DNA of 64,000 nucleotides. Origin: Candidatus Aminicenantes bacterium (lineage in GTDB: Bacteria; Acidobacteriota; Aminicenantia; Aminicenantales; Aminicenantaceae). The notes under the pieces are model-generated. The model made no database searches, had not been told where the DNA came from, and saw nothing but the letters and a program-made list of their open reading frames with translations. Below are positions 1 through 64,000 of this stretch, piece by piece (within the stretch, counting starts at the first letter, position 1; each line of letters begins with the position of its first letter). Location: NCBI GenBank assembly GCA_016927475.1, contig JAFGMO010000009.1, forward strand, positions 1,789 to 65,788, given 5' to 3'. Position numbers and translations under genes: made by a program.

Positions 1-1871
1 GAAAAAACGGAACTTCTGTTTCCTCACCACATAAAATATTTCTTTCAGATTATGCTGTGGACCAACCGGTTGGAAATCCATCCAAAGGACCCAAAAATGA
101 AAAACCAACCAGGAATCTTCCCTCACTTCCGGTTCAGGGCATCAATTTTTTCGGATTGATCTGGGGGCTGGGAATGGCCTTGCTCCTCACTCGAATCGGA
201 TGGGGTGCGGTCGCTATTCGAAGAATAAAACGTGAAGCGTCTCCCGTTGTCCATATCCGTTATCTTCGTCTTTTTCGGGCATCAATCAAAAAAACAGGCT
301 GTTCACCTGAGGTTAAACTTCTGCAATCTAATCTCATCCTTGGACCGCAGGCTTATGGAATATGGGATCCCGTCATTTTTATTCCCTATAAATTTTTCCA
401 TGAACTTAGGGATGGTGAAATTCGGGGAATTTTTCTTCATGAACTCTCTCATGTGAAACATCATGACACGGCGGTTGGCTTTTTCCAGCGGTTGATCGGA
501 GCCGTTTTCTGGTGGAATCCTCTTTTAAGAAAAATCAACGCGGATCTCTCATGCGCACGGGAAGAGATATCCGACAACCAGGCCCTTCTTCAGTCCGACA
601 CCTTTGAATATGCCCGGTGTTTGATTCATCTTGCCGAGCATTCGGGATATCGCAAAAAATTTGCGGTATCCTCTTCCCTGGTTTCCCATCACCTCTCTCT
701 GACGGAACGGGTTCAAAAAATTTTATCAAAGGAGAGAACGATGGATACTTTGCTCAAGCCATCAACCCGTATTCTAGCCATTCTGGCCGCCGTTCTGTGT
801 CTTGGTCTTGCGGCATCCGCCCGCTTGACGTTTGTGTTTCCAGGCAACAAGGCCGTTGACCAAAAAACTCGAGTTGTCTGGAATACTCTGGAAAAGTCGG
901 GAATAATCAGCCCTCAACTTTTCAAAAAAAAGGAACCCGCATACCCGCCCGAAGCCGTAAAAGCCGGCATCACGGGTACCGTCATCTTGGAAGGCAGCAC
1001 AGATAAAGAGGGCCTGGTAAACCAGATCAAAATTTTTCAGTCTGAAAATGATCTTCTCAAAGCAGCAGCGGGTCAAGCGGTTTTGGGTTGGGAATTCAAA
1101 ATCCTAAAAGAAAAGGGTGAGTCCTCCGTTTATTTCTATGCGGAATTTGATTTTGATATCGCAAAAGGCCGGCCGATGATCAGCATCAACCTCCAAATGA
1201 TTGAAGCTCTTAACAAAACAATAAAAAACGCCAGTGAAATTTCACCTATCTTTGCCCTGAAAAAGGTAAAACCTGTCTATCCTAGAATAGCGCAAGAGGC
1301 GGGAGTCGAAGGTACCGTCATTCTCGAACTCACCACTGATATTTATGGGAGAGTCAAAAACCAAAAAATTTTGCGATCCATTCCCCTTCTCGACCAGGCT
1401 GCCGTCAATGCCGTCAGGCAGTGGAGATATAAGCCGGCCATCATCGATGGAAAAAAACAAGAAATGACTATTACGGTCGCATTCGCCTTCAATAAACATG
1501 GTGTTCATATCGTCAGCCATGGGAGTGGTGTGATTGGAGATGTCGAGAAAAAGGTTATGGAGTACCATGGCGGAGAGGCTGAAATTACGATCGAATCTCC
1601 CTCGGGAAAAGAGATTCCCAAACTGATCAAGATTGTTTATCCTCCATACCCTGAAATCGCCCGCCAGGCGAAAGTGGTAGGGCCAGTTATTCTTATTGTA
1701 TCGACGAATACAGGCGGCAGGATAAAAACCATTCGCTCAAAAAGATCGGTTCCTCTACTTGACCAGGCTGTCTTCGACGCGGTCAAACAATGGGTCTTTG
1801 ACCCTATTTTCGAACGTGGTAAACCGCAGACATCTTTGCTGCAGATCACCGTCAACTTCACATACCAATGA
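1..1871 (+). CDS. M56 (BlaR1/MecR1-like) metallopeptidase domain fused to three TonB C-terminal domains; 5'-truncated by the window edge
   Basis: Frame is open from position 3 to TGA at 1869-1871 (ORF track starts at 57). M56 motif IFLHELSHVKHHD and WWNPLL..REEISD; a hydrophobic TM segment; three TonB-C repeats (PAYPPEAVKAGITGTVIL, PVYPRIAQEAGVEGTVIL, PPYPEIARQAKVVGPVIL). Confidence 0.88.
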   Translation, partial: KNGTSVSSPHKIFLSDYAVDQPVGNPSKGPKNEKPTRNLPSLPVQGINFFGLIWGLGMALLLTRIGWGAVAIRRIKREASPVVHIRYLRLFRASIKKTGCSPEVKLLQSNLILGPQAYGIWDPVIFIPYKFFHELRDGEIRGIFLHELSHVKHHDTAVGFFQRLIGAVFWWNPLLRKINADLSCAREEISDNQALLQSDTFEYARCLIHLAEHSGYRKKFAVSSSLVSHHLSLTERVQKILSKERTMDTLLKPSTRILAILAAVLCLGLAASARLTFVFPGNKAVDQKTRVVWNTLEKSGIISPQLFKKKEPAYPPEAVKAGITGTVILEGSTDKEGLVNQIKIFQSENDLLKAAAGQAVLGWEFKILKEKGESSVYFYAEFDFDIAKGRPMISINLQMIEALNKTIKNASEISPIFALKKVKPVYPRIAQEAGVEGTVILELTTDIYGRVKNQKILRSIPLLDQAAVNAVRQWRYKPAIIDGKKQEMTITVAFAFNKHGVHIVSHGSGVIGDVEKKVMEYHGGEAEITIESPSGKEIPKLIKIVYPPYPEIARQAKVVGPVILIVSTNTGGRIKTIRSKRSVPLLDQAVFDAVKQWVFDPIFERGKPQTSLLQITVNFTYQ

Positions 1872-2172
1872 TTCACGGGCCGGTATACCTGACCCAAACG
1901 GTTATCTTATTAAGCAGATTTATAGCCCATACAGGATGATATTTTAGTTGCCGAGTAACAAACCCGTTCCCGATAGGGACATTCGAGGCCGTTCGGTCGG
2001 CGGGGACACCGGACGGCCTCCATATTAATCCCTTAGCTCTTTTTCATTATCCCGGCAGCAATATTTATTCGCAATTCACTCCAGACAAATATTGACCCGT
2101 AGCGTGGTGACCTAGGCGTCGTCTATTGCGGTTTTTTTTGGAAATTGCTATCATAATAGTAGGAATTGACAG

Positions 2173-2862
2173 ATGTTTTTTTGGGACTACACGATATTTC
2201 TTATTATTCCTCCCCTTATCCTGGCCCTTTACGCGCAGCAGAAAGTCCGAAGCACCTATGCCCGATACAGCAACATCAACTCATCCTCGCGATTAACCGG
2301 CTCGGATGTGGCCCGAAACATTCTCCAACTCAAAGGGGCTACAGATGTAAACATTGAAAAAGTTAAAGGCCGGCTAACGGACCACTATGATCCCAGGAAA
2401 AAGGTCCTTCGTCTTTCCGAAGGGATCTACGGAAGTTCTTCCTTGGCCGCTCTGGGGATTGCCGCTCATGAAACAGGACACGCTCTTCAGCACCACGACG
2501 GATATGCCCCCCTTCATTTTAGAAACGCCATTTTCCCGGTAGCCAATCTCGGTTCCACCCTGGCTTTTCCCTTATTTTTCATCGGATTCATTTTTAGCCG
2601 GAACGGACCGAGCATTCTCATGGACTTGGGTATCATCCTTTTCAGCGGCGCCGTTCTTTTCATTGTGATAACTCTTCCTGTCGAATTCAACGCTTCCAAG
2701 AGGGCCCTCGTTCTTTTGGAAGAAACACATTATCTTCAGGGCCGGGAATTGGCGGGCGCCCGCAAGGTCCTCTCTGCCGCCGCCCTGACCTACGTGGCTT
2801 CAACAGCCATGGCCGTGATGCAGCTTCTCAGGTTGATAATACTTAGGGATGCCCGTGACTGA
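2173..2862 (+). CDS. YugP-like putative neutral zinc metallopeptidase (membrane-bound)
   Basis: LTDHYDPRKKVLRLS, AAHETGHALQH (HExxH), TLPVEFNASKRAL, AALTYVA are typical of this family. Confidence 0.92.
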   Translation: MFFWDYTIFLIIPPLILALYAQQKVRSTYARYSNINSSSRLTGSDVARNILQLKGATDVNIEKVKGRLTDHYDPRKKVLRLSEGIYGSSSLAALGIAAHETGHALQHHDGYAPLHFRNAIFPVANLGSTLAFPLFFIGFIFSRNGPSILMDLGIILFSGAVLFIVITLPVEFNASKRALVLLEETHYLQGRELAGARKVLSAAALTYVASTAMAVMQLLRLIILRDARD

Positions 2863-2889
2863 CCTGTACTATTCATAAATTTGGCCGAC
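2863..2889. repeat. Solo end of the dispersed structured repeat
   Basis: CCTGTACTATTCATAAATTTGGCCGAC matches the reverse complement of the right end of the 32447-32716 copy; begins immediately after TGA at 2860-2862. Confidence 0.7.
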
Positions 2890-2919
2890 CACACTTCTCT
2901 CCTTTATCCTTCTTTTTCC

Positions 2920-2949
2920 TTGACAGGTTAACCGGGGGAGTGTTAGAAA
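2920..2949 (+). promoter_or_regulatory. Putative sigma70 promoter of the M14 peptidase gene
   Basis: TTGACA (2920-2925), 18 nt spacer ending in TGT, then TAGAAA (2944-2949); 24 nt upstream of the probable ATG. Confidence 0.45.
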
Positions 2950-2972
2950 AAAAACAGTGAATGGAGGTTTAT

Positions 2973-5585
2973 ATGTTACATAATAAAAAATCCTATCTTT
3001 TTGTTTTGGCCTTGACATGCTTTCTTATTGTTCCTCAATTTTTAAGCGCACAGACTTCCCCCGAAGATTTCCTCAAATTCAAAGTTGGTGCCGATAAAAA
3101 ATTAGCCGATTACAGCCAGATCCGGGCTTACTTTCAACAACTCGGCAATGAAACTCCTCTTCTTACTGTTTTTGATATCGGCCAATCCGTCCGTGGAAAA
3201 ACAATGACGATGGCCGTTATCACCTCGGAAGAAAATATGGCCAGGCTGGATGACCTCAAAAAGGTCACCAAAAAACTGCGCGATGCTCGGGGAATTTCAG
3301 AAGAAGAGGCCCAACGTCTGGCTTTAGAAGGGAAAATTTTTGTTCTTATTACCTGTAATCTACACGCCACTGAGATCGCCTCTTCACAGATGGCCCTTGA
3401 ATTGGCCTACGACCTTGTTACGGGAAAAACTCCCTTCGATGCGGCCAAGGTTCTGGAAGACGTCGTCGTTCTCCTCGTTCCCACGTCCAATCCCGACGGG
3501 GAAACAATGGTCACCGAATGGTACCGTAAGTACGTCGGGACAAAATTTGAGGGCGGCCGGATGCCCTGGCTTTATCACGACTATGCCGGTCACGACAACA
3601 ACCGGGACTGGTTTATGTTCAACCTGCCCGAAACGAGGGCCATAACCCGTGTTCTTTACCACGATTGGATCCCTCAGATCCATATTGATGAACACCAAAT
3701 GGGAAGCACAGGGGCCAGGCTTTTTGTTCCGCCCTTCATGGACCCTCCCATTCCCAATGTCCATCCCCTTATCTGGAGAAGCGTCAATCTCTGCGGAGCC
3801 AACATGTCCTATGCCCTCCAGGCCAACGGTTTTAAAGGTGTCGTCCACGACCGCAGCTTCACGGGTTGGTGGATCGGTGCCTGCGACGATACATCCTGGT
3901 TGCATAACTGCACCGGCCTCTTGAGCGAGATGGCTTCCGCAAATATCGCTTCTCCCATTTTCATCGAATCGATTGAAATTCCGGATTCTTATGTCGAAAA
4001 AAGAATGAATTTTCCTGATCCTTGGCTCGGCGGCTGGTGGCGGTTGAGGGATATCGTCGAATATGAGCTCTGCCTTTCCAAAAGCCTGATCGAAACAGCT
4101 TATCTCAATAAAGAAAAATTTCTTTTCAACTTCTACAGGATGAATAAAGACGGCATAGAAAAAGCTCAGAAAGACGACCCCTATGCCTTTGTCATTTCCG
4201 CCGAACAACGCGATGTTCCCACAACCTATCGCATGCTTGACATCCTGAAATTCGGAGGTGTCGAGCTGAAACAAGCAAAAAAAGAATTTGTTGCCGACGG
4301 CAAGATTTACCCTGCAGGCTCATTGGTGGTGCTTATGGCTCAGCCCTACCGTCCTTACGCCAGAACTCTTCTCGAAAAACAGAAATATCCCGATATACGA
4401 CAGTATCCCGGCGGCCCGCCAGTTCCCCCGTATGACAACGCCGCATGGACTCTGCCACTGCAGATGGGCGTCTCCTGTGAACGTATCGAGCACCCCTTTA
4501 AGGCGGAATTGACTCCGCTGGACGAGGTCAAACCGTCAAAAATTTCTTCCATCCCGGAAACCGCCTCATATCTTGTATTGGACTCCAAAACCAATGTTTC
4601 CTACAGCGCCGCCATATCCCTTCTCCAAAAGAAGGTGGACATATCCCGCTCCCGCCAGGGAATCAACGGGAAGGACTTTCATGCCTGTACGGGAAGCTTC
4701 ATCATGAAAAACTCTCCCGCCGTCCGAGAAACACTTTCACCCTTCGTCGAAAAACATTTTCTTCCCGTCTATACTCTGGAATCGGTCGAAGATATTCCCA
4801 ATGATAAGGTCCTTCCACTGCGGATCGGCCTTTACAGGTCGTGGCGGTCCAATATGGACGAAGGATGGACGCGTTATGTCCTCGATGACCTGAAAATTCC
4901 CTACACCACACTTCGCAATAAGGACTTTAAAGGGACGAAAAAAGAAAAAGCCGACTTGAAGAGTTCATTCGATGTCATCATTTTCGCCAGTGAAAATGCC
5001 GATATCATCAAGCTTGGAAAACCCGGATCTTCCTCCGCTTACCGGCGTTATTTTTCCCCCATGCCTCAAGAATACGAAGGGGGTATCGGGAAAGAAGGCA
5101 TTGAAGCTCTGAAGTCCTTCGTTGAAAAAGGAGGAATCCTCGTCACTCTCAATGACGCCTGTGACCTCATCTTCGAAGAATTCAGTCCGCCGGCCAGAAA
5201 CAGCCTGGAGCGGGTCTCACGCGATAAATTTTTCTGTCCGACATCCATTCTTAACGTTGAAGTAGATCCGTCAACACCGATCGGCTATGGTTTGCCCCGC
5301 AACACGGCGGTCATGTTTTCAAGCAGCCTAGCCATGTCGACATCCATCCCTTCTCCCCAATGGAACAGAAAAGTTGTCGCCTCCTTCCCTCAAGAGGACA
5401 TACTCCTCAGCGGATGGCTCCTGGGTGAAGAGTATCTATCCCGGAAGGCCGCGGTTGTCGATCTGTCTTATGAACAAGGACATATTATTCTTATCGGTAT
5501 CCGTTGTCAGTGGAGGGCTCAGTCGCACGGCGCTTATAAATTTCTTTTAAACGCCCTCCTTTATCCCGAAAAGGATAAAGAGTAA
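2973..5585 (+). CDS. Secreted M14 zinc carboxypeptidase-family protein
   Basis: Signal peptide; LHATE (HxxE), NPDG, HDNNRD, DEHQMG motifs; C-terminal GATase-like domain (MDEGWTRYV). GGAGG at 2963-2967 favours ATG 2973 over 2961. Confidence 0.9.
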   Translation: MLHNKKSYLFVLALTCFLIVPQFLSAQTSPEDFLKFKVGADKKLADYSQIRAYFQQLGNETPLLTVFDIGQSVRGKTMTMAVITSEENMARLDDLKKVTKKLRDARGISEEEAQRLALEGKIFVLITCNLHATEIASSQMALELAYDLVTGKTPFDAAKVLEDVVVLLVPTSNPDGETMVTEWYRKYVGTKFEGGRMPWLYHDYAGHDNNRDWFMFNLPETRAITRVLYHDWIPQIHIDEHQMGSTGARLFVPPFMDPPIPNVHPLIWRSVNLCGANMSYALQANGFKGVVHDRSFTGWWIGACDDTSWLHNCTGLLSEMASANIASPIFIESIEIPDSYVEKRMNFPDPWLGGWWRLRDIVEYELCLSKSLIETAYLNKEKFLFNFYRMNKDGIEKAQKDDPYAFVISAEQRDVPTTYRMLDILKFGGVELKQAKKEFVADGKIYPAGSLVVLMAQPYRPYARTLLEKQKYPDIRQYPGGPPVPPYDNAAWTLPLQMGVSCERIEHPFKAELTPLDEVKPSKISSIPETASYLVLDSKTNVSYSAAISLLQKKVDISRSRQGINGKDFHACTGSFIMKNSPAVRETLSPFVEKHFLPVYTLESVEDIPNDKVLPLRIGLYRSWRSNMDEGWTRYVLDDLKIPYTTLRNKDFKGTKKEKADLKSSFDVIIFASENADIIKLGKPGSSSAYRRYFSPMPQEYEGGIGKEGIEALKSFVEKGGILVTLNDACDLIFEEFSPPARNSLERVSRDKFFCPTSILNVEVDPSTPIGYGLPRNTAVMFSSSLAMSTSIPSPQWNRKVVASFPQEDILLSGWLLGEEYLSRKAAVVDLSYEQGHIILIGIRCQWRAQSHGAYKFLLNALLYPEKDKE

Positions 5586-5596
5586 AGACATCTAAA

Positions 5597-5626
5597 AAGG
5601 GGGAAGTGTAAAAACATTTCCCCCTT
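5597..5626 (+). terminator. Hairpin downstream of M14 gene, probable terminator
   Basis: AAGGGGGAAGTG-taaaaa-CATTTCCCCCTT, 12 bp stem with one G.U pair, 11 nt after the stop. Confidence 0.55.
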
Positions 5627-5674
5627 AATGTGTCTATCTGCGCCTAGATTTACTTTGATTTTAAATTCTATATG

Positions 5675-5688
5675 TTCTAATATTTGAA
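5675..5688. promoter_or_regulatory. Possible ArsR autoregulatory operator
   Basis: Near-palindrome TTCTAATATTTGAA (12/14) about 30 nt upstream of the ArsR ATG; ArsR/SmtB proteins typically bind such sites at their own promoter. Confidence 0.3.
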
Positions 5689-5717
5689 TTATACAAATTC
5701 AAAAAAAGGTACAACGG

Positions 5718-6053
5718 ATGGAAAAGAAAAATTTTTACCGCATTCATTCCGATGTCTGCAAAACCCTGTCTAATCCCAAAAGACAGGAAATTATGATGAA
5801 TCTTCGTTATACAGAGATGGCTGTCAACTCATTGGTTAAAAAGACAGGAATTTCCCAGGCCAATCTTTCCCAACATCTAGCTATCCTTCGCAACAAAGGG
5901 ATCGTCAAATCCAGGAGGGATGGAATTCATGTCTACTATTCCCTTTCCAGCCCAAAAATCATCAAGGCATTCGACCTAATCAGCGAATTTATCCGGGAAT
6001 CTCTCAGCAGTCAAACAAAAACATTGACAAAGGCAGGAATCAAAAAGATATAA
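5718..6053 (+). CDS. ArsR/SmtB-family transcriptional regulator
   Basis: KTLSNPKRQEI..ISQANLSQHLAILRNKGIVKSRRDGIHVYYSL winged-HTH signature. Confidence 0.93.
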   Translation: MEKKNFYRIHSDVCKTLSNPKRQEIMMNLRYTEMAVNSLVKKTGISQANLSQHLAILRNKGIVKSRRDGIHVYYSLSSPKIIKAFDLISEFIRESLSSQTKTLTKAGIKKI

Positions 6054-6125
6054 TTTTTTATCCGATTAACATCGCACCCAAAATGTTTTAAAAAACAATG
6101 GTGATTACGTTCAAGGAATAAACGT

Positions 6126-6545
6126 TTATTCTCCAAGCACCTTGACCAGCACTCTTTTGCGCCGCTCCCCATCAAACTCACCATAAAAAATCTGTTCCCA
6201 CGGCCCGAAATCCAGCTTGCCCCCCGTGACGGCGACGACAACTTCCCGTCCCATAACGGTTCTTTTTAGGTGGGCATCCCCGTTATCTTCTCCCGTCCTG
6301 TTGTGCCGATACCTGGACAATGGCTCGTGCGGGGCGAAACCTTCCAGCCACTCCTCAAAATCCGCATGTAGTCCGGATTCATCATCATTGATAAAAACGC
6401 TGGCCGTAATGTGCATGGCATTGACCAAACACAATCCCTCCCGGACTCCACTTTTTCTGACTATGCTCTCAACTTCGGAAGTGATATTGATGAATTCCCG
6501 TCTTTTTTCGGTATGAAAGACCAAATATTCAGTTAAATGATTCAC
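6126..6545 (-). CDS. yjbQ: YjbQ/UPF0047 family protein (secondary thiamine-phosphate synthase family)
   Basis: [33 protein letters not shown] motifs. Confidence 0.9.
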
Positions 6546-6574
6546 TTTCCACCTCCCCGGTTTTTGAATATGCT

Positions 6575-7006
6575 TTATTCACGTTTTATTGTGCAGGTAA
6601 AAATTCCTCCTCCTCCCAGTCCCAACATGATAATGGACTGTACAAATGTTTTCCATTGAACCTGTGGTGTCAGGAAGAGGGAATACACAAAAAAGTAAAA
6701 TCCTACAAGGGCAATGATTCCATAAGCGATCATCATCACCAGCCTGGCCCTGCGGTTGCTCTTGGGCGTATCTTCGGCAAAGAACCTGTTGTAGAGAAGC
6801 ATCCCGGCCAAACAGACCGCTCCTAGAACGGTGAATATCAGCCAAAAAGTCTTCAGCTTGGAAACCGTCACCAAAGGAAGGGGAGATCCCGAAGCCAAAA
6901 GCCCGGCATCCGGTACGATGGGCTGCAGCATTTTGTCATAAAGCGTGGCTCCGAAGTTTGTCCCGATGAGGCTTCCGAAAACCCCGTAAAGAAAAGCATA
7001 TCCCAT
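6575..7006 (-). CDS. C-terminal fragment of a POT/PTR-like MFS transporter, in frame with 7007..8074 across a single TAA
   Basis: ATG at 7004-7006 directly follows TAA at 7007-7009 in the same frame; [15 protein letters not shown] continues an MFS helix. Confidence 0.7.
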
Positions 7007-8074
7007 TTAGACGGCCTTCTGCTCTTGAGGAGCAACTCTTCCGATATAACTATAATACTTTGGATGAGCGGTCATTTCTCCGAGCGAAAAAACGGCAATA
7101 CCCACAATAAACATCCAGGCACTGCGTGTTAAAGCCAAAACGAGGAACCCGCATGACCCAATGGTAATGCCGACCGCCATGACCGGAAACGCCTTCATGT
7201 TTTTGACGATGCGGCTTATGAGAACGACAAGCAAAACGATCGTACCGGCATTGATGATCGTTACAAACTCGGCATCAAAGGTGAATGCTTTGAGAAAAGG
7301 TACCTTCTGCATGAACCGGTCGACGGGCACCCGGTAGATAAAATCACGCAGATACCAAAGAATGGAACCGAACATCTGGAAATATAGAATCCAGAAACAT
7401 GAATAAACGATGATGAGCAGCATAAACCTGGAATTGCTCAAAACCAGAGCCGCATCCCTCAGCACCTGGCGTATGGGTTTGCTGCTCTCGGGCCGATCCG
7501 GATCCCGGTAAAAAAAGACCGTGGGAATTAGCATCAAAAAACACCAGGCAGCTGAAGAGAAAAAAACATACTTCCAGTTGAATCCTTTAATCCAGGAAAT
7601 GAAAAAAGGAGCCAAAAAAGCGCCGAGGTTAATGCTCCAGTAATAGACACCAAAACCGAAGCCGCTATTGTCCGTTGTTGTCGCCCGGGCCACTGTTCCG
7701 GTAATGATGGGCTTAAAAAGTCCGCTTCCCGTAGCCATAATGAGAAGGAAGAGAAAGATCAAACTGTAGGCCGTGAAATTTCCAGCAGCAAAATAGCCCA
7801 TGCTGAGCATGGAAAAGGCCACCAGCAGCATCTTCCGGTACCCCAGCCTGTCGGCCAGGGCTCCACCAAAGATGGGCACGATGTATGTCAGGGCGTAAAC
7901 AAATCCTTGAAGGAAACCGATGGACTGCTTCTCAAAATGGAGAACATCGGCCAGATAAACGGCCAGAACGGCATTCATTCCGTAATAAGCCCCTCGTTCG
8001 AAAAGCTCCATAAGATTCGCCATCCAGAATGACCGGGAAAAAGAGAACAAAATATTTTTCTTTTTTTCCGACAT
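7007..8074 (-). CDS. POT/PTR-like MFS (peptide) transporter, N-terminal part; premature in-frame stop (pseudogene or sequence error)
   Basis: ELFERGAYYG (ExxER motif), GGALADRLGYRK, GSGLFKP, GFGVYYWSINLGA; ends ..QEQKAV-TAA. ATG 8074 has a purine-rich RBS; ORF track starts at TTG 8095. Confidence 0.8.
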   Translation of the reverse strand: MSEKKKNILFSFSRSFWMANLMELFERGAYYGMNAVLAVYLADVLHFEKQSIGFLQGFVYALTYIVPIFGGALADRLGYRKMLLVAFSMLSMGYFAAGNFTAYSLIFLFLLIMATGSGLFKPIITGTVARATTTDNSGFGFGVYYWSINLGAFLAPFFISWIKGFNWKYVFFSSAAWCFLMLIPTVFFYRDPDRPESSKPIRQVLRDAALVLSNSRFMLLIIVYSCFWILYFQMFGSILWYLRDFIYRVPVDRFMQKVPFLKAFTFDAEFVTIINAGTIVLLVVLISRIVKNMKAFPVMAVGITIGSCGFLVLALTRSAWMFIVGIAVFSLGEMTAHPKYYSYIGRVAPQEQKAV

Positions 8075-8108
8075 AACCTTTTCCTCCTCTTTCAAAAAAA
8101 GGAAATGT

Positions 8109-9203
8109 TTACCAGTCTCTCACCAGTGCAATGACCAAATCCGTCAGAGCCTCGAGGTCCTGTTTGTGAATTTTTTCGATGAATGAATGGGAGTATGTCC
8201 CCGGCCAGGAAAGCGGGATATCAACGGCTCCTTCGGGAACAAAAACCGACCCGTCGTTTCCCCCTCTTGTATTGCCGAGCTGAACCGGAATAGCACTTTT
8301 CTCGGCGATCAAACGCACTCTGTGGATGAATGGGTAGGGAGTGATGTTGCTGCTGTCGATAGCCCGAATCACGGCTCCCGCTCCCAGGGGAAGATAAGCG
8401 AATCTTTTGTCATCCAAAGGGCTGTCTGATGAGACGAATGTATCTACGGGAAAAACGATATCGCCCTGAAGATGTGGGGCCATACGGGAGGCGCCAATCA
8501 ACCCAATTTCCTCCTGAACGTCCCAAACAAATGAAACGGTTTTCCCCTCTACTTTATCCCACTCTATACGCCAGGCGGCGGCAAGAAGGACGGCACAACC
8601 GGCCCTATCGTCCACGGCGCGGGTACAGAGAAGGTCCGGTCTTAAAAAAATCAGCTTTTTCTTGATGGTCACGGAATCTCCCTCGGCTACTCCCAATTCC
8701 AGAGCTTCTTCCCCGGATGATACGCCGAGATAAATTTCCACATCGCTCATCTGGTAAGGAGATATATTATCTTCCTTTCCTTTCGGCCGCGGGACCACAA
8801 CTCCCTCAATACGGCCCCGGGACGTATAGATATGAACTGCATGTCCTTCATACATTTTAGGGAAAAAACCTCCCCGCCCTTTGACTGTCAGTCTTCCGGA
8901 TGGAGTGATTTTATCGACCAAAAATCCGATCTCGTCGGTATGGGCCACAAAAACGATATGCGGTTTCCCGGCTCCCTTAGTAAACCATAGATTGTGACTG
9001 TCATCTCGTTTGACCTCGAAACCGGGGGGAAGTGCTTTCTGAATGGTGTCGGCAACCTTCCCCTCCTTTCCGGAAACGCCCGGAATAAGAACCAGTTCCT
9101 GAAGCCAATCCCACGGTGATTTATTCGGTATATTTTGAGCTTGAATACCGGGAATTAAAAGAAGGGCAACCACCCAAAAAATGACCATCTTTGTCTTGAT
9201 CAC
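8109..9203 (-). CDS. Secreted M42-family aminopeptidase/hydrolase with intact metal ligands
   Basis: Signal peptide; VAHTDEIG, AVDDRAG, VQEEIG, PVDT, YSHSFIE. Confidence 0.88.
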   Translation of the reverse strand: MIKTKMVIFWVVALLLIPGIQAQNIPNKSPWDWLQELVLIPGVSGKEGKVADTIQKALPPGFEVKRDDSHNLWFTKGAGKPHIVFVAHTDEIGFLVDKITPSGRLTVKGRGGFFPKMYEGHAVHIYTSRGRIEGVVVPRPKGKEDNISPYQMSDVEIYLGVSSGEEALELGVAEGDSVTIKKKLIFLRPDLLCTRAVDDRAGCAVLLAAAWRIEWDKVEGKTVSFVWDVQEEIGLIGASRMAPHLQGDIVFPVDTFVSSDSPLDDKRFAYLPLGAGAVIRAIDSSNITPYPFIHRVRLIAEKSAIPVQLGNTRGGNDGSVFVPEGAVDIPLSWPGTYSHSFIEKIHKQDLEALTDLVIALVRDW

Positions 9204-10321
9204 GGCTGCCTCCTTTTTGCGAGAAATCCCTCCAGCAAGCCGGCCATAGCTTCCGCATCTCCAAGGTCGATAACTTCAGCCGGAGTTCCTGAAAATTTCA
9301 CCGGGATCCCAAGAACAATGACATCACGGCTGTCTTTTTCAAATGGAGGCGTAAGGGATGAAGAAAAAAAATCCAAGTGCTGAAGAGGTATATTCCCTTC
9401 TTTAGCCATTTCCTGCAATGATGTTGCCAAGGCTCCGCTTTGCCTGCCTTGGACAAGGATGGGACCTCCTCCTAAAGAAAGAAAATCCGCGTTTTCGTTT
9501 ACCGGAACGGCCTCCAGGATAAGAATTTTTTCATTTTTGAGAATCCTTGAAGAACGCAGGGCTCCTATTGATGTCCGCGGCCTCGACGAACGATGATAAA
9601 AACAGGTTTGGGCCATCCAGACAAAAGTCGCATCTGAAGAAGCGGTGGATACCACCGTTTTACACGCTGTCTGGACAAGAACGGCACAGCAAGCCCTTTT
9701 TCCCAGGCCATAACCAGCTCGTTTTTTCCCCGCCAGGACAGACCAATCATGTACCGGTAAAACAGGATCAAGTAGACGGACACCTCTCTTTTTTATGTCT
9801 TCTTCCTCCGAGGCTCCGATATCGAGAAAAAAATTCTCCAGGGAAAAAAGTCCCTCCAGTGAATCCCTTTGCGAGCGGGGAAAGATATGGAGCGAAGGCA
9901 GGGCCAGTACAGCGCTGACACTACTTGTTTCGGTCAGAATAAGCATCGGGTGCCCGGGATGAAAAGTATCATTATAAGAATCTGCCGGAACAATCCTGTC
10001 CAAACGCAGGTATCCATCCGTTGTTTTACCGCTCACGATGTAGCCCACCTCATCCATTGGTACCAAACAAGCTGTATAGCCCTCCCCATCCTCCAAGCTG
10101 AGATAGATACTGCCTAAGTTATCCTTTTTCCATTCTCCTTTAGGCAGGACTTTTTGTTCAATTAATCCAGCCAGATTCTCCTCGCCGCCGCAGGGAGCGT
10201 ATACGGCATAAAGAGACTGAAGAAGGGCTTCCAGATCCTGGGCACCAAAAAGAGAGAATGAAAGAAGTGAAACAAACAGCGGAATACAAAATAAGCGTTT
10301 TCTTTTTTTCTTTCTCATCAA
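9200..10321 (-). CDS. Secreted M42-like protein with degenerate active site (probable pseudo-peptidase)
   Basis: M42 fold motifs (APCGGE, MDEVGYIV, FLDIGAS..GV..LDPV) but metal ligands replaced; 4-bp overlap with the downstream M42 gene. Confidence 0.8.
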   Translation of the reverse strand: MMRKKKRKRLFCIPLFVSLLSFSLFGAQDLEALLQSLYAVYAPCGGEENLAGLIEQKVLPKGEWKKDNLGSIYLSLEDGEGYTACLVPMDEVGYIVSGKTTDGYLRLDRIVPADSYNDTFHPGHPMLILTETSSVSAVLALPSLHIFPRSQRDSLEGLFSLENFFLDIGASEEEDIKKRGVRLLDPVLPVHDWSVLAGKKRAGYGLGKRACCAVLVQTACKTVVSTASSDATFVWMAQTCFYHRSSRPRTSIGALRSSRILKNEKILILEAVPVNENADFLSLGGGPILVQGRQSGALATSLQEMAKEGNIPLQHLDFFSSSLTPPFEKDSRDVIVLGIPVKFSGTPAEVIDLGDAEAMAGLLEGFLAKRRQP

Positions 10322-10432
10322 ACCTCCGATATTTCGATGGGGACGGTTTTTGGTCCCGTCGAATCCAGCTTCCCTATTTTTCTTGCCCGGTTTTAAAATT
10401 AAGGGGCCATGTCTGGCAAGAGCCGGATTTAA

Positions 10433-11425
10433 CTACTTTAGATGAATGAAAGTTTTTAGATATTGGGCTCTAAAATATGAAGCTGCTTCCCCTATTCCCT
10501 TAACCTTGAGGTTCTGGTTTTTAAAAGACAAATTCCCTCTAAAATCTTGAATGCGTTCGAACCTGCGGGCAACCATCCAATCTTCCAATCCCTTTAGCAA
10601 TACCTTGATTTCATCCAAACCTTTCCGGTAAAGAACGCTGCAAACCTGTACGGCCACCGCTCCCCCCAGAAGCTGTTTGACCATAGTCTCCGGACTATTG
10701 ATCCCGCCGGAAGCCGCCAGGTCGCACGAAACACGACCCGCTAGGAGCGCCACCCATCTTAATGAATGGAAAAAATCACCAACACCGATAACACTTCGGG
10801 TTTTCAAGCTTTTAATATCAACATCCGGCTGAAGAAACCAGTTGAACAAAACAAGTGCGTCACACCCCGCATCCGCCAGCCGTTTCCCCAAATAAGGGAC
10901 AGATGTGATCTGTGCCGACAGTTTCACGGAAACAGGAATGGAGACACTCTTTTTGACTTCTTCCAGAATGCGAAGATGGCGGGTCTCATATTCCGAGCAG
11001 GGAACATCAAGCTCCAAAGGAAGAAAATACACGTTCAGCTCCAAACCGTCAGCCCCAGCATCTTGAAGCTGCTTGGCAAACCGCAGCCATAACGTCGGAG
11101 ACTGACAGTTGACGCTGGCGATTACCGGAATATCCACCTTCTTTTTCATTTCATTGATTTTGTCAACCATATGGCGGGGGGCATAATCAAGCAACCCGCC
11201 ATGACGCAAATAATCGATGGCTTCCGAATAGCCTCCGTACGTGCTCGGCGAAACATCCCCCTCCACCAAAAACTGTTCTTCAAAAATCGATTTGAGAACG
11301 ACGGCACCGGCGCCGGCCTCATGGCAGGCGATCACCTTTTCGACGTCCCCGGTCATGTCACTGCTGGCCACAATAAGGGGATTGCGCAGTTTCAAACCCA
11401 TATAGGTTGTGGATAAATCAGCCAT
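10433..11425 (-). CDS. Dihydroorotate dehydrogenase-like flavoprotein
   Basis: LSTTYMGLKLRNPLIVAS, GAVVLKSIFEEQ, PVIASVN, SVKLS, VLFN, LAASGG, GAVAVQVCS; ELNVY in place of the catalytic-Cys loop. Confidence 0.88.
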   Translation of the reverse strand: MADLSTTYMGLKLRNPLIVASSDMTGDVEKVIACHEAGAGAVVLKSIFEEQFLVEGDVSPSTYGGYSEAIDYLRHGGLLDYAPRHMVDKINEMKKKVDIPVIASVNCQSPTLWLRFAKQLQDAGADGLELNVYFLPLELDVPCSEYETRHLRILEEVKKSVSIPVSVKLSAQITSVPYLGKRLADAGCDALVLFNWFLQPDVDIKSLKTRSVIGVGDFFHSLRWVALLAGRVSCDLAASGGINSPETMVKQLLGGAVAVQVCSVLYRKGLDEIKVLLKGLEDWMVARRFERIQDFRGNLSFKNQNLKVKGIGEAASYFRAQYLKTFIHLK

Positions 11426-11446
11426 ATTTTTCTCCTTGAATGGTTT

Positions 11447-12880
11447 TCATATTTCTTTATTCATTGGAAAAATTTTCCCTGGATTGAGTATACGGTCAGG
11501 GTCAAAGACATCCTTGATCCCCCGCATCAAAGAGAGTGTTTCTTCGTCCAGAACCAGATCGATGAACGGTTGTTTGACGAGGCCTATTCCATGCTCACCG
11601 GAAATCATTCCTCCTCTTAACCGGCAGTCACGGTAGAGTTCTTCCCGCACTTGATCGATCTTAGGCCTCCACGTATTTTCCGGAACAGGGATTATTTTTC
11701 CATCCACATAACGGCCCTTCATGATGTGGGTGTGCACATTACCGTCAGCAGCATGTCCAAAAGTCGGGAGCCAAATGCCGTATTTCTCCGACACTTCTTG
11801 AACCTTCTTAACATGGACTGCTATCTCCCCTCTCGGAACGACAATATCCAGGATCTCAACGGTGTAGGTTTTGATCGCTTCATAAATTTTGCTCCGGATC
11901 TCCAGGACGTCCCGCTGCTTTTGGGGGCTGTCTGCGACAAAAACATCAAGGGCTCCTTTTTCAAAACAAATTTCAGCCACCTCTTCGGAAAGAAAATCCA
12001 GCTCATCGGTTCCACGAGCATCCAAGATGACGGCAAGATGGGTTTCCCCTTCGGCGCAGGGCCATTTTTTTTGGAGATAATCCTCCGTAACCTGAATGAC
12101 CTCCCTGGGGATAAATTCCACGGCCATTGGAAGGATGTTTTTTTTCAGGAGAAGAGGCACAGTCTCAATAGCTTCTTCCAACCCATGATAGGGAATGATG
12201 AGCGTTCGAATGGCTCCGGGAAAAGGTAAAAGCCGGATGACGGCTTCCGTGATCACTCCCAGCGTTCCTTCAGACCCTATCATCAAGTTGAGAAGGCTGT
12301 ATCCCGTGCTGCTTTTGATAAGCTTTCCACCCAAACGGATGATTTTTCCCGTCGGCAAAACAACCTCCAGGCCGCAGATATAATGACGAATCACACCGTA
12401 CTTTACGGCCCGGCTTCCACCGGCATTCGTGGCAATCAGGCCGCCGATAAAAGCGCTTTCGTCACCAGGATGGGGAGGAAAATATAGACCTTCATCCTCC
12501 ACGGCCCTGGAAAATTCCATCAGGGTTACTCCCGCTTCGACCACAGCCATCTGGCTGTCTTTGTCGATCTCTTTGATCCGGTTCATGTTTTCCAAGGATA
12601 GGACGATACCACCGTACTGCGGAACACATCCGCCGCAAAGACCGGTGGCCCCTCCCCGTGGAGTAACGGGAATGTTCTCTCTGCAGGCAAGTTTTAAGAT
12701 AGAGGACGTTTCAACCGCCGAAGAAGGTTTCACAACCATGTCGGGCATTCGACTGATTTCCTTCAGTGAAAATTCATCGTGACTGTAATCCAGCATCTTT
12801 TCCCGCTCTTTGATAATATTATGAACGCCAACAATATGTTCTAATTCGGCGAAAAGCTTACTGGAAATTTTTTTACCCAT
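11447..12880 (-). CDS. FAD-linked oxidase, GlcD/D-lactate dehydrogenase family
   Basis: PRGGATGLCGG, FPPHPG, GGLIATNAGG..VKYG, GSEGTLG, FGHAADGNVH, ISGEHGIG, LNPGK. Confidence 0.92.
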   Translation of the reverse strand: MGKKISSKLFAELEHIVGVHNIIKEREKMLDYSHDEFSLKEISRMPDMVVKPSSAVETSSILKLACRENIPVTPRGGATGLCGGCVPQYGGIVLSLENMNRIKEIDKDSQMAVVEAGVTLMEFSRAVEDEGLYFPPHPGDESAFIGGLIATNAGGSRAVKYGVIRHYICGLEVVLPTGKIIRLGGKLIKSSTGYSLLNLMIGSEGTLGVITEAVIRLLPFPGAIRTLIIPYHGLEEAIETVPLLLKKNILPMAVEFIPREVIQVTEDYLQKKWPCAEGETHLAVILDARGTDELDFLSEEVAEICFEKGALDVFVADSPQKQRDVLEIRSKIYEAIKTYTVEILDIVVPRGEIAVHVKKVQEVSEKYGIWLPTFGHAADGNVHTHIMKGRYVDGKIIPVPENTWRPKIDQVREELYRDCRLRGGMISGEHGIGLVKQPFIDLVLDEETLSLMRGIKDVFDPDRILNPGKIFPMNKEI

Positions 12881-12909
12881 GGCTGAACCACCTATTTCCC
12901 TCCATTTTT

Positions 12910-12933
12910 AAAAACCGTGGACACGGCTTTTTT
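12910..12933 (-). terminator. Rho-independent terminator of the BNR glycosidase gene
   Basis: Minus strand GCCGT-GTCC-ACGGT followed by TTTTT, at the stop of 12933..16097. Confidence 0.5.
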
Positions 12934-15900
12934 TATAAATCCTTAATATAAACGGCGGGAATCCCCTGCGAAATCATTTTTTGATTAAAGGCGGGTAAAT
13001 CCACCTTAAGAATTTGTTCAAACAATGTGATCTGCTCGCCGGCCTTTTGAGACAATTCTTCGAACAGGGAATATGATTGATCGGTCGGACGCGCATCCGC
13101 CGAAGCCACAACCCAGGCTAAAGCGGCGAGCTTGTTATCCAATAAAATGGGATAATTCAACGGATCCTGACCGCTTTTGGAGCGGGATTGGATGAGGACA
13201 TCTTCTACGGATATCAGTTTTCGCACGATGGCGGTCGCTTCCTTTATCAACTCCTTTTCCCCCATGCTGTGAAGCTTCTTATTGAGATCCTCAAACTGCT
13301 TCTTGATGTCCCGGAGTTTGTTGATAGTCCTGTTAACCTCGGAAATTTTATCCCTGATGGTCAAAAGAAAATCGAACTGCTCCTTAAAATCCTCTTGGGA
13401 AGTATCGATGCGCGGGTCCTTTTTCCATTCCCAGGAATGTTCCGCTGTCTGCTCCCCGACAGTCAAACGAACCTTATATGTTCCGGGAACGGCTATCGGT
13501 CCGCTGAGCATACCTCCCCAAAGCACGGCTCCGGGCACACTTACGGCATCGGGATATCTCATATCCCATTCAAACCTGTTCATACCGGCATCCGACGTTA
13601 CCCGTGCCGTTCTTCCCGATCGGAACCTGCTTGCACCGGCTTCCCGGCCTCCGGATGCCATTCCCGAAAAGCGGCGAATGAGATGGCCTTCCATGTCCAT
13701 AAATTCAAGAACAACAGAAGTTTTGGGCTTTTCCTTCAAATAATAATTGATAACCGAACCCGACGGGGGATTTTCGCCCAGACCGGGAAAGGAAAAACTT
13801 CGCCCCGGCATCCGGTAAGCATCGCGGGGTTTGAACAAGAAAATCTCTTTTTCCGCCATCTCCCCGTCGATCTGATGAAGGGGAGTCAGATTGTCCAGTA
13901 TCCAGAAGGAGCGGCCGTGGGTAGCTGCAACCAGGTCATTATCCTTAATCACCATATCGTGAACGGGCACAACGGGAAGGTTGAGCTGGAGGGAATCCCA
14001 GGTTTCCCCGTCGTTGAATGATACGAAAACACCTGTCTCAGTCCCCACATAGAGTAATCCTTCCCTTTTCGGGTCTTCTCGGACCACCCTGACAAAAGTT
14101 TCTTCGGGAAACTGGTCCGATATTTTTTTCCATGATTTTCCATAATCTTCCGTCTTAAAAATGTAAGGCTGGAAATCGTCCAGTTCGTGGCAGTCAACAG
14201 CTAGATAGGCCGTGGACGGATTGAACGAGGAAGGCTCGATCATGCTGACCAATCCCCACTCGGGCATTTGCTTTGGAGTGATATTACTCCAGTTCCGGCC
14301 CCCGTCCTTTGTGATATGGACCAAACCGTCATCCGAACCCACCCAGAGAATACCGGGATCAAAATATGATTCGGCCAGGGCAAAAATCGTGCAGTAATAC
14401 TCTACACTGGTGTTGTCCTTGGTGATGGGCCCTCCTGAGGATTGCTGTTTGGATTTATCATCGCGGGTCAGGTCCGGACTGATCACCTCCCAACTCTGTC
14501 CTTCGTTCGTTGTTTTGAAGAGAACCTGGGCGGCATGGTATAAAACATTGGAATCAAATCGGGAGACAAGGATGGGAGCGGTCCATTGAAACCGGTATTT
14601 CAGCTTCGCCGCACCCCAGCCCATGGGATTATCCGGCCAGGCTGTGATGATGCGTGTCCGACGCGTCTCGTAATCCCACCGTGTTATCAAACCTCCGTAA
14701 CTCCCGGCATAGACGATATCCGGGTTATCATGGCGGGGGGCGATATGACCGCTTTCTCCCCCGCCCACGGAATGCCAGTCCGTTACATCGATTCCGTATC
14801 CCGGGGACCGGCTAAGAATACGGACCGTCGAATTGTCCTGCTGGGCACCGTAAACCCTGTAAGGAAAAAAGCTGTCGGTAACAACATGGTAAAACTGAGC
14901 GGTCGGCTGGTTGTCCTGGGCGGTCCAGCTTTGTCCGCCGTTTTGGCTGACATTGGCCCCGCCGTCGTTTGAATTTATCATACGGCGGTGATCGTCGGGA
15001 TCAATCCACAAATCGTGATTATCACCATGAGGGACGCGCAAACCGGAGTAAGTTCTCCCGCCGTCGACCGACTTGTAGAGTCCCGTATTCAAGACATAGA
15101 CGGTATCGGGATTCTGAGGACAGGCATAGATACGGGAATAGTACCAGGCCCTCTGCCGAAGTCTCCGGTCGTTATTGACATTCATCCAATATTCTCCTCC
15201 GTCATCTGACCGGAAAACGCCGCCGTTTTGGGCTTCGACGACGGCCCAGAGCCTATCCGGGTGGACAGGAGAAACCGTTATTCCGATTTTTCCTAAAACA
15301 CCCCGGGGAAGGCCGGGTTGTCGTGTTATTTCTTTCCATGTATCCCCGCCGTCCACTGATTTATATATCCCGCTCCCCGGCCCTCCGCTGGAGAGACTGT
15401 AAGGCGTTCGAAAAAATTCCCAAAGGGCGGCATACATGATACGGGGATTAGAAGGATCCAGGATAAGGTCTATGGCTCCGGTTTTCTCATCTCTAAAAAG
15501 GATTTTTTCCCAGGTGGTGCCTCCGTCCCGGGAGCGAAAAACACCTCGTTGAGGATTGGGACCGTAAACATGTCCCAAGGCGGCCACATAAACAAGATCC
15601 GGATTCCGGGGATGAATGCGGATCCTTGATATTTGGCTGGTATCTTCCAATCTTATATGGTCCCATGTTTTTCCAGCATCGGTGGATTTGTAGACACCAT
15701 TCCCATGGGAAACATTCCCCCGTACAGGAGCCTCCCCCATCCCGACGTAGACGACATTAGGATCCCATTCGGAAACAGCAATAGCCCCGACCGATCCCGT
15801 TTGAAAAAAACCGTCGGATATTGGCTGCCAGTTGAGTCCGCTGTCTTCCGTCTTCCAGACACCGCCACCCGTGCATCCGAAATAATAGACATTGTCTTGC

Positions 15901-16097
15901 CCACGGACCCCGGTAACCGCCGTCGCCCGGCCGCCCCTGTAAGGTCCGATGCAACGCCATTTTAAGGCATTATAAAGGGAAGTATCATAGTATTCGGCCT
16001 TCTTTTCAACGGAGGCGGACGAAATACTTTGTCCCAAGAGAACTAAAAACAAAACACCAATCGAAACCGAAAAAAGCCTTTTCCGGAATATAAACAT
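12933..16097 (-). CDS. Secreted BNR/Asp-box (VPS10/sortilin-like) glycosyl hydrolase-family protein
   Basis: WRCIGPYRGGR N-terminus and many SxDGGxTW Asp-boxes; signal peptide. GGAGG 6 nt before ATG 16097 suggests this start rather than 16148. Confidence 0.85.
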   Translation of the reverse strand: MFIFRKRLFSVSIGVLFLVLLGQSISSASVEKKAEYYDTSLYNALKWRCIGPYRGGRATAVTGVRGQDNVYYFGCTGGGVWKTEDSGLNWQPISDGFFQTGSVGAIAVSEWDPNVVYVGMGEAPVRGNVSHGNGVYKSTDAGKTWDHIRLEDTSQISRIRIHPRNPDLVYVAALGHVYGPNPQRGVFRSRDGGTTWEKILFRDEKTGAIDLILDPSNPRIMYAALWEFFRTPYSLSSGGPGSGIYKSVDGGDTWKEITRQPGLPRGVLGKIGITVSPVHPDRLWAVVEAQNGGVFRSDDGGEYWMNVNNDRRLRQRAWYYSRIYACPQNPDTVYVLNTGLYKSVDGGRTYSGLRVPHGDNHDLWIDPDDHRRMINSNDGGANVSQNGGQSWTAQDNQPTAQFYHVVTDSFFPYRVYGAQQDNSTVRILSRSPGYGIDVTDWHSVGGGESGHIAPRHDNPDIVYAGSYGGLITRWDYETRRTRIITAWPDNPMGWGAAKLKYRFQWTAPILVSRFDSNVLYHAAQVLFKTTNEGQSWEVISPDLTRDDKSKQQSSGGPITKDNTSVEYYCTIFALAESYFDPGILWVGSDDGLVHITKDGGRNWSNITPKQMPEWGLVSMIEPSSFNPSTAYLAVDCHELDDFQPYIFKTEDYGKSWKKISDQFPEETFVRVVREDPKREGLLYVGTETGVFVSFNDGETWDSLQLNLPVVPVHDMVIKDNDLVAATHGRSFWILDNLTPLHQIDGEMAEKEIFLFKPRDAYRMPGRSFSFPGLGENPPSGSVINYYLKEKPKTSVVLEFMDMEGHLIRRFSGMASGGREAGASRFRSGRTARVTSDAGMNRFEWDMRYPDAVSVPGAVLWGGMLSGPIAVPGTYKVRLTVGEQTAEHSWEWKKDPRIDTSQEDFKEQFDFLLTIRDKISEVNRTINKLRDIKKQFEDLNKKLHSMGEKELIKEATAIVRKLISVEDVLIQSRSKSGQDPLNYPILLDNKLAALAWVVASADARPTDQSYSLFEELSQKAGEQITLFEQILKVDLPAFNQKMISQGIPAVYIKDL

Positions 16098-16119
16098 AAA
16101 CATCCTCCAAAACATTCTA

Positions 16120-16133
16120 CCTGCATTATTGAA
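16120..16133. repeat. Solo terminal motif of the dispersed repeat
   Basis: CCTGCATTATTGAA matches the repeat terminus CCTGCATTATTCA at 12/13. Confidence 0.45.
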
Positions 16134-16320
16134 AAATTTTTTTGTCAATAATACTGGTTTACATATACGCTATTTAACCCGTATTATTGAAAAATATCAA
16201 CAATTTTCGGCCAGGTGGAACCTTTTGAAGGGACAATACCAACCTAACATTTAGAAAACAACCTGTTTAAAATCTATCAAATTCCCGTTTTTATCTGTAA
16301 GACTGATTCAGATGAGCCTT

Positions 16321-18150
16321 CTATGTCCCCATAATTTTCTTTACCGCATTTTTTATATGATCGGCATCAATACCGTACTTATGCAGCAGTTCTTCGGGTT
16401 TACCGGAACGCGGAAGTTCCCTCACCGCCAGATGGATCAGCCGGATCTCGCCGGCTAGAGAAATCGCCACGGCTTCCCCCAGGCCGCCTGAGGCGAAATG
16501 GTCTTCGGCCACAACGATTTTGTTTCCGCACTCCGCGGCTGATTTCCGCATTATACCGGTATCTAGGGGCTGGATGGAATAGGCATCGATAATCCTGATG
16601 AAAATATCTTCCTTTTTCAGTTCTTCATAAGCTTTAAGAGCTTCATGAACGGTAATCCCCGCGGCAATAACGCAGGCAGAATCCTTTCGGGAACTTCTCA
16701 GAATCTTGCTTCCCCCGATGGGAAATTTTTCTTTTTTGTCATAGAGGACTTGAGTTGCCGGACGTGTCGTTCGTAGATAGCTTAATCCTTTATGCCGGGC
16801 CATCATCTCAAAGCAGGATTCCGTGGAAGGCGCATCGCAGGGGTAGAGTACGACACACCCGGGTAGGGGCCGAAACATAGCCATGTCTTCAAGTCCCATC
16901 TGTGAAGGGCCGTCGGCGCCGATGCTGACCCCGGAATGAGATCCGACAAATTTTATATTGGCCATGGAATAAGCCGCCATGCGTATCTGGTCATGAGCCC
17001 GGCTCCAGAACGCTGAAAAAGTGGCCGCAAAAGGGATAAATCCCTTGGCTGACAGACCTATGGCCATTCCGGCCATATTTTGTTCCGCGATATAAAGCTG
17101 AAAAGACCTCTTGGGATAAGCTTTCATAAAGGTTTCGGCATAGGTGGAATTTTTGACATCGCCATCGAGAACGACTAAGGCCGTATTGACCTTTCCGAGG
17201 CTGGCCAGGGCATTGCCGTAAGCCCGGCGGGTTGCCGTGGGTTTAGTGTAGTCCATCCGGGAAAAACGGAAATTTTTTTTCAAGGGGATAAGAGTCGTTT
17301 TTCGCGGCTTTTTTACATAACGGCTGGCATCAACCTCCGGCATAGGACCCAAAATTTTTAGGGCTCTAGCCAAGTCCTCCTCAGAAAGGGGTTTTCCATG
17401 CCATCCGTTGAGGTCCTCTATGAAAGGGACACCTTTACCTTTTATGGTCTTGGCCAGGACAGCCGCGGGCTTGGTGGTCTTGGCTGCTTTTTTTAAGGCT
17501 TCCAGGACGGCTTCAATCTTGTTCCCATCGATGGAAACGGTATCCCACCCGAAGGCTTTAAATTTTCTTTCATAGGCCTTAACCTGGTGGCCATGAAATG
17601 TGGCATCCGACTGGCCCAAACGGTTGATATCAACGATCGCCGTCAGGTTGTCCAGGTCAAAAGATGCGGCGGCGTTGGCGGCCTCCCAAACAGCGCCTTC
17701 AGCACACTCTCCGTCACCCATCAACACAAAAACCCTTGCCGGTGATTTTCGCATTTTTGCAGCTAAGGCCATTCCAACACCGACCGATAATCCTTGTCCC
17801 AAAGACCCGGTGGCGGCTTTAACCCATTTCATCCGTGGAGTAGGATGGCCTTCAAGATTGCTCGTTAAATGTCTTAAAGTTTTTAATTTGTCCTGAGGGA
17901 TAATCCCCGCTTCCGCATAAACCGCCCACAGAAGCGGTGCAGCATGCCCCTTGGATAGGACAAACTCGTCATTGGATTCATCCATGGGGTTCTGAGGATT
18001 ATAACGCATCTCGTCAAAAAACAAACAGGCCGCGATTTCCGCAGCAGAGAGACATGTCGTCGGATGCCCTGATCCCGCCTTTGTCGTCATCTTGAGTGAA
18101 TGAATCCGCAGCCTTTTAGCGATTTTTTCCAAAATATCTTTTTTATCCAT
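16321..18150 (-). CDS. tkt: Transketolase (single-chain)
   Basis: GSGHPTT, LSKGHAAP, LEGHPTP, ATGSLGQG, ThDP motif GDGE..EG..WEA..NRLGQ, YIAEQNM, GADGPSQM. Confidence 0.96.
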   Translation of the reverse strand: MDKKDILEKIAKRLRIHSLKMTTKAGSGHPTTCLSAAEIAACLFFDEMRYNPQNPMDESNDEFVLSKGHAAPLLWAVYAEAGIIPQDKLKTLRHLTSNLEGHPTPRMKWVKAATGSLGQGLSVGVGMALAAKMRKSPARVFVLMGDGECAEGAVWEAANAAASFDLDNLTAIVDINRLGQSDATFHGHQVKAYERKFKAFGWDTVSIDGNKIEAVLEALKKAAKTTKPAAVLAKTIKGKGVPFIEDLNGWHGKPLSEEDLARALKILGPMPEVDASRYVKKPRKTTLIPLKKNFRFSRMDYTKPTATRRAYGNALASLGKVNTALVVLDGDVKNSTYAETFMKAYPKRSFQLYIAEQNMAGMAIGLSAKGFIPFAATFSAFWSRAHDQIRMAAYSMANIKFVGSHSGVSIGADGPSQMGLEDMAMFRPLPGCVVLYPCDAPSTESCFEMMARHKGLSYLRTTRPATQVLYDKKEKFPIGGSKILRSSRKDSACVIAAGITVHEALKAYEELKKEDIFIRIIDAYSIQPLDTGIMRKSAAECGNKIVVAEDHFASGGLGEAVAISLAGEIRLIHLAVRELPRSGKPEELLHKYGIDADHIKNAVKKIMGT

Positions 18151-18468
18151 AAAACCTATTTCCTCCTGTATATATTATGTTTATGACGTGAACTTAGATT
18201 TCCATCCTCTGTTTTCGCCTGACTCGTCCGGATGACCCAGGCGGAAGAAAGAATAATATGACGAAAAATATCAAACATTTGAAGCCGGCCACTCAGGGGG
18301 CGGCGGTTGGACAAAGGTGAAAAATTGCGCGGGTTCTTGTTGCGCAGGACCCCTCTCAATAAAGCTTGGATTGAAATTTCCCTGATCAAACTCTTTTTTT
18401 TCCCTCCAAACTCCTTGTAGAAGGGCTATTATATAAAGTTCAAACAGCCATCACAAGAAATTTATCAA

Positions 18469-18483
18469 CCTGCATTATTCATA
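18469..18483. repeat. Solo terminal motif of the dispersed repeat
   Basis: CCTGCATTATTCATA is an exact 15-nt reverse complement of the right end of the 32447-32716 copy. Confidence 0.6.
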
Positions 18484-18497
18484 GGAAAATTCAGGTT

Positions 18498-20531
18498 TCA
18501 AAACATGGTGGTCAGCTTTAAAAACAGCGTGTGTCCTTGTTCGCTTGTTTCACCGAAACCTGCCGTCCCCCTTTGGTAAGCGACTTGAATAAACCCGAAA
18601 GGAGGCAAAAAACGGTAAACGAACAAAAGCTGGATGTTATTTTTTTCGATGGCCGTATGGGATTGGAAAAAAAGCTTCACAAAAAGGTCATTGGTGAAAT
18701 ACTGAGTGGCCCGAACAACATGGATCCAGGTACTTTCCTGTTCGGGATCGGGATCATAGATGAGGCGGTCGAGGGCATATTGCAGAGAAAGATCTTTGGT
18801 TAGCTTGAGATTCAACGCCGCCTCAACCAGTTTGAAACGAAGGTCAAAATTACGACCGAACTCATAAGAAATCCGGACAGACTGCCATTCCCTCGTGTTG
18901 TATCCCAAGCTCACTCCCGTTTGATGATTCCAGAAATCTTTCTCGTATAGTTTGTATTCCCTTGCCACATCAAATTCACAGGACAGCTTATTCGCCAGGT
19001 CAATGGAAAGCTCCTGGTCGATCTGCCAGCTCCTCAGAGTTCCCTCGATACCCCAGTAGATATTATAGTTGGAATCGTAAGACACCCTTTCGATTCCCCA
19101 TTTTTTTATCCAAAATATTTTTTCTACGGCCGAATCCAGCTCACGGCGGTTATCATCTTTAATAAAACCGACGGCATTACCATTGTCGGCAAAATTCCGG
19201 CCCAACTGAGTATATCTTAGATGGATATGGAAGGTTGAAGAATCATAGCTAGGCCGAAGAAAAAAAGCGTAATTATCTTTCTTGAAATCCCCGTAGCTTA
19301 AAGCCATCTGTCCAGTAAAACTAAACCGGTCACTGAAATAAAGGGAAGTATCCAGACCGGCCGTCCCCGAACTTGATCCATCAACAAACTTGTTTGCTAA
19401 AAGCAGTCCCACAGTCGAGGATTTCAGAACATCGCGCTTCAACCGCAAGACCGAAAAATTGGCTGATGCCGTATCCTCATCCCGGTCCGGCCTCGTCTGC
19501 ACGGTCATTCCGGAGAACTCATATCCTCCCGCTTTTCCGTACACCTTGGCACCTCCGTAGATATCACTGATACGGCGCGAGTAGAAGAGGCGTATTCTCT
19601 GGGAATAAATATCCGATCCTTCCAGAAAAAAATTCCGTTTTTCCGGCAGTTGAAGCTCAAACCGGGTCAGATTGATCTCTTCCTGGTCCGCTTCCACCGT
19701 AGCGAAATCCGGATTGATAGTCAGATGCCCGGATACCTGCTGGGAAAAAGCATACTGGGCATCCGCTCCGGCGGAAAATTCGGTTTTTTTCTTTTCTTCA
19801 ATTTTGGTTATAATGTGAGGGATAAAAAGCATCTTCTTTTTGGCACGGGGAAGGTCCAGATCTTCAAGAATTCCGAACTGCTCGACTTTGTAGGGCGATT
19901 CAAAGGGTGCCGTCCAGAAGCTGTATTCCAGGCTACGGGGAATGCTCCGGCCGAGGCTTAAGCCCCATACTCTGTCTTCTCCGGGACTGTATTTTATTGA
20001 GGACAAGGCGATGGAAATTTCGGCCGACCAACCTGTATTCATTCGATGTCCGGCACTCTTCCATATACCATCCCAGGTGTCGTCGTTTGTCCTGCCGTTT
20101 TCGGTGATCCGCCCGTCCCACTGGGTTCCCAAAATATTCGTTCCAAAATAATAGCAGTTTCTTTGGTCGCAAAAGGTATCCAGAAGGACAAAAACGGCAT
20201 CATCTTCCGTGAGGTCCGAATCCCTTTTGGTCAGCTGGCTCGCAAAGCGTCCGGGTTGGGAGTCATAACAGAAAAATCCAAAGGTGATGTATTCTTCATC
20301 ATAAAGAATACGGACCTCCGTTTTTTGGGAAGCGGGTCTCCCCCTTTGGGGTTCGAACTGAACAAAATCTTTGACGACTTGTGCCTTCTTCCAGTCCGGT
20401 TCATCCAATTTCCCGTCGATGATCAACGGCCCTTCAGCCTTGACGGCCTTCGTTCTTTTGGTATCCCCGAACAGGAAGACTGCGGCCGGCAAAAGGATTA
20501 AAATGCCTGTCAACAGCGCTTTTTTTTTCAA
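18498..20531 (-). CDS. CBM9-like domain / DUF5916 protein (probable outer-membrane or secreted carbohydrate-related protein)
   Basis: Signal peptide; IDGKLDEPDW CBM9-like start; INPDFATVEAD..NLTRFE...PEKRNFFLEG DUF5916 signature. Confidence 0.85.
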   Translation of the reverse strand: MKKKALLTGILILLPAAVFLFGDTKRTKAVKAEGPLIIDGKLDEPDWKKAQVVKDFVQFEPQRGRPASQKTEVRILYDEEYITFGFFCYDSQPGRFASQLTKRDSDLTEDDAVFVLLDTFCDQRNCYYFGTNILGTQWDGRITENGRTNDDTWDGIWKSAGHRMNTGWSAEISIALSSIKYSPGEDRVWGLSLGRSIPRSLEYSFWTAPFESPYKVEQFGILEDLDLPRAKKKMLFIPHIITKIEEKKKTEFSAGADAQYAFSQQVSGHLTINPDFATVEADQEEINLTRFELQLPEKRNFFLEGSDIYSQRIRLFYSRRISDIYGGAKVYGKAGGYEFSGMTVQTRPDRDEDTASANFSVLRLKRDVLKSSTVGLLLANKFVDGSSSGTAGLDTSLYFSDRFSFTGQMALSYGDFKKDNYAFFLRPSYDSSTFHIHLRYTQLGRNFADNGNAVGFIKDDNRRELDSAVEKIFWIKKWGIERVSYDSNYNIYWGIEGTLRSWQIDQELSIDLANKLSCEFDVAREYKLYEKDFWNHQTGVSLGYNTREWQSVRISYEFGRNFDLRFKLVEAALNLKLTKDLSLQYALDRLIYDPDPEQESTWIHVVRATQYFTNDLFVKLFFQSHTAIEKNNIQLLFVYRFLPPFGFIQVAYQRGTAGFGETSEQGHTLFLKLTTMF

Positions 20532-20716
20532 GACGGAATTCCAGTTTTTATTTTAAGATTTCCATCATAATATAAAAAACAAGGTTTTGTCTTTAAAAAA
20601 CGTATATTTATCAGATTCCCTTATCTGTTCCGTCAAAAAAATCCGCAGAGACAGGCGATTTGCTTTTGATATACAGGAGTCGAACACATGAATCCGAGAG
20701 AATACCCCAAAAAATG

Positions 20717-23700
20717 TTAAAAATCTTCGGTCTTTTTCATATACACGGGCGCCCAGAGATGGTTCGGATTAAGCCGCAGGCATTCCTGAAATTTTTCCCG
20801 GGCCGTGTTTTTATCCCCTCTTGCCAAATAAATAAGACCGATTAGATATTCCAGCTGGGCCCGGCGTTTTTCCACCGAAAGCCTTTCCCCAAACTTTTCA
20901 AAAAAATCCCGGGAGGGAGAGGCGGCAAGCTGATTTTCGGCAAAAGTGAGCAAACCCGCCAAAATCTTTTGAGAATCCTCTTCCCGCCCTAGTTTTTTTA
21001 AAGCAAGGGCTTTATAATAACTCAGCTCCGACCAGCCGCGGTCGTAAGCGGCCGACAATTTCAGATATTTAAAACCTTCCCCTTTATTTTCCAGGACTAA
21101 TGCGGCACAGGCAATGAAATAGGCAATCTGAGTTTCCCTTCCGCCATGGGGCGGCCGGCCGACTTCCAGGTTATCCGGGTATTCTAAAGCGGCTGAAAAA
21201 TGTTTATGGGCTGCCTTGGTTTCACCCCTGTCAAAAGCGGAAAGCCCGCATAAAAGGTGGGCATCGATAAAAAGATTATGGATGTCTCCTCCGCCCTCCC
21301 AAACATGAAAATGGTGCTCCCTCAAAATTTCCAGGGCCCGGCCGTATCGTCCCATTCTGACCAACAAGGCAATTTCGCGGGAAAGGGCATCATCTCTGAG
21401 ACTGACAACATAATGATTTTTTCCCAACTCCGAAAGTCGTATTTCAGCCGGTACTCCGGCGGCTTCATATAAAATGTCACGTTCGCAGTAAAGCCGCGGG
21501 TCTTCAGGAGCACATTCTACGGCCTGTTCCATGGCCCGGACGGCTTTTCCCAGGTTATTCTGCCTCCGGGCATAATCCAGGGCAAGGTTTCTGTGGACAA
21601 TGGAATAGCCTGGGTCCTCTCTTACCGACACCTCCCATGCTTCGACCGCTTTTTCCGGCTGCATTTCATAGAGAAGATTTCCGATATAATAGGCAGCCCG
21701 GGCATCTCTTGGATTTCGAATAAGAGCATTTTGGAGAATCTCCAGGGATTCCAGCCGGAAAGGAAAACAATAGTCCGGCGAGACTTTTGCTCCCCGCGTA
21801 TAATATTCACAGGCCTTATCCTGTTGCCCCGTTTTTTCCTGAATGAAGCCCAGATAATAAAAGATAAGCGGATGGCAGGATGCATCATTAATCACACCTT
21901 GCGTTTTGCGGACAAGCACGTTTTCGGCCTCTTCCCAGAAACCGCCCCCCATGTAGTCACAGGCAAGTTCCAGATAAGACTGGGGATTATCCCTCATCTT
22001 TTCTTGAAGGCCGGTTAAAAAACGTTGAGCGTTTTGAATGCCCAGGCTTCTGGAAGAAAGATAACACTCATTCCACGCCCAAAAATGGAGTGGATTGTGT
22101 TCCAGGACTTTCCGGGCTGTTTGGTGTGCCTTATCCAAGGCGCCCAATCGCCTGAAAAGTACTGCTTGCAACGTCAAAATCTGCGTATTGAAGCCTGAAG
22201 CCGACAGGGCTTGCCTGCAGCAAAGAAGGGCATCCCGGAATCTATTTTGAGAAGCAGCGAGCTCCGCCGCCTGATAATATGCCGCCGCCGCCCATGCCCC
22301 ATCCCAAGCCGCCTTTTGAAACGAGTCAAAAGCTCCCTGAAAATTACCCCTCATCCTCTGACAACAAGCGGCATAATAGAGGGCTTCTCCGTCCTTGGGA
22401 TGAGTATAATTCCACTGAACACGATTAATGGCTCTATTAAGGACTTCCTCCGCTCTCTGGACCATACCGCTCTGAAGATAATACCTCCCCAAAGCCGTAT
22501 TAACCCTGTAATCATGGGGAGAAATTTTAAGGGCCTTTTCATAATAAGGATATGGATCGAGAATGGGATTAAAAAACTGTTCGAGGCGAAGGCCGGTCAA
22601 ATAGAGTTCTTCTGCGGTATCGATCTCCTCCGGAGATGTCGGTACCGACGCCGGATGCGGAAGTTCCGGATTTACCCTGGGTGAATGGATATAGGCCAGA
22701 ATAATCCTTTTATCCGCCGATAAAAACTGAACACCTACTTGACTCTCGGTAACGTCCAGAGGCAGTGCGATTCTTTTCTGAAAAGGGGTAGAAGGCGAAA
22801 CGGAAACCGTTTCCTCAAAAATAACACGGTCTCCATCCGTCAGCCGGATGACGGCATTGTTACAGAGAGAAGTGGTATTGATACAAACAAGATATTTACC
22901 TCCAGGAAGTATTTCTCCATAAAAGACCGCGTCTCTATTGGCCGCTTTAATTCCCTTCATGTTCCGGATCGGGTACCAGAACTCGGTGAAATTTCTCTCC
23001 TCGAATGGACGAAGCCAGCTGTAATCCGGTTGATTATCCGAATAAGCCCCGACCATGAGCTCCAGATAAGGTCCGTCCTCATCCGTCAGGATTTTCTCCC
23101 ACATCTTTCCTCGCTCCCCTGTTCCCCAGGTCCAGAATTTTTTACCGGGAACGATATAGGGATCTGCCACATGAACCACCCCGGCTCGGCGGATGTGGTC
23201 GTATCCCGCCAGAAAACATCCCCGGCTCTCCCAGGCAAAAAAAGACATGGAAGAGGAATGGTTCTTCCACCAGCTGATGTCTACTCCTGCAGAATAATCC
23301 ACGCCTCGGAATACTTCTCTTGAGATGGGCCAGTGGGAAAACTGATTTTTTCCGTGGTAGGTAGCCAGTTCCGTATCAGGGGGAAAAATCACCTGGTATC
23401 CATCATTGGCATGAACGGAAGCATTGGTCCAGAAGAGAAAAGAATGGGCGAACGGCGTACGGTTAGCCAGCCTGACCTTGACCTCCAGGTACGATTTTCC
23501 AGGATAGAGCGTCAGTCCGACCACCCACTGCATGCGATGTCTTCTCTCTATCTCCCCCACCCAGACAGTAGCGCTGCCGTCAGCATTTTCAGTAATCGTT
23601 GAATCAACTTCCATAAATCCGGATGCCCGGTGATGGTGGGGAAAATTCCATTCCACTCCTCCCGAGATCCAGGCTCCCAACATCCCGATCAAGGCGGGTT

Positions 23701-24082
23701 TGATGACATGCTGCCTGTAAAAAAAATCATAATGATTGGTTTTATCCACCGCTTCAAAAATCCTGCCCCCGATCTCGGGAAGAATACAAATCTTGAGGTA
23801 TTCATTTTCGATATAGACAGCCCGGTAACTTTTCTCCTCCCGTATGTCCGTCAATCTGTCCAGAAAAGGATAGGGATATACGGTTCCCTGGGCACTCTGG
23901 TAAGCACGCCCGTTATAAAAAATAGGATTTTTGTCCGCCTCCTCAACAATATAAGTGGGCAAGATTAAATCTTCCTCCCACACCTTGACTTTTGTTACGG
24001 CCTGAAGCGGCAGGATTGCTCCCGCCATAATAATCAGAAAACAGACTGCCAATTTCAAATTTTGATTCCCGGCAAGCGTCAT
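20717..24082 (-). CDS. DUF5107 domain protein with C-terminal TPR repeats
   Basis: ENEYLKICILPEIGGRI, WISGGVEWN, GKKFWTWG, GPYLELMVG..DNQPD; long helical TPR-like C-terminal half. Confidence 0.85.
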   Translation of the reverse strand: MTLAGNQNLKLAVCFLIIMAGAILPLQAVTKVKVWEEDLILPTYIVEEADKNPIFYNGRAYQSAQGTVYPYPFLDRLTDIREEKSYRAVYIENEYLKICILPEIGGRIFEAVDKTNHYDFFYRQHVIKPALIGMLGAWISGGVEWNFPHHHRASGFMEVDSTITENADGSATVWVGEIERRHRMQWVVGLTLYPGKSYLEVKVRLANRTPFAHSFLFWTNASVHANDGYQVIFPPDTELATYHGKNQFSHWPISREVFRGVDYSAGVDISWWKNHSSSMSFFAWESRGCFLAGYDHIRRAGVVHVADPYIVPGKKFWTWGTGERGKMWEKILTDEDGPYLELMVGAYSDNQPDYSWLRPFEERNFTEFWYPIRNMKGIKAANRDAVFYGEILPGGKYLVCINTTSLCNNAVIRLTDGDRVIFEETVSVSPSTPFQKRIALPLDVTESQVGVQFLSADKRIILAYIHSPRVNPELPHPASVPTSPEEIDTAEELYLTGLRLEQFFNPILDPYPYYEKALKISPHDYRVNTALGRYYLQSGMVQRAEEVLNRAINRVQWNYTHPKDGEALYYAACCQRMRGNFQGAFDSFQKAAWDGAWAAAAYYQAAELAASQNRFRDALLCCRQALSASGFNTQILTLQAVLFRRLGALDKAHQTARKVLEHNPLHFWAWNECYLSSRSLGIQNAQRFLTGLQEKMRDNPQSYLELACDYMGGGFWEEAENVLVRKTQGVINDASCHPLIFYYLGFIQEKTGQQDKACEYYTRGAKVSPDYCFPFRLESLEILQNALIRNPRDARAAYYIGNLLYEMQPEKAVEAWEVSVREDPGYSIVHRNLALDYARRQNNLGKAVRAMEQAVECAPEDPRLYCERDILYEAAGVPAEIRLSELGKNHYVVSLRDDALSREIALLVRMGRYGRALEILREHHFHVWEGGGDIHNLFIDAHLLCGLSAFDRGETKAAHKHFSAALEYPDNLEVGRPPHGGRETQIAYFIACAALVLENKGEGFKYLKLSAAYDRGWSELSYYKALALKKLGREEDSQKILAGLLTFAENQLAASPSRDFFEKFGERLSVEKRRAQLEYLIGLIYLARGDKNTAREKFQECLRLNPNHLWAPVYMKKTEDF

Positions 24083-24443
24083 TTTTTCCTCCTGACATTA
24101 GCCCGGACTTGAACTCGTATATAAGGCAGGTTCATATATCCGGTATTTTAAAAACAAGGGCTTAATGTTTCAAGGGCTGGGTATCAATCCCTACGATTGG
24201 GATTGAGTATTAAGGAACGAGAATAAAGATACCCCAAAGACAAACCGGAGTATGACATGTTTTATTAAAAATATATGCTATTTTTGGAGATACCCACCAA
24301 TATTTGACTTTTTCGATAAATATGCTATAATTAGTATGCTTTGTTTGGCTGGCTGGACAAAGCACCCCTCCTAAAAATTCCCATAGTAAGTATTTTCCCC
24401 TGAATCAGCCAGCATCCTATTTTCATCAATGAAAACTGGTTAT

Positions 24444-24828
24444 CCTGCTTTATTCACGAGCCAAGGGGCTAGGCCGGGTCGGTTGCCGTAGATGCGAGGC
24501 GTCATCCTGTGAAGCTGTGCTTGGCATCGCGAACAGGCTGCAACAAAGCAGATGCGGTTAGATCGGCGGGTTAGGTTGGGTCGGCGCCTGAAAGGTAAAT
24601 TTTGCCAACATTTTCTTAAAATGGTCATGGAAAATGTTTCAGTATAAATGTTGCCAGAAAATATCATTAAATGATACATAATATTATAATTAGCTATTTG
24701 TGTTGGCAAAATTTTTGAATTTTCATGCGCAGACACACCCGCGAACGAAAAAAATGATTGCCTGTAATCCTGGATCACCCGGATGAACCGGGTGATGACT
24801 GGTGTCATTTTTTAGGTAATAATGCAGG
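24444..24828 (+). repeat. Structured non-coding repeat, copy 1 (core ~24444-24720, plus a REP-like hairpin and a second terminus at 24818-24828)
   Basis: Starts CCTGCTTTATTCACGAGCC; shares GAGGCGT..GAAGCTGTGCTTGGCA..GCAACAAAGCAGATGCGG with copies 2 and 3; perfect 14-bp inner IR 24597-24610/24701-24714. Confidence 0.8.
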
Positions 24829-24833
24829 ATATC

Positions 24834-25586
24834 TTATTTTAAAATATATTCGTATACGAGATCTTTGTTTTTTCTTTCAACAAGGACCATGAACCTGGTG
24901 TCATTTCTCAAACGCTGGTAAAGTTCAAACAGATGGGACACATCATTCAGGACGACACCATTAATTTCCTTGACGATATCATTACGTCTCAGGCCGATAT
25001 CGGACAGAATGCTCCGGTTGGGAAGACGCGTAAGCTTAAAACCCACAATACTTCCATCTACCGTATTGGGGATAAAACGGGTTTCCTGCATAATCTGTGC
25101 CCATTCTTTTTGAAGACGGGCTTCCATCTCGGACCTGTTAAATTCCCTCCTGATTGTTTCTTTTTCTTCATTTGGTTTCAAGGGAAGCTCTGCAGCCGGC
25201 TCCGATTGAGAAGCCAACTGATTCCGTGCATTATTCCGGCCGGTTTTTTCTTGTTTAGGTTCCCACCGGTCGCGGCCGAGATAACAGCTGAAAATACGTT
25301 CCCCTTTTCGAAGCTCAACCCTGTTGGTATAGACAGCCACAAGCTCCATCCCTCGGAAGCGGTCTCCTACTTTCAGAATGACAGCTTCTCCGCTGCCACT
25401 GTCCAATAAAATGGCCACGGATGAATCGGCATTCCCGGAAAGAAGAACACCCTGTAAAACAAGCGGAAACTGTCCGGAACCGGAGGGACCCTGAGGATTG
25501 ATGCCGAAAAGAACGGGGGAAGCCAATAACATGCATAAAAATAGGAAAAAATCGGCTTTAAAGAAAATACAAAGAAGCCTTTTCAT
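24834..25586 (-). CDS. gspC: Type II secretion system protein C-like (HR + PDZ domain)
   Basis: N-terminal TM; LQGVLLSG..SVAIL..LKVGD..LVAVYTNRVEL HR domain; GFKL..ILSDIGLRRNDIVKEING PDZ domain. Confidence 0.75.
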   Translation of the reverse strand: MKRLLCIFFKADFFLFLCMLLASPVLFGINPQGPSGSGQFPLVLQGVLLSGNADSSVAILLDSGSGEAVILKVGDRFRGMELVAVYTNRVELRKGERIFSCYLGRDRWEPKQEKTGRNNARNQLASQSEPAAELPLKPNEEKETIRREFNRSEMEARLQKEWAQIMQETRFIPNTVDGSIVGFKLTRLPNRSILSDIGLRRNDIVKEINGVVLNDVSHLFELYQRLRNDTRFMVLVERKNKDLVYEYILK

Positions 25587-25655
25587 AATCTTATATTATA
25601 CACTGATTCAAATGAAGTCAAAACATGCATTTTTTTAGCTTTTCCTGCGCTTTTA

Positions 25656-25684
25656 TTGACAATAAGGTTATCATTCGATAGATT
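25656..25684 (+). promoter_or_regulatory. Putative sigma70 promoter of the lipoprotein gene
   Basis: TTGACA (25656-25661), 17 nt, TAGATT (25679-25684); a repeat-terminus motif CCTGCGCTTTT (25644-25654) abuts the -35. Confidence 0.55.
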
Positions 25685-25747
25685 AAAAACATCAATCATG
25701 TCTGAAACATTCCATTCACCTTGCCGGCAGGCAAAAGAGGGATTATT

Positions 25748-27352
25748 ATGAAAAAAATTTTCATTTTTCTTTGCGTTTTTCTCCTTATGGTTTTTTTCTT
25801 CTCCGGCTGTGACAATGGAAACGGCACATCGGACGCCAACGGAGGTGACGAAAACGGTGGCGACGAAACGCCTCCCGACAATCCCACACCGGTGCTGACA
25901 TCCATCTCCCCCACATCAAAAGTCCAGCATCTGCCCGCTTTTACCTTGACCGCCACCGGAACGGATTTTGTCGACGGCGCCAAGATTTTTTTTGACGGTG
26001 CTGAAAAAGAAACAACTTTCGTCAGCTCCACGGAGCTGACCTGTACCATTGAGCCGGAGGATATCACGGAAACCACGGCGGCGAACGCCTATGCCCCAAT
26101 CGGCATCCTTGATACGGATGTCAACGTTCTTGTCAACAATCCGACACCTGGAGGAGGCGATTCAGGAGAAACAACCTTCACCATCCGCAGCCGCCACAGC
26201 TTCGAAACATTTCAAGAAGTTGATAGTGCTTCAGTACCGGAGATCGCTGTTGACAGTCAGGGAAACATCTACATCGTCTATGAAGATGGAACATACAACA
26301 ATGGTGTGTGGCGTTTTGACGTTTATATCGTTTCTTCAAGTGATGGAGGTGAAACCTGGTCCGATCCGGTCAATGTATCCAATACCCCGGGAAGAAGCTT
26401 TTTTCCCGCAGTGGCTGTAGAGACTTCGGGAAATACATCCCAATCGGGTGAAACATCAGTTTCGGACACGCAGGATACCGTCTATGTCATCTGGAACGAT
26501 GATTCTGGCCGCGGCCAGAGGGATTTCGAGGTCAATATCCGCAGCTCAACGGATGGGGGAGCCACCTGGTCCAATCGTGACGAAATTTCGCACAGCGGGG
26601 GAAAGGGTCATGATAATAGCGTCATCGATATCGCCGTCGGCGGGGACGATACGGTTTATGTCGTCTGGAGCGACGACCGGAACTCAAAATACGGAGAAAT
26701 CTTTTTCACCAAAGCCGCCGGAGGTTCGAGCCTGGGGGCTCAAGGTTTAAGCTGGACCACGCCGAAAAAAATCGCCGCAGAACAAAGCCCCCGGATTTCT
26801 GTCGACGGCAGCAACAACCTTTATGTTGTTTGCGAATTTTATGGGTCCAAATTATGGGATATTGCATTCACCTATTCAACAGACGCCGGACAGAATTGGG
26901 AGAACCAACAAAACGTCAGCAATGCCTCCGACTATGACTTAGACCCCGATATCACAACCGACAGCCAGGGAATCGTCCACATTGTTTGGCAAGACTTAGG
27001 CAGCCCCAATTGGTCGGACGTTATCTATATCCATTCGACGACGGCGGTTACAGCCGAAACGAATTCGCTCTCCTGGATTTCCCCTGTTTATCTTTCCGAC
27101 ACACCGAAGTATGCAGAATATCCCAGACTGGTCTCCGACGCCGCTGATAATATTAACCTTGTCTGGAGTGACAGTTCCGATCACCTTTATTTCATCCGGT
27201 CCATAAACGGGGGGGATACCTGGACACAGAAAGTCAGTATATATGAAGACTACTGCAATGAGAATGCGATAGCGGTGGATAAAGAGGGAAACATCTATGT
27301 TGTCACCGACAGCTGGGACGGCATTTTCATCAAAAGCAAACACTGGGATTGA
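25748..27352 (+). CDS. Lipoprotein with IPT/TIG-like domain and BNR/sialidase-like beta-propeller
   Basis: Lipobox FFSGC after ATG 25748; PVLTSISP..LTATGTDFVDGAKI..FVSSTELTC IPT-like; repeated SSDGGETWS, STDGGATWS, SINGGDTWT Asp-boxes. Confidence 0.75.
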   Translation: MKKIFIFLCVFLLMVFFFSGCDNGNGTSDANGGDENGGDETPPDNPTPVLTSISPTSKVQHLPAFTLTATGTDFVDGAKIFFDGAEKETTFVSSTELTCTIEPEDITETTAANAYAPIGILDTDVNVLVNNPTPGGGDSGETTFTIRSRHSFETFQEVDSASVPEIAVDSQGNIYIVYEDGTYNNGVWRFDVYIVSSSDGGETWSDPVNVSNTPGRSFFPAVAVETSGNTSQSGETSVSDTQDTVYVIWNDDSGRGQRDFEVNIRSSTDGGATWSNRDEISHSGGKGHDNSVIDIAVGGDDTVYVVWSDDRNSKYGEIFFTKAAGGSSLGAQGLSWTTPKKIAAEQSPRISVDGSNNLYVVCEFYGSKLWDIAFTYSTDAGQNWENQQNVSNASDYDLDPDITTDSQGIVHIVWQDLGSPNWSDVIYIHSTTAVTAETNSLSWISPVYLSDTPKYAEYPRLVSDAADNINLVWSDSSDHLYFIRSINGGDTWTQKVSIYEDYCNENAIAVDKEGNIYVVTDSWDGIFIKSKHWD

Positions 27353-27385
27353 TCCTCAGGTTAATGAAATAAAAAAAATTAGACC

Positions 27386-28075
27386 ATGAAAAAGGAAAAC
27401 CGCATATTTGTCGCTCTGGATGTTGATGAAACCCGTTTTAAAGAATTGAGTTTTTCTCTCCAATCGGCCACTCATTTCAAAGTGGGCTTTCCACTATTTC
27501 TCAAGATCGGCCGGAAAGGATTGGATACCCTCAAAAAAAAGGGCAAAAAACTTTTTCTGGATTTTAAATTTTTCGACATCCCTAATACCATGATCGAGTC
27601 CGCCAAATCGATGATCGACCTGGGAGCGGATTTTTTCACCGTCCACCTTTTAGCGGGAAAAGATCACTTAAAAAAAGTGATGGAAGCGGTCCGGGAAAAA
27701 GCGGGAACCAGAGTTAAGGTCCTGGGGGTTACCGTCCTGACTTCTCTGATAGATGACGACCTCAAGGATACCGGTATCAAAAGGAGCCTGGAAGATCAGG
27801 TATTGAAACTCGCCGAACTGGGATTGGCCGCCGGTATCGACGGCGTCGTCTCTTCGGCCAGAGAGCTGTCCCTACTGCACCCACGTTTTGAAGATGCATT
27901 GATTTATGTCACTCCCGGCATTCGTCCTTTCTGGAACCAAAAAGATGACCAGAAACGGGTTTTGGGATTTCATGAGGCCCTTAAGGCGGGGGCCACTTAC
28001 ACCGTCATCGGCCGTCCCATTACCCGTGCCGAAAATCCGGAAGCCGCCTTTAAAAGGATCCTTAAGGAAGGCTAA
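27386..28075 (+). CDS. pyrF: Orotidine-5'-phosphate decarboxylase
   Basis: FVALD, FKVG, DFKFFDIPNT (DxKxxDIPNT), VTVLTS, VTPGIRP, DDQKR, VIGRPIT. Confidence 0.97.
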   Translation: MKKENRIFVALDVDETRFKELSFSLQSATHFKVGFPLFLKIGRKGLDTLKKKGKKLFLDFKFFDIPNTMIESAKSMIDLGADFFTVHLLAGKDHLKKVMEAVREKAGTRVKVLGVTVLTSLIDDDLKDTGIKRSLEDQVLKLAELGLAAGIDGVVSSARELSLLHPRFEDALIYVTPGIRPFWNQKDDQKRVLGFHEALKAGATYTVIGRPITRAENPEAAFKRILKEG

Positions 28076-28178
28076 AGCACGTCATCGGTGAGTTCTTCCC
28101 CATTCATCATCCCTGATCATAAAGAATAAAGCAGGCTTAACCATATTCAAAATGTTTGCAAGAACAGCAGGGGGGAAA

Positions 28179-28254
28179 TGGTGCGCCTGGCAGGATTCGA
28201 ACCTGCGGCTTTCGGTTCCGGAGACCGACGCTCTATCCCCTGAGCTACAGGCGC
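28179..28254 (-). tRNA. tRNA-Arg(CCG)
   Basis: Reverse complement GCGCCTGTAGCTCAGGGGATAGAGCGTCGGTCTCCGGAACCGAAAGCCGCAGGTTCGAATCCTGCCAGGCGCACCA: 7-bp acceptor stem, anticodon stem TCGGT/ACCGA with CCG, TTCGAAT T-loop, encoded CCA. Confidence 0.97.
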
Positions 28255-28327
28255 ATGAAAAAAATTTATTATAGCAGAATCAAAAAAACATGAATAGTGC
28301 AGGCTTAACGAGCTTATTTTTCTCGTG

Positions 28328-28564
28328 TTATTTTATCTTATATTTTTTGATCTTTCCGTTAATCGTCGTGTAATTCAGCCCCAATGTTTTTGCCGCTTTT
28401 TTCTGATTCCCTTCATGATGGACAAGAGCGCGGATGATGATCACTTTCTCCAGGTACTGCATAAATTCACTCAAGGATGTATCTTGCTGGACAAAAAAAT
28501 GATGAATAATTAGGTCGAACCCCTTTTGTAAAATATTATGTTTTTTTATTGTCTCTTTTTCTAT
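28328..28564 (-). CDS. Small Fis-family HTH protein (absent from the ORF track; start codon uncertain)
   Basis: Hand translation: ..SLSEFMQYLEKVIIIRALVHHEGNQKKAAKTLGLNYTTINGKIKKYKIK-TAA (stop 28328-28330). Frame open up to TGA at 28577-28579; in-frame candidates are ATA 28564, TTG 28474, ATG 28462. Confidence 0.75.
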   Translation of the reverse strand: MEKETIKKHNILQKGFDLIIHHFFVQQDTSLSEFMQYLEKVIIIRALVHHEGNQKKAAKTLGLNYTTINGKIKKYKIK

Positions 28565-29211
28565 TTTAGTACCTCTTCACTTTTTTATTATTGAGAATAT
28601 CTATTCTTAGTGTGACTCTCTGTCGGTTTTTCGGTTTCTATAATATCTATACGTTCCTTTCATCAATTTAGTTACACATGCTTATCTCACAAAATCACAT
28701 ATTATTAAAAAAATATATTTCAAGGAGTTTCAAATTCAAATCACTCTAAATCATTTCTAAACAAAAAGAACCCGCTTTATTAAAAATCTAGAGTGACCAA
28801 AATATATGCAATTTCCCATAATATCAATCGATTCAAGAAATTAAACAAGGTTATCACCACCTTTTCAACATACTTATGCACAGAAAAAGTGGAAAAGAGA
28901 TCCTTCATTTTTTTGTTTATTGTATTGTCAAGCACAAAAAGACATGAAGAATCGAATAATAGAAGAAAAGGGCCGGCTCGGCGAAGGGGCTTCCAACTAA
29001 ATCGCCAGCGATATTGAAGAAGATCCGTGATACAATTCCCCAAAGGTTGATGCTCTTTATCTTTTGAAAATCTTAAAAAAAATTGACTTGAATGGTCAAT
29101 TTCCATATATTGCCCTTAACCGATAACTTTTAAGAGGGATTTACTTTTCTTGAAAGGCATTTCTTTTACTACCTGAAATCGATGTTACCATCGAAACAAG
29201 GAGGGAAGAGT

Positions 29212-30615
29212 ATGGACAAAAACGTTAATAAAAGCATAAAGCCGGTAACACATTCAAACACCGGCCTGTTTTACAAGATCTTCAAACTCTTTACCGAAAT
29301 TCGGCCCGGCGAAGAAGCCGTTACATTTCTTTTAATGCTTAATATCTTTCTTATCTTCACAGCCTATTACATCATCAAACCCGTCCGGGAAGCCCTCATC
29401 CTCGCCGGAAAGGGAGTTGAATTCAAAAGTTATCTATCCGCCGTCATGGTCGTTCTTCTTATTTTTGTCGTCAAGGCCTACAGTGCCATCAGCTCCCGCG
29501 TTTCCCGCCAGAAGCTCATCTCCTGGGTTACAATCTTTTTTATTTCCAACCTGGTCATTTTTTATGTTTTTTCTCTTCTTGGAATCGGTCTGGGAACCAT
29601 GGGCATCATCTTTTTTGTCTGGATCGGTATCTTCAACCTTATGGTTCCAGCACAGTTTTGGGGTTTCGCCAATGACATCTTCACTCCGGAAGCTGGTAAG
29701 AGGCTACTGCCCATCGTCGCCTTTGGAGCCACTTTCGGGGCCTTCTCGGGAAGCACCATCGCCCGATGGCTGGTAACCTCCCTGGGAGTTTACCAGATGA
29801 TGCTTTTTTCCGCAGGTATTCTGGTCCTCTGTATTTTTTTAAGTTTAATCGTTCACCGTATTGACCTCAAAAAAAACCCTTTTCGCGCTTCAGGCGCGGA
29901 ACCCGCGGCTGTTACCAACGAACATGAAAAGGAAAAACCGCTGGATAAAACCGGCGGATTTAAGCTGATTTTCAAGAAAAGGTACCTGCTCTATATCGCC
30001 CTTTTTGTCCTTTTCCTGAACTTTGTCAACACCAACGGCGAGTATATGCTCGGAGATATCGCTTCCCTCTGGGCAAATAACACCGTTAATGCAGGAACTG
30101 CAGCCGGTCTGAGTCTGGACCAGATGATAGGAAAATTTTACGCCGAATTTTTCCAGGTCGTCAATTTCCTTACTCTCTTTATCCAACTAGTTCTGGTTTC
30201 CCGTATTTTCAAATGGTTCGGTGTAAGGATTGCCGTCCTCATCCTTCCTATTATCGCCCTGGGTGGTTACAGTCTCATCGGCATCGGAGCCACTCTGGCC
30301 ATCATCAAATGGACAAAAATACTGGAAAACAGCACGGATTATTCATTGATGAATACGACACGCCATGCCCTTTTTCTCGTGACAACAAGAGAAGAAAAAT
30401 ACAAGGCCAAAGCGGCCGTCGCCACCTTTTTTCACCGGGCGGGAGATATTTTATCCGCATTGATCGTCTATTTGGGTATCCATCATCTGGCTTTCAACCT
30501 GGAAAAATTCGGTTTGTTCAACGTGGCTCTGGTTGCTGTTATGTTGGTTTTCGGATTCATCATCATGCGTGAGCACAAACGCATCACAGCAAAGAATTCT
30601 ATCGCAAATCCTTGA
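29212..30615 (+). CDS. NTT/TLC-family (Npt1/Npt2, ATP/ADP-translocase-like) MFS transporter
   Basis: YYIIKPVREALI, QFWGFANDIF..GKRLLP, KILENSTDYSLMNT, TTREEKYKAK..FFHRAGD; about 12 TM; no HEAT/cNMP extension. RBS GGAGG before ATG 29212. Confidence 0.85.
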   Translation: MDKNVNKSIKPVTHSNTGLFYKIFKLFTEIRPGEEAVTFLLMLNIFLIFTAYYIIKPVREALILAGKGVEFKSYLSAVMVVLLIFVVKAYSAISSRVSRQKLISWVTIFFISNLVIFYVFSLLGIGLGTMGIIFFVWIGIFNLMVPAQFWGFANDIFTPEAGKRLLPIVAFGATFGAFSGSTIARWLVTSLGVYQMMLFSAGILVLCIFLSLIVHRIDLKKNPFRASGAEPAAVTNEHEKEKPLDKTGGFKLIFKKRYLLYIALFVLFLNFVNTNGEYMLGDIASLWANNTVNAGTAAGLSLDQMIGKFYAEFFQVVNFLTLFIQLVLVSRIFKWFGVRIAVLILPIIALGGYSLIGIGATLAIIKWTKILENSTDYSLMNTTRHALFLVTTREEKYKAKAAVATFFHRAGDILSALIVYLGIHHLAFNLEKFGLFNVALVAVMLVFGFIIMREHKRITAKNSIANP

Positions 30616-31450
30616 CCTTAAGAATTCCCCCTGAATCCTGGGCGATGTAAAGAAAACCTTCATCATCGAGGGCGATACCTTCCTGGTTATCTCCAAGAAA
30701 AGCATAGGCACGGACTAGTGCGCCTTGAAGCGTTACTTCAAACAGGATGTTATCCGCATCGCTGACAATATTCAAAAAGCCGGATCTTTTGTCGAAGCAC
30801 ATAGCGGCCGGATCGTCGATTCTGACGGAAAAAACCCGAAGAATGCGGGCTTCGGCAGTTTCTCCCCGAGCGGATTTGAGTGGAACATCCAATTCCATAA
30901 TACAGGAAGGATCCCACTGATTTCCCGCATAGAACGTTCCTCCTTCCGGATGAGAGGCGTTCGGGACAAATTCAAGACACTCGATACCGTTGTCATAAGC
31001 ATCTTCCTGCTTCTGTAGAAAAAAAGGATCATCCTTATAGCGGCGGTTGACGGTGAATCTCCGGGTTATCCTTTTTTCATCCGGATCAAACTCAAGGATA
31101 ACATCATCCCCTTCGACGACAATATAAAGAAGGCCCGTCCCAGGATCGACAGTGATGCCTTCCAGATCTCCAGGAACACGGTGATTGGCTACAGGCCGGC
31201 CTTCCTTTGTTATCTCAGCGACTTCCCCTTCATCGCTGACGACAAAGAGAGTTTTACGCAGGGGGTGAAAGCAGATTCCGGAGGGTTCCGTAAAATTCTG
31301 CTGGTCGATATTCCCGCCGAATCCAGGTTCGTCCAACCAGAGATAAGGAAACCTTATCGAGGATGACTGTTTTCCAGGAGAACAAACCAAAGCCAGCATG
31401 GATAACAAAACGACAACGGTGCTTTTCATTGTCAAATATTTTTTTCTCAT
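30599..31450 (-). CDS. SdiA-regulated/YjiK-like beta-propeller lipoprotein
   Basis: Lipoprotein-like signal (LALVCS); repeats EPSGICF..LFVVSDE, DLEGITVD, NGIECLEF, QEGIALD. Overlaps the NTT 3' end by 17 bp, convergent. Confidence 0.72.
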   Translation of the reverse strand: MRKKYLTMKSTVVVLLSMLALVCSPGKQSSSIRFPYLWLDEPGFGGNIDQQNFTEPSGICFHPLRKTLFVVSDEGEVAEITKEGRPVANHRVPGDLEGITVDPGTGLLYIVVEGDDVILEFDPDEKRITRRFTVNRRYKDDPFFLQKQEDAYDNGIECLEFVPNASHPEGGTFYAGNQWDPSCIMELDVPLKSARGETAEARILRVFSVRIDDPAAMCFDKRSGFLNIVSDADNILFEVTLQGALVRAYAFLGDNQEGIALDDEGFLYIAQDSGGILKVKDLR

Positions 31451-31599
31451 GATGATAGCCGGTTTTTATCAGCTGGTTAAAAGTTTATATCATTATTTTT
31501 TCTCAATTTCTAGAAAATTTTTAACATTGATTTTCTAAAGATAGCTTTATATAATAAGCCCGCTTTGTTGGGGATAATTTGCCAGCCACGGAGTGCGTT

Positions 31600-32418
31600 A
31601 TGAGATATAAAGCATTTTTCTGCCTGTTTTTTCTTTTGTTCTTTCCCATTTTTTCCGCTTTCGGCCAATTCAATCCTGAAGAACTAGCCGAAAGAGAAAA
31701 CATCGAGGTTTTTCTCAAAAACGCCGAAATTATCCTTTTCAAAGAAATCGGAGAGGGCGTCACCAAACCCTATAAACTTACTCTGAGAAAAAACGGCGAG
31801 GAGATGGAAGGTTGCTGGAAAAACCCTTACGGTATTCAAAAAGGACACCTTGAAGGCTGGCAGTACGAAATCGCCGCTTACCGTATGGATAAACTGCTTA
31901 ATTTGAACATGATCCCTCCGACTGTCGAACGCGAATTTCAGGGAAAAAGAGGGTCCCTGCAGTTTTGGGTGGATACGGCTTTAAGCGAATTAGACAGAAT
32001 GGAAAATAACATCAACATACCTCGATACAAGCTCCCACACTGGAACAAGATGAAATATCTCACCCGGGCTTTTGACTGCCTCATCGCAAATGAGGACCGA
32101 ACACAGCAAAACATGCGCTACACCGAAGACTGGAGGACCCTTCTTATCGATCATTCCCGTTCATTCCGCTCCAAGCGTAAATACAGGAAACAATTGATGT
32201 ATGGAAAAAACGGCCTTAAAGCCATCCAGCTTTTTCGCATTTTACCACGCTCGTTTGTCCAAAAAGTGGAAGAGCTGACCTTTGAAAATATTAGAAGCGC
32301 CGTCGGTTCAACTCTCAGCGATGAGGAAATTGAAGCCTTACTTGAAAGAAAGGAGCTTCTTCTCAAAGAAATTCAAGAAATGATCAAGGATAAAGGAAAA
32401 GCAAAGGTTCTCTATTAA
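31600..32418 (+). CDS. Secreted atypical kinase-like protein (PI3/PI4-kinase/HipA-like fold), paralog 1
   Basis: Signal peptide MRYKAFFCLFFLLFFPIFSAFG; IGEGVTKP (Gly loop), WK, YEIAAY, MIPPTVER, FDCLIANEDRTQQN, LIDHS. Confidence 0.75.
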   Translation: MRYKAFFCLFFLLFFPIFSAFGQFNPEELAERENIEVFLKNAEIILFKEIGEGVTKPYKLTLRKNGEEMEGCWKNPYGIQKGHLEGWQYEIAAYRMDKLLNLNMIPPTVEREFQGKRGSLQFWVDTALSELDRMENNINIPRYKLPHWNKMKYLTRAFDCLIANEDRTQQNMRYTEDWRTLLIDHSRSFRSKRKYRKQLMYGKNGLKAIQLFRILPRSFVQKVEELTFENIRSAVGSTLSDEEIEALLERKELLLKEIQEMIKDKGKAKVLY

Positions 32419-32446
32419 AAAGAAAATTTTTGTTAAAATGGATTAA

Positions 32447-32716
32447 CTTGTATTATTCACGAGCCAAGCTTGCCGCAGGGGCTAGGTTGGGTCGGCGTGA
32501 GGCGTCAGCCTGTGAAGCTGTGCTTGGCACCGCTAACAGGCTGCAACAAAGCAGATGCGGTGAGATCAGCTCGCCTGGAAGGATAATTTGGCCGACATTT
32601 TCTTGAAAACAGTCATGGAAAACGTTTCATTATCAATTTTAACGAAAATCACCATTAAATGACACATAATATTGAAATTATCTGTTGGTGTCGGCCAGAT
32701 TTATGAATAATGCAGG
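32447..32716 (+). repeat. Structured non-coding repeat, copy 2 (270 bp, MITE-like)
   Basis: Ends CTTGTATTATTCA / TGAATAATGCAGG (13 bp, two G.U-type differences); flanked by TTAA on both sides; inner stems CAGCCTGT/ACAGGCTG and AATTTGGCCGACA/TGTCGGCCAGATT. Confidence 0.85.
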
Positions 32717-32744
32717 TTAACTTGAATAGTGCAGGGAGGGCAAC

Positions 32745-33569
32745 ATGAAAAAAATATGGACACCATTCATTCTTGTTTTGATTCTGGGGATCGGAATCGA
32801 ACCTTTGGCCCAATTCACAGCCGAAGAAGTCGCTGAGTTCGCCAAATGGGAAGACTTCCTGGCGACAGCCGAGATCGTAGAACAAGAGCAGATGGGCGGC
32901 CGGCTGGCCGTAACCGAACCCTGGAAACTGACCCTGGAAAAAGACGGGATTCGAAGAAATGCCCTATGGAAAGACGTCCAGGGCCGCCAAAAAGGATATC
33001 TTGAAAACTGGAGATGGGAAATAGCAGCCTATAGATTGAGCAATTATCTCGGCTTGAACATGGTCGCTCCGACCGTGGAACGCCGGTTCCAAGGAAACAG
33101 GGGCTCCATTCAGCTCTGGGTCGATTCTGAAATGTCTTACAGGGATAAAATTGAAAATGACGTCAAAACTCCTTCTTATAAAGTTTTTTATTTTAACAGG
33201 GCCGTTTATCTCCAGCGGGCCTTCGACAACCTCATCGCCAACGAAGATCGTCACATGGGCAATATCCTAATCACCAAGGATTGGCGTTTTATTCTCATCG
33301 ATCACTCCCGCACTTTCCGAACCTCGGGAAAATTTACCAAAAACCTCATCAACACTTCCAAATCGAGAGAAGGCAACAAGGAAATGAAACAACTCCCCAG
33401 GGATTTTGTCGACAAAATTAAGGAGCTCACCGCGGAAAAACTCAAAGAAATCGTCGGAGAATATCTCGATGACAAAGAGATCGAAGCCGTTATGAAAAGG
33501 AAAGTCCTGATTCTTGAAGAAATTGATAAGATTATCAAGAGGGACGGAGAAGACAAAGTCCTCTATTAA
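32745..33569 (+). CDS. Secreted atypical kinase-like protein (PI3/PI4-kinase/HipA-like fold), paralog 2
   Basis: Signal peptide MKKIWTPFILVLILGIGIEPLA; ALWK, WEIAAY, MVAPTVER, FDNLIANEDRHMGN, LIDHS; clearly homologous to 31600..32418 end to end. Confidence 0.78.
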   Translation: MKKIWTPFILVLILGIGIEPLAQFTAEEVAEFAKWEDFLATAEIVEQEQMGGRLAVTEPWKLTLEKDGIRRNALWKDVQGRQKGYLENWRWEIAAYRLSNYLGLNMVAPTVERRFQGNRGSIQLWVDSEMSYRDKIENDVKTPSYKVFYFNRAVYLQRAFDNLIANEDRHMGNILITKDWRFILIDHSRTFRTSGKFTKNLINTSKSREGNKEMKQLPRDFVDKIKELTAEKLKEIVGEYLDDKEIEAVMKRKVLILEEIDKIIKRDGEDKVLY

Positions 33570-33580
33570 TAGCGCAGGTT

Positions 33581-33835
33581 CCTGCGCTTTTCACGAGTCG
33601 AGATTACTGCGGATTCGAGGCGTCGATGGATGAAGCTGTGCTCGGCACCGCGAATCCATCGCAACGAAGCAGACGCGGTGAGATTCGGCTCGCCTGAAAG
33701 GTAAATTTTGCCAACGGTTTATTGAAAAGGTCTACGGCAAATGTACCATTCTCGATTCTGTGGAAAAATATCATTCACTGATAGATAACATTGAAATTTT
33801 ATTTTGGTGTCGGCAAAATTTATGAAAAGCGCAGG
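33581..33835 (+). repeat. Structured non-coding repeat, copy 3 (255 bp, MITE-like)
   Basis: Perfect 13-bp TIR CCTGCGCTTTTCA (33581-33593) / TGAAAAGCGCAGG (33823-33835); inner stem CGATGGAT/ATCCATCG; right end abuts the TGA of 33836..34243. Confidence 0.85.
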
Positions 33836-34243
33836 TCAGAGGTGTTTGACCATTAGCAGCACATTGTGATTCCCATCACGTTTATAAGTAAATTCGTCCA
33901 TCAACTGCCGGGAAAGATGGATGCCCATTCCTCCCTTTAAATTTTCCTTGATCATTCTTTCAACCTGAGGTTTTTCGGCGGTATGGGGATCAAAAGGAAA
34001 TCCAGAGTCTTTAACTTCTAAAAATACCTTTTTCTTATTGGTCCATACACGGATGATGATGTCCCCTTTTTCCTTCGGATATGCATAGCGGATGATATTA
34101 ACGCATATTTCATGCAGAGCAAGCTCAATTTGAAAGTATGTGTCTTCTGAAATCGTGAGTTTCTTGAGTGTTTCTTTTAAAAACGCCCGGATTTTATCCA
34201 ACTCGGCCATATCGCTGGAAACGGTGAGTTGTTTCATGAACAT
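33836..34243 (-). CDS. RsbW-like anti-sigma factor / ATP-binding protein (HATPase_c_2)
   Basis: IELALHEICVNIIRYAY, EVKDSGFPFDP, GGMGIHL..LMDE..Y. Confidence 0.88.
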   Translation of the reverse strand: MFMKQLTVSSDMAELDKIRAFLKETLKKLTISEDTYFQIELALHEICVNIIRYAYPKEKGDIIIRVWTNKKKVFLEVKDSGFPFDPHTAEKPQVERMIKENLKGGMGIHLSRQLMDEFTYKRDGNHNVLLMVKHL

Positions 34244-34377
34244 TCACTCAATATCGATCGTTATTGTTATAGGACATTTTTTTCTAGTTCTCGAATTTTA
34301 ATTTTCATGAATAATATCATGTCAAATGCATATAATGCAATATTAAGCCTTGTGAACCTAAAGCCTTAAAAAATCTG

Positions 34378-35511
34378 TCAGCAGCCAACCTTGTAAATAA
34401 TATGCTCCCGGTAGCCGGTCACAACCCTGTACCATCCGGAAAGGAGGTTATCCAATTCTGTGTCTCCCGTATCGACCCACATCGGGCGGCCAAAAAGTCC
34501 GTGTATTTTATGGGGAGTGGCAACGATTATCATATTTTTCTTACCTACCATCCGCATAACATCAGGACTGATTGGTTGGTTTCCCCGGCCTAAAAGGCAA
34601 CCCTGTCCACCGATCGGAGTCAGAATAAGCCTGACTGAACGGTATTTAATCATTGACAACAATTCCGCTTCGTTTAGATCTTTCGCCTCAAGACATTTCC
34701 TGTAAAGAAGGTCGACACCCAGAAGTGATCCTTCTGTCCCCAGCCGCCGTAATATCTCACGGGTGGTTGTCCCGGGGCCTATGATATAGACATGCTCGTT
34801 ATCCATATGTTCCACAACTTCAGCTGCAGAGGCTTGTTGCTGGTAGCGTTCCCCAGCGGGGCTGGCTGATTTTTTCCCCTGAATAAACCTTTTTTGGAAC
34901 GGAATGTGAAGATAACCGTAAAGTTGTGCTGAAAGAACGCCTTGTCTGTACAAATTTTCATCAATATCCATCACTTCCGCTGTGATAATATCCTTAGCTC
35001 TATTGTTTAAAAAGGCAGCGGCCAGCTCCCCTGCGCTTTCTGGATGAGAGGAAAACACGGCCGAGTGAATCTTGACACCGGCCGGTATGCCCAATACCAC
35101 CAGAGATTCACCCACTTCTTGAAAAATATCCCTGGCTGTTCCATCACCTCCAGCAAAGAGCAGCAAATCGACGCCCCGTTCTTTCATTTCCCGGGCCGCC
35201 AGCCTTGTATCTGCGGCAGATGTTTGTGAACCCGTATCCCTTCCAACCAGGATAGGTTCAAAACCGGCCTTTCGCGCGGCTTCCTCACCCATTTCCCGGG
35301 GACAGGTTAAAATATCAATGCGGTTGCGAAGAGTTTTTAGTTTTTTCAGAGCTTCAAAAGCCCGCATTCCCGACCGGGGAACAGCTCCCCTTCTTTTTGC
35401 TTCCATCAGCACTTCCAGGCCATCAGTGCCTTTAAGACCGACCCGGCCCCCCATTCCGGCGATGGGATTGACAATCAGCCCCAGCTTTCGTTTCTGATCA
35501 AAGGTATCCAT
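34378..35511 (-). CDS. ATP-NAD kinase family protein
   Basis: LIVNPIAGMGGRVGLKGTDG, FAGGDGTARD, GIPAGVKIHS, TLLG-like SLLGVD, GQGCLLGRGNQPIS. Confidence 0.88.
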   Translation of the reverse strand: MDTFDQKRKLGLIVNPIAGMGGRVGLKGTDGLEVLMEAKRRGAVPRSGMRAFEALKKLKTLRNRIDILTCPREMGEEAARKAGFEPILVGRDTGSQTSAADTRLAAREMKERGVDLLLFAGGDGTARDIFQEVGESLVVLGIPAGVKIHSAVFSSHPESAGELAAAFLNNRAKDIITAEVMDIDENLYRQGVLSAQLYGYLHIPFQKRFIQGKKSASPAGERYQQQASAAEVVEHMDNEHVYIIGPGTTTREILRRLGTEGSLLGVDLLYRKCLEAKDLNEAELLSMIKYRSVRLILTPIGGQGCLLGRGNQPISPDVMRMVGKKNMIIVATPHKIHGLFGRPMWVDTGDTELDNLLSGWYRVVTGYREHIIYKVGC

Positions 35512-35639
35512 AAGGACCTATTTGCGCAAAAAGGGATCTAAACAGCATTTTTTTGGTTTCAGCTTAAAACTGGTATCTTTTTAGTTCTTATCCATCCAGC
35601 TTGCATCATTTAGACAGGCGGACAAAATCAGGCCGATGT

Positions 35640-36548
35640 TTATCCTCCGGTTTCTTTCGGTAGTTGGCGTCCCGAGTCCAGAAATCTCATTTGGGCGGCC
35701 TGGAAACCTATAGTCAACCAGCTTCGGGCTAAGATGAAAATCTGCCCCAAGACAAAAGCCGCAAGAACCATCACCATGGTATGCCTGGATATAAAAGAAT
35801 CGAGCAGCCAGTAAGCGATCGTGATCAAAACACCGGTAATAACCAAAAGATAATAAAGTCCCAACGTTCGGCCGATCTTATTCTGAACGAATCCCAGGGC
35901 CCAAAACATATTCTGAAAAACTTTCTTTGAATTTTCCAGGACAATTTTGATTCGTGCGTAATCCAGAACCATAAGAACAAAAAAATAGAAGAAGAAAAAA
36001 ACCACCAGCCGGGCCCAAAACATATAAAAGATCATCCTCTCGTTGTCACCGCTGGAAGTCACGATGCCTACCAAAAAATGAAAAATAGCGTTGATCAAAA
36101 CAAAGCCCGCCCACAAAATCAGCGAATAGATCATCAGCCTGAAAAAACGGCCGAAAAACCGCCCGGCTCCTCTGAAAAATATCGAGGCGAATCTTTCCTT
36201 GTTTTTTTCGGTAGAAGAAGGAAGGGATTCCGCCAGGGAAAAAAGAATCCCACCTCTCAGAAAGAGAGAGGCCAGGATGTAAAGGAAGAAAAGAATAATC
36301 GCCACAGAAAAAATCGTTCCTGCTTGACCGCCATGATGCGTCAAAATATCCAGGATGACGTTAAAATCTCCCTTTTTTATCAAGCTCTCCGCTATACCGC
36401 TTCGGCTGAGAACATCGGTCAGAAATCCGGAGACAAGAAAATATAAGACCGAAGCAAACAAAAAATTAACCAGCCACAGAACAAAGACCATCTTGGGCCG
36501 CAATACGGCATCTTTGATTCCCGAAAAAAAGCTTTTCCATACTTTCAT
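35640..36548 (-). CDS. Hypothetical multi-pass membrane protein
   Basis: 302 aa with about 6 hydrophobic helices; directly downstream of the M1 peptidase gene. Confidence 0.75.
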   Translation of the reverse strand: MKVWKSFFSGIKDAVLRPKMVFVLWLVNFLFASVLYFLVSGFLTDVLSRSGIAESLIKKGDFNVILDILTHHGGQAGTIFSVAIILFFLYILASLFLRGGILFSLAESLPSSTEKNKERFASIFFRGAGRFFGRFFRLMIYSLILWAGFVLINAIFHFLVGIVTSSGDNERMIFYMFWARLVVFFFFYFFVLMVLDYARIKIVLENSKKVFQNMFWALGFVQNKIGRTLGLYYLLVITGVLITIAYWLLDSFISRHTMVMVLAAFVLGQIFILARSWLTIGFQAAQMRFLDSGRQLPKETGG

Positions 36549-36561
36549 TTTCTGCCTCCTG

Positions 36562-38508
36562 TCATCCCGCCAATAGCGAGAGCAGCTTCTGGAAAAAGAG
36601 CATCAAGCTCAAGGAATATTTTGTTACGGGTGCCTTCTCCGGCTCCCGCAGCCGTGAATTGTTCAGGTAATTGATATCGATCACGACCTTATTCTCCGGA
36701 TCAACGCAGGCGGATTTTAGCCTGACTGGTTTGTAATATACAAATCGTATCCATCTTTCCCGGCCTTCCCATGTTTCACGCATCTGTTCTCCGTCTTCAA
36801 AATTGATGAGGATGTCTTGGGGGAATATCCATTCTCCCTTACGGACGATGGTTACCCTGTTTTTATAGGTTTTTTGAGGTTTTTTTTCGGATACCTCTTC
36901 TTCCCCGGTTAAAACTTCACCTTCATCAAAAATTCCTTTGGGCATTTTAACCTCCTGGGAAGTAACCTCCGTTACCGCATAATCAAGCTTGTCCGGGCTT
37001 TTAAGAAACTGGTCAAAAAACCAATCCAAATCCAGCCCGCTTATTTCTTCCGCAACATCGATAAAATCCTGGGTTTTTGGATGGCGAAAACTCCATCTCT
37101 CAAAATAGGTCTTCATAATCCGGCCCATGACCTGTTCACCCAGGTAATTCTCCAGCATCAGAAGGACAAAAGAGGCCTTGGCATATGAATTTACGCCGTA
37201 GCTACCGCCGGAATAAAATTCCCATGATTTTTTCAGAATAGGATCCAGTCGGCCGCTGCCGATGATGTTCATCCGCTGCGAATGGAAATCACCGATCTTG
37301 ATGCCGAGAACATCGACCATGGAGGTATCCTTACCGTAGTACTCACTCATAGCTTTGACTTCCGAGTAGGAGTTGAATCCCTCATCCAGCCAGGGTTCCT
37401 CGAATTCATTGGAAGCGACCATGCCGTACCAAAAATTATGGCCGAACTCGTGAATAGTGACCATTTCGGTCATCCGCACCCCTTCGGGAATAAAGGAAGC
37501 CCCTCCTGCCGTAAAAAGAGTCGGGTATTCCATGCCTCCGGCTCCCATGGCTCTCAGAGGCGGGTCGACCAGAGTGATCGTCTCAAAAGGATAGGGTCCG
37601 TAGTTTCGGCTGTAAAATGTGATACCATTGCTGAGGGAGCTGATGTACCGGTCCTTAAGGATTTCATGTTCCCGCTGGATGAGGAAAATCATTTCCGTGT
37701 TAACCTTAGGCTCATCAAGAGTGAAGCGCTTACGCACTTCGATAAAGTTAGGTGATGCCGTCCAGGCGAAATCGTGCACGTCCTCCTGATAATGGGTGTA
37801 GGTTACGGTTCCATCGTCATTTTCGGTCTGATCTTTTCTTTTTCCCGTGGCCCCAACGATATATTCCCGGGGTACGGTTATCTCAACTTCAAAAACACCA
37901 AAATCGGCGAAGAACTCCGACTCGGAATGGTACTGATGGCAGTTCCACTCTCCATCCTGGAAAACACCAAGCTTGGGAAACCACTGGGCAACCATAAAAA
38001 AATCTCCATGAAATCCCGAACGTGCAAAAACCTTGGGAAGCTTAGAGAAAAATTCTATCTCCAGCATAATTTTTTGTTGGGGTTGTACGGGTTCCGGAAG
38101 GAGCAATCTCATCACGGTCCGGTCTTCTTGATTGTCATCGTCCGGATGGATAAATTCCATATCATCCGTCAGGTCCGGCCCGTATAAAATACGCACGGAT
38201 TTTACATCGATATAACCCCAGTGCTGCTCATCCAATTTGAAGTTTCGGCTTTCTCCCCCGCTTTCGATCATGAAGGTGGAGCGGTTGTTCTTGAAAGCGT
38301 TGAGGTAGAGATGAAACTGAAGCTCGGAAACGGGAACATCGGAATCGTTTAACCAGGTCAAAACCTGCTGTCCGTCGACAGCCTTTTGTTCCGTGTCGAG
38401 CCGGGCTTTTATCCGGTAGTCGACAATATGTTTGCTTCTTGCGGCGGCTGCGGGCAGCACAAAAAAGAGAGAAAGAACAAACACCAAAAAAACAAATTTT
38501 TTCATCAT
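36562..38508 (-). CDS. Secreted M1-family metallopeptidase (aminopeptidase N-like)
   Basis: Signal peptide; GGMEYPT, HEFGHNFWYG..NEFEEPWLDEG (HExxH..E), SYAKA. Confidence 0.92.
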   Translation of the reverse strand: MMKKFVFLVFVLSLFFVLPAAAARSKHIVDYRIKARLDTEQKAVDGQQVLTWLNDSDVPVSELQFHLYLNAFKNNRSTFMIESGGESRNFKLDEQHWGYIDVKSVRILYGPDLTDDMEFIHPDDDNQEDRTVMRLLLPEPVQPQQKIMLEIEFFSKLPKVFARSGFHGDFFMVAQWFPKLGVFQDGEWNCHQYHSESEFFADFGVFEVEITVPREYIVGATGKRKDQTENDDGTVTYTHYQEDVHDFAWTASPNFIEVRKRFTLDEPKVNTEMIFLIQREHEILKDRYISSLSNGITFYSRNYGPYPFETITLVDPPLRAMGAGGMEYPTLFTAGGASFIPEGVRMTEMVTIHEFGHNFWYGMVASNEFEEPWLDEGFNSYSEVKAMSEYYGKDTSMVDVLGIKIGDFHSQRMNIIGSGRLDPILKKSWEFYSGGSYGVNSYAKASFVLLMLENYLGEQVMGRIMKTYFERWSFRHPKTQDFIDVAEEISGLDLDWFFDQFLKSPDKLDYAVTEVTSQEVKMPKGIFDEGEVLTGEEEVSEKKPQKTYKNRVTIVRKGEWIFPQDILINFEDGEQMRETWEGRERWIRFVYYKPVRLKSACVDPENKVVIDINYLNNSRLREPEKAPVTKYSLSLMLFFQKLLSLLAG

Positions 38509-38753
38509 GGAACTCCCAATGATAAGCTGGCAAAATTATTCCACACCTATCGGGTAAAGTCAAAATAATAGTCATCATTCATTCATAGAGGTTTTTACGG
38601 TTACTTGGGTTTATAAAGTCGTTTTCACAGGTTGTATAAATCTCCCCCGGGTTAGGAAAATGTTTCATTATCAACTTTGCCCGGAAACATCATTAAGTGA
38701 CATATAATAATAAAACTATATCATGATATCAGCTTGATTTTTAATCATGCAGG

Positions 38754-39623
38754 TTAATCAAAATACTTTCCCGTCGGATATGAACCAAGTATTTTCACAA
38801 CAGAATTTCTTTCTTTCAATTCAAGTAACATTTTAACTATATGAGGATCTTTTTGATGGCCAACAAAATCAATCAAAAACATATATTGCCAAGATTTTCC
38901 TTTTAGAGGCATTGATTCTAATCTCGTCATATTAATATTGTTATCTGCAATCGGTTTCAGTGCTCTCAATAAAGCACCTGGCTGATGATCAGTTATAAAG
39001 GCCAAAGTTGTTTTATCATTCCCTGTTGAGGATGTTTTATCTTTAGACAGCACAAAAAAACGGGTCGTATTATCAGTCGAGTCTTGTATTGATTCCTTTA
39101 AAATATATAGATTATGAAGGGCAGCAACTCTCTTGCTGGCTACTAAAGCGGATTTTTTTTCTTTTTTTATTATTTTCGCTGCTCCCGCACCATCATGCCA
39201 AGAAACAATTTCAGAATTAAGTGTTTCTAAAAAATTGTTACATTGTGCTAATGCTTCAGGATGACCATATACTCTTGTTATATTTTCTAAACGCATATTA
39301 TCTTTAGATATCAGACAATGAACAATTTTAAGCATAGCTTCATTAATAATCTGAAGACCAGAATCAAGAAGAAGACTTGTTGATTCTCTAATTCTTCCAA
39401 CAATCGAGTTTTCTACAGGAACCACTCCCATATCCACTTCATTTGAATTGATTTTACTAAAAACCTGTTTGAAGGTTTTACAAGGAAACAAAATGGATTT
39501 TTCAAAAAGCTTATTACTTACAATTTCACTAAAAGAACCGCGTTCACCCTGAAAGGCTATTTTTATTATTGATGCCTCCTTGATTTTATTGATGTTAAAA
39601 TTTTTATTTTTTTGAGCTTTCAT
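38754..39623 (-). CDS. pheA: Prephenate dehydratase (PDT + ACT, no chorismate mutase domain)
   Basis: IAFQGERGSFSE, VPVENSIVG, GHPEALAQC, NTTRFFVL, ACT domain PGALLRAL..INMTRLES. ATG 39623 preferred; the 39854 extension overlaps the next gene. Confidence 0.9.
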   Translation of the reverse strand: MKAQKNKNFNINKIKEASIIKIAFQGERGSFSEIVSNKLFEKSILFPCKTFKQVFSKINSNEVDMGVVPVENSIVGRIRESTSLLLDSGLQIINEAMLKIVHCLISKDNMRLENITRVYGHPEALAQCNNFLETLNSEIVSWHDGAGAAKIIKKEKKSALVASKRVAALHNLYILKESIQDSTDNTTRFFVLSKDKTSSTGNDKTTLAFITDHQPGALLRALKPIADNNINMTRLESMPLKGKSWQYMFLIDFVGHQKDPHIVKMLLELKERNSVVKILGSYPTGKYFD

Positions 39624-39685
39624 CAAATCTACTCGAATGAGAGGATCACAAAAAACTCCAGAATTCGATGGGGATCCAACATTTT

Positions 39686-41023
39686 TTACCTCAATATTTT
39701 TATGTGGAATGCCGATTCGAGAAGCCAGTTCACTCCCACGAACAAAATGACAATGGGGATAACAATCCGCAGCCACCAGAATAAAAACCTGTGAAATGGT
39801 CGATGTGAATTTTTTGCCAGTTCTTTTAATGCTTCGGACTTTTTGATACACCATACGGTTGTGATAACAGCCAGAAGCGTCCCGAGGATTTGCATGCCAG
39901 AACCAAAGGTAAGATCCCAGGGGAGAAAAATTTTCATGTTAATCATGGTAGGTATGGCTGTTAAAAAAACGATCATGCCGATCAGCCATACGGCACGGGT
40001 TCTTTTGATTGTTGTGTTATCCCTGAGTCCGGATACCAGCACCTCAAATGCCGCCACATCGGATAGATAGGCTGCGCCAAAAAGACCCAGAAAAAACAGG
40101 GTGCCAAATATCCAACCAGCCGGCATCATTGAGAAAGTTCGTGGGAGTGTATCAAATATCAATCCCGGTCCTGAAGCGGGTTCGAGGTTAAAGGCAAACA
40201 CAGCGGGAAAAATCATAAAACCTGCCATCAGTCCGGCAATCAAATCACCCAGTCCTGTAAATACAGCATTCTTCTGGATGGAGATTGATTTTTTCAAATA
40301 GGAGCCGTAAATGACCATAAAAGTCCCGCCAAGCGACAGGGAAAAAATGGCCTGTCCCAAAGAAGCTCCCATGACGGATCCTGTTAGATCTTTTATTCTG
40401 AATTTGCCAATGTACCATTTCAAACCTTCTCCTGAACCCGGCAGAGTGACGGACCGAGCGATCAGAATGATCAGTATAAAAAACAATGTAGGCATGATAA
40501 ATTTACTGGCCCTTTCGATGCCTTTTCTGAGACCCCTAATCAACACAATGCCGCATGCAAGTATCACAAGCCCTGTCATCAACAATTGCAGGAAAAAAGA
40601 AGTTGTATTAAATCCAGCTTCAGGAGGGAGTATGCTCCCGGGATTGATATTCCCCCCCAGGGCATTGATGATCTGACTGATCCCAAAATATGCAACCCAT
40701 CCCAGCGTGTTGCTGTAATAGGCGGCACCACAGATGATCACAAAAAAGAAAAATCCCCCTACATATTTCCCCTTGGGAAATCCACCCTTTTCAAAGGCAC
40801 CCAGTGGTCCCCTTTGTGTAAGACGTCCCAGTGTCCACTCGGCCATCAATGCGGGGATTCCGATAACAATGACAGCTATCAAATAAAAAAGGACAAATGC
40901 GGATCCTCCGTACTTGCCCACCATATAGGGAAAACGCCATATGTTGCCCAGGCCTATGGCAACACCAACCATTGTCATCAACAAACCAAAGTGGGATGAA
41001 AACGTCTCTCGATTCTGAATCAA
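39686..41023 (-). CDS. Sodium-dependent transporter, neurotransmitter:sodium symporter (NSS/SNF) family
   Basis: GVAIGLGNIWRFPY..GGSAF, AEWTLGR, GQAIFSLSLG..YGSY, GPGLIFDTLP. Confidence 0.93.
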   Translation of the reverse strand: MIQNRETFSSHFGLLMTMVGVAIGLGNIWRFPYMVGKYGGSAFVLFYLIAVIVIGIPALMAEWTLGRLTQRGPLGAFEKGGFPKGKYVGGFFFFVIICGAAYYSNTLGWVAYFGISQIINALGGNINPGSILPPEAGFNTTSFFLQLLMTGLVILACGIVLIRGLRKGIERASKFIMPTLFFILIILIARSVTLPGSGEGLKWYIGKFRIKDLTGSVMGASLGQAIFSLSLGGTFMVIYGSYLKKSISIQKNAVFTGLGDLIAGLMAGFMIFPAVFAFNLEPASGPGLIFDTLPRTFSMMPAGWIFGTLFFLGLFGAAYLSDVAAFEVLVSGLRDNTTIKRTRAVWLIGMIVFLTAIPTMINMKIFLPWDLTFGSGMQILGTLLAVITTVWCIKKSEALKELAKNSHRPFHRFLFWWLRIVIPIVILFVGVNWLLESAFHIKILR

Positions 41024-41143
41024 TGGCTTAACTGTATCTTATCGTCACTTTCCCGAGTTTTTTTGATTTCCTTATTGTAAAGAAAGCAACCATAGTTCAC
41101 TGGGATAAAATCAAAAAGCCTGATATGGATTTCTATTGTCATT

Positions 41144-42421
41144 TCATTTCTTTCTCATGGATGCCAGAATTTCCCCCTGTGTCTCCAAAAAAGTATCAAT
41201 TTCCTCAACCGTATTATAATAATGAGGACTCACCCGAATACCACCGACTCCCCCCAACATCCGCAAGGAAACTTTGATGGGCTTTTTGCCGATGGGTGGA
41301 AAATTGAAACGCTCAAAACAAGCCTGATCTCTCTCTTCGCCTCCCGTTGTGTATGTGATCAATCCATGTACTTTTTCAGGATCTGTGGAGCATTGAAATG
41401 TAACATTCAAACTTCGCAATCCTTCAATCAAATATTGACCAAGCTTCCGAACTCGTTTCTCAATATTTTTAATCCCCAATTTTTCAATAAATTTCAATGC
41501 AGCTAACCAACCGAAGGCCGAAGGGCCGGTGATGACATCCTGGGAGAATTTTTGTGCCGTTTGAATTTGGGGATAATCCCAGCTTTGTACATTGTCATGA
41601 TCGGCCAGACTGAAAGGTATGCCCTTTGGCATTTCAATGGCGAGATAGTTACGGTATCTCGGATTGATTTTTTCGATCAGGTCTCTTCGTATATAAAAAA
41701 TGCCTGCGCCCTCTGGACCGTTTTGCCATTTGTACGATCCTGTTACCAAAAAATCGACATCATCATCGTGCACATCCACATCAATGGCGCCAACCGCCTG
41801 AAAGGCGTCATCCATGACCAAAGCGCCAACCTTGTGAGCGATACGGCACACCTCTTTGACATTGTATGTAAAACCACAGAAAGGCGTGGTCCGGTTGATG
41901 GCGACCAGACGCGTCCGTTCATCCACGGCCTTTTCCAGATCCTCTATCAGGATCTCGCCATCGACATTTTTCACGCAGCGAAGCTCCACACCGCACCGGT
42001 CCCGCAGCCCCATAAACACATAAACCGCTGACGGATATGTTAAATCTGTAAAAACAACATTATCCGCGGCCCGCCATTCCTGCATCGCCTCGAGCATGTC
42101 ATTGACGATCAAGTTAAACGCCTGCAACGGGCGATACATCAGCGTCACTTCTTCCTTGTGCGCGCCAATCAACCGGGCGCATCTTTCTATGGCCTCATAA
42201 GTGGCAGCCATGAGAAATGGATGTGTGGCGATATCCTGATTGGGAACATCCTCCATTCTTCCACATTCCTGGAAATCAAAAAAATCACGAACAGCCTGAA
42301 GCCAGTAATTTCCCGGCATAGACTGATCAGCCACATTGAGAAAAATCTGATGATTCAGAAGTTTGAATTGATAGCGCACTTCCTCCAATGGAAAATCCAA
42401 ATCATTTTCACAACAACACAT
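41144..42421 (-). CDS. Class V PLP-dependent aminotransferase-family enzyme
   Basis: FLNVA, DAFQAVG, TGSYKWQNGPEGAG (PLP lysine), GIRVSPHYYNTVEEI. Confidence 0.88.
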   Translation of the reverse strand: MCCCENDLDFPLEEVRYQFKLLNHQIFLNVADQSMPGNYWLQAVRDFFDFQECGRMEDVPNQDIATHPFLMAATYEAIERCARLIGAHKEEVTLMYRPLQAFNLIVNDMLEAMQEWRAADNVVFTDLTYPSAVYVFMGLRDRCGVELRCVKNVDGEILIEDLEKAVDERTRLVAINRTTPFCGFTYNVKEVCRIAHKVGALVMDDAFQAVGAIDVDVHDDDVDFLVTGSYKWQNGPEGAGIFYIRRDLIEKINPRYRNYLAIEMPKGIPFSLADHDNVQSWDYPQIQTAQKFSQDVITGPSAFGWLAALKFIEKLGIKNIEKRVRKLGQYLIEGLRSLNVTFQCSTDPEKVHGLITYTTGGEERDQACFERFNFPPIGKKPIKVSLRMLGGVGGIRVSPHYYNTVEEIDTFLETQGEILASMRKK

Positions 42422-42451
42422 CTATTCCTCCATATTAAGTCAAACATTTGA

Positions 42452-42540
42452 CCTGCATTATTCATAAATTTCGCCAACACCAACAAATAATTTCAATAGT
42501 ATGTGTCATTTAGTGATGGTTCTCGGTAAAATTGATTGGG
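42452..42540 (-). repeat. Truncated copy (right ~90 bp) of the structured repeat, reverse orientation
   Basis: CCTGCATTATTCATAAATTTCGCCAACACCAACAAATAATTTCAATAGTATGTGTCATTTAGTGATGG aligns with the reverse complement of about 32630-32716. Confidence 0.78.
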
Positions 42541-42923
42541 AGTAAAAATCCATCCATAAATGGCAATTTGGCGCTCGATGCCTTAACGATTTTTTGAATC
42601 ACCGTCTTGTCTTGTTTGGCCCAAGCACATTATATAAATTTCTTGGATCCCGATTCTTAAGCATGCTTTATATCTCCAAAAATTCCCATCAATTTCCACC
42701 TGCTGACATCTTAGAATGAGAGTATCACACAAAAACCAGCATGGTCAATAACTCAAAAAGCGACACAAATTCCCCGTAATCTCTCAACTATCAAGCCTTA
42801 GCTAAACTCCTCCTTTGAATCAGCGCAGATCAAACGCCCTAAAAACACGCCGGCGTGATAAGTGGTTCTGTCTTATGTATAATAGGCATTTAATTCCGGG
42901 TGGTTCAAAAAATCAGGGACATA

Positions 42924-44129
42924 ATGAATAAAGTTTTTGAACTCTACAGAAATGCTTACCGGGGCCTTCCACGGCAGGCCTGGTATTTATTCAGTGTTCA
43001 TCTTGTTAACGCATCCGGTATGATGGTCATATTTTTTCTCACCCTGTACCTGACGAAAAAGCTTGATTTCTCAGTGGAGCTGGCAGGCAGAATGATCAGC
43101 ATTTTCGGGATCGGATCGCTGACCGGCGCTTACGCCGGAGGATGGCTCTCCGACAAGATCGGATCGACAAATGTTTTGAAACTCGGGCTTTTTCTAAGCG
43201 GCATATTCTATATCTGGCTCGGGCGGCTTCAGACTCCCCTGAGCATCGGCATTATGGCCTATACCCTGGGCACCGCGCACGGTTCGATTTTCCCCGCCAA
43301 TAACACTTCGATGATCCGGATTTGCCCGCCGAAGCTGACAACGAAGGGTTTCTCCCTCAACCGCCTGGCTTCCAATATCGGGGCCACTATCGGACCGGCT
43401 GTCGGCGGCTACCTCGCCTTGAAAAACTACGGCCTTCTATTTTGGGTGGACGGTCTCACCTGTCTGGCGGCGGTTGGATTGTTCTCATTGATTTGGAAAA
43501 AACCCGAGCAACAGCTTCGAGCCGCCTCAGCCGCCTTGAAACCCGGCGGACGCACTCCCTGGAAGGACATCCCCTTCCTTTTCCTATTGCTGCTGGTTGT
43601 CATCTGGGGAACGATCTTTTTCCAGCTATTCGCTACCTTTCCTCTTTACATGCGGGAAGCTTACGGTTTCGCCGAGAACAGAATCGGCCAGTTGGTTATT
43701 ATCAACACGCTGTTGATCATTCTATTGGAAATGCTGCTCATGCATTGGATCGGAAAACGAAAATTATCTCCCTTTATCGCCCTTTCGTTCGTTTTGACCG
43801 GCCTGGGGTTCGCCCTGATGCCCTTCGGAAGGGGATTCCTTTACGCCGCCCTGACGGTCGTTATCTGGACGCTGGGAGAGATGCTCAGTATGCCCCTCCT
43901 GGGTTCCCTCATCGCTTCACGGGCGGGCCAGGGAAAACAAGGCCGTTACATGGGACTTTTCAGCTTCGCCTTTTCCCTGTCTATGATCCTGGGCCCCATT
44001 ATTGGAACCGAGGTTTACGGAAAATCCGGCCCAACAACACTTTGGATAGGCTGCGGAGTGACCGGTCTTCTTCTGGCTGCTGTCTTTTTAGGCCTGGGAC
44101 ACCGGCTTGAAAACACAAAAAAAGACTGA
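42924..44129 (+). CDS. MFS transporter (YdeE/MdtH-like)
   Basis: YRGLPRQAW..VNASG, GGWLSDKIG, NIGATIGPAVGG, GKQGRYMGLF; about 12 TM. Confidence 0.9.
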   Translation: MNKVFELYRNAYRGLPRQAWYLFSVHLVNASGMMVIFFLTLYLTKKLDFSVELAGRMISIFGIGSLTGAYAGGWLSDKIGSTNVLKLGLFLSGIFYIWLGRLQTPLSIGIMAYTLGTAHGSIFPANNTSMIRICPPKLTTKGFSLNRLASNIGATIGPAVGGYLALKNYGLLFWVDGLTCLAAVGLFSLIWKKPEQQLRAASAALKPGGRTPWKDIPFLFLLLLVVIWGTIFFQLFATFPLYMREAYGFAENRIGQLVIINTLLIILLEMLLMHWIGKRKLSPFIALSFVLTGLGFALMPFGRGFLYAALTVVIWTLGEMLSMPLLGSLIASRAGQGKQGRYMGLFSFAFSLSMILGPIIGTEVYGKSGPTTLWIGCGVTGLLLAAVFLGLGHRLENTKKD

Positions 44130-44145
44130 AAAAACAAAAAATTTT

Positions 44146-45495
44146 TTATTTCATTTTCTGAGCGCCGGCATCTTTAACCGAGCCGAACAGATCAAGAGCT
44201 TTTTTCCAGGGATAACGATTGGCAAACATGGAGACTGTCGTTGTCAGTTTTCCCTGCTTGTTGAGACCCAGCATCTCCCGCCACTGGTTGGCAGGAGAAT
44301 CAGGATTGTAATCCGCTTCCTCAGTGTACCGCGCACTCAAAAATCCTTCAAGATAAGCTTTATCGACGGCAAGACCGGCCGGAATTTCATTCTTGTTCCC
44401 TTGGGCACTGGCTATTTCCAGGTCACCGAATTCTCCAGCGTCTATGTTTAATTTTACATTGCTGTCCGGACGGTAGTCCAAGTCATGGTTTTTGTTTACG
44501 AAAAAGATGTTGTGGTCGATCTTCACCCATTCGTCCTTGTTAAAACGGCTATGATCGATTCCGGACATGATATTCCCGCCTATGATATTGTGATGGATGT
44601 TGTAATCCAGCTTTGTCATGACCCGCACACCGTAACCCATATCCAGGAAGTCTTTGATACGGCTCCAGGAAAAGAGGATGGTATTGTAAGCAATTTCGGC
44701 TTCACCGCAGAGAGACAGGTCTTTCGGCCCTCCCGTATTGCGGCAGGTTCCGTATATTTCAATGGCAGCCATCCTGTTGGCAACAAAAACATTGTTGAGG
44801 ATGCTTATCTTCCCTTCCCTCAATCCTGCTTGAATGGCGAACTTCGCGGCATTAACAAAAATATTGTTTTGAATAAGAACATTCCCGCCCTGCGCGGCGC
44901 TGGGAATAGAGATGCAGGACTCGGTGACGGTTGGGTTCTGACCCGAAGCTTTTTGCGGAGGAAGAAGGAGCATTCCCGTTTCCACGCCCTCGGGTTTTCC
45001 TTCCGAAGGGGAATAGGAATTCCGCTCTCCCATATTAAAAACAAATCCGTTGACGACAACCCCGTTAACCTCACGGGTAAAGGTGAGCAAAGATTTCCTC
45101 GCCTTGGCTCCGCTTTTATTATCCGGCTGGATAAGGGTTGGAAAAGCCCTTATATCACGGGCTGAAAAATCATTGTTAAAACTGCCGTAAAGCTTGAGGG
45201 GAATGGCGCTTTCCAGATACCCGACACCGAATGTACCGCTGTATATACCTTCAGCTACTGCGATGGTATCACCCGTTGCCGCTTTTTTTATGGCCTTGTC
45301 GATGTTTTTAAGCGGCTGATCTTTGGTCCCGGGATTACTGTTGTTTCCTGTTTTAATAGAAACAAAAAAAACATTTCCCGTTTCCGGGTTCAGAATTTTT
45401 TCCAAACCTTCCTGGGCATATCCCCAATATGACAAAAAAACGATTCCAAAAAGAAAAAAACAAGACATCAAAAAAACGGATTTCTTTTTGCGCAT
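44146..45495 (-). CDS. Secreted DUF1565 / right-handed beta-helix protein
   Basis: Signal peptide; GNNSNPGTKDQPLKNIDKAI..GDTIAVAEGIY; repeated NNIF/NNVF/YNTI/HNII beta-helix strands. Confidence 0.8.
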   Translation of the reverse strand: MRKKKSVFLMSCFFLFGIVFLSYWGYAQEGLEKILNPETGNVFFVSIKTGNNSNPGTKDQPLKNIDKAIKKAATGDTIAVAEGIYSGTFGVGYLESAIPLKLYGSFNNDFSARDIRAFPTLIQPDNKSGAKARKSLLTFTREVNGVVVNGFVFNMGERNSYSPSEGKPEGVETGMLLLPPQKASGQNPTVTESCISIPSAAQGGNVLIQNNIFVNAAKFAIQAGLREGKISILNNVFVANRMAAIEIYGTCRNTGGPKDLSLCGEAEIAYNTILFSWSRIKDFLDMGYGVRVMTKLDYNIHHNIIGGNIMSGIDHSRFNKDEWVKIDHNIFFVNKNHDLDYRPDSNVKLNIDAGEFGDLEIASAQGNKNEIPAGLAVDKAYLEGFLSARYTEEADYNPDSPANQWREMLGLNKQGKLTTTVSMFANRYPWKKALDLFGSVKDAGAQKMK

Positions 45496-45692
45496 TTTCC
45501 TTCCTTTACTTGAAATAGGACAGTGATAGGAAATTTCGAGGCAGATATATCACAACCATTTACCCTTGTAAAGCATGAAAATAGCTTTGAGCCGTTCAAT
45601 AAAAACGACCCAAACATTTTTTCGGGAACCATGGAAATACGGTCGCTTACCCATGACATGACGGTTATCTTTTTAAAAAAAACCTTCGAATA

Positions 45693-45745
45693 TGTTCCGT
45701 TTATCGAAACAATTTCTTGACATTTAAAAAAATATGTTCCATAAT
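45693..45745 (+). promoter_or_regulatory. sigma70 promoter of padR with adjacent imperfect palindrome (possible PadR operator)
   Basis: TTGACA 45717-45722, 17 nt, CATAAT 45740-45745; TGTTCCG-TTTAT-CGAAACA at 45693-45711; AATATGTTCC occurs twice. Confidence 0.55.
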
Positions 45746-45774
45746 CTGAAAGTAATGTACCTGAGGAGGTTCGC

Positions 45775-46092
45775 ATGAAACTTTTATCGCGGTCCGAAGA
45801 ATTGGTCCTGCTTGCTGTCCTGACGCTTAAAGAACATGCCTACTGTGTGCCTATTCGAAAAAAACTGAAGGAGACAACTGGAAAAAGCTGGTCATTCGGC
45901 TCGATTTATGACCCTTTGGACAGGCTTGTCCACAGGGGTTTCCTCAAATCCTTCCTGAGCGAACCGACCAAAGAAAGAGGGGGAAGAAGCAAACGTATCT
46001 ACCGCTTGACCGAAGAAGGGAAAAAAGCCCTGATAGAGATACGAAATATTGAGAAAGCCCTGTGGGCCGAAGTGACAGGCTTTGAAATATAA
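45775..46092 (+). CDS. PadR-family transcriptional regulator
   Basis: EELVLLAVL..AY..I..GSIYDPLDRL..G..S..GGRSKRIYRLTEEG. Confidence 0.92.
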   Translation: MKLLSRSEELVLLAVLTLKEHAYCVPIRKKLKETTGKSWSFGSIYDPLDRLVHRGFLKSFLSEPTKERGGRSKRIYRLTEEGKKALIEIRNIEKALWAEVTGFEI

Positions 46093-46107
46093 GCCTTTTG
46101 ATAAAAA

Positions 46108-48708
46108 ATGACAAAAAAAGACCGAAAACCTTCAAGATTGGCCGAATGGTTCCTTGGCCGGATTTATTCCGAAGAGGATGACCCCACTCGTTTGGGAGAC
46201 TTCAGGGAAGTTTTTCAGGAAATCCACAGGGAAAAGTCCCTCTTTTATGCCCGGGCCTGGTACTGGTGCCAGCTTCTAAGGTCCCTTCCGGGATGGATCA
46301 CCCATCGCCTGTACTGGAGTACTCAAATGTTTAAAAATTATATGCTTCTTTCAATCCGCAATCTTCATAAAAACAAAGGTTATGCGCTGATAAATATTTC
46401 AGGGCTTGCCGTGGGCATGGCCTGTTTTATTCTCATTCTGACCTATATCCGCTTTGAGACGAGCTTCGACCGCTTTCACGAAAAAGCCGGCAACATTTAC
46501 AGGATTATTCAAAAAGCATCAAACCAAGGAGATGCTGTCACCTCTTACTCAACCGGTACTTCCGAACTCCTCGGCCCCGCTTTAGTGGAAGACATTCCGG
46601 AGATTGTCCGGGCTTCGCGCATCGTAGACAACTGGCTGGATAAGGCTGTGCTCCATCTCGGGGATAAGACCTTCCTTCAGAACGGATTATTCGCCGATAA
46701 CAACTTCCTGAAAATCTTCTCGTTTCCTCTTGTTCATGGAGACTTTCATACGGCTCTGGAAAAGCCCGGTTCCGTCATTCTCACGGAAAGTACTGCCCAA
46801 AAATTTTTTGAAAACGGTCAGGCTTTAGGAAAGATGATTTCCCTTCGGCTGCGGAACAACAATTACGATCTCCAGGTTGCCGGCATTATGGAAGATGTCC
46901 CCATGAATTCGCACCTTCAGTTTGATTTCCTGGTATCCGAGCAAACACTCAGGGCTGAAAAAAGGTTAAGGTGGATGTACGGCACCTGGGATATCGGTAA
47001 TTTTACGACCTATGTCGAACTGGCCAAAGGCCATCCTTTCGAAAATACGGAAAAAAAATTCCCCTCTTTTATCAAAAAACATCATCCCGGTATGGACCCC
47101 CTTTATCTTCAGCCTCTGAAAGATATCCACCTCAAGTCAAACCTCGAAAGGGAAAGCGCGACGAAATATGAGATACGACAGGTTTATCTGTTTACATCCA
47201 TCGCTTTTATCATCCTGATGATCGCCTGCATCAACACCATGAACCTGGCAACGGCCCGGTCTTTCAGCCGGACGCGGGAAATCGGCATGCGTAAAGTTAC
47301 CGGCGCTGACCGCAGCCAACTGTTCAGGCAGTTTATGAGCGAGTCTTTCCTGGTCACGTTCATTTCTTTGCTGATGTCCCTCTTTCTCGTTAGATTATTT
47401 CTGCCCCGGTTTCAGATGCTGACGGGCGTCGACCTTCATGTTGATGTCTTGAACACGCCGTCACTTTTCCTTATTGTCCTTGTGACTTTTTCACTAACTG
47501 CTGTTCTGTCCGGAATCTATCCCGCTCTGGTTTTATCATCCCTTCCGCCCTTAAGCGTTTTCCGGGAATTTCAGACATCGGGAAAAAAAGGCTCTTTGAT
47601 ACGGAATGTTTTGGTGGTTGTCCAGTTCAGCTCTGCTGTCATTCTCATTGCGGTTACTCTGGTCGTCATCAGCCAGCTGAACTTTATCAGGAATAAAAAT
47701 CTGGGCTTTGACCGGGAACACGTGGTGGTTTTTCCTCTCCTTGAAAAGGAGACACGGAACAAGGCCGAAGCCATGCAAAACGCCCTTCTTCAATACCCTG
47801 AAGTGCTGGATGTAACAGCTTCAGACGGACTGGCTATCGACATCCGCAGCCGTCTTTTAGGCTTAAAATTAAAGAGTGATCAAGGCACAGATGTAAAGAT
47901 GGAATTGTGTTTTGATTATGTCGATGAACATTTTCTCAATGTCTTTAAAATAAAGCTCGTACAAGGACGTAATCTTTCAAGCAGGATCGGTTCGGACAAA
48001 AACGGCATCCTGCTGAACGAAACCGCCGTTAAACATCTCGGCTGGAGGAATCCCATCGGAAAAATTTTAACCATTTTCAGGGGAAAACATGAGGTTATCG
48101 GTATCGTCAAGGATTTCCATTTCGCTTCCCTGCACAAAAAAATCGAACCCATGGCCCTTTTATACAGCAGGGGAAGCAATATCGCGGTCCGCTTCAAACC
48201 GGGTAACGCTCAGCAGAGGATATCCCTGCTCAAAGACGTTTTCAAGAAACACAGCAGCACTCAGCCCTTTACCTATTTTTTCCTGGATGAGTCCTATAAC
48301 AATCTCTACAAAAAAGAACAAAGGACAGCAGAACTTTTCGCCTTATTCGCCGTTCTGTCCATATTCATATCCTGCCTTGGGCTTTTGGGGATAGCCTCTT
48401 TTTCTGTCGAGCAGCGAACGAAAGAGATCGGGATTCGAAAAGTCCTTGGAGCATCCTTACAAAGTATCGTCGGACTTCTTATGAAAGATTCCGTCCGGAT
48501 GGTGCTTATAGCCAATATTTTCGCCCTTCCGATCGCCGTCTATGCGGCCCACCTCTGGCTTCAGGATTTCTCCTACAGGATTCGATTGCCTTTAGGTGTG
48601 TTTTTTCTCGCTTCTTTTCTCGCCCTATTGCTGGCCGCTCTCGTTACCGTTCTTCAATCTCTGCGTCCGGCTTCCGCAGACCCGGTAGAGACATTGAGAT
48701 ACGAATAG
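46108..48708 (+). CDS. Duplicated FtsX/MacB-like ABC permease with N-terminal extension (orphan permease)
   Basis: MFKNY..INISGLAVGMAC, IACINTMNLATARS..REIGMRKVTGA, EQRTKEIGIRKVLGA, ADPVETLRYE. Confidence 0.92.
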   Translation: MTKKDRKPSRLAEWFLGRIYSEEDDPTRLGDFREVFQEIHREKSLFYARAWYWCQLLRSLPGWITHRLYWSTQMFKNYMLLSIRNLHKNKGYALINISGLAVGMACFILILTYIRFETSFDRFHEKAGNIYRIIQKASNQGDAVTSYSTGTSELLGPALVEDIPEIVRASRIVDNWLDKAVLHLGDKTFLQNGLFADNNFLKIFSFPLVHGDFHTALEKPGSVILTESTAQKFFENGQALGKMISLRLRNNNYDLQVAGIMEDVPMNSHLQFDFLVSEQTLRAEKRLRWMYGTWDIGNFTTYVELAKGHPFENTEKKFPSFIKKHHPGMDPLYLQPLKDIHLKSNLERESATKYEIRQVYLFTSIAFIILMIACINTMNLATARSFSRTREIGMRKVTGADRSQLFRQFMSESFLVTFISLLMSLFLVRLFLPRFQMLTGVDLHVDVLNTPSLFLIVLVTFSLTAVLSGIYPALVLSSLPPLSVFREFQTSGKKGSLIRNVLVVVQFSSAVILIAVTLVVISQLNFIRNKNLGFDREHVVVFPLLEKETRNKAEAMQNALLQYPEVLDVTASDGLAIDIRSRLLGLKLKSDQGTDVKMELCFDYVDEHFLNVFKIKLVQGRNLSSRIGSDKNGILLNETAVKHLGWRNPIGKILTIFRGKHEVIGIVKDFHFASLHKKIEPMALLYSRGSNIAVRFKPGNAQQRISLLKDVFKKHSSTQPFTYFFLDESYNNLYKKEQRTAELFALFAVLSIFISCLGLLGIASFSVEQRTKEIGIRKVLGASLQSIVGLLMKDSVRMVLIANIFALPIAVYAAHLWLQDFSYRIRLPLGVFFLASFLALLLAALVTVLQSLRPASADPVETLRYE

Positions 48709-48709
48709 C

Positions 48710-51985
<3,276 letters not shown>

Positions 51986-53467
51986 TCAGTGCTTGGGGGA
52001 ATAGCCGGGATTTTCTTTCGGCATTCGGGCCTGAGTTTCCTTCAACCAGGCCGATAGCTCCCTTTCCAATTCCCGTACTTTTTCCGGCTTGCTACCGGCC
52101 AGATCAACCTTCTCTTCAAGATCCTCTTCCAAGTTAAAAAGCTCGTATTGTTTTCCTTCGTATCTTTTGATCAGTTTCCATTTCCCTTTGCGAATGATGC
52201 TGTAGGGCACGATATCCGGTTCCCGGTAATGCGGAAAATGCCAGAAGATGGATACACGTTTCAATAAGGTCCGGCCGTGAAGCAGGGGCCATAGATTCTC
52301 TCCATCGATCGTCCGTTCAACGGGATATTCCAACCCGCAGGCGGAACATAACGTCGGAAAAATGTCCACACTGGTAACAGGTTCCCGGCATTCCGCCCCC
52401 CCCTTAATTTTCCCCGGCCAGGATATAATGAGCGGCACACGGATACCGCCTTCATAGGGATAACCTTTACCGGAACGGAGCGGAGCGTTATCCGTGGCAT
52501 ATTCCCGCTTTAAGCCGCCATTGTCCGAAGTAAAAATAATCAGTGTCGAATGTCTCTTTCCCGTTCTTTCAAGAGCCGCCACAATACGTCCGACGGCCCT
52601 GTCTACACTTTCCACAAGTGCCGCATACTCGGGACATTTTTGATTGGCCGGTTTTTTACGGCGGTACTTAGCCACCAGTTCTTCCGGCCCTTCGATGGGC
52701 GTATGCACGGCATAAAACCACATATTCAGGAAAAAAGGTTGTTCGGTATGGTCAAGGATAAATTTTTCCGCTTCCTCCGCTTCCCTTTCGGTAAGGTGTT
52801 CTCCCGGCCTTCGCGGTTTTAAAGTGGGGATGCTGCTTCGGCGTTCATTTTGATAATACGGGTCAAAATATGTTGGAGGCTGGCCGATCTCACAGCCGCC
52901 GATATTGATATCAAATCCCTGACGGTCCGGGAACCAGGGACGAAAGCCAAGATGCCATTTACCGATGTGGCAGGTGGTATAACCGGCCGTTTTGAGGTGC
53001 TCGGCGATCGTCAGTTCATCAAGCTCCATCCAGTACGGATTGGGCGGGCACAGAAGCCGCCGGCTGCTGTCGCCGACATATTCGCTCGGCGGAAGTCCGG
53101 TACCCAGGGCGGTATACGCCTCGCGGTCGAGGTGATGGATCCAGTCCGTGATCCCGATGCGAGCCGGGTACCTGCCGGTCATAAGAGAAGCTCGTGACGG
53201 CGAACATACCGCGCATGAAGCATAGGCATCAGTGAACCAGGTTCCTTGCGCAGCCAACCGGTCGATGTTCGGCGTTTCATAATACCGGCTTCCGTAACAT
53301 GAGAGGTCCGTCCACCCAAGGTCATCGACATTAAAAAGAATAACGTTGGGCAGACTCCCTTCCTCCGCCCAAATCGAAGCCGGCGGAAAAAAGGAAGAAA
53401 AAGACCTCAAAAAAGCACAGCCCGCAGCTCCTTTTCCCAATACTTCAACAAAACGCCTTCTCTTCAT
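51986..53467 (-). CDS. Sulfatase (Cys-type) with Tat signal
   Basis: MKRRRF Tat motif; DDLG, CSPSRASLMTG (CxPxR), GKWHLG, SDNGG, GKGYPYEGGIRVP. Confidence 0.94.
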   Translation of the reverse strand: MKRRRFVEVLGKGAAGCAFLRSFSSFFPPASIWAEEGSLPNVILFNVDDLGWTDLSCYGSRYYETPNIDRLAAQGTWFTDAYASCAVCSPSRASLMTGRYPARIGITDWIHHLDREAYTALGTGLPPSEYVGDSSRRLLCPPNPYWMELDELTIAEHLKTAGYTTCHIGKWHLGFRPWFPDRQGFDINIGGCEIGQPPTYFDPYYQNERRSSIPTLKPRRPGEHLTEREAEEAEKFILDHTEQPFFLNMWFYAVHTPIEGPEELVAKYRRKKPANQKCPEYAALVESVDRAVGRIVAALERTGKRHSTLIIFTSDNGGLKREYATDNAPLRSGKGYPYEGGIRVPLIISWPGKIKGGAECREPVTSVDIFPTLCSACGLEYPVERTIDGENLWPLLHGRTLLKRVSIFWHFPHYREPDIVPYSIIRKGKWKLIKRYEGKQYELFNLEEDLEEKVDLAGSKPEKVRELERELSAWLKETQARMPKENPGYSPKH

Positions 53468-53725
53468 GAGTTCACTCCTCTTCCTTTTCCCAAAAAAGCA
53501 TCATCAATATCCCTTCTTCATTCAAAGGAAGTACCCTTATTCCTTTCAATTTTTTTCCTTTGCCGTATCCGAGCTCCACAAGTTTTTAAAGTCCGGTCAT
53601 CCAGCTCTACAGCAGGAGGGAAAAAAGGCCGACATGGAAAAAAACAAATGAAAAAAAATTTGGCGATTGTTTTTTTTCATGCTTAGCTCTCAGCCAAGAT
53701 ATTTATCCATGTGATTTTTTTTGGA

Positions 53726-55513
53726 CTAGTCGGCCAGCAGCTTGCTCCAGGCTTTGACAAGAAGCATCGAGGAAACCAGAGCGATAGCGGACAAAATCAT
53801 GGCTACGGTGCGATGGCCGTAAATCCAGTGGCCGACGGCAAAAAGCGTGCTGTATACGGCCGAACATCCCAAAAACATACAGAGAAGGCCGCGGGGAACC
53901 TGCCAGGCTTTATCGCCACTTTCTGATGACTCATCCGGTCCCCGCAGCCGGCCCGTGATTTTCGACCAACCCGGTCCGCCCGGTTTGACGAGACGACAGA
54001 AGCTTACTAACGTTTTCTCTTCGGTCGGTTTGGTCAAAAAGGTCACACAAAGCCATCCAAAGGTGGTAATGCAGACTCCGATAGTCAGTTCCTGCCATTG
54101 GTCAAGTTGGGGAAGTCCCGTATGATCATGGATCAGGCGAAAATAAACAGCCACCAAAAAGGAAACAACCATAGCGGCAATTTCGCTGGCGGCATTGATG
54201 CGCCACCAGAACCATCGAAGGATAAAAAGCAAGCCTGTCCCTGCGCCGATTTGGAGCAGGATCTGAAAGCTGTCCAGGGCATTCTCCATCCAAAGAGCCA
54301 GAACTCCGGCCAAGAGCATGAGCAAAACCGTCGCCATCCTGCCGACAAAAACAAGTTCCTTTTCATGGGCCTGCGGCCTCAGGAAGCGGTGGTAAAAATC
54401 ATGAATAAGATATGACGCTCCCCAGTTAAGATGGGTGGATATGGTCGACATGTATGCTGCAATGAGCGAGGCGACAACCAGCCCTAAAAATCCAGCGGGA
54501 AGAAAGGTCAGCATGGCTGGATAGCCCATATCATGGTTGACGACATCCGCCGCATGGGGAAAGGCCGTCCGGAGGGCGTCCAGGTTTGGGAACACAACCA
54601 GAGAAGCCAGGGCGACGATGATCCAGGGCCATGGCCTGAGAGCGTAATGAGCGGCGTTAAACAGAAAAACGGCCCCAACGGAGTGTTTTTCATTTTTAGC
54701 TGCCAGCATTCTCTGAGCGATATACCCCCCGCCACCGGGCTCGGCACCGGGATACCAGACGCTCCACCATTGGACAAGCAGCGGGATGAGAAATACGGCG
54801 AACAACTCGCTTCCCACGGAAAAATCAGGAAGGAGGGCAAGACGTCCGGATACGGCTTCATGGGCCAGGAGTCCTTTTAATCCCCCCACCTGGGGAAGTC
54901 TTAAGGCAACCAAGGCCGCGCCCAAACCGCCGGCCATGGCCAATCCGAATTGGATAAGATCGGTGATCAACACCCCACGAAGTCCCCCCAGGCTGCTGTA
55001 GACCATGGTCACCAAACCGGCTATAAAAATGGTCTGAAGGGGTGAAAAATTCATCAATACCCGCCCGATTTTAATGGCTGCCAAAGACACTGTCGCCATG
55101 ATCACAATATTGAAAAAAGCCCCTAAATAAAGCGCCCGGAATCCCCGAAGAAAGGCGGCCGGACGGCAGCTGTAACGGAGCTCATAGAACTCGATATCCG
55201 TCAGAACACCCGACCGTTTCCAAAGACGGGCATAAACAAAAACCGTAAGCATCCCCGTCAGTAAAAAAGCCCACCAGAACCAGTTGCCGGCCACTCCATG
55301 TCTGCGTACGATATCGGTAACCAAATTGGGCGTATCGGTGGAAAAGGTTGTCGCCACCATAGATACCCCGAGAAGCCACCAGGGCATGTTCCGGCCGGCG
55401 GCAAAAAATTCAGTGGAGCTTTTACCCGCTTTCCGGGTTACGGCTACGCCAATCAGCAACGAAATAACAAAATAGGCGGCGATCAGTGTCCAATCAATTC
55501 CCTGCAGCAGCAT
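53726..55513 (-). CDS. Sodium:solute symporter (SSS) family protein
   Basis: FFAAGRNMPWW..SMVATTFSTDTP, GGLRGVLITD, YIAQRML, AAYMSTISTHLN. Confidence 0.92.
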   Translation of the reverse strand: MLLQGIDWTLIAAYFVISLLIGVAVTRKAGKSSTEFFAAGRNMPWWLLGVSMVATTFSTDTPNLVTDIVRRHGVAGNWFWWAFLLTGMLTVFVYARLWKRSGVLTDIEFYELRYSCRPAAFLRGFRALYLGAFFNIVIMATVSLAAIKIGRVLMNFSPLQTIFIAGLVTMVYSSLGGLRGVLITDLIQFGLAMAGGLGAALVALRLPQVGGLKGLLAHEAVSGRLALLPDFSVGSELFAVFLIPLLVQWWSVWYPGAEPGGGGYIAQRMLAAKNEKHSVGAVFLFNAAHYALRPWPWIIVALASLVVFPNLDALRTAFPHAADVVNHDMGYPAMLTFLPAGFLGLVVASLIAAYMSTISTHLNWGASYLIHDFYHRFLRPQAHEKELVFVGRMATVLLMLLAGVLALWMENALDSFQILLQIGAGTGLLFILRWFWWRINAASEIAAMVVSFLVAVYFRLIHDHTGLPQLDQWQELTIGVCITTFGWLCVTFLTKPTEEKTLVSFCRLVKPGGPGWSKITGRLRGPDESSESGDKAWQVPRGLLCMFLGCSAVYSTLFAVGHWIYGHRTVAMILSAIALVSSMLLVKAWSKLLAD

Positions 55514-55595
55514 GGCGAACACCTTTCAAAATGTTAATACTTGAAGCAACCCAACGATTACACAAGACCATCTTCCCCATTTCGAGATGTTTGCA

Positions 55596-57131
55596 TCACC
55601 AGAAAATAATATAAAGCGCGATTGTTACGGCAATGACCAAAAGCCCCAACCAAACAACGGAAGGAGTCGGTTTCAAATCGAACCCTTCTTTTACCGGCAG
55701 TTTTTTCGGCCTGTCCAGCGGTTTCCATAATGTGGCAACAGTCATAGCCAGAATGAGAATGCCGAAGGTGATGGCCATTTTATTTAAAAACACCAAGCTG
55801 TCAAAGCACTTCAGATGAAGTATTCCATAAACAGGCACATTAAGTACCAATGCGGTGATGGCAGCGGATGAGGGCGCTTTCTTAAAAATAAGCCCAAAAA
55901 CAAAGGCTGCCAGGATGCCGGGGGAAATAAATCCCTGAAAATCCTGAATGTAGTGGAAAATACCCTGGAATTTGGGATTCCCCAACTGGGGCGCAATGAG
56001 ACAGCCGATCATGACAAATATCACCGTCATGATACGGCCGATTTTTATCAACGTGTCCGAAGAAGCGTCCTGTTTCCAATGCCTTTTGTAAAGGTCCATA
56101 GTAAAGATCGTGGAAGCCGAGTTGAGCATGGAGTCCAACGAGCTCATAATAGCCCCGAAAATGGCGGCAAACATGAATCCCCTCAACCCGGCCGGAATGA
56201 GATTCCGTATAAGAAGCGGGTAAGCCTGGTCGCTGGTCGCCATCTGGTTTGAATAAAGCTGAAGGGCCATGATACCCGGAATAACAATGATAAAGGGGAT
56301 GAGAAGTTTGAGGGATGCGGCGAGGATAATGCCCAGCTGCCCCTGTTTCAAGCTGCGGGCACCGAGCGTTCTCTGGGTGATATACTGGTTCAAACCCCAA
56401 TAGTAAAAGTTCGGAATCCAGATACCGACGATAAGCGCTGTCCAGGGGATTTCGGGATGGTCGGACGGTAAAAACATGTGGAGCCTGCCGGCGTTCTCCG
56501 TAAAAAACGATCCCACGCCTCCGACGGCGATAAATCCCAGGATCAAAACAGCGGCACCACCTATAAGGAGGCCGGAACCCTGGATCAGGTCGGCCCAGAC
56601 AACCGCCTTCAACCCCCCATATGTCGTGTAAAAGGCGGCCACAATTCCGATAAGCCATACCGCCTTTGTCAGGTCCATACCAAAGATGGTGTGCAGCGTC
56701 AAGCCGCCCGAATAAAGGACAGCGGCAATGGTGACAGCCACGTAGATGATAACGGTATAAAAAGCCATGATGGCCCGAGGGATGGGATTGTATCTGTATT
56801 CAAGAAACTCGGGAATCGTGTAAATGCCGCTTCGAAGAAATTTCGGAAGAAAAAACAAGGCGACAATAACGAGGGTGATAGCCGCAACCCACTCATAGCT
56901 TGCCACGGCCAGCCCGACATTTCCCGCTCCCTGGCCGGACATGCCGACAAACTGCTCCGTCGAAATGTTTGAGGCGATAAGAGAAAAACCGATCAGGTAC
57001 CAACCCAGATCCCGACCTGCCAAAAAATAATCTTCACTCGTTTTTTCTTTGCGGCTCTTATATAGGCTCGTTCCCACGACAAAACAAACAAAGGCCAGAA
57101 AAACGGATATATCGATCCAGCTTAGATCCAT
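55596..57131 (-). CDS. Sodium/sugar symporter (SGLT-like SSS)
   Basis: DYFLAGR..SLIASNISTEQFVGMSG, GGLKAVVWAD, YWGLNQYITQRTL, AIMSSLDSMLNSAST. Confidence 0.93.
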   Translation of the reverse strand: MDLSWIDISVFLAFVCFVVGTSLYKSRKEKTSEDYFLAGRDLGWYLIGFSLIASNISTEQFVGMSGQGAGNVGLAVASYEWVAAITLVIVALFFLPKFLRSGIYTIPEFLEYRYNPIPRAIMAFYTVIIYVAVTIAAVLYSGGLTLHTIFGMDLTKAVWLIGIVAAFYTTYGGLKAVVWADLIQGSGLLIGGAAVLILGFIAVGGVGSFFTENAGRLHMFLPSDHPEIPWTALIVGIWIPNFYYWGLNQYITQRTLGARSLKQGQLGIILAASLKLLIPFIIVIPGIMALQLYSNQMATSDQAYPLLIRNLIPAGLRGFMFAAIFGAIMSSLDSMLNSASTIFTMDLYKRHWKQDASSDTLIKIGRIMTVIFVMIGCLIAPQLGNPKFQGIFHYIQDFQGFISPGILAAFVFGLIFKKAPSSAAITALVLNVPVYGILHLKCFDSLVFLNKMAITFGILILAMTVATLWKPLDRPKKLPVKEGFDLKPTPSVVWLGLLVIAVTIALYIIFW

Positions 57132-57362
57132 GTTGGCGCCCTTTCATTCCGGAATTTTGTCGGTGTCCGTATCGAATGAACTTCACTTTATCCTTTGCTT
57201 TTATCACAGCAGCTTCATCCCGTCAATTTTAAAAATTTTTGAAAATTTTCAAGAAAAACCATCCTCATATCTTGCCAGCGCAAGATCGGAAACAGGCTGT
57301 GTTACCATGAAGGAACCCAAAAGACGACATATCCGTATAACAAATAAAGGAGTACGAATACT

Positions 57363-57758
57363 ATGAAAAAAACTTTGACCTCTGGCGTATCTTTTTTAAC
57401 AATCATTTTTTTATCTCTAACAGCTTTTCCCTTCTCTCATCCGGAAATACAGGAATTGGAAAAAAAGTATGCCCCCATCACAGGAGTCTATGAGTTCGAC
57501 TTGAGCGATGCGGGATACGGTATTCTGACCATAGAATTTTATGTCGACAATAATTCGATCTGGGCGCAATCTTCGGTCGGCTCCACTCCCGGTGAAATGA
57601 TACCTGTGGAAGGTAAAGAATTCGTTTTTACCATTGAAGACCCCGATGAAGGAATGTATGAGGTTTCCTTTATTAAAAATGAAGAGGGAAAATACACGAA
57701 ATGCCGCGTCAAGAATGATAATATGGGCATGGATGTTGTCGGCACAAAATTGGAATAA
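57363..57758 (+). CDS. Hypothetical secreted protein
   Basis: 131 aa with N-terminal signal peptide; RBS-like GGAG upstream; no family recognised. Confidence 0.7.
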   Translation: MKKTLTSGVSFLTIIFLSLTAFPFSHPEIQELEKKYAPITGVYEFDLSDAGYGILTIEFYVDNNSIWAQSSVGSTPGEMIPVEGKEFVFTIEDPDEGMYEVSFIKNEEGKYTKCRVKNDNMGMDVVGTKLE

Positions 57759-57902
57759 TGCAGATAAATTTGGCCGTTATTTTCTTGAAAGTGATTACAG
57801 AAAATGATTTAATAGCAGCACTGCCGAAAGAAATTTAAACGTGACATAAAATATTAGGACATCTATCGGTCTCGGCTAATTTACGGATAAGGGAGGCGGT
57901 CC

Positions 57903-58382
57903 ATGCTTAAGGCTTTGGTTTGCTATTTTTCAAAAACGGGGAATACGGAACAAATGGCCCAAAAAATTCAGCAGATCCTGCAGGAAGAAGGGCTGGAAGC
58001 CGATCTTAAAAAAACACACGAAATTCAGGCCAAAGACTTTCTCGGTTATGATTGCCTCATTTTCGGATCGCCGACTTACTACGGAACGATGGCCTGGGAG
58101 CTGAAGAAACTTCTGGATGAAAGCGTCGCCTTTCACGGACGCCTGAAAGGGAAAACCGGAGGCGCCTTTTCCTCATCGGCAAACGTGGGAGGTGGAAATG
58201 AAACCACGGTTATGGATATTCTTAAAGCCCTTCTGATTCACGGAATGATCATTCAAGGAAACCCAAAAGGTGACCATTACGGCCCCGTGGCCATCGGCGC
58301 ACCGGACAAACGGGCCCTGACATGCTGCGAGCAACTTGCCCGAAATCTGGCCAAACTGACAAAAATGGCTGCGGCTTCTTAG
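57903..58382 (+). CDS. Flavodoxin / WrbA-like NAD(P)H-dependent oxidoreductase
   Basis: YFSKTGNTEQMA FMN loop, FGSPTYYG, GGAFSSS..GGGNET, HYGPV. Confidence 0.9.
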   Translation: MLKALVCYFSKTGNTEQMAQKIQQILQEEGLEADLKKTHEIQAKDFLGYDCLIFGSPTYYGTMAWELKKLLDESVAFHGRLKGKTGGAFSSSANVGGGNETTVMDILKALLIHGMIIQGNPKGDHYGPVAIGAPDKRALTCCEQLARNLAKLTKMAAAS

Positions 58383-58391
58383 AAAAAAAAG

Positions 58392-59951
58392 ATGAGGACA
58401 AAAATCTTCCAAGGACGCCCAACCCTTTTTTTCTTCATTCTTTGTTCTTTTCTGTTGACCTCTCTGTCCTGTAAAAAGCACAATAGGATTGGAGATTTTC
58501 TTCTGACGGAAGCGACCATCGCCGATATTCATGATGCCTTGTTTTCGGGAAAAATCACCTGTCGGCAGCTCGTCGAGACCTACCTTCAGCGGATCGAAAC
58601 CTTCGATAAAAGCACCCGTTTGAACGCCATTGTCGTCGTCAATGAGAACGCCCTTAAAAGGGCGGATGAACTGGACGCTGAATTTCAAAAAACAGGAGAG
58701 CTCCGCCCCCTGCACGGCATTCCCATCATTGTCAAAGATAATTATGAAACCAAGGATATGCAGACGACGGCCGGGTCCGAAGCCCTGGAAGGATTTATTC
58801 CCCCGGATGATGCTTATCAGGTCAAAGTCCTTCGGCAGGCCGGCGCCGTTATCCTGGCCAAATCCAACATGGCCGAATGGGCTTTCAGCCCTTACCAAAC
58901 CCAGAGCTCCATCGCCGGAATCACCCGTAATCCTTATGACCTAAACTACGTTCCCGCAGGATCCAGCGGGGGCACGGCAGCGGCGGTTTCCGCCAATTTC
59001 GGGACGGCCGGCCTGGGAACGGATACAGGGAATTCCATACGAGGCCCGTCATCCCACTGTTGTCTGGTGGGCATTCGGTCGACCATGGGACTGACCAGCC
59101 GAGACGGCATCATCCCTCTTTATCTCCGCAATGACATCGGAGGTCCCATGTGCCGGACCGTTGAAGACGCCGTTCGCATTCTGGAGGTTATCGCCGGATA
59201 CGATCCTGCAGATCCCATCACCGAAAAATGCCGGGGAAAAGTCCCTGAAAACTACAGGCAGTACCTGGACCCCGACGGCTTGAAGAACGTCCGCATCGGA
59301 GTTTTTCGCTTTTACACAGATCTTCCGACGGCGGACCCGGAAATCGTTTCGCTATTTGAAAAAGCATTGGAGGACATGAAAAAGGCGGGAGCGTTTCTGG
59401 TCGATCCATTGTCCATTCCTGATTTCGGAGAACTGACAAAGGACCTCTGGTGTGATATGTTCCGTCATGACCTCAATAACTATCTCGCCTCGCTTGGCGA
59501 AAAAGCCCCTTATAAAAACCTCACCGAGATATACAACACGGGAAAATTTTCTTTATACATAAAAAAAAGGCTCTACAGGGCCCTTGAGGTTCCGCTTGAC
59601 GAGGATCACGTCTGCCGTGATCTCTACAGCGAACCGCGCAATATCGCCTTCCGGGATGCCGTTCTGAAGGCCATGGAAAACGCCGGTATCGATGTCCTCG
59701 TTTACCCGACCTGGAATAATCCTCCGAGAAGGCTGGGCGATGAGCGGAGTCCGGCCGGAGACAACAGCCAGCTTATCCCCCCCCATACGGGCATGCCCGC
59801 CTTAACGGTGCCCATGGGCTTTGTGCGCAAAAAACTTCCGGCGGGATTACAGATCGTCGGCAAGCTCTTCGATGAACCGACGCTGATCCGCATCGCCTAT
59901 ACTTACGAGCAACTCACGAAACACCGCCGCCCCCCCAAACGCTTTGAATAA
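58392..59951 (+). CDS. Amidase-signature family lipoprotein
   Basis: Lipobox LSC; [29 protein letters not shown] catalytic triad motifs. Confidence 0.92.
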
Positions 59952-59971
59952 AAACAGACTTTGTCTGTTTT
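59951..59971. terminator. Bidirectional hairpin between convergent amidase and permease genes
   Basis: AAAACAGAC-TTT-GTCTGTTTT between the two stop codons. Confidence 0.5.
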
Positions 59972-59973
59972 AT

Positions 59974-62331
59974 TCACTCATAGCGGAGAGCCTTAGCCGG
60001 ATTCGTCGACGCCGCCCGCAATGCTTGAAAACTCACGGAAAAAACAGCCATAAGCAGGGCCGTGACCATGGCCCCTAAAAAAACAAAAACGGATAGTTGG
60101 GTGCGGTAGGCATAACCCTTAAGCCAGTGTGACATGAGCAGGTAGGAGAGCGGCCAGGCAATAACATTGGCCAGCAGAACCAGCACGAAAAATTCACGGC
60201 AGAGAAGGACCACAATTTGGGAAACAGTAGCTCCCAATGTTTTTCGAATGCCAATCTCTTTGGTCCTTTGCTCCGCGGTAAAAGAAGCCAAACCGAAAAG
60301 CCCCAGGCAGGCAACAAATACGGCCAGAACGGCAAAATAATTGAGCAAAGACCCTATCCGCTGTTCGGACCTGTAAAGACGCTCGAATCTTTCATCGATA
60401 AAATGATACTCAAAAGGATAATCAGGTAAAATACTGTTCCATACCCTTTCAATTTTTTGAACGGAATCACTGATACTGGTTGGGCTGACACGCATAAGCA
60501 TATAGTTGATTTGAGGACGATAGACAATAAAGGTTATAGGCTCGATCTTGTTCTGCAGGGACTGATAGTGAAAATTTTTCATAACACCAATAATTGTCCC
60601 TCGGATACCCATGAATGTGAAACGTTCACCGACAACGGACTTCTTTCCCATGATTTTGGCGACTTCCTCATTGACGATAAAACTCCGGCCGTCGTCCGAG
60701 GCTACGTCCCTAGAGAACGGCCGGCCTTCGGCCATCTCGATTCCCACGGTTTTCGTATAGTCAAAATCAACGGCGTTGAAACCTATGAGCACGGTAAAGG
60801 CGGGATCTTTTCCTTCCCAAGTCGCATTGCTGGAATTGCTCCCAATATGCGTCGGCAGTTGGGAGGTTGCCGTAACACCCAGAATCCCCGGCTCCTGAAT
60901 CAGCTCTTGCTTGAGAACGTTATAAGAACTCCTGAGTTCCGGCCGAAGGGGAACGTAAATAAGATGGTCCTTATCCCAGCCCAGACGCTGGTTTTTCATA
61001 TAATAAAGCTGCTTGTAAACGACCACGGTGCCGATGATGAGAAGAACGGACAGGGAAAATTGAACAACGACCAGGATCCTTCTGAAAAGAACACCTCCGG
61101 TTCCGGACCTGAAAGATCCTCTGAGAACCTTGACAGGTCTGAAAGAGGATAAAAAGACAGCCGGATAGCTGCCGGCTATAATACCGGTAAAAACAGTGAT
61201 GCCCAGAAGGCCGGCTAGAATGCTCCCGATGCCGCCCACTTTCCAGGACATTTCTTTAGCAGCCAGGTTGCCGAAAACGGGAAGAAGCAGGGTGACGATG
61301 ATCACGGCCAATATCAGAGCGATAAGGGAAACGATAATCGACTCCCCATAAAACTGCCGTAAAAGATGAGACTTCTGGGCTCCGACAACCTTTCGCAGTC
61401 CAACTTCCTTAGCCCGGTTGGCGGACCGGGCCGTTGACAGGTTCATAAAATTGATACATGCAATCAGCAAAACAAAAAAAGCGATGGCGGAAAAAATATA
61501 GACGTACTGAATGGCACCCGGATCCTTATCATAACCCCAGTAAGAATGAAGGTGCAGGCGTTTGTATGGAATAAGCTCCAGGTCGGTTCGGCTTTGACGC
61601 ACACGCTTTCTGATAAATCCAAAAATTTTTTCATTGGCCGCTTTAAAGGCAGAAGGCTCTTGAAGCTGAATAAAGGTTTGAATGGAATTGCTGCCGAAAT
61701 GCTCGTTGGTCTGGCCGATTTGTTTTAAAAATTCATAAGGAAGAAGAATATCGAACTCAAGGCTGGAATTATGCGGGACCTCTTTCAAAATTCCGGTTAC
61801 TGTAAACTCATGTTTATTGTTGACCTCGATAACCTTTCCAATGGGATTTTCATCACCGAAATATTTGACGGCGATATCTTCGGATAAAATGAGGGAATGA
61901 GGATCTTGTAAGACCTCATCAACGTTGCCCTTGAGAAGAGGAAAAGTGAACATCTTCAAAAAAGAAGGATCGACAGCCCGCGCCTCGTTTTCGTAGTATG
62001 CCTTTCCCTTGTATTCCAAAAGGAGGCCCGGCACGTAAACAAACCGTGTGGCATCCATGATTTCGGGAATCTCCGCGACAAGGACCGGGCCCAACGGATA
62101 GGGAGTGACCGTGACATGGAAATCACGGCCGGAATAATGCTGGTTCTCCTCAACCCGGTGCAGAACATCTATGTTTTCGTGGAATTTATCGAAACTCAGT
62201 TCATCCAGAACCCATATTGTGATAAGCAGGCAGCAGGCCATACCGATGGCCAAGCCGAAAATATTAATGAGTGAATAACCTTTATGCTTGGAAAGGGAAC
62301 GAAGAGTCACCTTGATATAGTTTTTGAGCAT
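59974..62331 (-). CDS. Duplicated FtsX/MacB-like ABC permease (orphan)
   Basis: MLKNYIKV..INIFGLAIGMAC, ACINFMNLSTARS..AKEVGLRKVVGA, EQRTKEIGIRK, NPAKALRYE. ATG 62331 preferred over 62457. Confidence 0.92.
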   Translation of the reverse strand: MLKNYIKVTLRSLSKHKGYSLINIFGLAIGMACCLLITIWVLDELSFDKFHENIDVLHRVEENQHYSGRDFHVTVTPYPLGPVLVAEIPEIMDATRFVYVPGLLLEYKGKAYYENEARAVDPSFLKMFTFPLLKGNVDEVLQDPHSLILSEDIAVKYFGDENPIGKVIEVNNKHEFTVTGILKEVPHNSSLEFDILLPYEFLKQIGQTNEHFGSNSIQTFIQLQEPSAFKAANEKIFGFIRKRVRQSRTDLELIPYKRLHLHSYWGYDKDPGAIQYVYIFSAIAFFVLLIACINFMNLSTARSANRAKEVGLRKVVGAQKSHLLRQFYGESIIVSLIALILAVIIVTLLLPVFGNLAAKEMSWKVGGIGSILAGLLGITVFTGIIAGSYPAVFLSSFRPVKVLRGSFRSGTGGVLFRRILVVVQFSLSVLLIIGTVVVYKQLYYMKNQRLGWDKDHLIYVPLRPELRSSYNVLKQELIQEPGILGVTATSQLPTHIGSNSSNATWEGKDPAFTVLIGFNAVDFDYTKTVGIEMAEGRPFSRDVASDDGRSFIVNEEVAKIMGKKSVVGERFTFMGIRGTIIGVMKNFHYQSLQNKIEPITFIVYRPQINYMLMRVSPTSISDSVQKIERVWNSILPDYPFEYHFIDERFERLYRSEQRIGSLLNYFAVLAVFVACLGLFGLASFTAEQRTKEIGIRKTLGATVSQIVVLLCREFFVLVLLANVIAWPLSYLLMSHWLKGYAYRTQLSVFVFLGAMVTALLMAVFSVSFQALRAASTNPAKALRYE

Positions 62332-62516
62332 GTATGTCTCCTTGGTAGTTTTTCTGTTTATATAGTAAAACGTATCATAGAGAAAATAGTTTGCCTTTAT
62401 TGATTGTCCGGGCTTTTGTCCGGGCTTTTTGACATTCTTCGCCTTCGTATGATACAAGCAGAACTATATCACATGGTAAAAATGTTTCCTTCCCTCTCAA
62501 CAAAAAAGGAGGCAAC

Positions 62517-64000
62517 ATGATTTTAAACAAAAAAGGTAAAATACTTCTTTTTGTCATACCATCGCTGATTCTGATGGGAATCGGTACCGCCTGTAAACCT
62601 CAGCCTTTTCAAAGTGAAAAATGGAACATCGATATCGATGCCAAAGACTGCAACCTGACCATCAACCATCAGGAATGTGGTCCTATTCTTACCCAAGCCG
62701 AGCTTTCGCTTATCAAACCGGAGGGAGTCTTGCGTTTATCGGATTGGACGGTGAAACGTACCCGAGACATGCTGAACATAATATGCGGAGATCCTGAGAA
62801 AATCACTTGGACATTTTCCTTTTCCCCCAATAAAATCACTATTCTTTGTCCTGTAGAAGGCGGAATTTTATCTGGAAAGGCTCCTGCAGGGAAAAACCGG
62901 ATTCCGGCCCGGACCGAAGACCAGGACAACGGTATCCTGTACACGTCTCTTGGTTTTGTTTCGGCTGCCGGTATCAATTGTCTTTTTGACCGGCAAACCG
63001 ATACCATTATCAAATTTCCAAAAACCGGCACTTTGAAGCGTGCCCCGGAAAATGTGGAACAAATGGACGTTTCCTTCCCGTTGGAAAACGAAACGGTCAT
63101 CGAACTTCAACCGGATTATTACAAGCAAGTCCTGGGGCTCAAATATTATGCTCCCCGGGCCACTCGTTTTGAGTCGGCCCCCGTTGCCTGGAGTTCCTGG
63201 TATTGTTACTACATGGGACTGACCGAAGGGGATGTCATCAATGAAGTCGACGCTTTATCGCGTTTTTTGGCTCCGTACGGCCTCGAGTTTATTCAAATCG
63301 ACGCCTGCTATACTCGAGGGGAAAAGGCTAATTACCTACAATGGAACAAGGAAGCTTTCCCCAACGGAGGAAAATGGCTTTTTCACTCCATCCTAAGCAA
63401 GGGCCTTAAACCCGCACTCTGGATTAATGTCTACGGCTCCAATTATGCTTCTCCCGAGTGTGCTGATAAATATCCCGAAAATTTTTACCTTCGTGATGAA
63501 AACGGAAGCCTTTCCGGGGCTTGCTGTACAGCGGACGATACCGTTGTCCGTCTGGATTACAGCAATCCCGATGTCATCGAAAAACACCTCAAACCCATGT
63601 TTCGCACACTGGTCGACGAATGGGGATTGCTCTACATCAAAGATGCAGGCTGGGGAACCTGGATCGACTATTTTGACAAAAACAAGGAACAGGCGTTTGA
63701 TCCAAATCGTACCGGCCGGGATATATACGTTGAAGTCCAAAAAACGCTTAGGGAAATTCTGGGACCCGGTGTTTATATCGGGGGCTGTGCCATGCATGAA
63801 GTCGGCTTGTGTTTCGGCATCTTTGACGGATCCCGCACCGGAGGCGATGATAAGGCCGTCTGGCATCCGGAAAAAGAGGACGGAATGTCAATGCAGACCT
63901 ACTTTCATTCGCTGTTCGGCGCCAACTACCTCAACAATATCACCTGGCAATGTGATCCGGATGCCGCCATGGTGCGCGACCCCCTCACCCTTGAGGAAGG
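62517..64000 (+). CDS. GH36/GH27-like (alpha-galactosidase-like TIM barrel) lipoprotein; 3'-truncated, not in the ORF track
   Basis: RBS GGAGG; ATG 62517; lipobox GTAC; hand translation open to the window end with WSSWYCYY, IQIDACY, FPNG, GLKPALW, LDYSNP, YIKD, SRTGGD, WQCDPD. Confidence 0.8.
   Translation, partial: MILNKKGKILLFVIPSLILMGIGTACKPQPFQSEKWNIDIDAKDCNLTINHQECGPILTQAELSLIKPEGVLRLSDWTVKRTRDMLNIICGDPEKITWTFSFSPNKITILCPVEGGILSGKAPAGKNRIPARTEDQDNGILYTSLGFVSAAGINCLFDRQTDTIIKFPKTGTLKRAPENVEQMDVSFPLENETVIELQPDYYKQVLGLKYYAPRATRFESAPVAWSSWYCYYMGLTEGDVINEVDALSRFLAPYGLEFIQIDACYTRGEKANYLQWNKEAFPNGGKWLFHSILSKGLKPALWINVYGSNYASPECADKYPENFYLRDENGSLSGACCTADDTVVRLDYSNPDVIEKHLKPMFRTLVDEWGLLYIKDAGWGTWIDYFDKNKEQAFDPNRTGRDIYVEVQKTLREILGPGVYIGGCAMHEVGLCFGIFDGSRTGGDDKAVWHPEKEDGMSMQTYFHSLFGANYLNNITWQCDPDAAMVRDPLTLEE

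Follow-up and report, generated by a model that had tools for sequence, protein, structure and literature searches.

Why does a free-living bacterium encode a carrier of the ATP/ADP-translocase family next to two exported kinase-like proteins, and could the one supply the other? The locus lies in a window of 64,000 nucleotides from the MAG of an uncultured sediment bacterium of the Aminicenantes. The window contains the genes for a short NTT/TLC-family carrier, a beta-propeller lipoprotein, two predicted kinases (K1 and K2) and an RsbW-like protein. All four genes reported in the preliminary description (the carrier, the propeller and the two kinases) were found where it placed them. Their orientations are also as described: the NTT and propeller genes converge, with an overlap of 17 bp at the NTT 3' end, and the propeller and K1 genes are divergent.

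The NTT open reading frame (ORF) spans positions 29182-30615 of the plus strand. Translation probably begins at the ATG at 29212, which is preceded by AAGGAGGG and supported by a ribosome-binding site, and the resulting protein (29212..30615) has 467 aa. It had been regarded as an NTT/TLC-type carrier lacking HEAT and cNMP extensions. Indeed, it matches the Pfam TLC family (PF03219; TC 2.A.12) with 43.9 bits (cutoff 21), and neither a HEAT nor a cNMP domain was found in the Pfam profile search. The match to MFS_1 is below cutoff. Members of the family are MFS-like membrane proteins of about 12 helices; here a crude 19-residue hydropathy scan identified 9 strongly hydrophobic windows, three of them overlapping, or approximately 7 distinct segments. 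Searched with a profile of the NTT clade, the PDB yields the ADP,ATP carrier 9j3n (E 7.5e-17), with which the clade has an FWGFAN(D/E)I motif and a K-x-K-A-A-I-D region in common. Two further paralogs, of the NTT-HEAT type, are encoded on another contig (C10) of the same genome. The TLC-domain homology and the motifs of 9j3n are what the carrier shares with the NTT/TLC antiporters and, judged from the Pfam and profile matches, it is a true NTT homolog. Orthologs with 39-63% identity are present in Aminicenantes and other phyla. Identity to the canonical NTT-clade genes recovered (mostly from Chlamydiae) is only 22-27%, and the score against the TIGR00769 equivalog, which comprises NTP/NDP and ATP/ADP exchangers, is 43.3 bits, far under the cutoff of 387.2.

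The characterised NTTs all import nucleotides (PMC5381601, PMC1951785). Their modes include ATP/ADP exchange and broad nucleotide import among others, and the clades of free-living bacteria are uncharacterised (PMC5381601). PamNTT1 is functionally asymmetric, with a preference for ATP import (PMC1951785). In 2017 Major, Embley and Williams catalogued NTT-HEAT(-cNBD) fusions in free-living bacteria; their survey already includes an Aminicenantes NTT, calls the function in free-living organisms unknown, and nowhere in its text uses the words kinase or export (PMC5381601). Unlike the hosts of canonical NTTs, the host of the present carrier is free-living and makes its own nucleotides. Nucleotide parasitism is unlikely because this host has a 5-Mb genome and pyrF adjoins the carrier.

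K1 (31600..32418) and K2 (32745..33569), both on the plus strand, are paralogs with 48% identity. The K1 ORF (31579-32418) opens at a TTG at 31579, and the ATG is at 31600. At both N-termini a basic n-region is followed by a hydrophobic core and a cleavage-type site in which A or G precedes QF. The signal peptides, cut before QF, are MRYKAFFCLFFLLFFPIFSAFG in K1 and MKKIWTPFILVLILGIGIEPLA in K2. By a sequence heuristic, a Sec-type signal peptide with the A-QF site is retained in approximately 90 relatives of K1, K2 and the paralog K3, and in 60+ wider members. Because of their Sec-type signal peptides, the predicted site of action of K1 and K2 is the periplasm or the envelope.

The kinase motifs attributed earlier to these two tandem proteins are likewise real, and each paralog has complete kinase motifs. 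K2 contains W75-K76, E92-I-A-A-Y96, D168-R-H-x-x-N173 (in the catalytic loop N-E-D-R-H-x-x-N) and I185-D-H-S188. In K1 the catalytic motif is DRTQQN, within the loop N-E-D-R-T-Q-Q-N, and I-D-H-S follows. D168 and D186 do not vary in either the K1 or the K2 group. At position 173 the K1 proteins always have N and the K2 orthologs have N or Q (N in the present K2), and T170 of K1 is invariant in 21 of 21 orthologs. The wider family retains D168, N173 and D186 in 67-69 of its 69 members. Its N-lobe Lys position is occupied by K, R or Q and its N-lobe Glu is variable too. The Aminicenantes K3 lacks the catalytic D168.

The AlphaFold (AF2) model of K2 has a pLDDT of 92.8 and a pTM of 0.88. A Foldseek search of the PDB with this model returned kinase folds. 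The secretory-pathway Fam20 structures 5xoo, 5yh0, 4kqb and 5wrr occupy ranks 1-11 (E 2e-9 to 6e-8, TMq 0.59-0.64), and PI4K-II and PI3K form a second tier. In profile searches K1 has no Pfam match, and neither protein matches Pfam Fam20C (PF06702) at E <= 0.01. K2 scores 20.7 bits against the PI3/PI4-kinase family PF00454, below the cutoff of 27.1, and K1 does not match it. Against TIGR03843 (the SCO1664 family) K1 and K2 score 41 and 50 bits (cutoff 172.4), and the match to ABC1 is also sub-threshold. The homologs of K2 number more than 2000, nearly all of them unnamed. Computation thus supports K1 and K2 as putative kinase-fold enzymes that are closest to Fam20 in predicted structure.

Fam20 includes the Golgi casein kinase Fam20C, the xylosylkinase Fam20B and the pseudokinase Fam20A. 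The metazoan Fam20 kinases depend on lumenal ATP from an ER/Golgi ATP/ADP exchanger. The predicted features common to K1, K2 and Fam20 are the N-terminal signal sequence and a place outside the cytosol, to which are added an atypical catalytic loop (D-x-x-x-x-N) and a metal-binding Asp. The Aminicenantes K3, without its catalytic Asp, recalls Fam20A. Both systems would call for a dedicated nucleotide exchanger. However, K2 is only 13-16% identical to Fam20 and has no Pfam Fam20C match, the mature domain of K1 and K2 is far smaller (approximately 250 aa) and the hosts are bacterial. The setting differs as well: the proposed ATP carrier is of the NTT/TLC family, not SLC35, and the compartment is a periplasm, with porins in the outer membrane that encloses it. 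A second likeness is to the type II PI4-kinases, PI3-kinases, HipA/HipT and the actinobacterial SCO1664 family, which are second-tier matches in the fold search; here DR(H/N/T)xxN and I-D-H/F-S/T resemble GDRHxxN and IDFG. In contrast to these cytoplasmic proteins, K1 and K2 are predicted to be exported and lack the lipid-kinase accessory domains, and all of their scores are under the curated cutoffs.

The propeller gene (30599..31450, minus strand) matches SdiA-regulated PF06977 with 45.9 bits (cutoff 21) and Phytase-like PF13449 with 33.1 bits (cutoff 27.6); no PDB sequence match was found. At the end of its signal peptide is a Cys, and conservation of this lipobox Cys in 15 orthologs agrees with the earlier designation as a lipoprotein. 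The suggestion that it is a phosphoesterase is unsupported except by weak Pfam names. In approximately 15 of 35 or so kinase-linked Aminicenantes loci the gene stands between NTT and K1; its membership of the cluster is optional. Given its lipoprotein signal, the protein should act in the periplasm or on the envelope.

Does the arrangement recur? NTT-centred loci were taken from one genome per species, and a kinase-like gene (K or the second family KL2) was counted within 5 kb. An exported kinase-like gene is present at this distance in about 41-42 of approximately 61 loci of the short-NTT clade. K or KL2 occurs at 22 of 31 loci with at least 50% identity to the present NTT and at 19 of 28 with approximately 39-49%; a further locus (L061, 38.9% identity) carries K. 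Neither gene was found near any of 18 canonical NTT loci (22-27% identity, mostly Chlamydiae). In this the carrier again departs from canonical NTTs: among the clades examined, only the short-NTT clade is linked to exported kinases. The genes that flank the core in the window (pyrF and those for a BNR protein, an NAD-kinase-like protein and an M1 peptidase) are not conserved in the linked loci. Because the core is conserved and the flanks are not, it is selection, rather than general synteny, that holds the core together. The arrangement recurs in dozens of genomes with differing flanks, which is far beyond chance.

The preliminary description cautioned that the genes are not one operon. This is correct for the present genome, in which NTT and the kinases are not one transcription unit and the module is broken up, with K3 and a phosphatase on contig C36 and the NTT-HEAT genes on C10. 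The metatranscriptome of the source study has no reads on the locus. The caution does not extend to many relatives, however, where K3, NTT, K1 and K2 follow one another in this order, co-directionally and with gaps of 17-160 bp, the propeller being an optional insert. In these relatives K3 has a secreted homolog of protein phosphatases as fusion partner or neighbour, and it runs up to or into the start of NTT in what appears to be an operon. The phosphatase that adjoins K3 in the present genome (C36:3696-4856, not in the window) has a signal peptide, and in one relative (L010) K3 is fused to a signal-peptide metallophosphatase of the PPP type. The K3-linked phosphatase contains the motifs GDxHG, GDxxDRG and GNHE and matches the cold-active protein-tyrosine phosphatase of Shewanella (PDB 1v73/2z72, E 1e-31). 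Unlike the Shewanella enzyme, the phosphatase of the relatives is joined to a kinase-like domain or adjoins one, and lies within an NTT cluster.

In other phyla the same NTT clade is accompanied by KL2, a kinase-fold lipoprotein that is paired with an Omp85 barrel. KL2 has a lipobox Cys, and its K, E, H-x-D-x-x-x-x-N and DFG are invariant. No sequence-profile similarity to K is detectable, and the fold search again places Fam20 on top. KL2 lies beside the short-NTT clade in 40 of 82 metagenome loci, and in 26 of the 35 in which at least 4 kb of downstream flank is available. The typical order is Omp85, KL2, an optional Metallophos gene, short NTT, NTT-HEAT and a cNMP-binding protein.

The association is also evident when the search is centred on the kinases. 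Among 58 such loci from non-Aminicenantales Acidobacteriota, an NTT or NTT-HEAT gene lies within 10 kb in 10 (about 1 expected), a metallophosphatase is fused or adjacent in approximately 17, and 48 of the K genes have no neighbouring NTT. The chance of an NTT in a 20-kb window is approximately 1-2%, and 17-74% is observed. Across 301 Acidobacteriota genomes, NTT is present in 69 of 75 K-positive and 44 of 226 K-negative genomes (Fisher p 2e-30, phylogeny being ignored), and the K-positive genomes span 32 families. With K and KL2 taken together the figures are 80 of 95 versus 33 of 206, the 33 being NTT-positive genomes with neither kinase family. The other 15 of the 95, several of them complete single-contig genomes, are without an NTT at E <= 1e-20. 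It is well supported, by the recurring NTT-kinase linkage, by that of KL2, by the co-occurrence in Acidobacteriota and by the operon-like order in relatives, that the genes form a conserved functional module of the cell envelope and are not neighbours by chance.

The RsbW-like gene (33836..34243, minus strand), convergent with K2, encodes a cytoplasmic partner-switching kinase of the HATPase_c_2 type (PF13581, 101.5 bits) and is in the same position in most kinase-linked Aminicenantes loci. On contig C10 genes for a STAS protein (49 bits) and an FHA-GAF-SpoIIE protein (PP2C, 171 bits), likely the partners of the RsbW-like protein, flank the two NTT-HEAT genes. The set resembles RsbW/RsbV/RsbU modules in that HATPase_c_2 adjoins K2 and STAS and PP2C stand beside the NTT-HEAT pair; in relatives the RsbW-like, STAS, PP2C and NTT-HEAT genes share one island. 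In contrast to those modules no sigma factor is associated, and the output is likely the HEAT-bearing transporter and not transcription.

What would a carrier of this family do for exported kinases? Once exported, a kinase-fold enzyme would require a nucleoside triphosphate outside the inner membrane. Our tentative answer, which may be right but is far from assured, is an envelope module in which the NTT-clade carrier supplies ATP to the exported kinases by counter-exchange. Cytoplasmic ATP would leave and ADP, possibly with phosphate, would enter. The kinase substrate could be an envelope protein or glycan, and phosphoesterases that are likewise exported would counteract the reaction or bring it to completion, the candidates being the K3-linked PPP-type phosphatase and perhaps the propeller. 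The flux might be gated from the cytoplasm by the NTT-HEAT paralogs and the partner-switching set, the place of which would be taken in other phyla by the cNMP-binding protein. The scheme is broadly similar to the secretory pathway of eukaryotes with its lumenal Fam20 kinases and ER/Golgi ATP/ADP exchanger. The preliminary description listed four outcomes that would speak against ATP export, and its hypothesis survived the three put to test: the linkage recurs beyond Aminicenantes and with two kinase-fold families, the signal peptides read as conserved throughout the family, and the structure search yielded kinase folds. Against export are the low identity to canonical genes, at which the substrate is not readable from sequence, the low equivalog score and the import bias of PamNTT1. 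Also against it are the kinase-bearing genomes that lack an NTT, the NTT-bearing ones with neither kinase family, the majority of K genes with no NTT nearby, the short-NTT loci among sugar-catabolic genes, the variable N-lobe Lys and, in the present genome, the broken-up module and the absence of metatranscriptome reads on the locus. ATP released into the periplasm could also leak through outer-membrane porins.

It is unlikely that the module serves salvage, with the carrier taking up ATP/ADP or other NTPs or NMPs, or recapturing nucleotide that had entered the periplasm in some other way, and the exported proteins binding, trimming or interconverting extracellular nucleotides or dinucleoside polyphosphates to make them fit for transport. 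Import is what characterised NTTs do, and PamNTT1 is biased to it for ATP (PMC5381601, PMC1951785). Metallophosphoesterases are regular in the module, PAP2 phosphatases occur at times, and these enzymes could process extracellular phospho-compounds. PPP-type enzymes include Ap4A hydrolases, and the organic-rich sediments of the source samples, the habitat of Aminicenantes, also count for salvage. However, the strongly kept catalytic and metal-binding residues suggest NTP-consuming phosphotransfer and not mere binding, and a kinase without a phosphoryl donor cannot make NTP outside the cell. Among solved structures the phosphatase is closest to a protein-tyrosine phosphatase rather than to a nuclease or nucleotidase, and no gene for either of the latter two recurred in the clusters examined.

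Similarly improbable is a coupling that does not run through ATP. The carrier would move another solute, such as an enzyme substrate or product, NAD, a nucleotide sugar or GTP, and the enzymes would obtain their donor otherwise or perform AMPylation or glutamylation like SelO or SidJ. Atypical kinase folds often perform other chemistry (see the references in PMC7948968), and the variable N-lobe Lys and Glu of the wider K family would fit this. The diversity of NTT modes, with free-living clades uncharacterised (PMC5381601), and the great distance of this clade from the canonical exchangers (43 bits against a cutoff of 387) point in the same direction. Yet the motifs of the solved ADP/ATP carrier are retained, and every known alternative chemistry of a kinase fold still uses a nucleoside triphosphate. 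The simplest explanation for two profile-unrelated kinase-fold families beside one carrier clade is that both need what all kinase folds bind.

That the genes are not coupled at all, but reflect inherited synteny in Acidobacteriota and chance elsewhere, is very improbable and already disfavoured: the co-occurrence statistics do ignore phylogeny, many K genes lack a linked NTT, there are genomes with just one of the components and the present genes are not co-transcribed, but the core outlasts its flanks, the same carrier clade is tied to a second kinase-fold family in tight co-directional arrays of other phyla, canonical loci lack the linkage, and NTT proximity exceeds its chance level.

ATP supply by the carrier can be read more broadly. 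In free-living diderms of many phyla a dedicated and regulated, ATP-dependent phosphorylation cycle might operate outside the cytoplasm, although on this scale we consider it doubtful. NTT and NTT-HEAT, gated by partner switching or a cyclic nucleotide, would export ATP in exchange for ADP (perhaps with phosphate). Sec-exported Fam20-like kinases, K1 and K2 here and the KL2 lipoprotein on its Omp85 barrel elsewhere, would phosphorylate envelope proteins or glycans, and the exported PPP-type phosphatase, with K3 perhaps as a regulatory, Fam20A-like pseudokinase partner, would reverse the mark. If true, this would overturn the working assumption of a periplasm without ATP-driven chemistry and give the secretory-pathway kinase system of eukaryotes a counterpart in bacteria. 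No published description of an NTT-exported-kinase module was found in the literature. The recurrence of the pairing in many phyla suggests, though it does not prove, that bacteria are able to supply ATP to enzymes outside the cytoplasm.

The short NTT also occurs in other surroundings, as some Aminicenantes short-NTT loci are instead embedded in rhamnose and arabinose catabolic genes.

The four genes of the preliminary description, namely an NTT-family carrier, a propeller lipoprotein and two tandem kinase-like ORFs, were each confirmed by ORF listing. They reside in a MAG of 5.0 Mb that is 95% complete (the window is C96:1789-65788 in the numbering of its own genome), and the nearest protein relatives of the window's proteins carry the name Candidatus Aminicenantes. 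Sequence comparison gives good support to a conserved module that would bring together exported kinase-fold enzymes, exported phosphoesterases, a particular NTT clade and cytoplasmic regulators. The predicted regulators, likewise well supported as part of the module, are of the partner-switching type here and of the cNMP type in other phyla.

The carrier is encoded on the forward strand by an ORF that is open from 29182 and ends at 30615; its ATG at 29212 is preceded by AAGGAGGG and yields a protein of 467 aa. It matches the Pfam TLC model at 43.9 bits (cutoff 21) and MFS_1 weakly, and a Pfam search found neither a HEAT nor a cNMP domain, in agreement with the initial reading. The NCBIfam NTP/NDP exchanger model is matched at 43 bits, under its cutoff of 387. 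A profile of the carrier clade matches the solved ADP,ATP carrier 9j3n (E 7.5e-17), with which the clade shares FWGFAN(D/E)I, G-K-R-x-x-x-x-x-x-G-A and the Y-x-L-x-x-x-T-(K/R)...K-x-K-A-A-I-D region. Given the TLC score, the 9j3n match with its common motifs and an NCBIfam score so far under the cutoff, the carrier is, as judged by sequence, a genuine but distant NTT. The propeller gene (30599-31450, reverse strand; 283 aa) has SdiA-regulated and phytase-like propeller Pfam matches, and the Cys at the end of its signal peptide lines up with the canonical lipobox of 15 orthologs. A sequence search of the PDB with the propeller gave no match.

The two predicted exported kinase-like paralogs, K1 (31600-32418, from the ATG) and K2 (32745-33569), both on the forward strand, are 48% identical. 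An RsbW-type HATPase_c_2 gene (33836-34243, reverse strand) is convergent with K2. It is adjoined by a gene for an NAD-kinase-like protein (PF01513 + PF20143; 34378-35511, reverse strand), and a secreted TIG/BNR-repeat protein (25721-27352, forward strand) is encoded 5' of pyrF; neither is kept in related loci. Pfam searches gave zero matches for K1, for K3 (a third paralog group, found beside the NTT in relatives) and for KL2, a second family of kinase-fold lipoproteins that are predicted to be exported. K2 matches Pfam ABC1 and PI3_PI4_kinase, both below threshold, and TIGR03843 is matched by K1 and K2 at sub-threshold scores only. A sequence search of the PDB with K2 had no significant match; ABC1 came first, at E 0.86.

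K2 was modelled with AlphaFold from an alignment of 68 sequences that belong to the three paralog groups of related loci, with a mean pLDDT of 92.8 and a pTM of 0.88. When the model was compared with the PDB by Foldseek, ranks 1-11 were all Fam20 secretory-pathway kinases (E 2e-9 to 6e-8, TMq 0.59-0.64), among them hydra Fam20, zebrafish Fam20C, the C. elegans Golgi casein kinase with Mn/ADP, and Fam20A. PI4K-II-beta and the PI3K/PI4K-III families come next. The structure search thus bore out the kinase fold first read from motifs. The motif columns of the K1 and K2 orthologs appear to behave as an active site should. K2 orthologs retain W-K, E-I-A-A-Y, N-E-D-R-H-x-x-(N/Q) and I-D-H-S-R, and D-R-T-Q-Q-N is invariant in K1 orthologs. 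In 69 K-family members from other Acidobacteriota the loop reads N-x-D-R-N-x-G-N and is accompanied by I-D-H-(S/T); between 67 and 69 of these members retain the two Asp and the Asn, and the N-lobe Lys is K, R or Q. The Aminicenantes K3 has lost the catalytic Asp and retains the Asp of D-F-S.

The N-termini of K1 and K2 have a basic n-region, then a hydrophobic core, and small residues at the site ahead of Q-F. Signal peptides, attributed at the outset to both kinases, are predicted for the K1, K2 and K3 groups, with A|QF(T/K)PEE as the mature end of K1 and K2, and sequence reading finds one in nearly every wider K-family member. The alternative that these hydrophobic N-termini are membrane anchors that keep the kinase cytoplasmic was rejected: the basic n-region, together with the conserved A-x-A|Q site, is expected to place the N-terminus inside, with either cleavage or an outside-facing domain.

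Linkage was assessed in 80 NTT-centred loci from a one-genome-per-species collection searched with the window's proteins. Where the carrier is at least 50% identical to that of the window, K genes lie within 5 kb in 22 of 31 loci. Carriers that are about 39-49% identical have K in 13 of 28 loci and a different kinase-like gene in 6, and K is also present at L061 (carrier 38.9% identical). The recurring linkage that was anticipated is therefore found at about 42 of 61 loci of the clade versus 0 of 18 canonical NTT loci (22-27% identical), which are mostly from Chlamydiae, with some from Legionella, other Proteobacteria and Verrucomicrobia. Aminicenantes loci usually read K3(+) NTT(+) [propeller(-)] K1(+) K2(+) RsbW-like(-). 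The end of K3 in relatives overlaps the NTT start or falls within a few bases of it, and in propeller-less loci K1 begins 17-160 bp 3' of the NTT. The window's flanking genes (pyrF, the BNR protein, the NAD-kinase-like protein and an M1 peptidase) are absent from all those NTT-centred loci, so that the core is conserved against a changing background. Mere Aminicenantes synteny was rejected as an explanation, since the flanking genes are not kept and, with KL2, the linkage is seen again in other phyla.

An island in one relative (L010) also holds two NTT-HEAT genes (HEAT-fused NTT paralogs), a STAS protein and a PilZ protein. Its K3 is fused to a signal-peptide metallophosphatase, the phosphatase domain of which matches the Shewanella cold-active protein-tyrosine phosphatase (1v73, 2z72; E 1e-31). 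A subset of Aminicenantes short NTTs, which have no HEAT or cNMP extension (L017, L021, L023, L025, L026; 55-58% identical), has no kinases nearby; these neighbour L-rhamnose isomerase, FGGY sugar kinase, arabinofuranosidase and TauE genes.

By profile search of 301 Acidobacteriota genomes the K family is present, often in multiple copies, in 75 that span 32 families, and the NTT in 113. NTTs occur in 69 of the 75 K-positive and 44 of the 226 K-negative genomes (Fisher p 2e-30 without phylogenetic correction). The best K match from each of 58 non-Aminicenantales genomes was also taken, regardless of NTTs, with the surrounding 20 kb. An NTT or NTT-HEAT gene falls within 10 of these 58 spans, with about 1 expected, and a metallophosphatase is fused or adjacent in about 17. 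One acidobacterial locus, L088 (G046:C23:35930-55730), has STAS and NTT-HEAT genes, then a metallophosphatase and five tandem kinase paralogs. In some Acidobacteriota and Gemmatimonadota (L055:7581-9446, L065, L064) the gene directly upstream of the short-NTT ortholog encodes a Hanks-type Ser/Thr kinase that ends in a TonB_C domain, and at L060 and L043 a PAP2 phosphatase is adjacent.

No K gene accompanies the short-NTT orthologs of KSB1, Myxococcota, Bryobacteraceae and others; what recurs beside them is KL2, an unannotated protein of about 560 aa. Invariant in 32 homologs are the lipobox Cys, Y-V-M-K-F-D, W-L-N-H-F-D-T-K-A-N-N and L-I-D-F-G-S. The AlphaFold model (pLDDT 86.7) matches only kinases, Fam20C first and then HipT and PI4KII-alpha (E 4e-4 and weaker). 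K and KL2 are treated as separate families because profile-profile comparison showed no homology between them, save a non-significant C-terminal helix. In a KL2-centred set of 82 mostly metagenomic loci, an Omp85-family barrel gene lies 5' of KL2 in 68. Of the 82, 40 have an NTT-family gene no further than 10 kb away; for the 35 whose downstream sequence reaches at least 4 kb the count is 26. The genes typically run in one direction, as Omp85 > KL2 > [Metallophos] > short NTT > NTT-HEAT > cNMP-binding protein, and the short NTT of this array is 45-50% identical to the window's carrier. This order, metallophosphatase included, forms a tight operon in Latescibacteria and many metagenome contigs (L147:6674-14307; L150, L155, L163, L165, L177, L194 and others). 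A single contig (L189) carries both K and KL2 beside NTT-HEAT. Among the 301 Acidobacteriota genomes, 80 of 95 with K or KL2 are NTT-positive versus 33 of 206 with neither. The K family exceeds 2000 database proteins and KL2 exceeds 5000; both are predicted to be exported and are unannotated.

The periplasm is by textbook account without ATP, and envelope processes consequently run on lipid-linked donors, TonB/Tol-relayed proton-motive force or trans-envelope ABC machines. The pairing of putatively exported kinase-fold enzymes and a protein phosphatase with NTTs offers a concrete, testable exception. An intact kinase-fold catalytic site would use a nucleoside triphosphate, so that an exported enzyme would require one beyond the inner membrane. 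The NTT carrier may be the supplier, as its family is known in bacteria for ATP/ADP movement across the inner membrane, and a cell making its own ATP would push the exchanger outward. NTTs are the sole family of ATP/ADP carriers known in bacteria. In eukaryotes the Fam20 kinases are fed by a lumenal ATP supply, and the logic proposed here is the same. On sequence and analogy, the outward supply of ATP by the NTT to the exported kinases, as first suggested, is possible if somewhat doubtful; its full version as a regulated cycle is unlikely.

Caution on ATP export is due because the carrier is distant from characterised exchangers, periplasmic ATP could escape via porins, most sampled K genes are without NTT linkage, 15 K- or KL2-bearing Acidobacteriota genomes, some of them complete, have no detectable NTT, and some Aminicenantes short NTTs lie in sugar-catabolism clusters. 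Furthermore, PamNTT1 favours ATP import (PMC1951785). That bias would suit nucleotide import or salvage by the carrier, against which stands the strong conservation of the kinase catalytic and metal-binding residues. The carrier might instead move a different solute, or the kinase-fold enzymes might perform non-kinase chemistry; the motifs in common with 9j3n speak against the former, and the other chemistries known for kinase folds all consume a nucleoside triphosphate too. Genes without functional coupling would fit the unlinked K genes and are hard to square with linkage that recurs in other phyla with KL2.

A 2017 survey of NTT diversity reported NTTs in free-living bacteria, including one from Aminicenantes, as well as NTT-HEAT(-cNBD) fusions, and called their function in free-living bacteria unknown; the words 'kinase' and 'export' are absent from it (PMC5381601). 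It was the only relevant result of literature searches on Aminicenantes NTTs and on bacterial Fam20-like or periplasmic kinases, which found no bacterial Fam20-like exported kinase and no NTT-kinase module. If ATP export is true, it would give the large NTT and NTT-HEAT clades that free-living bacteria carry a first function and locate Fam20-like secretory kinases in bacteria. Even if it is wrong, two large unannotated families of predicted exported kinases and their partners are now defined for experiment.

This genome is a rearranged instance of the module, with the propeller lipoprotein. The place of K3 in relatives, 5' of the NTT, is taken by a tRNA-Arg(CCG) (28179-28254, reverse strand), a short orphan ORF whose C-terminus, judged by eye, is HTH-like of the Fis/NtrC type (about 28328-28470, reverse strand), and an AT-rich spacer of about 600 bp; this stretch (28179-29180) looks like a rearrangement breakpoint. 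Elsewhere in the genome, a signal-peptide metallophosphatase and K3 are found together at C36:3696-5650 (L229), and STAS, two NTT-HEAT genes and an FHA-GAF-SpoIIE (PP2C) phosphatase at C10:68238-75392 (L228), where a PAS histidine kinase adjoins the set. A fourth K paralog is solitary on C6. The single metatranscriptome of the source study had no reads at the window's locus, a result that, with depth taken per contig, does not establish absence of expression.

A dispersed non-coding repeat of 219 bp, present in two copies (32499-32717 and 33617-33836), fills the unusually long gaps 3' of K1 and K2. The two copies are about 75% identical to each other, and at least 40, with 81-92% identity, occur in the genome. 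The stems covary between copies (GCCTGT...ACAGGC versus GATGGAT...ATCCATC). An Rfam scan of 28.0-34.4 kb found the tRNA only, with no match to the repeats, which excludes a known riboswitch. In one contig of the source metagenome, 224 bp (32467-32692) are replaced by 38 other bases, which suggests a MITE-like element with insertion polymorphism.

Follow-up and report, generated by a model that had tools for sequence, protein, structure and literature searches.

What keeps a short, non-coding repeat folded while the sequence of its stems changes is the question raised by the present locus. MITEs are usually regarded as decayed transposon ends, the fold of which is a by-product of palindromy. 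In the window, that is, the whole stretch of 64,000 nucleotides that was analysed, a repeat occurs in three near-complete copies, A (24444-24828), B (32447-32716) and C (33581-33835). A preliminary description of this DNA had placed three copies at these positions (for copy A only the start was given) and had pointed to a compensated stem, CAGCCTGT (32506-32513)/ACAGGCTG (32536-32543) in copy B versus CGATGGAT (33624-33631)/ATCCATCG (33654-33661) in copy C, to a changed terminal stem, with the arms CTTGTATTATTCA/TGAATAATGCAGG in copy B versus CCTGCGCTTTTCA/TGAAAAGCGCAGG in copy C, and to a changed long inner stem, TGCCAACA/TGTTGGCA in copy A versus GGCCGACA/TGTCGGCC in copy B. Every stem named there was located, which confirms the observation as a whole; the interpretation given with it is partly supported, as discussed below. 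The features of the copies are collected in Table 1.

Table 1. Features of the repeat copies and related arms in the window (scores in bits are those of the covariance model)
Feature	Position	Strand	Remarks
Copy A, whole	24444-24828	+	385 bp, three nested insertions; 74.9 bits
Copy A left arm CCTGCTTTATTCA	24444-24456	+	
Copy A module	~24457-24595	+	Two G-rich 17-mers (24466, 24568)
Copy A core hairpin	24596-24714	+	
Second, unrelated repeat nested in copy A	~24720-24815		
Copy A right arm GTAATAATGCAGG	24816-24828	+	
Copy B left target-site duplication TTAA	32443-32446	none	Identical TTAA after the right end, 32717-32720
Copy B left terminal inverted repeat CTTGTATTATTCA	32447-32459	+	
Copy B folded module, P1-P5	32458-32584	+	95.3 bits, model positions 1-111
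G-rich insertion (17 nt) within copy B module	32479-32495		
Copy B core hairpin	32584-32703	+	14-bp stem TAATTTGGCCGACA/TGTCGGCCAGATTTA, AU-rich loop
Copy B right terminal inverted repeat TGAATAATGCAGG	32704-32716	+	Followed by TTAA
Extra solo right arm TGAATAGTGCAGG	32723-32735	+	6 nt past copy B
Right-arm-like sequence TTAATAGCGCAGG	33566-33578	+	Just upstream of copy C
Copy C left terminal inverted repeat CCTGCGCTTTTCA	33581-33593	+	Perfect complement of the right arm
Copy C folded module	33592-33703	+	P3 = CGATGGAT/ATCCATCG; 113.8 bits; minimum-energy fold equals the consensus structure
Copy C core hairpin TAAATTTTGCCAAC/GTCGGCAAAATTTA	33702-33822	+	Minimum-energy fold
Copy C right terminal inverted repeat TGAAAAGCGCAGG	33823-33835	+	
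Partial fourth copy: 3' part of core hairpin and right arm TTAATCATGCAGG	38655-38753	+	Followed by TTAA; BLAST match C96:40443-40506

The solo right arm ends 9 nt ahead of the start codon region of the ORF 32745-33569, and the right-arm-like sequence, which has the unusual GCGC variant of copy C, overlaps the stop codon of the same ORF. The TCA directly after the right arm of copy C is the stop codon of a minus-strand ORF (33836-34243).

A family of MITEs

All three repeats are members of one family of MITEs, which are non-autonomous DNA transposons. The dispersed, MITE-like element of the preliminary description is borne out by terminal inverted repeats, 4-bp target duplications and many copies. 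Collecting the copies genome-wide with nhmmer gave about 230 matches in this Aminicenantes genome, far beyond three, 85 of them full length; 147 matches to the module described below and 144 to the 3' hairpin were found. The main size classes of the element are 254, 182 and about 260 bp. Since the helices are free to vary, no ORF is conserved in the element.

The 13-bp arms, CCTG....ATTCA and TGAAT....CAGG, were tabulated in 95 elements, and about 850 arms occur across the genome. The 4-nt flanks are identical in 28 of the 95 copies (14 of these being TTAA) and have one mismatch in 22 more, whereas the control, the next 4 nt outward, is identical in none of the 95. Perfect duplications are thus present in 29% of the copies only; the insertion sites are TTAA-like 4-bp sequences, and TTAA is the commonest duplication. 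At arm position 5 a transition between the arms gives U.G here and G.U in other genera. The core of the element is palindromic, the arms running on as TTCA-TAAATTTGGCCG... and ...CGGCCAAATTTA-TGAA. Relative to co-directional neighbour genes, 13 copies are in the sense and 29 in the antisense orientation; this weak bias speaks neither clearly for nor against a host-level role.

Fold of the 107-nt module

The left arm of the otherwise palindromic core is interrupted, between TTCA and TAAATTT, by a module of 107 nt, which folds as a rod on the + strand only. The rod is composed of P1, P2, an invariant irregular helix, P3, a GAA/GA loop and the P4 hairpin, and it is followed by P5, a 3-bp triloop hairpin. 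In the irregular helix CAGAUGC is joined with GCAGAUG via tandem G.A pairs, beside AGGCG/GCAAC.

The fold is real and strand-specific. Among 88 copies 96.0% of the pair cells are paired, compared with 87.3% in shuffles and 30-37% with slid partners. The nested stems covary, as had been claimed: double-sided change was found in 21 of the 31 pairs, a number reached by none of 500 shuffles, and the top mutual-information pairs are precisely those of P3 and P5. P3 alone occurs as 47 haplotypes with at least 14 distinct, perfectly paired 8-bp versions. Selection on the + strand fold, also proposed earlier, is supported by this compensation beyond chance and by the excess of G.U (236) over A.C (37) on that strand; moreover, the fold energy of copy C is -94.6 kcal/mol on the + strand (z -5.9) and -77.0 kcal/mol on the - strand. 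The possibility, feared in the preliminary description, that the stems are only fixed subfamily variants does not hold, given the many independent paired versions and the same structure built from unrelated helices in other phyla.

It is highly improbable that the pairing arose with no selection on the fold, by quasi-palindrome correction (intrastrand template switching) and amplification of a few subfamilies. The element is indeed palindromic, its arms change in concert, neighbouring partial and full copies have idiosyncratic arms in common, and several P3 versions are each present in many copies. Template switching, however, acts alike on both strands, yet G.U is six times as frequent as A.C on one of them; invariance is found at exactly those positions that are not palindromic (tandem G.A; AGGCG versus GCAAC), and more than ten phyla keep the structure with unrelated helices and invariant loops.

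Pair states were further compared between rare and shared variants, a split that is a proxy for branch age and not tree-based: the rare states comprised 48 Watson-Crick, 40 G.U, 33 A.C and 74 other pairs, and the shared ones 34, 22, 8 and 15, respectively. A search of Rfam 15 with the three window copies gave nothing at the gathering threshold or at E<=10, nor did a search with distant module homologues, in accordance with the earlier remark that no named Rfam family could be assigned.

The module as a separate unit

Elements with and without the module measure 254 versus 147 bp and 182 versus 75 bp. Eleven module-less cores are scattered over a tree of 83 core hairpins, the well supported branches of which force at least four changes of module state. 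This behaviour raises the question whether the 107-nt module is a mobile element of its own, inserted at a fixed site in hairpin MITEs through a single-stranded intermediate of the HUH/IS200, IS110 or intron-like type. In three kinds of core it is present or absent with base precision at TTCA^TAAATTT, the tree shows repeated gain or loss, P1 joins its two ends, and it is found in MITEs of unrelated ends (IS1380-like, IS5-like GG..., and CAGGCTGCTGA...); the genome also has two RAYT-like genes. Nevertheless, we regard a nested mobile element as very unlikely. The module never occurs away from the left arm in this genome, and no conserved target sequence is common to the MITE types. Template switching between the palindrome arms is a simpler cause of precise loss, because it removes any asymmetric insert. 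The two RAYT-like genes score 67.9 bits, below the curated NCBIfam cut-off of 80, neither arms nor modules are present in their flanks, and TnpB is absent from the genome.

The same data bear on the proposal that the repeat is a substrate of a HUH/RAYT-type enzyme, which is not supported in view of the inverted termini, the 4-bp duplications, the ends matching IS1380, the absence of TnpB and the unlinked RAYT-like genes. The search for an enzyme that the preliminary description had called for revealed no transposase, RAYT or TnpB linked to the module. Identity with PATEs derived from IS200/IS605 or with REPINs was also considered and rejected, since terminal inverted repeats and target duplications are present and linkage to a RAYT is not found.

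Candidate mobilising transposase

Intact IS of the IS1380 family with matching ends were found in five sister genomes. The locus L009 is a 1626-bp IS with the ends CCTGAATAATTCATAAA... and ...AATTTATGAATAAATCAGG, whose transposase matches NF033539 (IS1380 family) with 399 bits; L010, L021, L031 and L032 have ends of the L009 type and TTAA or CTAA flanks. The 13-bp terminal repeat and a subterminal AATTTA are common to the MITE and to these intact elements. IS1380 transposases have been used as a prokaryotic outgroup for piggyBac transposases, which are TTAA-specific (PMC10813416). Judged from its ends, the MITE is most likely moved in trans by an IS1380-type transposase.

In this genome no autonomous partner with the MITE ends and no full element with the same body was found: the sole IS1380-type gene is decayed and without arms, the DDE_Tnp_1 matches are likewise without arms, TIR pairs 0.4-6 kb apart show no size peak, and no multi-copy ORFs were detected. 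Split 5'/3' pairs at C9 and C45, examined as a possible full element, are coincidental, with ordinary genes between them.

A full IS with identical ends, which the preliminary description had named as a finding that could reduce the stems to subfamily variants, thus exists in relatives, but the covariation is not explained away by it, since those IS lack the folded module. The covariance model was run on 34 loci, 29 of which (L009-L037) are of the IS1380 family, and in these 29 it found no module. This result also bears on the idea of a 5' untranslated leader: the module would belong to a transposase gene and be inherited when MITEs form by internal deletion of a full IS, so that the covariation would reflect selection on the IS. 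Its constant place near the left end and its inward orientation are those expected of a transposase leader, and a pattern of shared variants under selection and rare variants near neutrality would fit. Against it, besides the module-free loci, none of about 20 ORFs adjoining modules in other phyla is a transposase, and the P3 versions, at least 14 of them paired in one genome, would need equally many source IS; the probability of such an origin is accordingly very small.

Occurrence in other genomes and phyla

Of the 96 genomes and 39 genera of the family, 85 and 35, respectively, gave a module match with the covariance model, as did 7 further Acidobacteriota genomes. Full-length matches extend to Pseudomonadota, Bacteroidota, Bacillota, Kiritimatiellae, Elusimicrobia, Omnitrophota and others. 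The cross-phylum matches have wholly different helices and invariant junctions (CAGAUGC-R-AGGCG ... GCAAC-R-NN-GCAGAUG), the junction nucleotides being identical from Acidobacteriota to Neisseria and Faecalibacterium; the junction pattern occurs in at least 117 stretches across phyla, 32 of which were confirmed by the covariance model. In the cross-genome alignment 94.7% of pairing and covariation of 30 of the 31 pairs were found, and in the cross-phylum alignment 91.1% and 31 of 31, the paired percentages being inflated because the alignments (A3, A4) were fitted to the model. Since compensating mutations keep this one-strand fold both here and in more than ten bacterial phyla, the module is very probably functional.

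Outside Aminicenantes, in the copies whose ends could be traced, the module is situated about 30 nt inside the left, IS5-like end of short elements; these ends include GGAAGGTGCGAAAA, GGAACCTCTGA and GGAAACTCTG, with CTAG, TTAA or CTAA flanks. A BLAST search of plasmids and phages gave no match, and a literature search by sequence words returned unrelated primers only. One copy, in genome G097, is adjacent to ssrA; its neighbours are a MacB/FtsX permease, a phosphoesterase and a weakly matching HNH protein, and no integrase or island was found there.

Possible function of the module

The explanation that we prefer, and consider probable, is that of a MITE moved by an IS1380-type transposase and carrying a fold that is needed in cis for its propagation. 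The element has two layers, the palindromic core MITE and the discrete module. Old, shared variants appear to keep the pairing and rare variants look neutral, from which it follows that the fold would be needed in cis by the propagating lineages and not by each inserted copy. The module may serve a protein (a transposase or a host factor) as its single-stranded ligand, either DNA or RNA, and the bound protein would promote mobilisation or copying of the element; this specific role is plausible and is held with less assurance than the explanation as a whole. To our knowledge, neither a single-stranded intermediate nor an internal cis-element is known for DDE transposition of the IS1380, IS5 or piggyBac type.

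A different view sees the module as a functional RNA that the MITE only spreads, the RNA being either a cis-regulatory or insulating element in read-through transcripts (a terminator, stabiliser, processing site, riboswitch-like sensor or self-cleaving ribozyme) or a small RNA gene helping host or element. Conservation of the rod in more than ten phyla, its helices varying and its internal loops invariant, the tolerance of G.U on one strand only, and insertions right at stop codons and near start codons are in line with such an RNA, as is the precedent of the ERIC, Correia and BOX MITEs, whose transcripts have stable folds and regulatory effects (PMC10969869, PMC3184786). We nevertheless judge this view unlikely. 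There is no + strand promoter within the element, the promoter-like sites all facing the opposite way, and in 29 of 42 cases with co-directional neighbours it is the antisense strand that folds. Among rare variants the loss of pairs is close to the neutral rate, so that purifying selection does not act on most inserted copies. Neither copy B nor copy C showed a terminator-like site, and none of the RNA sequencing runs searched contained the element sequence.

It is tempting to speculate that the module represents a hitherto unrecognised, pan-bacterial class of single-stranded nucleic acids with a function of their own. The members would be rods that bind a protein or act as catalysts, with invariant loops (tandem G.A and AGGCG/GCAAC), and they would ride in MITEs mobilised by unrelated transposase families (IS1380-like, IS5-like) and promote the spread of these MITEs. 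This wider proposal is tentative and somewhat doubtful.

Relation to known systems

Prokaryotic MITEs with stable folded transcripts include Correia/NEMIS of Neisseria, ERIC/IRU, BOX, bcr1, Chunjie and QMITE (PMC10969869, PMC3184786). Like these MITEs, the present element is short, non-coding, multi-copy and intergenic, with terminal inverted repeats, target duplications and long stem-loops. In those MITEs, however, it is in essence the palindrome that folds, and none of them extends beyond a single genus or family, whereas here a non-palindromic 107-nt module has invariant internal loops, covaries in more than ten phyla and is combined with unrelated ends.

As in the IS1380 family (e.g. ISEcp1) and its piggyBac relatives, the ends begin with CC and a TTAA-like duplication of 4 bp is formed; unlike an IS1380 IS, the MITE has no transposase gene, its left end is interrupted by the module after 13 bp, and this genome has the partner IS in decayed form or not at all. 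For the elements outside Aminicenantes a precedent is MITEPsy1 of Pseudomonas syringae, an IS5-family MITE (PMC3189936), with which they have in common ends of the GGAAGG/GGAACC type and CTAG or YTAA 4-nt flanks. MITEPsy1, compared here by its description only, is 100 nt long, which is below the 107 nt of the module, and no structured core is described for it. REPIN/REP sequences with RAYT and the IS200/IS605-derived PATEs resemble the present element in their strand-specific hairpins, G.T-tolerant folds and many intergenic copies; they have neither terminal inverted repeats nor target duplications, and a Y1 HUH transposase is linked to them, the opposite of what was found here.

The module is non-palindromic, and its fold is kept by compensatory change in elements with different transposase-specific ends, which points either to a cis-acting function outside the current models of DDE transposition or to a widespread, undescribed RNA class missing from Rfam. 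The CORE-SINE and V-SINE elements of vertebrates also have a conserved internal domain, the function of which is not known, common to non-autonomous elements with different mobilising ends. These are eukaryotic retroelements with conservation at the level of sequence, whereas the module is a passenger of bacterial DNA transposons conserved at the level of structure. If the pan-bacterial class is real, a conserved "mobility module" can be part of bacterial MITEs, much as core domains are part of eukaryotic SINEs. Cultured carriers of the module include Halopseudomonas pachastrellae T53, Guyparkeria hydrothermalis R3, Phascolarctobacterium succinatutens YIT 12067 and a Neisseria species, and they make its function directly testable.

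Identity of the elements and of their probable mobiliser

The preliminary description had noted a dispersed element in three copies (A, B and C; see the table), and all of the sequences quoted in it were found at their coordinates. Searches of the whole genome (4.99 Mb, 104 contigs) by BLAST and iterated nhmmer gave about 230 matches, 85 of them full length, showing that the element is genome-wide and not confined to the window; separate profiles detected the 5' folded part 147 times and the 3' hairpin 144 times. Full-length copies start with CCTG[Y]NTTATTCA and finish with TGAATAANNCAGG. Among 95 elements with both arms (13-bp terminal inverted repeats), the 4-nt flanks were identical in 28, half of these pairs (14) being TTAA, and one base off in 22, while the next 4 nt outward matched in none. 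About 850 arms occur in the genome and delimit several size classes. The family is therefore one of MITEs.

No intact partner insertion sequence (IS) was found in this genome, only a decayed IS1380-type gene with stop codons and without arms. Genomes of the same GTDB family contain intact IS1380-family elements with ends CCTGATCTATTCATAAATT... / ...AATTTATGAATAGATCAGG and flanks TTAA, CTAA or CTAG; the transposase of one of them, from a sister genome (L009), scored 399 bits against NCBIfam NF033539, 'IS1380 family transposase'. The MITE and these elements have 13 bp in common at the left end and about 21 bp at the right. The TTAA preference of the MITE fits the position of IS1380 transposases as prokaryotic outgroup to the piggyBac transposases, which are TTAA-specific (PMC10813416). 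The earlier proposal of a substrate for a HUH/RAYT-type enzyme was not supported, since inverted repeats and duplications are present, TnpB is absent from the genome and the two RAYT-like genes, whose scores fall short of the curated cut-off, lack arms and modules in their vicinity. A second IS1380-family subgroup in sister genomes (L011-L017), with the dissimilar ends CCAATATTCCCCATAT... / ...ATATGGGGAATATGG, may mobilise other MITE families of this genome.

The module as a discrete unit

When the 107 nt that run from CGAGCC to CCUGAAAGG are taken out, what remains is TTCA-TAAATTTGGCCG...CGGCCAAATTTA-TGAA, a perfect long palindrome. This folded stretch of the left arm (helices P1-P5) is termed the module, and the palindromic remainder with its hairpin the core. 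Module-less cores of 147 and 75 bp exist alongside module-bearing forms of 254 and 182 bp. The 11 copies without a module were scattered over a tree built from 83 core hairpins; well supported branches forced at least four changes, and the best tree had 11. Precise, repeated loss of the module is the expected product of template switching between the palindrome arms, so that independent mobility is not needed to account for it, and a nested mobile element moving on its own is one of the weaker explanations.

Fold and strand

For 78 copies RNAalifold gave -57 on the plus strand and -28 on the minus strand; copy C alone gave -94.6 kcal/mol (z -5.9) on the plus strand, with the same fold as the consensus, and -77.0 on the minus strand. 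The structure comprises six parts: a terminal stem formed by both arms; P1 (CGAGCC/GGCUCG); P2 (CUUGCCGC/GCGGUAAG, extended by an A-U pair, tandem G.A/A.G and three further pairs); an internal loop, small and conserved, with GAGGCGU opposite CAACRAA; the P3 helix with a GAA/GA loop and the P4 hairpin; and P5, a 3-bp triloop hairpin, after which comes the long core hairpin.

The nested covarying stems of the preliminary description were borne out. In 88 distinct copies standard pairs made up 96.0% of the pair cells (87.3% in shuffles, 30-37% with slid partners) and both-sided changes occurred at 21 of 31 pairs; none of 500 shuffles attained any of five measures. Mutual information, computed with no structural input, singled out the pairs of P3 and of P5, and at least 14 of the 47 P3 haplotypes are different, perfectly paired 8-bp helices. 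On the plus strand there were 236 G.U pairs against 37 A.C mismatches. No double-stranded or strand-symmetric process can give such an excess, which weakens DNA-level palindrome correction alone as an explanation. Position 5 of the terminal arms, too, is distinguished by a transition, the resulting pair being U.G here and G.U in other genera. The fold is genuine and specific to one strand.

The distribution of pair states present in one or two copies (rare) was close to the neutral expectation for single hits (G.U 40, A.C 33, other 74); Watson-Crick pairs changed on both sides (48) were in excess. Those shared by three or more copies were mostly paired (Watson-Crick 34, G.U 22, A.C 8, other 15). 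From this frequency proxy, which is not tree-based, we infer that selection acts on the lineages that go on propagating and that copies decay once inserted.

Distribution of the module

A covariance model built for the module detected it in 85 of 96 genomes and 35 of 39 genera of the GTDB family, the inspected copies having the same TTCA/CGAG...AAGG/TAAA junction and the same CCTGGATTATTCA-type arms. Full-length matches were obtained in seven other Acidobacteriota genomes, in which every helix differs in sequence and CAGAUGC-R-AGGCG, GCAAC-R-NN-GCAGAUG and CCCGAAGGG are retained. In most of them the module lies in the left arm of palindromic MITEs of other kinds, with ends including GAGCCTGTCCGAG..., GAGGCCGTGGTG... 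and CAGGCTGCTGAA... and CTAG flanks; inverted ends around the module were not seen in two genomes (G097 and G189). One lone module of G097 (L068) adjoins a tmRNA gene, with no integrase nearby.

In a one-genome-per-species collection at least 117 stretches match the invariant-junction pattern, against an estimated chance expectation of about 28, with a peak of core length at 62-65 nt. The model confirmed 32, nearly all full-length, from Kiritimatiellae, Bacteroidales, Lentisphaeraceae, Elusimicrobia, Omnitrophota, Desulfobulbaceae, Casimicrobiaceae, Thiobacillus, Halothiobacillus, Guyparkeria, Microbulbifer, Marinobacteraceae, Halopseudomonas, a Neisseria species, Phascolarctobacterium, Faecalibacterium and a viral contig. 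In alignments fitted to the model, which inflates such percentages, pairing was 94.7% across genomes (30 of 31 pairs covarying) and 91.1% across phyla (31 of 31). Ends could be traced in 43 of 122 pattern matches; the elements are mostly about 165 or 265-285 bp long, with the module 29-37 nt in from the left end, and have IS5-like ends (e.g. GGAAGGTGCGAAAA, GGAACCTCTGA, GGAAACTCTG) and CTAG/TTAA/CTAA flanks. The IS5-type MITEPsy1, which is experimentally mobile, has ends and targets of this kind (PMC3189936).

None of about 20 ORFs neighbouring modules encodes a transposase, and the covariance model detected the module in none of the 29 IS1380-family loci searched (L009-L037), which argues against its being an inherited transposase leader, another of the weaker explanations. 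The preliminary description could name no Rfam family, and none matched the local copies or the distant ones; no description of the module was met in the searchable literature. In a Kiritimatiellae MAG (L088) two inverted module-bearing elements flank 3.8 kb and possibly form with it a composite, Pack-MITE-like unit.

Possible function

The family thus combines IS1380-type ends with a strand-specific covarying fold in a discrete module, and the same module occurs in MITEs with other ends in many phyla. New here are the assignment of the partner to an IS type, the division of the element into core and module, and a pan-bacterial structured motif, absent from Rfam, in MITEs with different ends. 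We infer that the module is required in cis for propagation. It is tempting to speculate that the folded single strand, which could be a transcript or else DNA (at the fork or in the course of repair), would bind a transposase or a host protein, the invariant irregular helix being the putative contact; this mechanism is preferred tentatively, at somewhat less than an even chance. The main rival, a functional RNA spread by the MITE, is considered unlikely. The elements show only a weak bias of orientation with respect to neighbouring genes: in 29 of 42 co-directional settings the folded strand is antisense. Promoter-like sites within the element were found only on the opposite strand, and a search of RNA sequencing runs found none that contains the element.

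Other features in and around the copies

Features of the window and of other loci (window positions unless a contig or locus is named)
Feature	Position	Remarks
Copy A	24444-24828	
Copy B	32447-32716	
Copy C	33581-33835	
Sigma-70-like promoter, minus strand	24709-24681; 32694-32666	TTGCCA/CCGACA, 17 nt, TAATAT/TATTAT
G-rich 17-mer GGGYTAGGYYGGGTCGG	24466-24482, 24568-24584 (copy A); 32479-32495 (copy B)	about 35 copies in genome (<=2 mismatches)
Nested repeat, ~100 bp, copy A right arm	24720-24815	TGAA/.../TAATAATGCAGG; 71 BLAST matches in genome
Terminator-like hairpin and T run	24787-24813	end of nested repeat
Partial copy before full copy	33566-33578 (before copy C); C48:152535; C27:101776; C75:99644; C22:111865	examples
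Tandem paralogous ORFs	31579-32418; 32745-33569	279 and 274 aa; both end ...KVLY*
tRNA-Arg(CCG)	28179-28254	
Right-arm-like sequences	28123-28135; 28291-28303	AGAATAAAGCAGG and TGAATAGTGCAGG; CTTA after each
Decayed IS1380-family transposase gene	C74:26843-27975	four stop codons
RAYT-like Y1-transposase genes	C46:22766-23521; C103:169032-169739	intact, 251 and 235 aa; no flanking repeats
Lone module L068	G097:C1:1752025-1752136	69.9 bits; no detectable inverted ends; 7-nt overlap with 3' end of tmRNA gene (RF00023, 165 bits), opposite strand
Module-bearing elements, L088	434-548; 4346-4460	interval with two ORFs, 490 and 679 aa, no Pfam match

In the core hairpin, the 3' stem together with the AU-rich loop makes up the promoter-like sequence, which is aimed leftward, antisense through the module; in 54 of 87 cases the gene lying 5' of the element is directed away from the element. 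The G-rich 17-mer, inserted in modules at differing positions, resembles either a very small insertion unit or a templated insertion that recurs, and it could adopt a G-quadruplex structure. The repeat nested in copy A is unrelated to the element.

About 30 module-bearing copies have a mini or 5'-truncated copy immediately in front of them, at a distance of 2-5 nt. In its right arm this partial copy is identical to the full copy, down to idiosyncratic variants, and the arm is closer to the full copy's right arm than to the reverse complement of the left arm, which points to a possible mechanism of tandem 'partial + full' duplication. Copies B and C each lie 8-28 nt downstream of one of the tandem paralogous ORFs; they belong to different P3 subfamilies, so that the arrangement is not simply one duplication of gene plus element. 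The right-arm-like sequences bracket the tRNA-Arg gene on both sides.
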